From positions 1 to 25,082 of the forward strand of contig JAHLWH010000126.1 of NCBI GenBank assembly GCA_019058015.1: a stretch of 25,082 nucleotides of DNA, in the 5' to 3' direction. Every line of letters begins with the position of its first letter. Position 1 is the stretch's first letter. Below the pieces are notes generated by a model. That model worked only from the letters and a program-made list of their open reading frames with translations. It made no database searches and was not told the origin of the DNA. Position numbers and translations under genes: made by a program. The DNA comes from Promethearchaeota archaeon (GTDB taxonomy: Archaea > Asgardarchaeota > Lokiarchaeia > Sigyniarchaeales > SOKP01). Of the stretch, positions 1-25,082 are shown piece by piece.

Positions 1-44
1 GTTGTCAAAAAATGAGACATTAAAAATTTTTAAAAATCGCTTAT

Positions 45-141
45 TTTTTGTCATTTTGCTACTACTGACAACATGTCGGCAGTAATAATTTTTTGTCAGG
101 ATTTATTACTGATTTTTGTCATTTATTTATTACTGACAACA
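45..141. repeat. Two ~29-bp direct repeats, each containing a TGTCA-N12-TGACA inverted repeat, plus partial copies
   Basis: 45-73 tttttgtcattttgctactactgacaaca and 113-141 tttttgtcatttatttattactgacaaca. A degenerate copy lies at 94-112 (tgtca-N11-tga), and gttgtca at 1-7 is the reverse complement of tgacaac. Confidence 0.7.
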
Positions 142-354
142 ATTTTATTATTATATATTAATTCAACGCAAAAAAATCTAAAATTTAATAAGTAGAATAA
201 AATGCTTTTTGTAAGTTGATTTTATACATTTTAAAACTTTTTATAAAAAATAATAATAATTTTAATATTATCTTAGATATAATATGTTTTTAATATGATA
301 AAAAACACTAATTTAATTAATTAAATAATTAAATAAAATTTGATGACGTAAAAA

Positions 355-2124
355 ATGTACCATATAGACGGATCAGATTATTTGAAAGAAAAATGGCATT
401 CTAAAACAATTAGCGTGTGCCCAGAATGCCTTCAAAGAATTCCAGCAGAGCATATTGAAGAAGATGGCAAGATCTGGATGGTAAAAACTTGTCCAGAACA
501 TGGTGATTTTAAAGATCTCATCTCTTCTTCTGCAAGATACTATAAATGGACCCATTATAAGACCGATAAATGGGAGTTTCTTAAAAATGGAGAAGCCAAC
601 CCTTCTGATGTTCCTGCAACAGATCCCAGAGGTTGTCCTTGGAATTGTGGTTTGTGTCCAGAACATTTATCAACCTGCGCTCTAGCACTCATAGACCTCA
701 CAAATCGTTGCAATATGGCTTGTTCATTCTGTTATGCGAACATTGGGAAAGCAGGTTATCTTGTTGAGCCATCACTTGAGGAGATTGATCGGATTATGGC
801 ACATTTCCGAAGCAAACCTATACCGCCCCCGGCTATAATGTTCACTGGTGGCGAGCCGACCGTTAGAAAAGACTTTCCAGAAATTTGTGCAATGGCAAGG
901 AAGCACGGCTTTAAGGAGGTAATAGTTGCAACTAACGGATACGGTTTCCAGCGAAAAAAGGGCGGACTAGAGTTTACCAAGGAATGTTATGAAAAAGGTC
1001 TTGACACTTTATATTTACAATTTGATGGGATAAATGATGAAACTTATGAGAAAACACGTGGTATTAAGAATTTAATGGCATATAAAGAAAGGGTTGTAGA
1101 AAATTGTAGAAAGGCAGAGCTTACCTCAATTGTCCTAGTCGCTGTAATCGCTAGAGGTGTTACAGATATGGAGGTTGGGAATATTATCCAATATGCCATA
1201 GATAACATTGATGTAGTTCGGGGAATAACGTTTCAACCAGTTTCATTATGCGGGAGAATTTCATTTGAGGAAATGCAAGATTTAAGAATTACAAATGCTG
1301 ATGTAATACAAGAAATTGATAAACAAACGGGTGGAGCTGTAAGCATTGAGAATGCATGGTATCCATTATCAACAATAGTTGAATTGGGAAGGATAATGTC
1401 ATTTTTAGCTGGTGTAGAACCAGTTGAATTCACATGTCATCCAGATTGTGGTTTTTCCACATATTTAGTGGTAGATCCAGAAACAAATAAAATGGTGCCA
1501 ATAATGGAATACTTTGACCCGCTTAAAATCATAGATTTTGCTAATCAATTCTGGGAAAAAATCAAACGAAAAGAAAAGGAACCCATAAAGATATTTACGG
1601 ATTTATTAGGTAATTTTAGTGATGTAGGCAAATCCCTCGGAGAAACATTGGATAAAGGTGCAAACTGGTTAGACATGCAACAGTTACGTGCTAGATTTTT
1701 ATTGGGAATGTTACAATATACTAAAAAATCAGGAAAATTAATGGATATGTTTACCAGAGTATTACTTAATGCCAGATGGGATAGCATTAGTTCATTCTCT
1801 CATGGCGCTTTGCTTATATCAAGTATGCATTTCCAGGATGCTTATAATTTCGATGTAGAAAGAGCAAAAAGGTGTATTGTTCATTTTGGTATTGCAATGC
1901 CTGATGGCACAGTAAAGGAGTGTTCTTTCTGCACAATGAATTCATTCCATCGACCTCACATAGAGAAGTTAATAGCAAAAGAAGTAACTGATAAAATTAG
2001 AAACGAATTTGATACAACAACAGGTAAGGTTAGGGAACAAATAATTTCTAAGGAAGAAGTAGTCAGTGAAATTCAGCCTAATGGTGGAATACCAGAAAGA
2101 GAAGATAAGGAGGATGAAATTTAA
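355..2124 (+). CDS. tes: Radical SAM enzyme of the tetraether lipid synthase family (Tes / GDGT-MAS, MJ0619-like)
   Basis: N-terminal SVCPEC...KTCPEHG metal site, CPWNCGLCPEH auxiliary-cluster motif, radical SAM CNMACSFC, GGEPT, YLQFDG, FQPVS, TCHPDCG, and C-terminal MHFQDAYNFDVERAKRC...FC. The order matches the Tes/MJ0619 family. Confidence 0.88.
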   Translation: MYHIDGSDYLKEKWHSKTISVCPECLQRIPAEHIEEDGKIWMVKTCPEHGDFKDLISSSARYYKWTHYKTDKWEFLKNGEANPSDVPATDPRGCPWNCGLCPEHLSTCALALIDLTNRCNMACSFCYANIGKAGYLVEPSLEEIDRIMAHFRSKPIPPPAIMFTGGEPTVRKDFPEICAMARKHGFKEVIVATNGYGFQRKKGGLEFTKECYEKGLDTLYLQFDGINDETYEKTRGIKNLMAYKERVVENCRKAELTSIVLVAVIARGVTDMEVGNIIQYAIDNIDVVRGITFQPVSLCGRISFEEMQDLRITNADVIQEIDKQTGGAVSIENAWYPLSTIVELGRIMSFLAGVEPVEFTCHPDCGFSTYLVVDPETNKMVPIMEYFDPLKIIDFANQFWEKIKRKEKEPIKIFTDLLGNFSDVGKSLGETLDKGANWLDMQQLRARFLLGMLQYTKKSGKLMDMFTRVLLNARWDSISSFSHGALLISSMHFQDAYNFDVERAKRCIVHFGIAMPDGTVKECSFCTMNSFHRPHIEKLIAKEVTDKIRNEFDTTTGKVREQIISKEEVVSEIQPNGGIPEREDKEDEI

Positions 2125-2127
2125 ATT

Positions 2128-2400
2128 ATGTCAGAAAATTCATCTGATACCCAACTAAAATTTAGAACACTAACTGATCTTAAACCGAGTACAGCTAAAG
2201 AATATCAAGATGCTATAGTTAAAAGAGTAGATTATTTTGCCAAAACTGGGACTTCGACATTTAACAATGCTATTGAAAACGTAATAGTTACTGGAGCAAG
2301 TCTTTTTTTAAATGCTAAGGAGAAGATTGATGCAATGTTAGGAGACGAACTTGTGAATAAAGTCCACAGTGCAATTGAGAAAATTCTTTTATTGTTTTAA
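2128..2400 (+). CDS. Small predicted helical protein of unknown function, directly downstream of tes
   Basis: ATG start 3 nt after the tes stop, AGGAGG in the tes 3' end, 90 aa, followed by a T-tract. Confidence 0.75.
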   Translation: MSENSSDTQLKFRTLTDLKPSTAKEYQDAIVKRVDYFAKTGTSTFNNAIENVIVTGASLFLNAKEKIDAMLGDELVNKVHSAIEKILLLF

Positions 2401-2402
2401 AC

Positions 2403-2417
2403 TCTTTTATTTTTTTT
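2403..2417 (+). terminator. Oligo-T tract, probable archaeal terminator or attenuation site
   Basis: tcttttatttttttt immediately after the 2128..2400 stop; archaeal termination occurs at U-tracts. Confidence 0.35.
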
Positions 2418-2445
2418 ACCCAAAATTGTTATATGTGGAAAAAAT

Positions 2446-3531
2446 GTGGCGTATTATATTGCAACTTTACCTGTAACAATTATTTTTATAGTAAATGGTT
2501 TTGGGCAATTATTTTATGCCTTAAAATTAAATAAACAATTTCCAAAGGAACATAATTTTAAGAATTTTTATTTTATTTTTCTACTATGGATAACTGCAGC
2601 GTTATGTTATCCGTTCTTTTATTCAACGGATAATGTAAATATTAGATGGTTTCAGGGATTATCAAATTTTTTCATTTGTATTTTCACGCCGTCTATTATA
2701 TTTTTGATACTTCTATATCAATATGTAGCTGTTGTAAAAAAAAATCCAAATATAAAAGAAAAGAGAAATATTAAAAGGTTTATTGAAGAATTCGATAAAA
2801 AGATCGAAGATATCGATGATTTAGAATCATATGACCTCAATACAGATTTACACAGAAAAGCGCTTCATCTTTTTCCAGCAGGAATTATTGTTTTATTATG
2901 GATATTTGCTATTTATATATGGGAAGGCATATGGCATGCAGATCAGGTATGGGGGATAAGTGGGGGGGATTTTGGTGTTTTTTTAATATTGACAGTAGGA
3001 TATTCAGGTATTCTGTTATTTGCCGGTTTAGATTATGTTCGATTATCGTTTATTTTTAAGAATTCAAATATTTATCATCTATTACCGAATAATGTTCTTA
3101 ACCTTCTAAATAAGACAATGAAAAGAAATGAATTATTTGAGTTTATTAGACCGGCATCATTGGTTTTAGCGTTCATACCGAGTTTTTTTTTACCATTTAG
3201 TGTTTTTATTTCTATTGCGTTAATAGCAACTTTAGCAGATGGAGCTGCTTCTATTTTTGGAAAAAGATTTGGAAGTAGACATTTCCCTAAACGCAGTTTA
3301 AAAACAATAATTGGTTATATTAGTGGATTTACTGTCGCTTTCTTAATAGGGATTGTTTGTCTTTTAATTTTTGAAGAAAATTTAAATTTTTCAGAAATAA
3401 TTATTATATCATTAGCAGGAGCAATTGTCTTTTTTTTGATTGATATATTAAATCTAGATATTGATGATAACATATTAAATCCATTGTTTTGTGCTTTGGT
3501 TATGGGATATCTATATCTCTTATTCGCTTGA
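2446..3531 (+). CDS. Membrane CTP-dependent polyprenol/diacylglycerol kinase (dolichol/phytol kinase, SEC59/DGK1-like family)
   Basis: Multiple TM helices; DLHRKALH, ADGAASIFGKRFG, KTIIG and IDDN motifs; extra N-terminal TM region; GTG start. Confidence 0.8.
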   Translation: MAYYIATLPVTIIFIVNGFGQLFYALKLNKQFPKEHNFKNFYFIFLLWITAALCYPFFYSTDNVNIRWFQGLSNFFICIFTPSIIFLILLYQYVAVVKKNPNIKEKRNIKRFIEEFDKKIEDIDDLESYDLNTDLHRKALHLFPAGIIVLLWIFAIYIWEGIWHADQVWGISGGDFGVFLILTVGYSGILLFAGLDYVRLSFIFKNSNIYHLLPNNVLNLLNKTMKRNELFEFIRPASLVLAFIPSFFLPFSVFISIALIATLADGAASIFGKRFGSRHFPKRSLKTIIGYISGFTVAFLIGIVCLLIFEENLNFSEIIIISLAGAIVFFLIDILNLDIDDNILNPLFCALVMGYLYLLFA

Positions 3532-3626
3532 GATTTAAAATCGAATTTAAGAAAATAGAATAAAATCTTTATATTATCGAAATTTATAAACTTTTAATAA
3601 GGAAAATGTATTAAATCTAAAGATTT

Positions 3627-3697
3627 GCGCTCGTGGTATAGTGGTAGAACTCAGGCTTCCCAAGCCTGAGACCCGGGTTCGATTCCCGGCGGGCGCA
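3627..3697 (+). tRNA. tRNA-Gly (anticodon CCC), intronless, CCA not encoded
   Basis: Acceptor stem GCGCTCG/CGGGCGC, anticodon arm CAGGC-TTCCCAA-GCCTG, T arm CCGGG-TTCGATT-CCCGG, discriminator A3697, T-run downstream. Confidence 0.96.
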
Positions 3698-3752
3698 TTA
3701 AATTTTTTTCCCACTGAAATAAAATTGTACAAATTGAATTTCTAAGAATATT

Positions 3753-4858
3753 ATGAGTCTGCTAAAAAAATTAAATGGGATAATCATTAAAAATTTATTT
3801 ATTCCTTTATTTTCAGTTTCCGAAATGCGTAAAGAAAAAGATTTCATTGATGAAACTAAAAAAGAAGTTATTAGATCTGAAAGATTATTAAAACAATCAA
3901 CGGTTGTAAAACATCACAAAAATTCACCAACTTTCGGTTTTGAAGCGATAAGATATTTACTTAAAAAAGCCGATTTAAAAGATTTTTTATCATTTAAAGA
4001 TATTCAGAAATTAGAATTCAAACTTTCAGATTTTATCGAATATTTTTATCCCCTTATAAGAAATAATTTTAAGATACGCAAGGAAATAAAAAAAGTTATG
4101 AGAATTTACATGAAAATAAGAATATTCCCACTAAAAAACTAGAAAAAGGTTTAAACAATGAATTATGGAATGATTTGTTGTTGTATTCTAAAAGAAAATG
4201 TGGTATATCTGTTATTGGGTTTACGAAAGTTCCAAACAAACTTATTTTCCAAAATAGGTATATCTCATATTCTTACGCACTTGTTTTTTTAAAAGAGATG
4301 CGAAAAAAGGAAATTGATACAGCTCCAAGAATTCCTGCGGGAGCTGAATCAATGAGAATATATGCTGAATTGGGAGAAGCTGTAAATGATATTGCTCACT
4401 GGCTACGAGAAAGAGGTGTTAAATGTCAATCAAACCATCCCATGGGAGGGTTAGCTGTATTTCCTGCTTTAGCTGGAAAGGCAGGATTAGGAGGGCAGGG
4501 AAAAATGGGACTTTTAATAACGCCCGAATATTGTGTTCGGCAGCGAATTGCTCCAATTTTTATTGAAAATAAAATATTCGAATATACAGATTCTTTAAAA
4601 CACAATTGGATTGAAAATTACTGCAATTCTTGCGGTCTTTGCGCAAAAGAATGTCCTACAGAGGCAATTCTAGATAAAAAAAAAGTAAATGTTGATAATG
4701 TGGAAGGTATTTCACAATTAAAAACTTCCATTGACCGCCTTAAATGTTTTAAGTTTTTTCTTTTGTCAAATGGCTGTTCTGTGTGTATAAAAGTTTGTCC
4801 TTTTTCAAAAGAAAAAAAAGCTTATTCTAAGATTATATCAATTTACGACCAATTATGA
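3753..4858 (+). pseudogene. Frameshifted cobalamin / 2x[4Fe-4S] protein of the epoxyqueuosine reductase (QueG) / reductive dehalogenase (RdhA) superfamily, appearing as ORFs 3753..4142 and 4175..4858
   Basis: The 3' part has AGKAGLG.QG..GLLITPEY..RQR, CNSCGLCAKECP and C-x9-CSVCIKVCPF. Its frame is open back to 4073, overlapping ORF1. A -1 shift in the A7 run at 4088-4094 gives ...KEIKKSYENLHENKNIPTKKLEKGLNNELWNDLLLYSK..., about 368 aa in total. Confidence 0.7.
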
Positions 4859-4882
4859 TTATATTCTGAATCTCTTATAGGG

Positions 4883-5347
4883 TCAGTCTATATCAACGGC
4901 AGCTTTACATTTATTACAGTGTTTTGCTCCTCTAAATAATGAGTTCCCGCAATTTGGACAGTGATATCTTTTTTCTATTTCCTCAACCCATTTTTCCGTA
5001 CCAAGCTTCCTCCATGCTGGGATGTCTTGGAGTATGACTTTTTTACCAACAGGAATTGGAAATCTTTCTATCATCTCACATGGAAATTCATCACATTGAT
5101 GACATCCCTCGATCTCTTTCTCCTTTGAGCAGCTTTTAATGGGACATGTTTTACAGAATTTGAATATAATCCCATCTGAAAGACAACCCGTACATTGAAT
5201 ATCTTCCACCTTTTTTGCAAATGGGCCAGAGACTTTCAATAATGCTTGTTTGAACTTTGGATTATTGTCTCTGTAAGCAATATAAATAGCACATACACCG
5301 CAATACAAACCACAAGGCGCTAAGAGTTCCTTTTTTATTCTTGCCAT
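4883..5347 (-). CDS. Cys-rich DUF3795-family protein with C-terminal double CxxC zinc ribbon
   Basis: APCGLYCGVC, CTGC, FCKTCPIKSC, GCHQCDEFPC pattern; CPNCG...CNKC tail. Confidence 0.8.
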   Translation of the reverse strand: MARIKKELLAPCGLYCGVCAIYIAYRDNNPKFKQALLKVSGPFAKKVEDIQCTGCLSDGIIFKFCKTCPIKSCSKEKEIEGCHQCDEFPCEMIERFPIPVGKKVILQDIPAWRKLGTEKWVEEIEKRYHCPNCGNSLFRGAKHCNKCKAAVDID

Positions 5348-5482
5348 CCTAAAACATACCTCAACGTTGAAATAAAATAAATAATGATTATAATAAAGGT
5401 GAATTTTATTTAAACTATATTCTTCACCAAGAAATTCCTTTTTTAAACCTTATATCTGAAAAAATTTTCCCATTCTCCTTTT

Positions 5483-5671
5483 CTAAATCCTATTTCTGAA
5501 ATATTTAATCCATTTATCTGTTCTAAGCCCTTGCTATTTAGGAAAATCCTCGATAATATTTTTTTTTCTCATTGGGATAGGAAATCTTTTAATTTTATCA
5601 AAAGACAAGCCACCACATTGATAACAGCCCTCAATACCTCATTTATCAACGTACTCTCGAATTGAATGCTT
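5483..5671 (-). pseudogene. Degenerate partial paralog of the adjacent DUF3795 gene
   Basis: Translates KHSIREYVDK*GIEGCYQCGGLSFDKIKRFPIPMRKKNIIEDFPK*QGLRTDKWIKYFRNRI*, colinear with TCPIKSCSKEKEIEGCHQCDEFPCEMIERFPIPVGKKVILQDIPAWRKLGTEKWVEEIEKRY. Two internal stops; several Cys lost. Confidence 0.85.
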
Positions 5672-5837
5672 TTCGCTTATTTAAAACAAATTCATAACCT
5701 GTTTGAATAATTGGTAATATTTAATTTTTTGATAATTCCTTACGAATTTGAACTTAAAGTATAAGAAAAATTAAAGTAAAGATTTATTAATAGAGATTGT
5801 AAAAATTAATACAAAATCTAACGATAAAAAAATAGAA

Positions 5838-7550
5838 GTGAATTTTAGTATGAATCGCGATACTGAATTTAAAAATAGAATAATCTTAGTTTGTCTCTTT
5901 CTCTCATTATTTATTATTGCGACAATTTTCATGTTCATTACGCCAACTTCGATAAAGATTACACGTGGAGGTGCAGTTACAACTTCAGATGGTGAGACTA
6001 TTTCGTTTAATGTATTTGAACCAGTAGGTAGAGAAGCCGAAAAAAAACCAGCTGTAATAATTGCTCATGGAATTATGGCAAGTAAAGAAATAATGAATGG
6101 ATACGCAGTGGAATTAGCTGCTGCGGGTTTCATAGCTGTGCCATTTGATTTCCGTGGTCACTCTCAAAGTTCAGGAATTCTTGATACGAGTAAAATAATT
6201 GAAGATGTTATAGCAATAAAAGACTACTTAAGTAAACGGAGCGATGTGGACATACATAATCTCGGTTACATTGCATATAGTATGGGAGGCTTTCCTGGGA
6301 ACATAATCATTAAAATAGACCCAGATTTCAAATGTTTTATCGGAGTTGGAACGTCATTAGCTACTAACGCTTCGGATATAAGATTGGGAAATAGTACTGA
6401 CTCACTTAATGTGTTAATTATTCAGGCAAAATTTGATGAGGCTATTCAATTATCGAGCACCAAAGTAGGAATAGGTTTAAGAATAGGATTGGATGCTAAT
6501 GATGTTGATGCTAATAAGTTGTATGGGAGTTTTAATGATGGAAATGCTACAAAGATTTTTTACGATGATAATACTGATCATTTGTTATTAGCTTGGGATC
6601 AAGATTTCATAAGAGAATCACGTAATTGGGTAATTAATACGTTCTCTTGGGTAAAGCCCGTTGATGAAAACTTTTATGTCAATGCTAGAGGCCTCATCTT
6701 GATTCTTCAGTGTATTGGAGGAATTGGATTTTTCTTTCTAATCTTAGAGCCACTCTCTAATTTAATTGTGAAAGCAAAGGAAGAAGATAGATATAAAATA
6801 GAATTACATGATGAGACAATAAAAAGTCTTTCAATAAAAACAGTTGGTTATTCATTGGGTCTCGGTGTAATAGGAATGATTATATTAATGCCATTTTACC
6901 TCTTCCTTCCCTTATCTGTAGCAGGGATGATGGCAATGTTTAATTTCGGCTCTGAGTTTGCACTATTTATTATGCTATGGAGAACAGGTAAAAAAGCAGA
7001 TATATCGGTAAAAGAAATGATAAAAGGGGTATTTAAACGACCTCAAGGGAAATTAATGAGAGAAATCGTATTAGGGGTAATATTAGCAGCAGGGTTGTAC
7101 ATAATAATATATCTTTCGATTGGTTTAAATTATTTTTCCATGGCACCATATTTCATTAAAATTCTATGGATTCCACCGTATTACGCCGTTTTTTTCATTA
7201 TTTTTCTAATATCAGGTGTGTTATTTCAATCTATAATTCAAGTAAAATTTGAAACCGACCTCAAAAACACATATAAAGTATCGTTATTAATATTCGGTTT
7301 TAGATTTGTTTATTTTATAGTCTATATTTTGCTATTGAGCCTTCTAATGCGTTCTACTTTTTTCATGCTCTTTATATTCATAGCCATTCCAATACTTATT
7401 CTGACAAGCTTTGTTTCCACTTTTCTTTATCAAAAAACAGGGAATATAGTTGCAGCTCTAATAGTAAATACAACCTTATTTGTAGTTATCATTGGCACAG
7501 CGTCACCTTTTTTTCTTGGATTAAATATGCTTGCAATATTCAGCCATTAA
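5838..7550 (+). CDS. Alpha/beta-hydrolase with N-terminal membrane anchor and C-terminal multi-TM domain (start may be ATG 5850)
   Basis: PAVIIAHG, FDFRGHSQS, nucleophile elbow AYSMGG, probable catalytic Asp (KFDE) and His (TDHL), then about 8 TM helices. Confidence 0.82.
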   Translation: MNFSMNRDTEFKNRIILVCLFLSLFIIATIFMFITPTSIKITRGGAVTTSDGETISFNVFEPVGREAEKKPAVIIAHGIMASKEIMNGYAVELAAAGFIAVPFDFRGHSQSSGILDTSKIIEDVIAIKDYLSKRSDVDIHNLGYIAYSMGGFPGNIIIKIDPDFKCFIGVGTSLATNASDIRLGNSTDSLNVLIIQAKFDEAIQLSSTKVGIGLRIGLDANDVDANKLYGSFNDGNATKIFYDDNTDHLLLAWDQDFIRESRNWVINTFSWVKPVDENFYVNARGLILILQCIGGIGFFFLILEPLSNLIVKAKEEDRYKIELHDETIKSLSIKTVGYSLGLGVIGMIILMPFYLFLPLSVAGMMAMFNFGSEFALFIMLWRTGKKADISVKEMIKGVFKRPQGKLMREIVLGVILAAGLYIIIYLSIGLNYFSMAPYFIKILWIPPYYAVFFIIFLISGVLFQSIIQVKFETDLKNTYKVSLLIFGFRFVYFIVYILLLSLLMRSTFFMLFIFIAIPILILTSFVSTFLYQKTGNIVAALIVNTTLFVVIIGTASPFFLGLNMLAIFSH

Positions 7551-7707
7551 ATTAAAAAATAATTCCAAATTCTTTTTTTTTATTTTTGAAAGAAGTATAT
7601 AGCTAAATAATTATTTTTTCTTCTTTTTTAAAAAAAAATCGCCATGATAAATTGTTTCAACTTCTCCATATTACTCTATTAGCGAAAACTATTTTAAGAT
7701 TTAAGCA

Positions 7708-9897
7708 TTACCAAGATATTCCTTTTCTAAACTTTATATCTGAAATAATTGAGTCCATTAATTCTTTTGGAACGGGTTGAAATGAGTGAAAAATGTTTTG
7801 CCAAAATGCTCGACCTGAGGATTTGTTTCTTATATCTTCGGCAAAATCCATGGCGTATCTAACTGGCATAAAAAAATCAATTAATGTTTGATATTCATTA
7901 TCTTGAAAAACTTTATTAACTTTTAATTGATATTTAGCCAATAGATTTAATGCTTTTTTTATCAATTCTGGAGGAAGTTGGATAGTTGTTTGATAAATCG
8001 GTTCAAGTAAAACTAATTGGGCATCATTTAAACATTGCTTAATAGCATCATATAGCATAGTAGTCAATTCTGAAATTGAACTATCTTCTTCTTTCGATGA
8101 AATGTTAATAGCTTCTATTACAATTTTTATTTCTGTAAGAACCTCACCACAGAGGGGTCCATTTAAACAGATTTTATTAATAATATCAATGATTTTATTC
8201 TTATCTTTATCATTTAAGATGATATCCTTAATATCCAACGGAGTATTGATTAAAATATTTAAGTTTTCATCACAATTGAGAAATCCTTCAATTTCTTTTG
8301 ATGATAAATTAGTTTTCTCTTTTAAGAATTCTTTTAATTTATTTAATGGCTTAATAGTTTTATGTTCACCAGATCTAAAGAATTGAAGTGTTTTTTGATC
8401 TAAGCGTTTGATTTTGATTTGTATTGAATTTTTCCCATTTGGTGAAATGGTTGAAATTGATGATGATTTGCTAAGGCAGGATTCCTTAAAAACACTACGT
8501 GGCTTAGACATATCAACCCTAATACCTCTCTTTTTCATTTCATTTACACTAACTTCTAAATGTAATGGTCCCATTCCAGAAAGCAATAATTCACCAGTTT
8601 CTAGACTTTCAGTATAACGCAAATTTGGGTCTTCGATAAGTAAATCTTCGATATGATTTTTTAATAGTTCCAAATCCTTGAGATATTCGGGTTCCACTGA
8701 TACAGTAATAACTGGTGTAGTAATGTATTTCACATCTTCAAATGCAATCATATGATCAGAGAATTTTGTCTCGATTAGTGTTTCTCCACTTTTTATATTC
8801 TTTAAACCTCCAATTGCAGCAATATTTCCAACAGGTATCTCTTCTACTTGGTCTCTTCTTGCTCCCATGAATAATGCAACAGATTGGATAATCTGTTCAT
8901 TATTTTCTCTTAAAAGAAATATGGGAGTTTTAGTTCTTAATACACCAGAAAATATTCTTCCTGTTCCAATTAGTCTACCTTTATCATTTATAACTTTACT
9001 AAGGCAAATTATTAATGGCCCATTTGGATCACATTCTATCATAGCCTTCCCGATTTCTGAGGTGATATCTCCTTCCCAAATTTTTTTGATTCGATACTTT
9101 TGTGCTTCTTTAGGATTTGGAATGTGATCTATAACCATTTCTAATATTGCTTCATGGATTGGATTTAAAACGGCTAGTGATTCAAAACTATTATTAAGAT
9201 ATTTATTTCGTAGGTCTTCAAAAGATATTTTATTTTTCTCAAATATAGACAATGTAAAGCCCCATTTATGCAGAGCCGAACCGAATGCAACTGTTCCTGC
9301 TGCAGGAGAAACTTTCCATTCATCTTTAAATTCCGAATCTGCATATCTTTCAATTAATTTGTTAAAATCGTTTATTATTCGAGAAATTTTTTTCCTAATT
9401 TCTTTAGGCTTTAATTTTAATTCTCTAAATAATCGATCTAACTTATTAATGAATAGAACAGGCTTGACGCCTTCTTGTAATGCTTGTTTAATTACCGTTT
9501 CTGATTGTGTTATAATTTCTTCTACTGCATCAACTATAACAATTACTCCGTCAATCAATCTTAGGGCTCTTGTAACTTTACCGCTAAAATCTAAATGTCC
9601 CGGAGTATCAACTAAATTTATTAAAAATTCTTCGTTTCTACCTAATACTTTCTCATAATATAAAGAGATATTAGTTGATTTCATAGTGATACCACGCCTT
9701 TGTTCTTCTTCTAAGTAATCTAAAACTCTCGCTTCTCCTGCTAGGTCAGGTGAGAGTAATCCAGCTTCACTCAAAAGTGAATCAGATAACGTTGTCTTAC
9801 CATGGTCAATATGGCCAACAAGACCGATATTTCGAATATTTTCTATTCTATGCATGAGTTTTAAAATTTCAACAGTTTCCTTAGTTCTTCTAGGCAT
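7708..9897 (-). CDS. Archaeal elongation factor 2 paralog (aEF-2p-like translational GTPase) lacking the diphthamide HRG loop
   Basis: G1 GHIDHGKT, G2 RGIT, G3 DTPGH, G4 NKLD, G5 GSALH; domain III EDP...GMGPLHLEV; domain V LLEPIY...IRNKSSGRAFW. Domain IV is divergent, with ISSKEEDSSISEL where canonical aEF-2 has LHEDxxHRGPAQ. Confidence 0.88.
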   Translation of the reverse strand: MPRRTKETVEILKLMHRIENIRNIGLVGHIDHGKTTLSDSLLSEAGLLSPDLAGEARVLDYLEEEQRRGITMKSTNISLYYEKVLGRNEEFLINLVDTPGHLDFSGKVTRALRLIDGVIVIVDAVEEIITQSETVIKQALQEGVKPVLFINKLDRLFRELKLKPKEIRKKISRIINDFNKLIERYADSEFKDEWKVSPAAGTVAFGSALHKWGFTLSIFEKNKISFEDLRNKYLNNSFESLAVLNPIHEAILEMVIDHIPNPKEAQKYRIKKIWEGDITSEIGKAMIECDPNGPLIICLSKVINDKGRLIGTGRIFSGVLRTKTPIFLLRENNEQIIQSVALFMGARRDQVEEIPVGNIAAIGGLKNIKSGETLIETKFSDHMIAFEDVKYITTPVITVSVEPEYLKDLELLKNHIEDLLIEDPNLRYTESLETGELLLSGMGPLHLEVSVNEMKKRGIRVDMSKPRSVFKESCLSKSSSISTISPNGKNSIQIKIKRLDQKTLQFFRSGEHKTIKPLNKLKEFLKEKTNLSSKEIEGFLNCDENLNILINTPLDIKDIILNDKDKNKIIDIINKICLNGPLCGEVLTEIKIVIEAINISSKEEDSSISELTTMLYDAIKQCLNDAQLVLLEPIYQTTIQLPPELIKKALNLLAKYQLKVNKVFQDNEYQTLIDFFMPVRYAMDFAEDIRNKSSGRAFWQNIFHSFQPVPKELMDSIISDIKFRKGISW

Positions 9898-9975
9898 TAT
9901 TAAGATCGACTATTAATAACTAATTGATGATAAAGAGAATAAATAATCAATTTAATATCTTATTGTTCCAAATTA

Positions 9976-10095
9976 GGGGGAAATGATTTTAGCAACTCAA
10001 GATCTTCGTCATAGAAATTATAATTTACGGAAATTTTTAGAAATTTTACCAATTTAATTCTCAGCTGGGTCAGATTGCTCATTAAATCATTTCCC
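9976..10095. other. ~120-nt long imperfect hairpin (structured RNA or MITE-like element)
   Basis: GGGAAATGATTT (9978-9989) is the exact complement of AAATCATTTCCC (10084-10095); AGCAA (9991-9995) pairs with TTGCT (10075-10079); further nested stems inside; TA on both flanks. Confidence 0.6.
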
Positions 10096-10219
10096 TATTT
10101 TTATTATTAAATATACTTATATAAGAATTCGCTTTATTGAGTAAATTGAGAATTGTTAAAAATTTAACAAGTTATTTTTAAAGATAAGTTTAGTTTAATA
10201 ATAATAGGAATATAGAATC

Positions 10220-10777
10220 ATGATGATCACGAAATTTGCTGTTGTTGATATTGAAACTACTCATACATATTCGCTCGAAGGGACAATAGTAGAAGTTGGG
10301 ATTTGTTGTGTAGATTTAGAGAATAAAAAAATTATAAAACTTCTTGATTCTATTGTAAGGGAATCTAATTTTAAGAATTATAATGCATGGATCTTTGATA
10401 ATTCATCACTTACTATTGAAGATGTTCTAAACGCCCCTGAGTGGGTAGAAATACAGCCTAAAATTATTGAGATTTTTAAAAGATTTCCAGTTACCGCATA
10501 TAGTAAGCTTTTTGATTTCACTTGGTTAAAGCATCGTGGGGTATATACAGTAAAAGAACTTCCCGACCCAATGCTTGAATCTACTAATATCCTAAAATTA
10601 CCACAATTAAATCCTGAATTGGGCGAATATAAATGGCCAAAAGTCGAGGAATGTTGGAAATATTATTTTCCAAATATTCCCTACAGAGAAAAACATCGAG
10701 CATATGATGATTGTATCCATGAAGCCGCTATTATTTATGAAATGTATCGTCGTGGGCACTATAATTTGGAAATATAG
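10220..10777 (+). CDS. DEDDh (DnaQ-like) 3'-5' exonuclease, stand-alone
   Basis: ExoI VVDIETT, ExoII-like YSKLFD, ExoIII HRAYDD. Confidence 0.88.
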   Translation: MMITKFAVVDIETTHTYSLEGTIVEVGICCVDLENKKIIKLLDSIVRESNFKNYNAWIFDNSSLTIEDVLNAPEWVEIQPKIIEIFKRFPVTAYSKLFDFTWLKHRGVYTVKELPDPMLESTNILKLPQLNPELGEYKWPKVEECWKYYFPNIPYREKHRAYDDCIHEAAIIYEMYRRGHYNLEI

Positions 10778-10786
10778 TAATTCCAT

Positions 10787-10987
10787 TCATTCTTTCCTTT
10801 TAATAAAATATTCACAATTTAAAATTGGCATATCCCAAGGTTTTGCAAATCCAATTGCGTTTAATTTTAAACAAAGATGAGGCAAATCTTCTTTAGGACG
10901 TTCTGCGAATTTACAGAATAAACAGCTTTTAAAATATCGTTGCTGATTAATTTTTTTTTGGGTTTTTTCTATTTTATTTTCAATCAA
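10787..10987 (-). CDS. Small Cys-rich hypothetical protein (CxxC...C...C, possible metal site)
   Basis: SCLFCKFA...HLCLK...NCEYF; TTG start; stop lies 9 nt from the convergent exonuclease stop. Confidence 0.5.
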   Translation of the reverse strand: MIENKIEKTQKKINQQRYFKSCLFCKFAERPKEDLPHLCLKLNAIGFAKPWDMPILNCEYFIKRKE

Positions 10988-11372
10988 TTTAACATCGCTT
11001 TTTTGTATTAAATTAACAAAGAAATAAGTATATTTAAAGAAAAAAACAAGGTTGGGTACAAAATTCAGTGATGACTGACAGGTGAATTCAATTGAAAATT
11101 AGATCTTGAACAAACGATTAAGGAAATTTTAAATTAATCCAATAAAAATTATAATAAGAAAAATAATTTTCTATTTGTTCTGAAGATGAATTTAAATATG
11201 CCTTCTATGAAGGAGAAATATTGCCCCAAAGTGTTTATAAATTTTAATCTTTTTATCAAGGGATTCTCTTAATTCACAGACATTTTTGTAAAGAATGATT
11301 AAATTGAATCCGCCAAAACCTGTCTCTTTATCCAAGTTAGGAAATAGAATATTTAAATAATTAATTCTCTAT

Positions 11373-12161
11373 ATGATCCATAGCATGCTCCAAATATTTA
11401 TTTTGAACGTTCAATTGGAGTTCATATCGTTTTTCATATTTATTGCACTATTGGCGGGAGAATTTTTAATTCTTTTTATATATTATGTTAAAGGAGGATT
11501 TCAAAAAGAAAATACAAAATCTGGCCTAAATTTTTTAATTTTGGTTTTTTATTTTATCTATTTTGGTCTAAGTTTCGTAAATCTATTTATTTTTATAATA
11601 TCATTTAGTATTTTATTTTATTGGACCACTTATATTTATGCAAAATCCGAATTTTCAAATAAAAACGATGGTTTATTGCAAATTAATTGGTATTGGTTTT
11701 TGGTTTTCTTTTATATGCTTCATTTTTATTTTAAAATTTTTAATTCTAATACTCCTAATGAACTTATATTCTCTTCAATTATTCGAATGATGTTTGTATT
11801 ATGGCTATATTATTGGTTTAATCGTTATTTATTTCATAAAAAAAGAGCAGTTTCTTTTAGAAACAAAGCTCGTGAAGAATTAGACAAAAAAAAATATGAA
11901 AAGGCATTAAATTTCCTTAAAGAAGCAGTTCAGGCTTCAAATAATATAATTGGCATAACAAAACTAGAAACTCAATTGGAGATAGAATTTAAAAATATGG
12001 AAACTACTATTAAAGAAGGTAATTTTAAAAATCTTGAAAACATATTACCTGAAACTATTAATCAGAAGACTCAAATTTTAGCATATTTTATTATTTGTTC
12101 TATCTTAACATTTTTAATAAGTTTTTTTCTAATTTTCAATTTTTACCTATATTTAAAATAA
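11373..12161 (+). CDS. Hypothetical membrane protein with a TPR-like helical insert before the last TM helix
   Basis: About 5 N-terminal hydrophobic helices, then AREELDKKKYEKALNFLKEAV (TPR-like), then a C-terminal TM helix. Confidence 0.65.
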   Translation: MIHSMLQIFILNVQLEFISFFIFIALLAGEFLILFIYYVKGGFQKENTKSGLNFLILVFYFIYFGLSFVNLFIFIISFSILFYWTTYIYAKSEFSNKNDGLLQINWYWFLVFFYMLHFYFKIFNSNTPNELIFSSIIRMMFVLWLYYWFNRYLFHKKRAVSFRNKAREELDKKKYEKALNFLKEAVQASNNIIGITKLETQLEIEFKNMETTIKEGNFKNLENILPETINQKTQILAYFIICSILTFLISFFLIFNFYLYLK

Positions 12162-12180
12162 TAAAATCGTTTTTGAAAAT

Positions 12181-12277
12181 TTTCTTTATAGAGTAGTTCC
12201 CACCAAAAAAGATTAGAATGTTACTTAGCGTTTTAAACCCCATCACTGGATTTTGCAACCACCCAAAAACAAAGAAA
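12181..12277 (-). other. Intergenic stem-loop between convergent genes (candidate structured 3' UTR or sRNA)
   Basis: On the - strand GGGUGGUU (12264-12257) pairs with AACUACUC (12198-12191) and UUUCUUUGU (12277-12269) pairs with AUAAAGAAA (12189-12181), using G-U pairs that only work on that strand. Confidence 0.4.
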
Positions 12278-12308
12278 AAGAATTTAAAAAAAAAAGAATT
12301 AATTAAAT

Positions 12309-13274
12309 CTACTTTTCAATTGACTTTTTTTTCATTTTAAGCCCTAAATAAAGTATTGATATCAATGAAACTATACCAATAATTCCAAATGGAAATCCGG
12401 GGATCTCTGACGTTGAAATATCTTGATAAACCTCGCTTGGATATATTGCATTTAGGGTATGTTTATATGTATTGCTAGTTATATCTTGTTCCTTAGTATT
12501 ATTATCAAATTCAGACAATGTCATGTTCATATCTAATGTAGCTAAGCGAAGTACGTTAGTATTTGCTCCATAATACACTTCTCCAGTCATTATTAATGTT
12601 GAATTGGTCCAAGCATTTGATTCTGTAGGATATGAACCAAGCAATTCGATTTGGACACCTAGTGTTACTAAATAATTTATGCTACGTGTTGTTTTTGAGA
12701 TAACTTCAGTACTATTAGAAAAGGTTTCAATATCACCTGTTTGTTTATCAATTGACAATAAATTTCCGAAAACCCAAAAAAAAATAGCAACAAGCATAAT
12801 TGGAGAATTAACAAATACCAAGGGAACATATTCATTATCAAGGCTAGCCAGAGAAGCATCTTTTGCATTCCAAAATCCTTGATAATGTGTTAAGATAGTA
12901 TCGTTTATAAAATAACTTGAGTTTGCTCCCCAAGCCGAAAACCCAGGACCATTTTGGTAATCTGGTGCTGGCGTCATATCACCATCTCGTTCGTAATATG
13001 CACCCGTTACATTCACTGCATTTCCAAAAAATGGATAATTTCCTATTTCTACAGATTCTGCCTTAAATCGAATATGTGATGTTCGTTTAGGAGTATCAAA
13101 AGAATCTCCCCACTGATCTATTCCATATTCATTAATCTTGCTTCTCCAAAGTACAACATTTTTCTCACCGCTTTTCCACCAAACATCGTTAATAGTGATA
13201 GCTGAAACAATAGGCATAAAATTCAGAAATATTAAAAAACAAATTGAAATAATTATTTTTTTTTTTTTAATCAC
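12309..13274 (-). CDS. Secreted/surface protein with C-terminal Loki-CTERM-like (PGF-type) sorting signal
   Basis: Signal peptide KKKKIIISICFLIFLNFMPIVSA; several N-x-S/T sequons (NVT, NSS, NDT, NST, NMT, NNT); C-terminal EIPGFP + TM helix + KMKKK. Confidence 0.8.
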   Translation of the reverse strand: MIKKKKIIISICFLIFLNFMPIVSAITINDVWWKSGEKNVVLWRSKINEYGIDQWGDSFDTPKRTSHIRFKAESVEIGNYPFFGNAVNVTGAYYERDGDMTPAPDYQNGPGFSAWGANSSYFINDTILTHYQGFWNAKDASLASLDNEYVPLVFVNSPIMLVAIFFWVFGNLLSIDKQTGDIETFSNSTEVISKTTRSINYLVTLGVQIELLGSYPTESNAWTNSTLIMTGEVYYGANTNVLRLATLDMNMTLSEFDNNTKEQDITSNTYKHTLNAIYPSEVYQDISTSEIPGFPFGIIGIVSLISILYLGLKMKKKSIEK

Positions 13275-13563
13275 TTTACACTACACCCAATAAAATTTAA
13301 ATTTGTGTTAATCAAAAAATATATCCAAATTCTTATATTTATTATTTAAGGTTTTTTTGAATAACAAGTAAATATTGCGATAATTATAAAATCGGATTCC
13401 CTTGAAAATTAATGAAATGGTTGTTAAAAATTCTTAATTATCTTTCTTAAAACTATCCTTTAAACAAAAAAGTAGTGTATGTTCATAAATATCTAGATAA
13501 TTAAGTTGTAATGATGAAATTCCTTTATTTTATAAATTTTTTTAATGAAATCAATAATTGATT

Positions 13564-14199
13564 TTAATCCAAATGAACTTCCCCATTAATTCTCACAATC
13601 CGACCTTCTACTTTCAATCGACCATCGCAATATAATTCAATTGCTTTTGGAAAAATTTTATGCTCCCACTTTAAAATTCTTGCTCCCAGTGTGTCTTCGG
13701 TGTCGGTATCATATGCAGGAACACATTTTTGAATAATTATAGGTCCATGATCAGAATGATGATCTACAAAATGAACAGTACAACCTGATACTTTTACTCC
13801 GTATTCTACTGCATCTCGCTGGGCATGCATACCCTTGAATGAAGGGAGAAGGGCTGGGTGTATATTCATGACATTTCCTTTAAATTGGTCAAGAAAATAT
13901 TTACTTACTAACCTCATGTACCCTACTAAAACAATCAAGTCGCATGAATATTCCTCTAGCAACTTTACCATTTTTTTATCAAATTCCTCTCTTGTCCCTT
14001 TATGTTTATCCGATTCAATTAAATAGTAAGGGATATTTAAGTTCTTAGCACGTTTCATACATAAAGCCCCCAGTTTATTACAAATGAGTACAACAACTTT
14101 TGCTTTATTTTTTAGGATGCCCTCTTCCGTTGCTTTTACTATCGCTTCAAAATTAGACCCACTACCACTTGCTATTGCACCAATTTTTATTAATTTCAT
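13564..14199 (-). CDS. purN: Phosphoribosylglycinamide formyltransferase
   Basis: SGSGSN phosphate loop, GYMR, NIHPALLPSFKG, GCTVHFVD...DHGPII, EH. Confidence 0.95.
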   Translation of the reverse strand: MKLIKIGAIASGSGSNFEAIVKATEEGILKNKAKVVVLICNKLGALCMKRAKNLNIPYYLIESDKHKGTREEFDKKMVKLLEEYSCDLIVLVGYMRLVSKYFLDQFKGNVMNIHPALLPSFKGMHAQRDAVEYGVKVSGCTVHFVDHHSDHGPIIIQKCVPAYDTDTEDTLGARILKWEHKIFPKAIELYCDGRLKVEGRIVRINGEVHLD

Positions 14200-14497
14200 T
14201 ATGTATTGAAATATTAATTTTTAGAATTTTAAAATTTTTATTATTATAATAAACTTTTTATAATTATGCTAATATAGTTTATTTGGAATAAGCTCTTTAA
14301 TGAAAATTTTATAGCAATTTTATTAATGAAATACAAATAAAAGAGATTTAATCTCTCGTAACAAATAATCTCATATTAATCTGATTAATTATATCTTTAT
14401 TTGATATGTATTTATTTTAATGTTTTATTATCATAAATTGCAAATCATATGAATTTTTTTATAAAAAAAGAAACTAATTCTTTAAATACTGAGTAAA

Positions 14498-16405
14498 ATG
14501 AGTTGCGAACGTGAATTAAACAGAATAAAAACTGAAATTAAAAAGTATCTTCCAGTAGAAATAAATATAAAGAAGATCGAGTTTGAGGGCCCTGAGATAG
14601 CGGTTTATTCTGAAAATCCTAAAGTTTTAATAGAAAAGGCTAATATTTTAAAAGATTTAGCAAAAAAAATGCGTAAAAGGATTGTTGTTAGGTGGGATTT
14701 TGAGAAGCGTAGAGATATAGCAGAAACCGAGAAGTACATTCAAGATTTAATTGGAGAGGATGCAGAAATTTCAAATATCGAATTTGACGCGAATAAAGGA
14801 GAAGTAATTATTGAATCTGTAAAACCAGGATTGGTTATTGGTAAAAAAGGAATTAATTTAACAGAGATAAGAAAAAATACATTTTGGCAACCAATAACTA
14901 TAAGAGCCCCACCTTTAGAATCAAAAACGATTAGATTAATTAGAGGTATGTTAAAGACGGAACGCGCCAAACAAAAGCAAATTCTTCTTAAAATTGGAAA
15001 GAGAATACATCGACCTACTCTATTTAACGATTTAAGAATACGGATGACTGCTTTAGGAGGTTTTAGAGAAGTTGGGAGATCATGTATTTTAATCCAAACA
15101 AATGATAGTAATTTATTATTAGATTGCGGAATAAATGTTGGAAGTAATAACAATCAATTTCCCTTTTTTGAGGTCCCACAATTTTTAATAAGAGATTTAG
15201 ATGCAGTTGTTCTAAGTCATGCCCATTTAGACCATTCTGGATTAGTTCCATTCCTTTATAAATATGGTTATCGCGGTCCACTTTATTGTACTCTTCCAAC
15301 ACGTAATTTATCAACAATGCTTCAATTGGATTACATTCAAATCGCTGAGAGAGAAGCTCGACCACCTCCCTATTCAAAAAGGGATGTAAAAACAACTGTA
15401 TTACATACAATTCCATTATCATTTGGAAAAGTTACAGACATCGCTCCAGATGTTAAATTAACATTGCATAATTCAGGACATATTCTTGGTGGATCAATTA
15501 TTCATTTGCATTTTGGAGATGGAGGGTATAATTTGGTTTATACTGGGGATTATAAATTTCAGAAAACAAGATTATTAGAACCCGCTTCTGTGAACTTTCC
15601 ACGAGTTGAATGTCTTTTGACCGAATCTACTTATGGAGGGGCACAAGATCGAATTCCAAGCCGTCATGAATCTGAAAAGGAACTTAGAAATGTAATTAAT
15701 GCTCATATAAGGAAAGGTGGAAAAATCTTAATTCCTGTTTTAGCAGTGGGACGAGCACAAGAATTAATCATTATTCTTGAAGAATTTATTTCTCACGGAT
15801 TAATTGATGAAGTTCCTATTTTTTTAGATGGATTAATCAGTGAAGCGACAGCTATACATACTGCTAATCCAGACTTTTTAAGTAGCGATTTAAGAGAAAA
15901 AATCCTTCATCAAGGGAAAAATCCTTTTTTAAGTGAATATTTCACAACTATAAATTCAAAAGATGAACGAAAGGATGTAATTAAAGGAGGTCCGTGCATT
16001 ATTTTAGCTACATCTGGAATGTTGATTGGTGGACCTTCATTAATATACTTAAAAGAATTAGCTAACGATTCGAAAAATGGATTGATATTTGTATCATATC
16101 AAGTTGAAGGAACATTAGGTCGCCGGATTCAAAAAGGATTTAAAGAATTTCAATATGAAGATACAAGAGGACGAACCCAACTTGTCAAAATAAATTTTAA
16201 CATCTATACAATTGAGGGTTTTTCAGGACACTCGAGTCGTAGCCAGATCTCCCAGTATATCCGTAAAATCAATCCATCTCCCCGGCTAATCATTGTGAAT
16301 CATGGAGAAGAATCAAAAACGGTGAGTCTTTCATCGTTGTTACATAAGAAGCTAAAGCGAACGACTAAAAGCCCTGCAAATATGGAAACACTTCGTCTAA
16401 AATAA
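14498..16405 (+). CDS. fttA: Beta-CASP ribonuclease aCPSF1 / transcription termination factor FttA
   Basis: Two N-terminal KH domains (FEGPEI, KPGLVIGKKG), GGFREVGRS, HAHLDH, SGHILG, YTGD, ESTYG, AVGRAQE, GFSGHS, NHGE; 635 aa. Confidence 0.95.
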   Translation: MSCERELNRIKTEIKKYLPVEINIKKIEFEGPEIAVYSENPKVLIEKANILKDLAKKMRKRIVVRWDFEKRRDIAETEKYIQDLIGEDAEISNIEFDANKGEVIIESVKPGLVIGKKGINLTEIRKNTFWQPITIRAPPLESKTIRLIRGMLKTERAKQKQILLKIGKRIHRPTLFNDLRIRMTALGGFREVGRSCILIQTNDSNLLLDCGINVGSNNNQFPFFEVPQFLIRDLDAVVLSHAHLDHSGLVPFLYKYGYRGPLYCTLPTRNLSTMLQLDYIQIAEREARPPPYSKRDVKTTVLHTIPLSFGKVTDIAPDVKLTLHNSGHILGGSIIHLHFGDGGYNLVYTGDYKFQKTRLLEPASVNFPRVECLLTESTYGGAQDRIPSRHESEKELRNVINAHIRKGGKILIPVLAVGRAQELIIILEEFISHGLIDEVPIFLDGLISEATAIHTANPDFLSSDLREKILHQGKNPFLSEYFTTINSKDERKDVIKGGPCIILATSGMLIGGPSLIYLKELANDSKNGLIFVSYQVEGTLGRRIQKGFKEFQYEDTRGRTQLVKINFNIYTIEGFSGHSSRSQISQYIRKINPSPRLIIVNHGEESKTVSLSSLLHKKLKRTTKSPANMETLRLK

Positions 16406-16502
16406 TTATTTCGAAGCGTTAGGTGTAAAAATCTTTTTCATAAAAATTATAATAAATCTATTTTTAATTTATTAATATCCAAAATAAAATATGTAATTTT
16501 TT

Positions 16503-17462
16503 GTGGATTATCTTTTGACGTCAGTTGATAAGGAACATAAAAAAAGACCAAGATATATTTCGATACTTCGTATTACTATTCAGATTTTAAGCTTTTTTTT
16601 GATTAATTACATAATAATTGAATTAATATTTCAAATTGATATGGATTTGTTTGAAGGATTAATTAAAATCCTACCTATTTTAAATTCCCCTCGAAATCCA
16701 ATTTCAAATGGAGCTGGATTTGTGGAATTCATTGTTTACATGATTGGCCACGCAGAATTTCCATTTTTAATAATTGGAATACTGATATTAATATCTTTAT
16801 TAAGTTCCCGTATATTTTGTGGATTTATTTGTCCAGTTGGTTCAATTCAAGATTTTCTATCAATATTTCGTTCAAAGAAAAAACAATTCTCAAGAAATAC
16901 TCATAAATTTTTGACTCATATTAAGTTAGTTATATTATTAATCATAATTATTGCGATAATGTCTTTAGGTATTGCGAAAGTGATAAGTCCAATTTTTTAT
17001 ATCGATTATAAAAATAATTTGGGAACTTTTGCGGATAAACCATTAGGTTATTTTTCTTTATCTGAATATTTATTTGTTTTCCTTCCCGAAATAATTCAAG
17101 ATATAATCAATTCTGGTGATATTTTAATTTTATTTAATGATTTTGTGACTTTTTTCATATTTTTCTTTTATATTATAATTCTAATATTTGCAGTGTATTA
17201 TCCCAGAATATATTGCAGATATATATGCCCATATGCGGCTTTAAGTTCACTATTTAGTGAATATTCTTTTTTAAAATTAGCACGTAATCCGGTAAAATGC
17301 GCGGGACGAAAAGAATGTGGAATTTGTGAGAGAGTGTGCCCGATGCAAATTAGAATTTTAGATGAAAAATTTGAAGGTTTTACTGGGGGAGGGGAATGTA
17401 TATTATGCTTGAAATGTATCGAGAAATGCCCTTTTAATGCTTTAAAATTAAAATTTGGTTAA
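16503..17462 (+). CDS. Membrane-bound polyferredoxin (NapH/MauN-like 4Fe-4S binding protein)
   Basis: TM helices with two CxxxCP motifs (FCGFICPVG, YCRYICPY) and C-terminal CAGRKECGICERVCP and CILCLKCIEKCP. Confidence 0.85.
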   Translation: MDYLLTSVDKEHKKRPRYISILRITIQILSFFLINYIIIELIFQIDMDLFEGLIKILPILNSPRNPISNGAGFVEFIVYMIGHAEFPFLIIGILILISLLSSRIFCGFICPVGSIQDFLSIFRSKKKQFSRNTHKFLTHIKLVILLIIIIAIMSLGIAKVISPIFYIDYKNNLGTFADKPLGYFSLSEYLFVFLPEIIQDIINSGDILILFNDFVTFFIFFFYIIILIFAVYYPRIYCRYICPYAALSSLFSEYSFLKLARNPVKCAGRKECGICERVCPMQIRILDEKFEGFTGGGECILCLKCIEKCPFNALKLKFG

Positions 17463-17573
17463 TTTCAAATGTTTTTCAATATCACTAATTTTTAAGGAGA
17501 AGAATTATAAAAGTTATAGTGTAATATATACAATTCATTGTTTCTGTTTAAAATTAAAATCGGAAGTTAATTA

Positions 17574-18773
17574 GTGAAAATGGTTAAGCAACATTTAATA
17601 GATAGAGTTCGAGCAAGATTATCTCGAGATAAAGGAGTTGGATCTAGGGGAATAAAAGATACTCAAGCTCAACGATTATATCCTGAAGAGGAGGATATGG
17701 ATATTAGACCTTTTTTTTTTCGAGATGTAGATAGGATCGTCCATTCCAAAGCGTATGCCCGATATATCGATAAAACTCAAGTTTTCTTTGAGGTTAAGAA
17801 TGCAAATATAACCCACCGATCCTTGCATGTTCTTCTCGTTTCTCGAACTAGCCGCCAGATTGGGCGGGCTCTTAAGTTAAATACGGATTTAATTGAAGCA
17901 ATTAGCCTTGCACACGATATAGGACACGCCCCATATGGACATCCTGGTGAAGAATATTTAAATGAAATTAGTAATGAATGCGGAATAGGAACTTTTCTTC
18001 ATAATGCTCAAGGTGTTAGATGGCTTGCAGAATTGGAAAAGCGATTTCCTACCCAACCTGCTAAAGGATTAAACTTAACATTACAAGTTTATGATGGTAT
18101 TTTATGCCATGACGGTGAAACTTTTGAAAGAGAGTTGAAACCGAAAAAAATCAATGGAAAAACTTGGGAGTCTCATTTTAAAGAATACAATGATTGTTTT
18201 CTTGGAAATAAGTTTGTACGTATTCCAATGAGCTATGAAGGGATTGCTGTTAGATTTGCTGATATCATTGCTTATATAGGACGAGATATTGAAGATGCAA
18301 TTCTTTTAAAATTCATTCAGAGAAAAGATATACCTGAAAATTGTAGAAAAGTTCTTGGAGATACTAATCGAAAAATAATGAATACACTTATTAGAAATTT
18401 ATTGGCTTATAGTATAGAGAACGAGACAATCGGCTATGATGAGAATATTTTCTCTGCGTTAAAGGAATTGAAAGAATTCAATTATGAAAACATTTATGAA
18501 AAAAGGGATAAAAAAAGCAATGAACAACATGAATCAATTCGAAAAGATTTTCATCTTATGTTTGAAGTATTCCAAAAAGATTTAGAAAAATCAAATTATA
18601 ATTCGCCCGTTTTCAAGGATCATATAGATTATATAGATGATAAGAATTATTCAAGTTATTACAAGAAATATAAAATAGAAGATAAATTAGGTTGGATTGT
18701 TAGAGATTATATTGCAGGAATGAGTGATAGATATTTTAGAGAAATGACAGAATGGGTTAAAAAAAAAAATTAA
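17574..18773 (+). CDS. HD-domain dNTP triphosphohydrolase (dGTPase-like); start may be ATG 17580
   Basis: RDVDRIVHS...KTQVF, THRSLH, HDIGHAPYGHPGE, HN, ADIIAY...DIEDA, RDYIAGMSDRY. Confidence 0.88.
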   Translation: MKMVKQHLIDRVRARLSRDKGVGSRGIKDTQAQRLYPEEEDMDIRPFFFRDVDRIVHSKAYARYIDKTQVFFEVKNANITHRSLHVLLVSRTSRQIGRALKLNTDLIEAISLAHDIGHAPYGHPGEEYLNEISNECGIGTFLHNAQGVRWLAELEKRFPTQPAKGLNLTLQVYDGILCHDGETFERELKPKKINGKTWESHFKEYNDCFLGNKFVRIPMSYEGIAVRFADIIAYIGRDIEDAILLKFIQRKDIPENCRKVLGDTNRKIMNTLIRNLLAYSIENETIGYDENIFSALKELKEFNYENIYEKRDKKSNEQHESIRKDFHLMFEVFQKDLEKSNYNSPVFKDHIDYIDDKNYSSYYKKYKIEDKLGWIVRDYIAGMSDRYFREMTEWVKKKN

Positions 18774-18877
18774 TGAGATTTTTACTTTAATTATTTATAT
18801 TTAAATACAAAAATATGAAAAATAAAAATTAGATAAATTTTTAATTTCATGTTAAATAATATTTAACGTAGATATTT

Positions 18878-18950
18878 AGCTCCGTAGTGTAGTGGCCAAG
18901 CATTTGGGACTCTGAATCCTAGGACGGCGGTTCGAATCCGCCCGGAGCTA
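18878..18950 (+). tRNA. tRNA-Gln (anticodon CTG), intronless, CCA not encoded
   Basis: Acceptor stem AGCTCCG/CGGAGCT with the A1-U72 pair typical of archaeal tRNA-Gln; anticodon arm TGGGA-CTCTGAA-TCCTA; T arm GGCGG-TTCGAAT-CCGCC; T6 run downstream. Confidence 0.96.
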
Positions 18951-19063
18951 CTTTTTTGAATGGAATAACAATATTTATTAAAAATAGAAAAAATATATTA
19001 AAATAGAATAACCATTAATTTATTATAGGAAAATTTAAAAAACTATAAAACGAGAATATTCTA

Positions 19064-19480
19064 ATGCCAATAATTAGTTTTTCAATTAACGATCACTTGA
19101 AAAAATTTTTAAATAAATTAGTTACTAAAAAATATTATCCAAATCAGTCAAAAATTATAAGAGACGCACTTTTAAGGCTAATGTCAACAATGGAAATCTC
19201 AGAAATAGAAAGAGATGTAGAAATAAAAAAGATACAAAAGAACATAGTTGGAAACGCAATGATAGTGATAGAACATGATGATGATCTAGCAATTAAAAAA
19301 ATTTCCAAGCTAGAAACTGATTTTAAAGAATGTATCGCAGGTAAATCTCAATTCTTATACTCTAAATATAAAACAATATTATTTGTTTTTGAAGGTGAGA
19401 TAGATAGTTTTCATAGTTTTATTTCAGAATTAAATGCTATTGAAAATTTAAAGAATTTTCGATATATAATTATTAGTTAA
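19064..19480 (+). CDS. Ribbon-helix-helix (CopG/NikR-like) regulator with C-terminal ACT-like domain
   Basis: MPIISFSINDHLKKFLNKLV...YPNQSKIIRDAL is an RHH pattern; the C-terminal beta-alpha-beta-beta-alpha-beta layout and length resemble NikR. Confidence 0.75.
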   Translation: MPIISFSINDHLKKFLNKLVTKKYYPNQSKIIRDALLRLMSTMEISEIERDVEIKKIQKNIVGNAMIVIEHDDDLAIKKISKLETDFKECIAGKSQFLYSKYKTILFVFEGEIDSFHSFISELNAIENLKNFRYIIIS

Positions 19481-19495
19481 TCTAAAAGAAGAAAT

Positions 19496-21862
19496 TTAGA
19501 GTTTTATTGCCCTTCCTATAACATTTTTAAAATTTTCTATATCATCGGCTAATTTTTCCGCATCATTTTCATTAATATTATCCTCTTTATTGTATTTATT
19601 TAAAGTCGTTAACCAAAACTCAATTCTATCCAAGACGGGGTGCGTCTCTCCCAAAATTTTTCTTACTCTCACAAATGTATCCTGAAGCTTGATACGGATA
19701 TTATTTGCCCGCCATTTTAACATACAATAATCAGAAATTTCCATTAAATTTTGAGTAATGACCATTATGTCAAGCGTTTTTTCACGCTCTTCAGATTTTA
19801 TTTTTCTGATAATATTTATTTGCTCAAATAAGATTTCAATAATTTTTGCTAACCAACCAGTTAATTGCCCGGGATTTCCGCACCAAACTCTTAATTCTAA
19901 TGATTGATTTTTAGAATTAATAAATATTCTAGTAATTATTCTCCCGCCGGTTACTTTTGCTTCAGCACAATACCATGCTTCAGCTTGGTAATTATCATCT
20001 TGACCTTCTTCATGAGAAGTAACAATGGTAGTTTCAAAACTTTTTAGAGTTCTTTGGGCAGCTCTGAAAGCCAACCGAGGATCGAGATCGGCAATCATAA
20101 ATGCTCTTGCATCACTCGGTAGGTCTTGAATCGCTAATTGGCAATCTTCCACATTGTCGAGAGTAGCGATGACTAATGGACATTTTATTTGCACTTCTTT
20201 TCTCTTGAGATATATGGTTTTTTTTTCACCTTTTGGAGATTTATAGATAACTGTCCCACCGATTGAAGATATTCCACATTGGCGGGGTTCTAGATAAAAA
20301 TCTACTCCTCTTGAGTTATTAGGTTCAATTACAGGAATTGAAATTATTTCTTGTTTTAGATTATAACTAGAAGGGGCATCAAGTATAATCTTAATAGAGT
20401 GAATTGCCACATCATTATGATTTCGAACTACTACTTTAAAGTGTAATTGACCCCCTTGAAAATCATATTCTCTAAGAACTTCAACTTTCTCGGATAACTT
20501 TAAGTCATCAGTTGGAATCTCATCTAATCTAATTGAATATTCAGATGTGATGGGAGCTACTCTCTCTAGAATGAACATTTTATGTAAAGAATCAATATAT
20601 CCTTCAATGGAGCCCCGTGATATCAGAATTGCTAATTTTTCCTCAATATTTGACTCAGTTATTCCTAAACGTCTCGCTAATTCTGTTAATGAAATTTTCC
20701 TATATACTTTAGTTATTTCTTTAATTTTTATTTCTAAGTATTTTTGAGTCATAAATTCTCTTCTTTGAGTAAATACACCCTTAAGTTCACCACTTTGTAT
20801 AAGATTAAACAAAGTTCTGCGACTTAATTCAACAGCAATTTTGAGATCTCCTGAAATTTTGTTAAGTTTAAAGATACCCTTGTCTTTCGCATATTTCTTT
20901 ATTTCGCTATTTAACTGCTTTTGGGTGATTATTTCCTTTCCTTTATCTGCAAAAAAAGCAATTACCTTTTCTAATTTCATTAGATTTACACAAAAATTTT
21001 TAATATTTTCTGAGTGTAAATCTAATTCTTCACTAAGTTTTTTTATTAAAATTCTGCCCTTTAAATTAATAATTTCCATTAATTTATCAAAAATATATTG
21101 TTTAGTATAATATTTCTGCTTACTTATCGTAAAAGAACCTTTAATTTTATATTCCTTAATCAATTTTAAGATCAATTTTATAGTATTATCAGAACTCATA
21201 TCTAACATTGAAGATAGATTTTGATTTTCAATAATTCCCTCTTCTTCAATTTTTGAAATAATTTTTTGTTTGATTTCTGATGAGATATAATAAAATAAAT
21301 TATGAACCTTATCGATAACTCCATAAACTTTATTTTCATTAATATAGTTTTTAATTATTCCAACAATCTCGTCTGAACTAACGTTAAACATTGTTGATAA
21401 CGTAGTAAAATTGGTAATTGAGGAACCTTTTAATACTGCTAAAAGACATTTGGGGCATACTTCCTTACCTTCGAATTTTCTTAATTTTTTATTGCATACT
21501 TCATCAAATCTTATTATACCAAGTCTTTTTGCATCTCTAAGAACTCTTTCTTTATAAGGATAAAATATTCCAGGAGATTTTAAATACGAATTCCATCCAC
21601 ATTTTTTATCAGTGCATTTTAAATAGAATTGACCAGATGATAATTTATCTAACTGTACAAGCGATTTACATTCAGGACATGAGCTTCTTTCTATTATGGA
21701 ACAACGATATCTTAGAACTCTAGCATTAACTCTTGAATAATATATATTATGATCCTTACAATACCATTTCTCTGTACTAATTACATGGTTTATGCAAAAG
21801 GAAGCCCCACACTTCTCACAAGTAAATACTACGTTTTCATCTTCACAAAATTCGCATTTCAT
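19496..21862 (-). CDS. Multidomain protein: Zn-finger region + five tandem winged-helix (PCI/UFL1-like) repeats + Ig-like/platform module + helical tail
   Basis: 16 Cys/His candidate ligands in aa 1-140; ~59-aa repeats over aa 138-433, the last a classic PCI-type WH (YRKISLTELARRLGITESNIEEKLAILISRGSIEGYID); beta-sandwich aa ~458-563; alpha/beta domain aa ~580-685. Confidence 0.75.
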   Translation of the reverse strand: MKCEFCEDENVVFTCEKCGASFCINHVISTEKWYCKDHNIYYSRVNARVLRYRCSIIERSSCPECKSLVQLDKLSSGQFYLKCTDKKCGWNSYLKSPGIFYPYKERVLRDAKRLGIIRFDEVCNKKLRKFEGKEVCPKCLLAVLKGSSITNFTTLSTMFNVSSDEIVGIIKNYINENKVYGVIDKVHNLFYYISSEIKQKIISKIEEEGIIENQNLSSMLDMSSDNTIKLILKLIKEYKIKGSFTISKQKYYTKQYIFDKLMEIINLKGRILIKKLSEELDLHSENIKNFCVNLMKLEKVIAFFADKGKEIITQKQLNSEIKKYAKDKGIFKLNKISGDLKIAVELSRRTLFNLIQSGELKGVFTQRREFMTQKYLEIKIKEITKVYRKISLTELARRLGITESNIEEKLAILISRGSIEGYIDSLHKMFILERVAPITSEYSIRLDEIPTDDLKLSEKVEVLREYDFQGGQLHFKVVVRNHNDVAIHSIKIILDAPSSYNLKQEIISIPVIEPNNSRGVDFYLEPRQCGISSIGGTVIYKSPKGEKKTIYLKRKEVQIKCPLVIATLDNVEDCQLAIQDLPSDARAFMIADLDPRLAFRAAQRTLKSFETTIVTSHEEGQDDNYQAEAWYCAEAKVTGGRIITRIFINSKNQSLELRVWCGNPGQLTGWLAKIIEILFEQINIIRKIKSEEREKTLDIMVITQNLMEISDYCMLKWRANNIRIKLQDTFVRVRKILGETHPVLDRIEFWLTTLNKYNKEDNINENDAEKLADDIENFKNVIGRAIKL

Positions 21863-21988
21863 TTTTTTAATACAATTTTTCTTTTAGTAAAGATATATAT
21901 TGTATTATTAAAAATTTTTATAGTCCAATAATTATTATTTGTAAATTTAACCTCCAATATGAAAGAAAGAAGTTGGTAATTTATACTC

Positions 21989-22681
21989 CTAAATCGATGG
22001 AAAAATATCAATTCGAAATATTGAAACCCCTAATATCACAATATTAAAAAAAATTATCAAAACAATCATTATTAGAGAAACTTTACTGGATCTTTCTGTT
22101 TTTGTTTTTCTTCTTTTTGAACCAAATTCGCTTATAATTGCTAACGGAAACAATCCAAGAAATGTGCCTACAGAAAATGATAGGATGGTTAATAATCCAC
22201 TTATTAAGCCGTAGCTTAAAGTCCAAGTAAAACATTGAGTATAAATTAATATCTCAAAAATACATGGTGGAAGACCTGCTAAAATCCCAAAGACATAAGG
22301 TGTTCTTTTTCTATTCCAATCAATGTCCATCTTTAATTCATCAGCATATTTAGAATGAGGGGCATAACGATGAGTAATAATAAAAATTAACATATAAACT
22401 GATACTATACAGCTAATCAATGCGCCAAAAAAATTATTAACATAGTTTTCTGTAGGAATAAATGTAAAAATTAAACTAAATAATGAAGTTAATATGCCAA
22501 TTGTGCAATTTGCAATCATTAGCCCAATACCGTATCTCATTAATATTAATATACTATTTTTCCAATCTTTACCTATGCCAAATGACCAAAAACAAAAAAT
22601 TGCTTTATCTTCACATGGCATAATTGTATGTAATATACCTATAGCAAAAGCTGGCCATAATACAAGTAATTGATCTAGAAT
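21989..22681 (-). CDS. Multi-TM membrane protein resembling RcnA/UreH-type Ni/Co transporters or DsbD-like proteins; probable start ATT at 22681 (first ATG 22621)
   Basis: The frame is open upstream of ATG 22621, giving ILDQLLVLWPAFAIGILHTIMPCEDK, which resembles the TM1 GxLHAxxPGHxK motif. A second motif GLPPC lies in a later helix. Confidence 0.6.
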   Translation of the reverse strand: MLDQLLVLWPAFAIGILHTIMPCEDKAIFCFWSFGIGKDWKNSILILMRYGIGLMIANCTIGILTSLFSLIFTFIPTENYVNNFFGALISCIVSVYMLIFIITHRYAPHSKYADELKMDIDWNRKRTPYVFGILAGLPPCIFEILIYTQCFTWTLSYGLISGLLTILSFSVGTFLGLFPLAIISEFGSKRRKTKTERSSKVSLIMIVLIIFFNIVILGVSIFRIDIFPSI

Positions 22682-22847
22682 CTTGGATTCCCCTGAAAAG
22701 AAATATTAATTAATATTTAATATATAGATTTGTATCTTTCTTATTTTAAATTTTATATTTAATATTAAGATCTGTTTATTTATTATTATTATTTTATCTA
22801 ATTGCCTTCATGATCGAAGAATCTCTTAATTATATTTTTTGTGATAA

Positions 22848-24113
22848 TTATAACTGATTTCTTCCATTTTTCTTTAATGCAAATTTAATTAATCCATAGA
22901 AACATAAAAGTAAAAATATTGTCGGTATAAAATTAAAAGGAAATAGGTCTTGAACCAGTAACCAGAGACCTGTAAAAAGCATACTAAAAAAAGCCAATCC
23001 AAAGAAACCGGGTTTCACATATTTTTTAAAGATTAAAGGGCTATTTGAGGAATAAAAAAATGTGATTGATAAAATTGGTCCCAAAATTACAAGGTGATGG
23101 TCCCAACTATCAAAATACACTAATAACATAAGTAATAATCCAAGACTAAAAGCATGACTTGTATTAAATTGGGGATTAACCCGGATAAAATAAATGAAAA
23201 GACCTAATATGCCAATTATAAAAAAGATAATAAAAAAGATGAGAAAGGAACTTATATGTATTCCATAGATATTAATCGCATTTAATACTAATCGAGTAAT
23301 ACTAAATGAATGATTTACAATTTCTGGCGTTGATCCTAAAAAGTTTACTTCTAAAAAGCCATTCCATAAGCCCGGAACAAAAACAAAAAATAAAATATTA
23401 AAGCTTAATGGAAGGATTATACCAATTGATCTTAATACACTTCTAAATAATTTAATATTGATTTTTTTATTTTTTAAATCAATTCTCATTAAGATTACAA
23501 AAGGTACAATAAAAATTGTAATTGGTTTTATAATTATACTAATACCTAAACAAATACCTCCAACTATTTCCATTAATGCAGTATCTTTGGCAAGGAAAAT
23601 ATATATTGAAATTATTAAAAAAATCGCAACAAAAAGATTAATCTGACCAAGAATATAATTAATTGAATGCGGAATAAGCAAAAGAAAAATACTAACATAT
23701 AAAATTACTCTTTTTTTATTCAAATCGATATCATTATCTTTTACCATTATACATTTTACCATAAATATGCAAATAAAATAAGTAGTGAATAAATTAAGTA
23801 ATTGAAAAATAATAAAACCTAATTCATAACCAAATAAATAGAACGGAACAAAAAGATATGCAGATATTGGAAAATATCTAAATGGAAAATCATAATTTTC
23901 CTCGTTATATAAATCAGGGAGGTCGGTTATTACTTGTTTTCCAACATTGAAATATGTTAAAAAATCGTTTTGATCATGAAGAACGGTAAAAAACAATATT
24001 AAAGAAAGCGTAAAATAAAATAGGTGTATAAAGAAAGCAAGTTTAAAAATTTTCACTTCCCAATATTCTTTGAAATTTTTCAATTTTTCCATTAAATAAG
24101 ATTTAAGATCCAT
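22848..24113 (-). CDS. GT-C fold glycosyltransferase, GT87 / DUF2029-like
   Basis: DFLTYF...DLY...PFRYFP loop after TM1, GQIN, IKP, NHSFS and WDHH motifs; about 10 TM helices. Confidence 0.85.
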   Translation of the reverse strand: MDLKSYLMEKLKNFKEYWEVKIFKLAFFIHLFYFTLSLILFFTVLHDQNDFLTYFNVGKQVITDLPDLYNEENYDFPFRYFPISAYLFVPFYLFGYELGFIIFQLLNLFTTYFICIFMVKCIMVKDNDIDLNKKRVILYVSIFLLLIPHSINYILGQINLFVAIFLIISIYIFLAKDTALMEIVGGICLGISIIIKPITIFIVPFVILMRIDLKNKKINIKLFRSVLRSIGIILPLSFNILFFVFVPGLWNGFLEVNFLGSTPEIVNHSFSITRLVLNAINIYGIHISSFLIFFIIFFIIGILGLFIYFIRVNPQFNTSHAFSLGLLLMLLVYFDSWDHHLVILGPILSITFFYSSNSPLIFKKYVKPGFFGLAFFSMLFTGLWLLVQDLFPFNFIPTIFLLLCFYGLIKFALKKNGRNQL

Positions 24114-24255
24114 TAAAAGAACGAAAAGAAAGTTTTCAAAAAAATCTTACTAAAATTTTTTTAAATTTAAATTATAAAAATTAAAGTATGGCTTTAATCG
24201 ATAAAAAAAGAAACCCAATAAAAACACATTAGATTCAGAAGGTAGGGTAAAATCT

Positions 24256-24522
24256 TTGATAGAAAATGTTTTTTCTCCTTATGCTCAAAATTGGTTTGAG
24301 AATATTAAGTATGGATGGAATAAAAAAACAATGATAATTGGTGGAAAACATAATCTTGGACCGAAATTTTCACTTTTTATTAAGTTCCTACTGAAAAAAT
24401 ATATGAGAATCTATAATTATGAATTAAAATCAGAAAAATATCGAGAAGGTAAATCAGACATTACTAAAGACACGATTTACACCATCATATTCTCTTTTGG
24501 TCCCATCACTTCTCCATCATAA
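24256..24522 (+). CDS. Hypothetical protein, possibly a 5'-truncated fragment
   Basis: TTG start; frame open back to 24205; protein-like composition (QNWFENIKYGW...IIGGKHNLGPKFS). Confidence 0.45.
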   Translation: MIENVFSPYAQNWFENIKYGWNKKTMIIGGKHNLGPKFSLFIKFLLKKYMRIYNYELKSEKYREGKSDITKDTIYTIIFSFGPITSPS

Positions 24523-24553
24523 TTACGAATTATTTTCTTGGCATAATTGTGTA

Positions 24554-24961
24554 TTAAAGACTATTTAACGATTTTTCCTTATCTAAATTTTCTTGTTTTT
24601 GAAAAAAAGCTCTACTTAAAACATCAAATTCATCATCAGATAATAGTTCCTTACATTTTTCTGTTAATATTTTTGTATTTTTAAAAACTAAACTTATTTT
24701 CTCACAAATATAAGAAGAACATTTTCCACAATTTTCAATTTTTTTTTCTGAGCAACATTTTTTCACATCCAAATTTGCACATTCTTTTGAAAAATGACAT
24801 CCATAGCAAATTAAGGATTCTGGTTCTTCTAATGTATCTCGAAATCCCAGTTTTTTCCATAATATGGCTACTTCTTTTAATTCATCCTTATCTCCTCTTA
24901 CAGTTGCGATATAACGTGGACAAAAATCGCAATTATCTCCACAACAACCTAATTTAACCAT
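24554..24961 (-). CDS. Cys-rich DUF3795-family protein
   Basis: GCCGDNCDFCPRY, CYGC, C...VKKCC, IENCGKCSSYIC pattern. Confidence 0.8.
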   Translation of the reverse strand: MVKLGCCGDNCDFCPRYIATVRGDKDELKEVAILWKKLGFRDTLEEPESLICYGCHFSKECANLDVKKCCSEKKIENCGKCSSYICEKISLVFKNTKILTEKCKELLSDDEFDVLSRAFFQKQENLDKEKSLNSL

Positions 24962-25082
24962 TATTTTTTCACTATTTATTACAAACTTTTATGATTAATA
25001 AAACACAAAAGATTTCATATTCTTGATTACTACGTGGTATTAAAATTTTTCTTAAGAATAATATTTTTAAGAAAGTTTTCAA

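Follow-up and report, generated by a model that had tools for sequence, protein, structure and literature searches.

A Lokiarchaeial protein joining zinc fingers, five DDRGK1/UFL1-like winged helices, a coat-type appendage and a Vps28-C-type bundle, and its possible role as an ESCRT-linked adaptor

Among the ESCRT-related multidomain proteins of Asgard archaea, Table S2 of Makarova et al. (2024) lists, as asCOG cog.003822/003834, a fusion of zinc fingers with UFL1-like, adaptin-like and Vps28-like regions, and passages of the preprint by Liu et al. (bioRxiv 10.1101/2020.10.19.343400) describe exactly this fusion. In the same Table S2 NikR-like and parvulin genes come after the entry from Lokiarchaeum GC14_75, and proteins bearing the Vps28 C-terminal domain (Vps28-C) are proposed to dock on ESCRT-II (Makarova et al., 2024). 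As for the machinery itself, yeast two-hybrid contacts of Loki and Heimdall ESCRT-I (Vps28 and/or Vps23) with Vps22 are reported by Hatano et al. (2022). On the side of ubiquitin-like modification, Ufm1 homologues have been found by structure-based comparison in nine Asgard clades (Koestlbacher et al., 2026).

A protein of 788 residues encoded in the window, that is, the whole stretch of 25,082 nucleotides of Lokiarchaeial DNA analysed here, belongs to asCOG cog.003822/003834 as an orthologue. It shares with this family the four-part zinc N-terminus, the UFL1-like region, the Adaptin-C region and the Vps28 C-terminal region, as well as the Lokiarchaeial host range; nothing substantial sets the two apart, the match being one of architecture and gene order. 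Since related loci show the same NikR-like/parvulin order, the family is also that of the GC14_75 entry in Table S2. The architecture had been published before and is not novel, and the first-pass annotation was mistaken in presenting it as unrecognised and undescribed, given the passages of Liu et al. and Makarova et al. (2024) in which it appears.

The gene, its distribution and its neighbourhood

The gene is a single ORF spanning the whole of 19496..21862 on the (-) strand, with 788 codons and a stop according to the ORF list and its translation. It is a real gene under purifying selection, with dN/dS values of 0.157 and 0.197 against its two closest orthologues. Out of 8000 candidates scored, 321 proteins matched at E<=1e-3, and the best 120 of these 321 are 771-797 aa long and 56-94% identical at 98-100% coverage. 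Over the whole protein neither a hydrophobic or transmembrane segment (top 19-residue Kyte-Doolittle mean 1.22) nor a catalytic domain (Pfam, NCBIfam) was detected. The full-length AlphaFold2 model has a mean pLDDT of 84.1 and a pTM of 0.43, and residues 455-788, modelled on their own, reach high confidence (pLDDT 93.7, pTM 0.74). The order zinc module, five winged helices, appendage and Vps28-C-type bundle is almost certainly correct. A scan for bacterial-type promoters and terminators, uninformative for an archaeal host, returned 32 promoter-like sites, with 27.3 expected, and 0 terminators.

In the phylum sample only one order holds full-length orthologues (139 of 153 genomes), among them three closed genomes of family f3 (G135, G138 and G143), and the window's genus forms a long branch, with about 57% identity to the other genera of its family. 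A scan of the genome collection recovered 136 stretches encoding a relative. Archaeal labels are carried by 79 of the best 80 of these 136, and the only one labelled 'bacterium' nests amid Lokiarchaeial rows in the tree of relatives, which was built with FastTree. An Asgard-wide family, suggested by the submitter labels Thor-, Odin-, Hod-, Hermod- and Heimdallarchaeota on orthologues of 56-58% identity, was rejected, because full-length matches occur in only one order of the genome sample and because in the tree the rows that bear Hod-, Hermod-, Thor- or Odin- labels lie at short distances among Promethearchaeota-labelled ones. The sister orders of the class possess proteins of about 725 aa with a zinc module and five winged helices (loci L132-L134; proteins P0134 and P0137). 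Their zinc-ligand pattern and winged helices align to residues 2-450 with E values of 1e-44 to 1e-56, whereas further winged helices take the place of appendage and bundle in their C-terminal part.

No ESCRT, ubiquitin, UFM1 or trafficking gene adjoins the target in the window, and no ESCRT, ubiquitin or trafficking neighbour was seen in the 20 related loci examined. The only translational neighbour in the window is a tRNA gene about 550 bases off. Conserved gene order is limited to one family. An upstream DsbD_2-like gene occurs in 15 of 16 loci of family f1 and in none of 5 loci of families f3 and f4, an adjoining downstream RHH/NikR-like gene shows the same counts (15/16 and 0/5), and 10 of the 16 f1 loci continue with a parvulin gene. 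The RHH gene of the window's genus has the inverted orientation. The statement of the first-pass annotation that E1, E2 and ubiquitin-like genes do not adjoin was correct, and the spread through non-Asgard prokaryotes that it had named as contrary evidence did not appear among the best 80 relatives with their 79 archaeal labels.

The zinc module and the winged-helix arm

The zinc module (residues 1-136, 21455..21862 (-)) is a beta-rich Cys/His region in the AlphaFold2 model. It contains a cross-brace finger (C3, C6, C15, C18, C23, H26, C35, H38), a zinc ribbon (C62, C65, C83, C88) and four more cysteines (C54, C123, C136, C139). All 16 Cys/His zinc ligands are invariant or at least 90% conserved in 63 aligned sequences, and their spacing is unchanged in the distant homologues P0129, P0134 and P0137. 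From this sequence pattern we infer about four zinc sites, at which metal binding is putative, as is the way the last four cysteines are grouped. Pfam gives only sub-threshold matches over residues 1-50, namely zf-AN1 (E 7.5e-4; 20 bits, cut-off 27.9) and an ANCHR-like B-box (E 9.8e-4), and an atlas look-up of residues 1-136 reached a best score of 0.79, under the level of a meaningful hit.

Residues 137-432 (20567..21454 (-)) form five tandem winged helices, as seen in the model together with Pfam, Foldseek and PDB matches: WH1 137-192, WH2 195-253, WH3 254-313, WH4 314-372 and WH5 373-432, each modelled as helix-strand-helix-helix-hairpin. Three Pfam families match along this arm, with DDRGK at residues 136-217 (7.3e-11, profile 100-180 of 188), E3_UFM1_ligase at 214-431 (1.4e-12, profile 13-233 of 272) and PCI at 377-433 (3.7e-16, profile 27-83 of 84). 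The PDB sequence search returned 8b9x at 2.8e-4, and Foldseek returned 8b9x_A (E 9.8e-12, TMt 0.69) and UFL1 on the 60S subunit (8qfc_B, E 8.6e-9). In the fold comparison (VIA), 243 of the 255 residues of the human DDRGK1-UFL1 chimera 8b9x_B align with Z 15.3 and rmsd 3.9, and UFL1 on the 60S subunit (8ohd_A) gives Z 13.0 with 207 aligned, residues 224-433 of the model corresponding to UFL1 29-247. The winged-helix rod is a homologue of the C-terminal part of DDRGK1 followed by the N-terminal part of UFL1, and it runs collinear with them. At its end WH5 is closest to PCI winged helices of the COP9 signalosome (CSN), with Z 13.2 against 9efq_B and rmsd 1.0 over 63 residues against 9qo3_D at 24% identity. 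The arm is mildly basic, with a net charge of +15 across WH1-5, and the mean identity of WH1-3 to their orthologues is 0.43-0.49.

The appendage and the helical tail

A flexible linker (residues 433-458, 20489..20566 (-)) with pLDDT below 50 for 434-456 separates the arm from the C-terminal half; its mean identity to orthologues is 0.09, versus 0.43-0.70 elsewhere in the protein. The Ig-like beta sandwich that follows (residues 459-560, 20183..20488 (-)) is present in both models, has eight strands in the full-length one (460-559) and reaches a mean identity of 0.67. Next comes the alpha/beta platform (residues 561-662, 19877..20182 (-); 571-660 in the full-length model), recognised by fold matches to AP-4 beta and COPI. 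The platform of the AP-4 beta appendage (2mj7) aligns to it with Z 14.0, rmsd 2.6 and 119 residues, and to the full model with Z 12.1. Taken together, sandwich and platform match the beta2-adaptin ear 3h1z (Z 13.3, 200 aligned), the alpha ear 1w80 (Z 12.7, 199 aligned) and gamma-COP 1r4x (Z 11.0, 209 aligned); the sandwich alone is also matched by many unrelated Ig/MG domains at Z 10-13. For the back half as a whole, the first 17 listed Foldseek rows are all COPI or adaptin entries, among them the COPI leaf 9qpq_H (3.1e-11) and 1e42_A (1.7e-9), over about 240 columns. The platform carries an invariant cluster of charged and aromatic residues (D584, R586, F588, D592, R604, E628, R641, E656, R658, W660).

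The helical tail (residues 663-788, 19499..19876 (-)) consists of a long helix and a Vps28-C-type four-helix bundle (about 694-786), the full-length model showing five helices at 664-786. Pfam VPS28 matches residues 689-778 with E 1.6e-5 and 25.2 bits, slightly over the cut-off of 24.5, along profile positions 88-180 of 188, and the C-terminal domain of yeast Vps28 (2j9u_A) aligns over 93 of 94 residues with Z 12.8 and rmsd 2.1. Since CheA P1 bundles also match the tail, at Z 12.0, the bundle fold alone is not specific for Vps28. With a mean identity of 0.70 the tail is the most conserved part of the protein, and the C-terminal cassette overall lies at 0.67-0.70. Residues 456-680 recur behind differing N-termini in many proteins of up to 2311 aa, and the cassette is a reused module. 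Among the 5923 ORFs of its own genome, the only full-length match of the cassette profile is the gene itself, and two weak matches concern the Ig part alone.

The platform and bundle also resemble a second family. NCBIfam NF045535, Sel_Asgard ('putative selenocysteine system protein'), matches residues 592-784, nearly the whole of its 195-position model, with scores of 46.4 and 51 bits, under its cut-off of 132 bits. The true Sel_Asgard member of the same genome differs in being a 230-aa ORF beside SepSecS with a score of 183.6 bits. BLASTP of the C-terminal part against the Vps28 and the Sel_Asgard protein of its own genome gave no significant pairwise match to either, so that both sequence similarities show up at the profile level only. 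Because the true Sel_Asgard member lies beside SepSecS and not beside ESCRT genes, the appendage/bundle module may be a general interaction unit.

The modular composition is close to what the first-pass annotation had read from the sequence. Its zinc fingers, Ig/platform module and helical tail in one chain of 788 aa are all present in the AlphaFold2 models, and its count of five winged helices agrees with the five units at 137-432. Pfam, Foldseek and the fold comparison assign these to the UFL1/DDRGK1/PCI type, as proposed, and not to generic DNA-binding helix-turn-helices, and a genuine appendage platform comes after the Ig domain, judging by 2mj7 and the 17 COPI/adaptin rows; generic helix-turn-helices with a CARDB-type Ig lacking a platform were not what was found. 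The tail was recognised as helical, but its Vps28-C nature, seen in the VPS28 and 2j9u_A matches, had been missed. The link that the annotation drew to ubiquitin-like modification or to ribosome/protein quality control was neither borne out nor contradicted by these results.

A possible role and the relation to known systems

The most likely role would be that of a non-catalytic, ESCRT-linked adaptor. By analogy with the eukaryotic modules, we tentatively propose a soluble, non-catalytic modular scaffold that would bring clients to the Asgard ESCRT or membrane-remodelling machinery. Its strongly conserved C-terminal cassette would be the docking end, where the four-helix bundle may bind an ESCRT-II/III component in the manner of Vps28-C and the platform may bind short linear motifs in the manner of adaptin ears, while the zinc/winged-helix arm would hold the client, whether a protein, a modified protein or a ribonucleoprotein. 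The whole protein would then be an ESCRT-0/I-like adaptor in the sense of Makarova et al. (2024). The presumed ESCRT partners are encoded in the same genome, where Vps22/EAP30 (L037:1456-2169, minus strand) and Vps25 (L037:570-1451) adjoin a Vps4 fragment and a separate, complete Vps28 (profile 2-188) is found. Several observations speak against an ESCRT link: the window and the 20 related loci hold no ESCRT, ubiquitin or trafficking neighbours, gene order is conserved inside one family only, the VPS28 match is marginal and four-helix bundles are common, and platform plus bundle score higher on Sel_Asgard than on VPS28.

The same arm could instead serve a scaffold at the ribosome or translocon resembling UFL1-DDRGK1, which would lie on the large subunit, with or without a Ufm1-like modifier, and recruit quality-control factors through its back end. 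The matches to 60S-bound UFL1, the presence of DDRGK1-like and UFL1-like parts in one chain, the mildly basic charge and the Ufm1 homologues in nine Asgard clades (Koestlbacher et al., 2026) are consistent with such a scaffold. We nevertheless regard it as unlikely, given that nothing aligns before UFL1 residue 29, that an appendage occupies the back half where no UFL1 C-terminal domain is seen, that a membrane anchor is lacking, that its own genome is blank for Pfam Ufm1 and UFC1, although these are weak blanks, and that the tRNA gene is the only translational neighbour. Another reading dispenses with both ESCRT and ribosomes and sees the scaffold of an Asgard-specific complex, whose arrays and cassette would be general protein-protein interaction modules, like PCI winged helices in lid-like assemblies; the analogy may extend to the small Sel_Asgard protein beside SepSecS. 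It draws on the closeness of WH5 to the PCI winged helices of the COP9 signalosome, on the homology of platform and bundle to Sel_Asgard, and on the independent occurrence of the two halves, the zinc and five-winged-helix half without cassette in sister orders and the cassette behind many other N-termini, as well as on the lack of a functional neighbourhood conserved beyond one family. These neighbourhoods, however, yield no candidate partner set, published analyses tie the Vps28 and adaptin similarities to ESCRT, and this complex is hard to tell from an ESCRT adaptor; it seems to us rather improbable.

Far less probable is a DNA-binding transcription regulator made of zinc ribbons and winged helix-turn-helices, although several orthologues are named 'DNA-binding Lrp family transcriptional regulator' at source and a ribbon-helix-helix regulator gene adjoins. 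WH5 does show weak helix-turn-helix matches (FeoC 1.7e-4; HTH_10, HTH_24 and AsnC-type above 0.01) and one to LrpA (1i1g, E 0.0041). All the Pfam ones are under the cut-offs with the exception of FeoC, which is marginal, and the strongest matches in both sequence and structure are to scaffolding winged helices (DDRGK1-UFL1, PCI). No regulator is known in which five UFL1-collinear units are joined to both a coat appendage and a bundle of Vps28 type.

The window protein departs in its parts from each of the systems that it resembles. With the ears of AP-2 alpha/beta2, AP-4 beta and COPI beta/gamma it shares a beta sandwich and then an alpha/beta platform, on a flexible linker; it differs in the angle between the two (a joint alignment gives rmsd 12-14 A), in sequence (9-14% identity) and in having no alpha-solenoid trunk by Pfam and model. 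With ESCRT-I Vps28 (2j9u) it shares the C-terminal four-helix bundle but not the N-terminal core that joins the ESCRT-I headpiece, the Pfam match covering only profile positions 88-180. A PCI domain has a helical-repeat subdomain in front of its winged helix; WH5 shares the winged-helix subdomain with the PCI proteins of the proteasome lid, CSN and eIF3, but in the model it is preceded by another winged helix, WH4, without helical repeats.

Human UFL1-DDRGK1 (8b9x; 8ohd and 8qfc on the 60S subunit) shares the row of winged helices, along which 243 of 255 chimera residues align, and both of its Pfam families are matched by sequence in the order DDRGK then UFL1. What forms two chains in human is one chain here. 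The boundary between them (Pfam 217/214; UFL1 residue 29 at residue 224) falls inside WH2 (195-253), a unit that is composite in eukaryotes and intact within the single chain of the window protein. UFL1 residues 1-28 have no aligned segment, and the residues of the window protein ahead of this alignment are those of WH1/WH2; the UFL1 segment before residue 29 is the UFC1-binding helix. The C-terminal domain of UFL1 is absent, with residues 459-788 folding as appendage and four-helix bundle. DDRGK1 carries a membrane anchor; the window protein has none, and a zinc module stands at its N-terminus, so that zinc fingers are added in front and appendage and bundle behind. Pfam Ufm1 (PF03671) has no match in its own genome (94.4% complete) at E<=1 and in none of 400 phylum genomes at E<=0.001, a blank that says little because Asgard Ufm1 homologues are reported by structure (Koestlbacher et al., 2026). 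UFC1 (PF08694) has none in its own genome at E<=0.01, where the control matched 0 of its 14 genomes.

It is possible, if doubtful, that such a gene was split inside a winged helix to give the eukaryotic UFM1 E3 scaffold, and that the job of this scaffold before UFM1 was to link a client, perhaps the ribosome, with a docking end of appendage/Vps28 type and thereby with the membrane-remodelling machinery. In the texts searched, among them passages of PMC10183829, we found no statement of the single-chain form or of such a fission. With its DDRGK1-like and UFL1-like parts in a single chain, the arm is a concrete model of how a two-protein scaffold with a composite winged helix could have arisen. 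The fusion protein brings together parts of the UFM1 E3 scaffold, the coat-adaptor ears and ESCRT-I, all three eukaryotic systems, in an archaeal relative of the eukaryotic ancestor, and its partners would reveal the pre-eukaryotic roles of these modules.

Set against the catalogued family, this work is confirmation with added detail and not discovery, since the architecture is in print, its functional role is one that we infer and the fusion occurs in one Lokiarchaeia order only. To the published description are added the restriction of the full-length form to that order, the extra winged helices that replace the cassette in sister orders, the DDRGK1/UFL1-like boundary inside WH2 and the resemblance of platform and bundle to a protein encoded beside SepSecS.

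Gene and modular architecture

The single open reading frame of 788 codons at 19496..21862 (minus strand) is a genuine gene. Of 8000 candidates that a word-indexed search scored, 321 matched at E≤1e-3, the best 120 of which are 771-797 aa long and 56-94% identical, at a query coverage of 98-100%; an exhaustive HMMER search of cluster representatives gave 532 proteins at E≤1e-3, of which 177 reach E≤1e-10 and 27 reach E≤1e-30. Compared with its two closest orthologues (93-94% identical), the gene shows dN/dS values of 0.157 and 0.197 as a whole and below 0.55 in each segment, including the linker, and its N-terminus is fixed by C3 and C6, invariant in 63 sequences. The gene is single-copy in its own genome, where a profile of the C-terminal cassette (residues ~459-788) matched, among 5923 ORFs, only this gene over the full length, together with two weak matches confined to the Ig part. 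Pfam and NCBIfam scans revealed no catalytic domain, and no hydrophobic segment is present in the whole protein (top 19-residue hydropathy mean 1.22).

The full-length AlphaFold2 model, built from 63 input sequences, has a mean pLDDT of 84.1 and a pTM of 0.43, and residues 455-788, modelled separately, reach 93.7 and 0.74; the low whole-chain pTM fits two rigid halves with a flexible tether between them. The first-pass annotation had counted five winged helices followed by an Ig domain, a platform and a helical tail, and the models bear this out. A beta-rich Cys/His region (residues 1-136) is followed by the consecutive winged helices WH1-WH5 (137-192, 195-253, 254-313, 314-372 and 373-432), a linker with pLDDT <50 (434-456), a sandwich of eight strands (460-559), an alpha/beta platform (571-660) and five helices (664-786).

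The zinc module has 16 ligands with conservation of 90% or more, up to full invariance, across the 63 sequences, and their pattern is maintained even in homologues of 27-31% identity. C3, C6, C15, C18, C23, H26, C35 and H38 are spaced as in a cross-brace finger with two zincs, a ribbon is made up of C62, C65, C83 and C88, and C54, C123, C136 and C139 would constitute a further, predicted zinc site. Residues 1-50 alone gave only sub-threshold Pfam matches (zf-AN1, E 7.5e-4; ANCHR-like B-box, E 9.8e-4), and the Atlas look-up of residues 1-136 gave no usable match.

The winged-helix arm (residues 137-432) is matched by Pfam DDRGK (residues 136-217, profile 100-180 of 188, E 7.3e-11), E3_UFM1_ligase (residues 214-431, profile 13-233 of 272, E 1.4e-12) and PCI (residues 377-433, E 3.7e-16). 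Residues 144-304 were aligned by phmmer with the DDRGK1-UFL1 chimera 8b9x in one collinear alignment (E 2.8e-4), and the same chimera was matched to the arm by Foldseek (8b9x_A, E 9.8e-12, TM 0.69 on target) and by VIA-align (8b9x_B, Z 15.3, rmsd 3.9, 243 of 255 residues aligned). Moreover, 60S-bound UFL1 (8ohd_A) aligned at Z 13.0, its residues 29-247 falling on model residues 224-433, and the PCI winged helix of a COP9 signalosome subunit (9qo3_D) superposed on WH5 with an rmsd of 1.0 over 63 residues (24% identity). E3_UFM1_ligase was matched in 141 of 400 genomes sampled from the phylum; the strongest matches are orthologues of this protein (E 1e-13 to 1e-20), other classes giving E 1e-6 to 1e-8.

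In the appendage, only the pair of sandwich and platform is diagnostic, since many unrelated Ig/MG domains reach Z 10-13 against the sandwich by itself. The pair aligned with the beta2 ear (3h1z, Z 13.3, 200 residues), the alpha ear (1w80, Z 12.7, 199) and gamma-COP (1r4x, Z 11.0, 209), and the platform alone with the AP-4 beta appendage (2mj7, Z 14.0, rmsd 2.6, 119 residues). In a Foldseek search with the C-terminal model, COPI/adaptin entries were the first 17 listed, over ~240 columns (9qpq_H, E 3.1e-11; 1e42_A, E 1.7e-9). The rmsd of 12-14 Å obtained when both subdomains are aligned together reveals a hinge angle unlike that of COPI/adaptin ears. C529-G530 and K560-C561-P562-L563, encoded within 20183-20488 and at the start of 19877-20182, contain two cysteines whose conservation, like that of their neighbours, reaches at least 90% among 53 proteins that carry the cassette in widely differing architectures; C561 lies in a poorly modelled loop (561-567) of the full-length model. 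The two cysteines may bind metal, form a redox pair or mark a contact site.

The helical tail is a moderately secure Vps28-C-type bundle. Pfam VPS28 matches residues 689-778 (profile 88-180 of 188) at 25.2 bits (cut-off 24.5; E 1.6e-5), and the C-terminal domain of yeast Vps28 (2j9u_A) aligned over 93 of 94 residues (rmsd 2.1) at Z 12.8, in a list where CheA P1 bundles reach Z 12.0; as the aligner warns that Z below ~13 is common among helical bundles, the assignment rests on sequence and fold jointly. Platform and bundle (residues 592-784) also match the NCBIfam family Sel_Asgard, named as a "putative selenocysteine system protein", at 46.4 bits, far under its cut-off of 132. Elsewhere in the genome, a 230-aa Sel_Asgard ORF (contig L040:1483-2172, minus strand) scores 183.6 bits, above that cut-off, and is related by profile to the platform and bundle studied here. 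It lies directly downstream of SepSecS (L040:2255-3436, minus strand; Pfam E 2.9e-116), so that selenocysteine genes and an appendage-platform/Vps28-C-like module seem to be linked in this genome.

Distribution and gene neighbourhood

At a threshold of E≤1e-20, 148 of the 400 phylum genomes match the protein. Full-length matches, with its own genome excluded, were obtained in 139 of the 153 genomes of one order, distributed over four families as 122/134 (f1), 1/1 (f2), 12/14 (f3) and 4/4 (f4), and identity falls from 55-60% in f1 (the window's own genus left aside) to 43-46% in f3 and 39-42% in f4. Other orders of the same class match more weakly in 7/7 genomes (E 1e-35 to 1e-58), and the remaining genomes in 1/239. 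The sister-order proteins, of ~725 aa, align with residues 2-450 (zinc module and five winged helices) and carry further winged helices in place of the cassette. Residues 456-680 recur, sometimes together with the bundle and sometimes lacking it, in proteins as long as 2311 aa; the N-termini there are quite different, among them double zinc ribbons, ABC_transp_aux/DUF4350-like regions and FG-GAP repeats. Since each half occurs in other contexts, the protein is an order-specific fusion of two modules widely reused by Asgard archaea.

A scan of bacteria and archaea, with one genome per species, found 136 stretches encoding a relative. The best 80 are labelled Promethearchaeota/Promethearchaeia (54), "uncultured archaeon" (13), Hermodarchaeota (5), Hodarchaeota (4), Thorarchaeota (2), Odinarchaeota (1) and, for one full-length orthologue (L082), "Nanopelagicaceae bacterium", an actinobacterial family title. 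In a FastTree phylogeny of the window and 77 of the loci L052-L130 (L109 and L110, with ORFs <700 aa, were omitted, and L131 was not included), the Hod-, Hermod-, Thor- and Odinarchaeota-labelled entries are close sisters of the Promethearchaeota-labelled ones, and L082 nests among Lokiarchaeial entries with a branch length of 0.018. These labels are thus judged unreliable, that of L082 being likely a binning or labelling error, and a wider host range was rejected.

In the window, a DsbD_2-type membrane protein is encoded upstream on the same strand (21989-22621, minus) and a convergent ribbon-helix-helix (RHH)/NikR-like gene downstream (19064-19480, plus). Other neighbours encode a GT87-like glycosyltransferase, an HD-domain protein, an Fe-S protein, a formyltransferase and the termination/cleavage factor FttA (14498-16405). 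The window also contains tRNA-Gln(CTG) (18878-18951), tRNA-Gly(CCC) (3626-3698), elongation factor 2 (7708-9897, minus), a radical-SAM protein whose N-terminal zinc ribbon is of the HMPTM type (355-2124), two DUF3795 paralogues (4883-5347 and 24554-24961) and ORFs of 361, 262 and 321 aa (2446-3531, 11373-12161 and 12309-13274) with no Pfam match at E≤0.001. Across 21 loci (the window and 20 others; 16 of f1 and five of f3/f4), the DsbD_2-like and RHH genes are immediately upstream and downstream, respectively, each in 15/16 f1 loci, and a parvulin gene is next in order in 10/16; none of the three occurs at the f3/f4 loci (0/5). The RHH gene runs in the same direction as the fusion gene in 13 loci and has the reverse orientation in the window and in its nearest relative (L013). 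In three f3 genomes (L028-L030) the orthologue is preceded by an AsnC-type gene and has near it, encoded in the opposite direction, a proteasome subunit, an unannotated 247-aa gene and UPF0179. This conserved order is family-level synteny without a functional message. The lack of adjacent E1, E2 or Ubl genes, already remarked on in the first-pass annotation, extends to the whole comparison, with no ESCRT, ubiquitin or Ubl gene adjoining in any of the 21 loci.

Candidate roles

The analyses establish a modular architecture, the homology of each module, a flexible tether and the lack of catalytic or membrane-spanning parts. We tentatively propose that the protein may be an adaptor. The cassette, whose identity is 0.67-0.70 as against 0.43-0.49 for WH1-3, would be its constant docking end: the Vps28-C-type bundle would dock on ESCRT-II/III, the platform would bind short motifs in the manner of adaptin ears, and the zinc/winged-helix arm would be the part that holds a client. 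The docking step is suggested by analogy with a proposal that multidomain proteins bearing Vps28-C dock on ESCRT-II and act as ESCRT-0 analogues (Makarova et al., 2024), and with two-hybrid contacts of Asgard ESCRT-I with Vps22 (Hatano et al., 2022). In the genome studied, which is 94.4% complete, Vps22/EAP30 and Vps25 adjoin a Vps4 fragment, and a separate full Vps28 (215 aa) is encoded. The Vps28 gene lies on another contig, in a cluster (L036:6181-10608) with SecY, an EMC3/TMCO1-like membrane protein, ribosomal proteins L14e and L34e and cytidylate kinase.

It is unlikely that the arm instead makes the protein a UFL1-like scaffold bound to the ribosome. Pfam Ufm1 and UFC1 found nothing in this genome; these blanks carry little weight, as Pfam Ufm1 matches 0/400 phylum genomes, and Ufm1 homologues have been reported in nine Asgard clades (Koestlbacher et al., 2026; PMC12962969). 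A scaffold of another Asgard-specific complex, itself rather improbable, has in its favour the resemblance of platform and bundle to Sel_Asgard, whose true member stands immediately beside SepSecS, which suggests that the two form a general interaction unit. A DNA-binding regulator is very unlikely.

Relation to described systems

The scaffold had been put forward in the first-pass annotation as undescribed; it is real and was accurately described, but it is not new. The fusion architecture is described in a preprint (Liu et al., preprint), and an annotation phrase for such a fusion is present 58 times in a published table (Makarova et al., 2024). Architecture, Asgard restriction and ESCRT-linked hypothesis, as well as the Asgard origin of UFL1 and DDRGK1, are thus already in print; the texts searched contain no experimental study of the protein. 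The present data add several points for which no statement was found in the literature searched, namely that the full fusion is limited to one order, that the zinc and five-winged-helix half occurs cassette-free in sister orders, that platform and bundle are related to the Sec-linked Sel_Asgard family, and that an intact winged helix of this single chain spans the DDRGK1/UFL1 boundary.

It is conceivable, albeit doubtful, that the eukaryotic two-protein UFM1 E3 scaffold is a fission product of such a chain, whose first role would have been to couple clients to the membrane-remodelling machinery. The fusion is found in Lokiarchaeia only, to our knowledge a different class from the Asgard lineage generally regarded as closest to eukaryotes, and this counts against fission. 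As for the boundary itself, the DDRGK profile stops at residue 217 and residue 29 of UFL1 corresponds to residue 224, both positions lying within WH2 (195-253), which we take to be the unit built in eukaryotes from two partial winged helices, one from DDRGK1 and one from UFL1.
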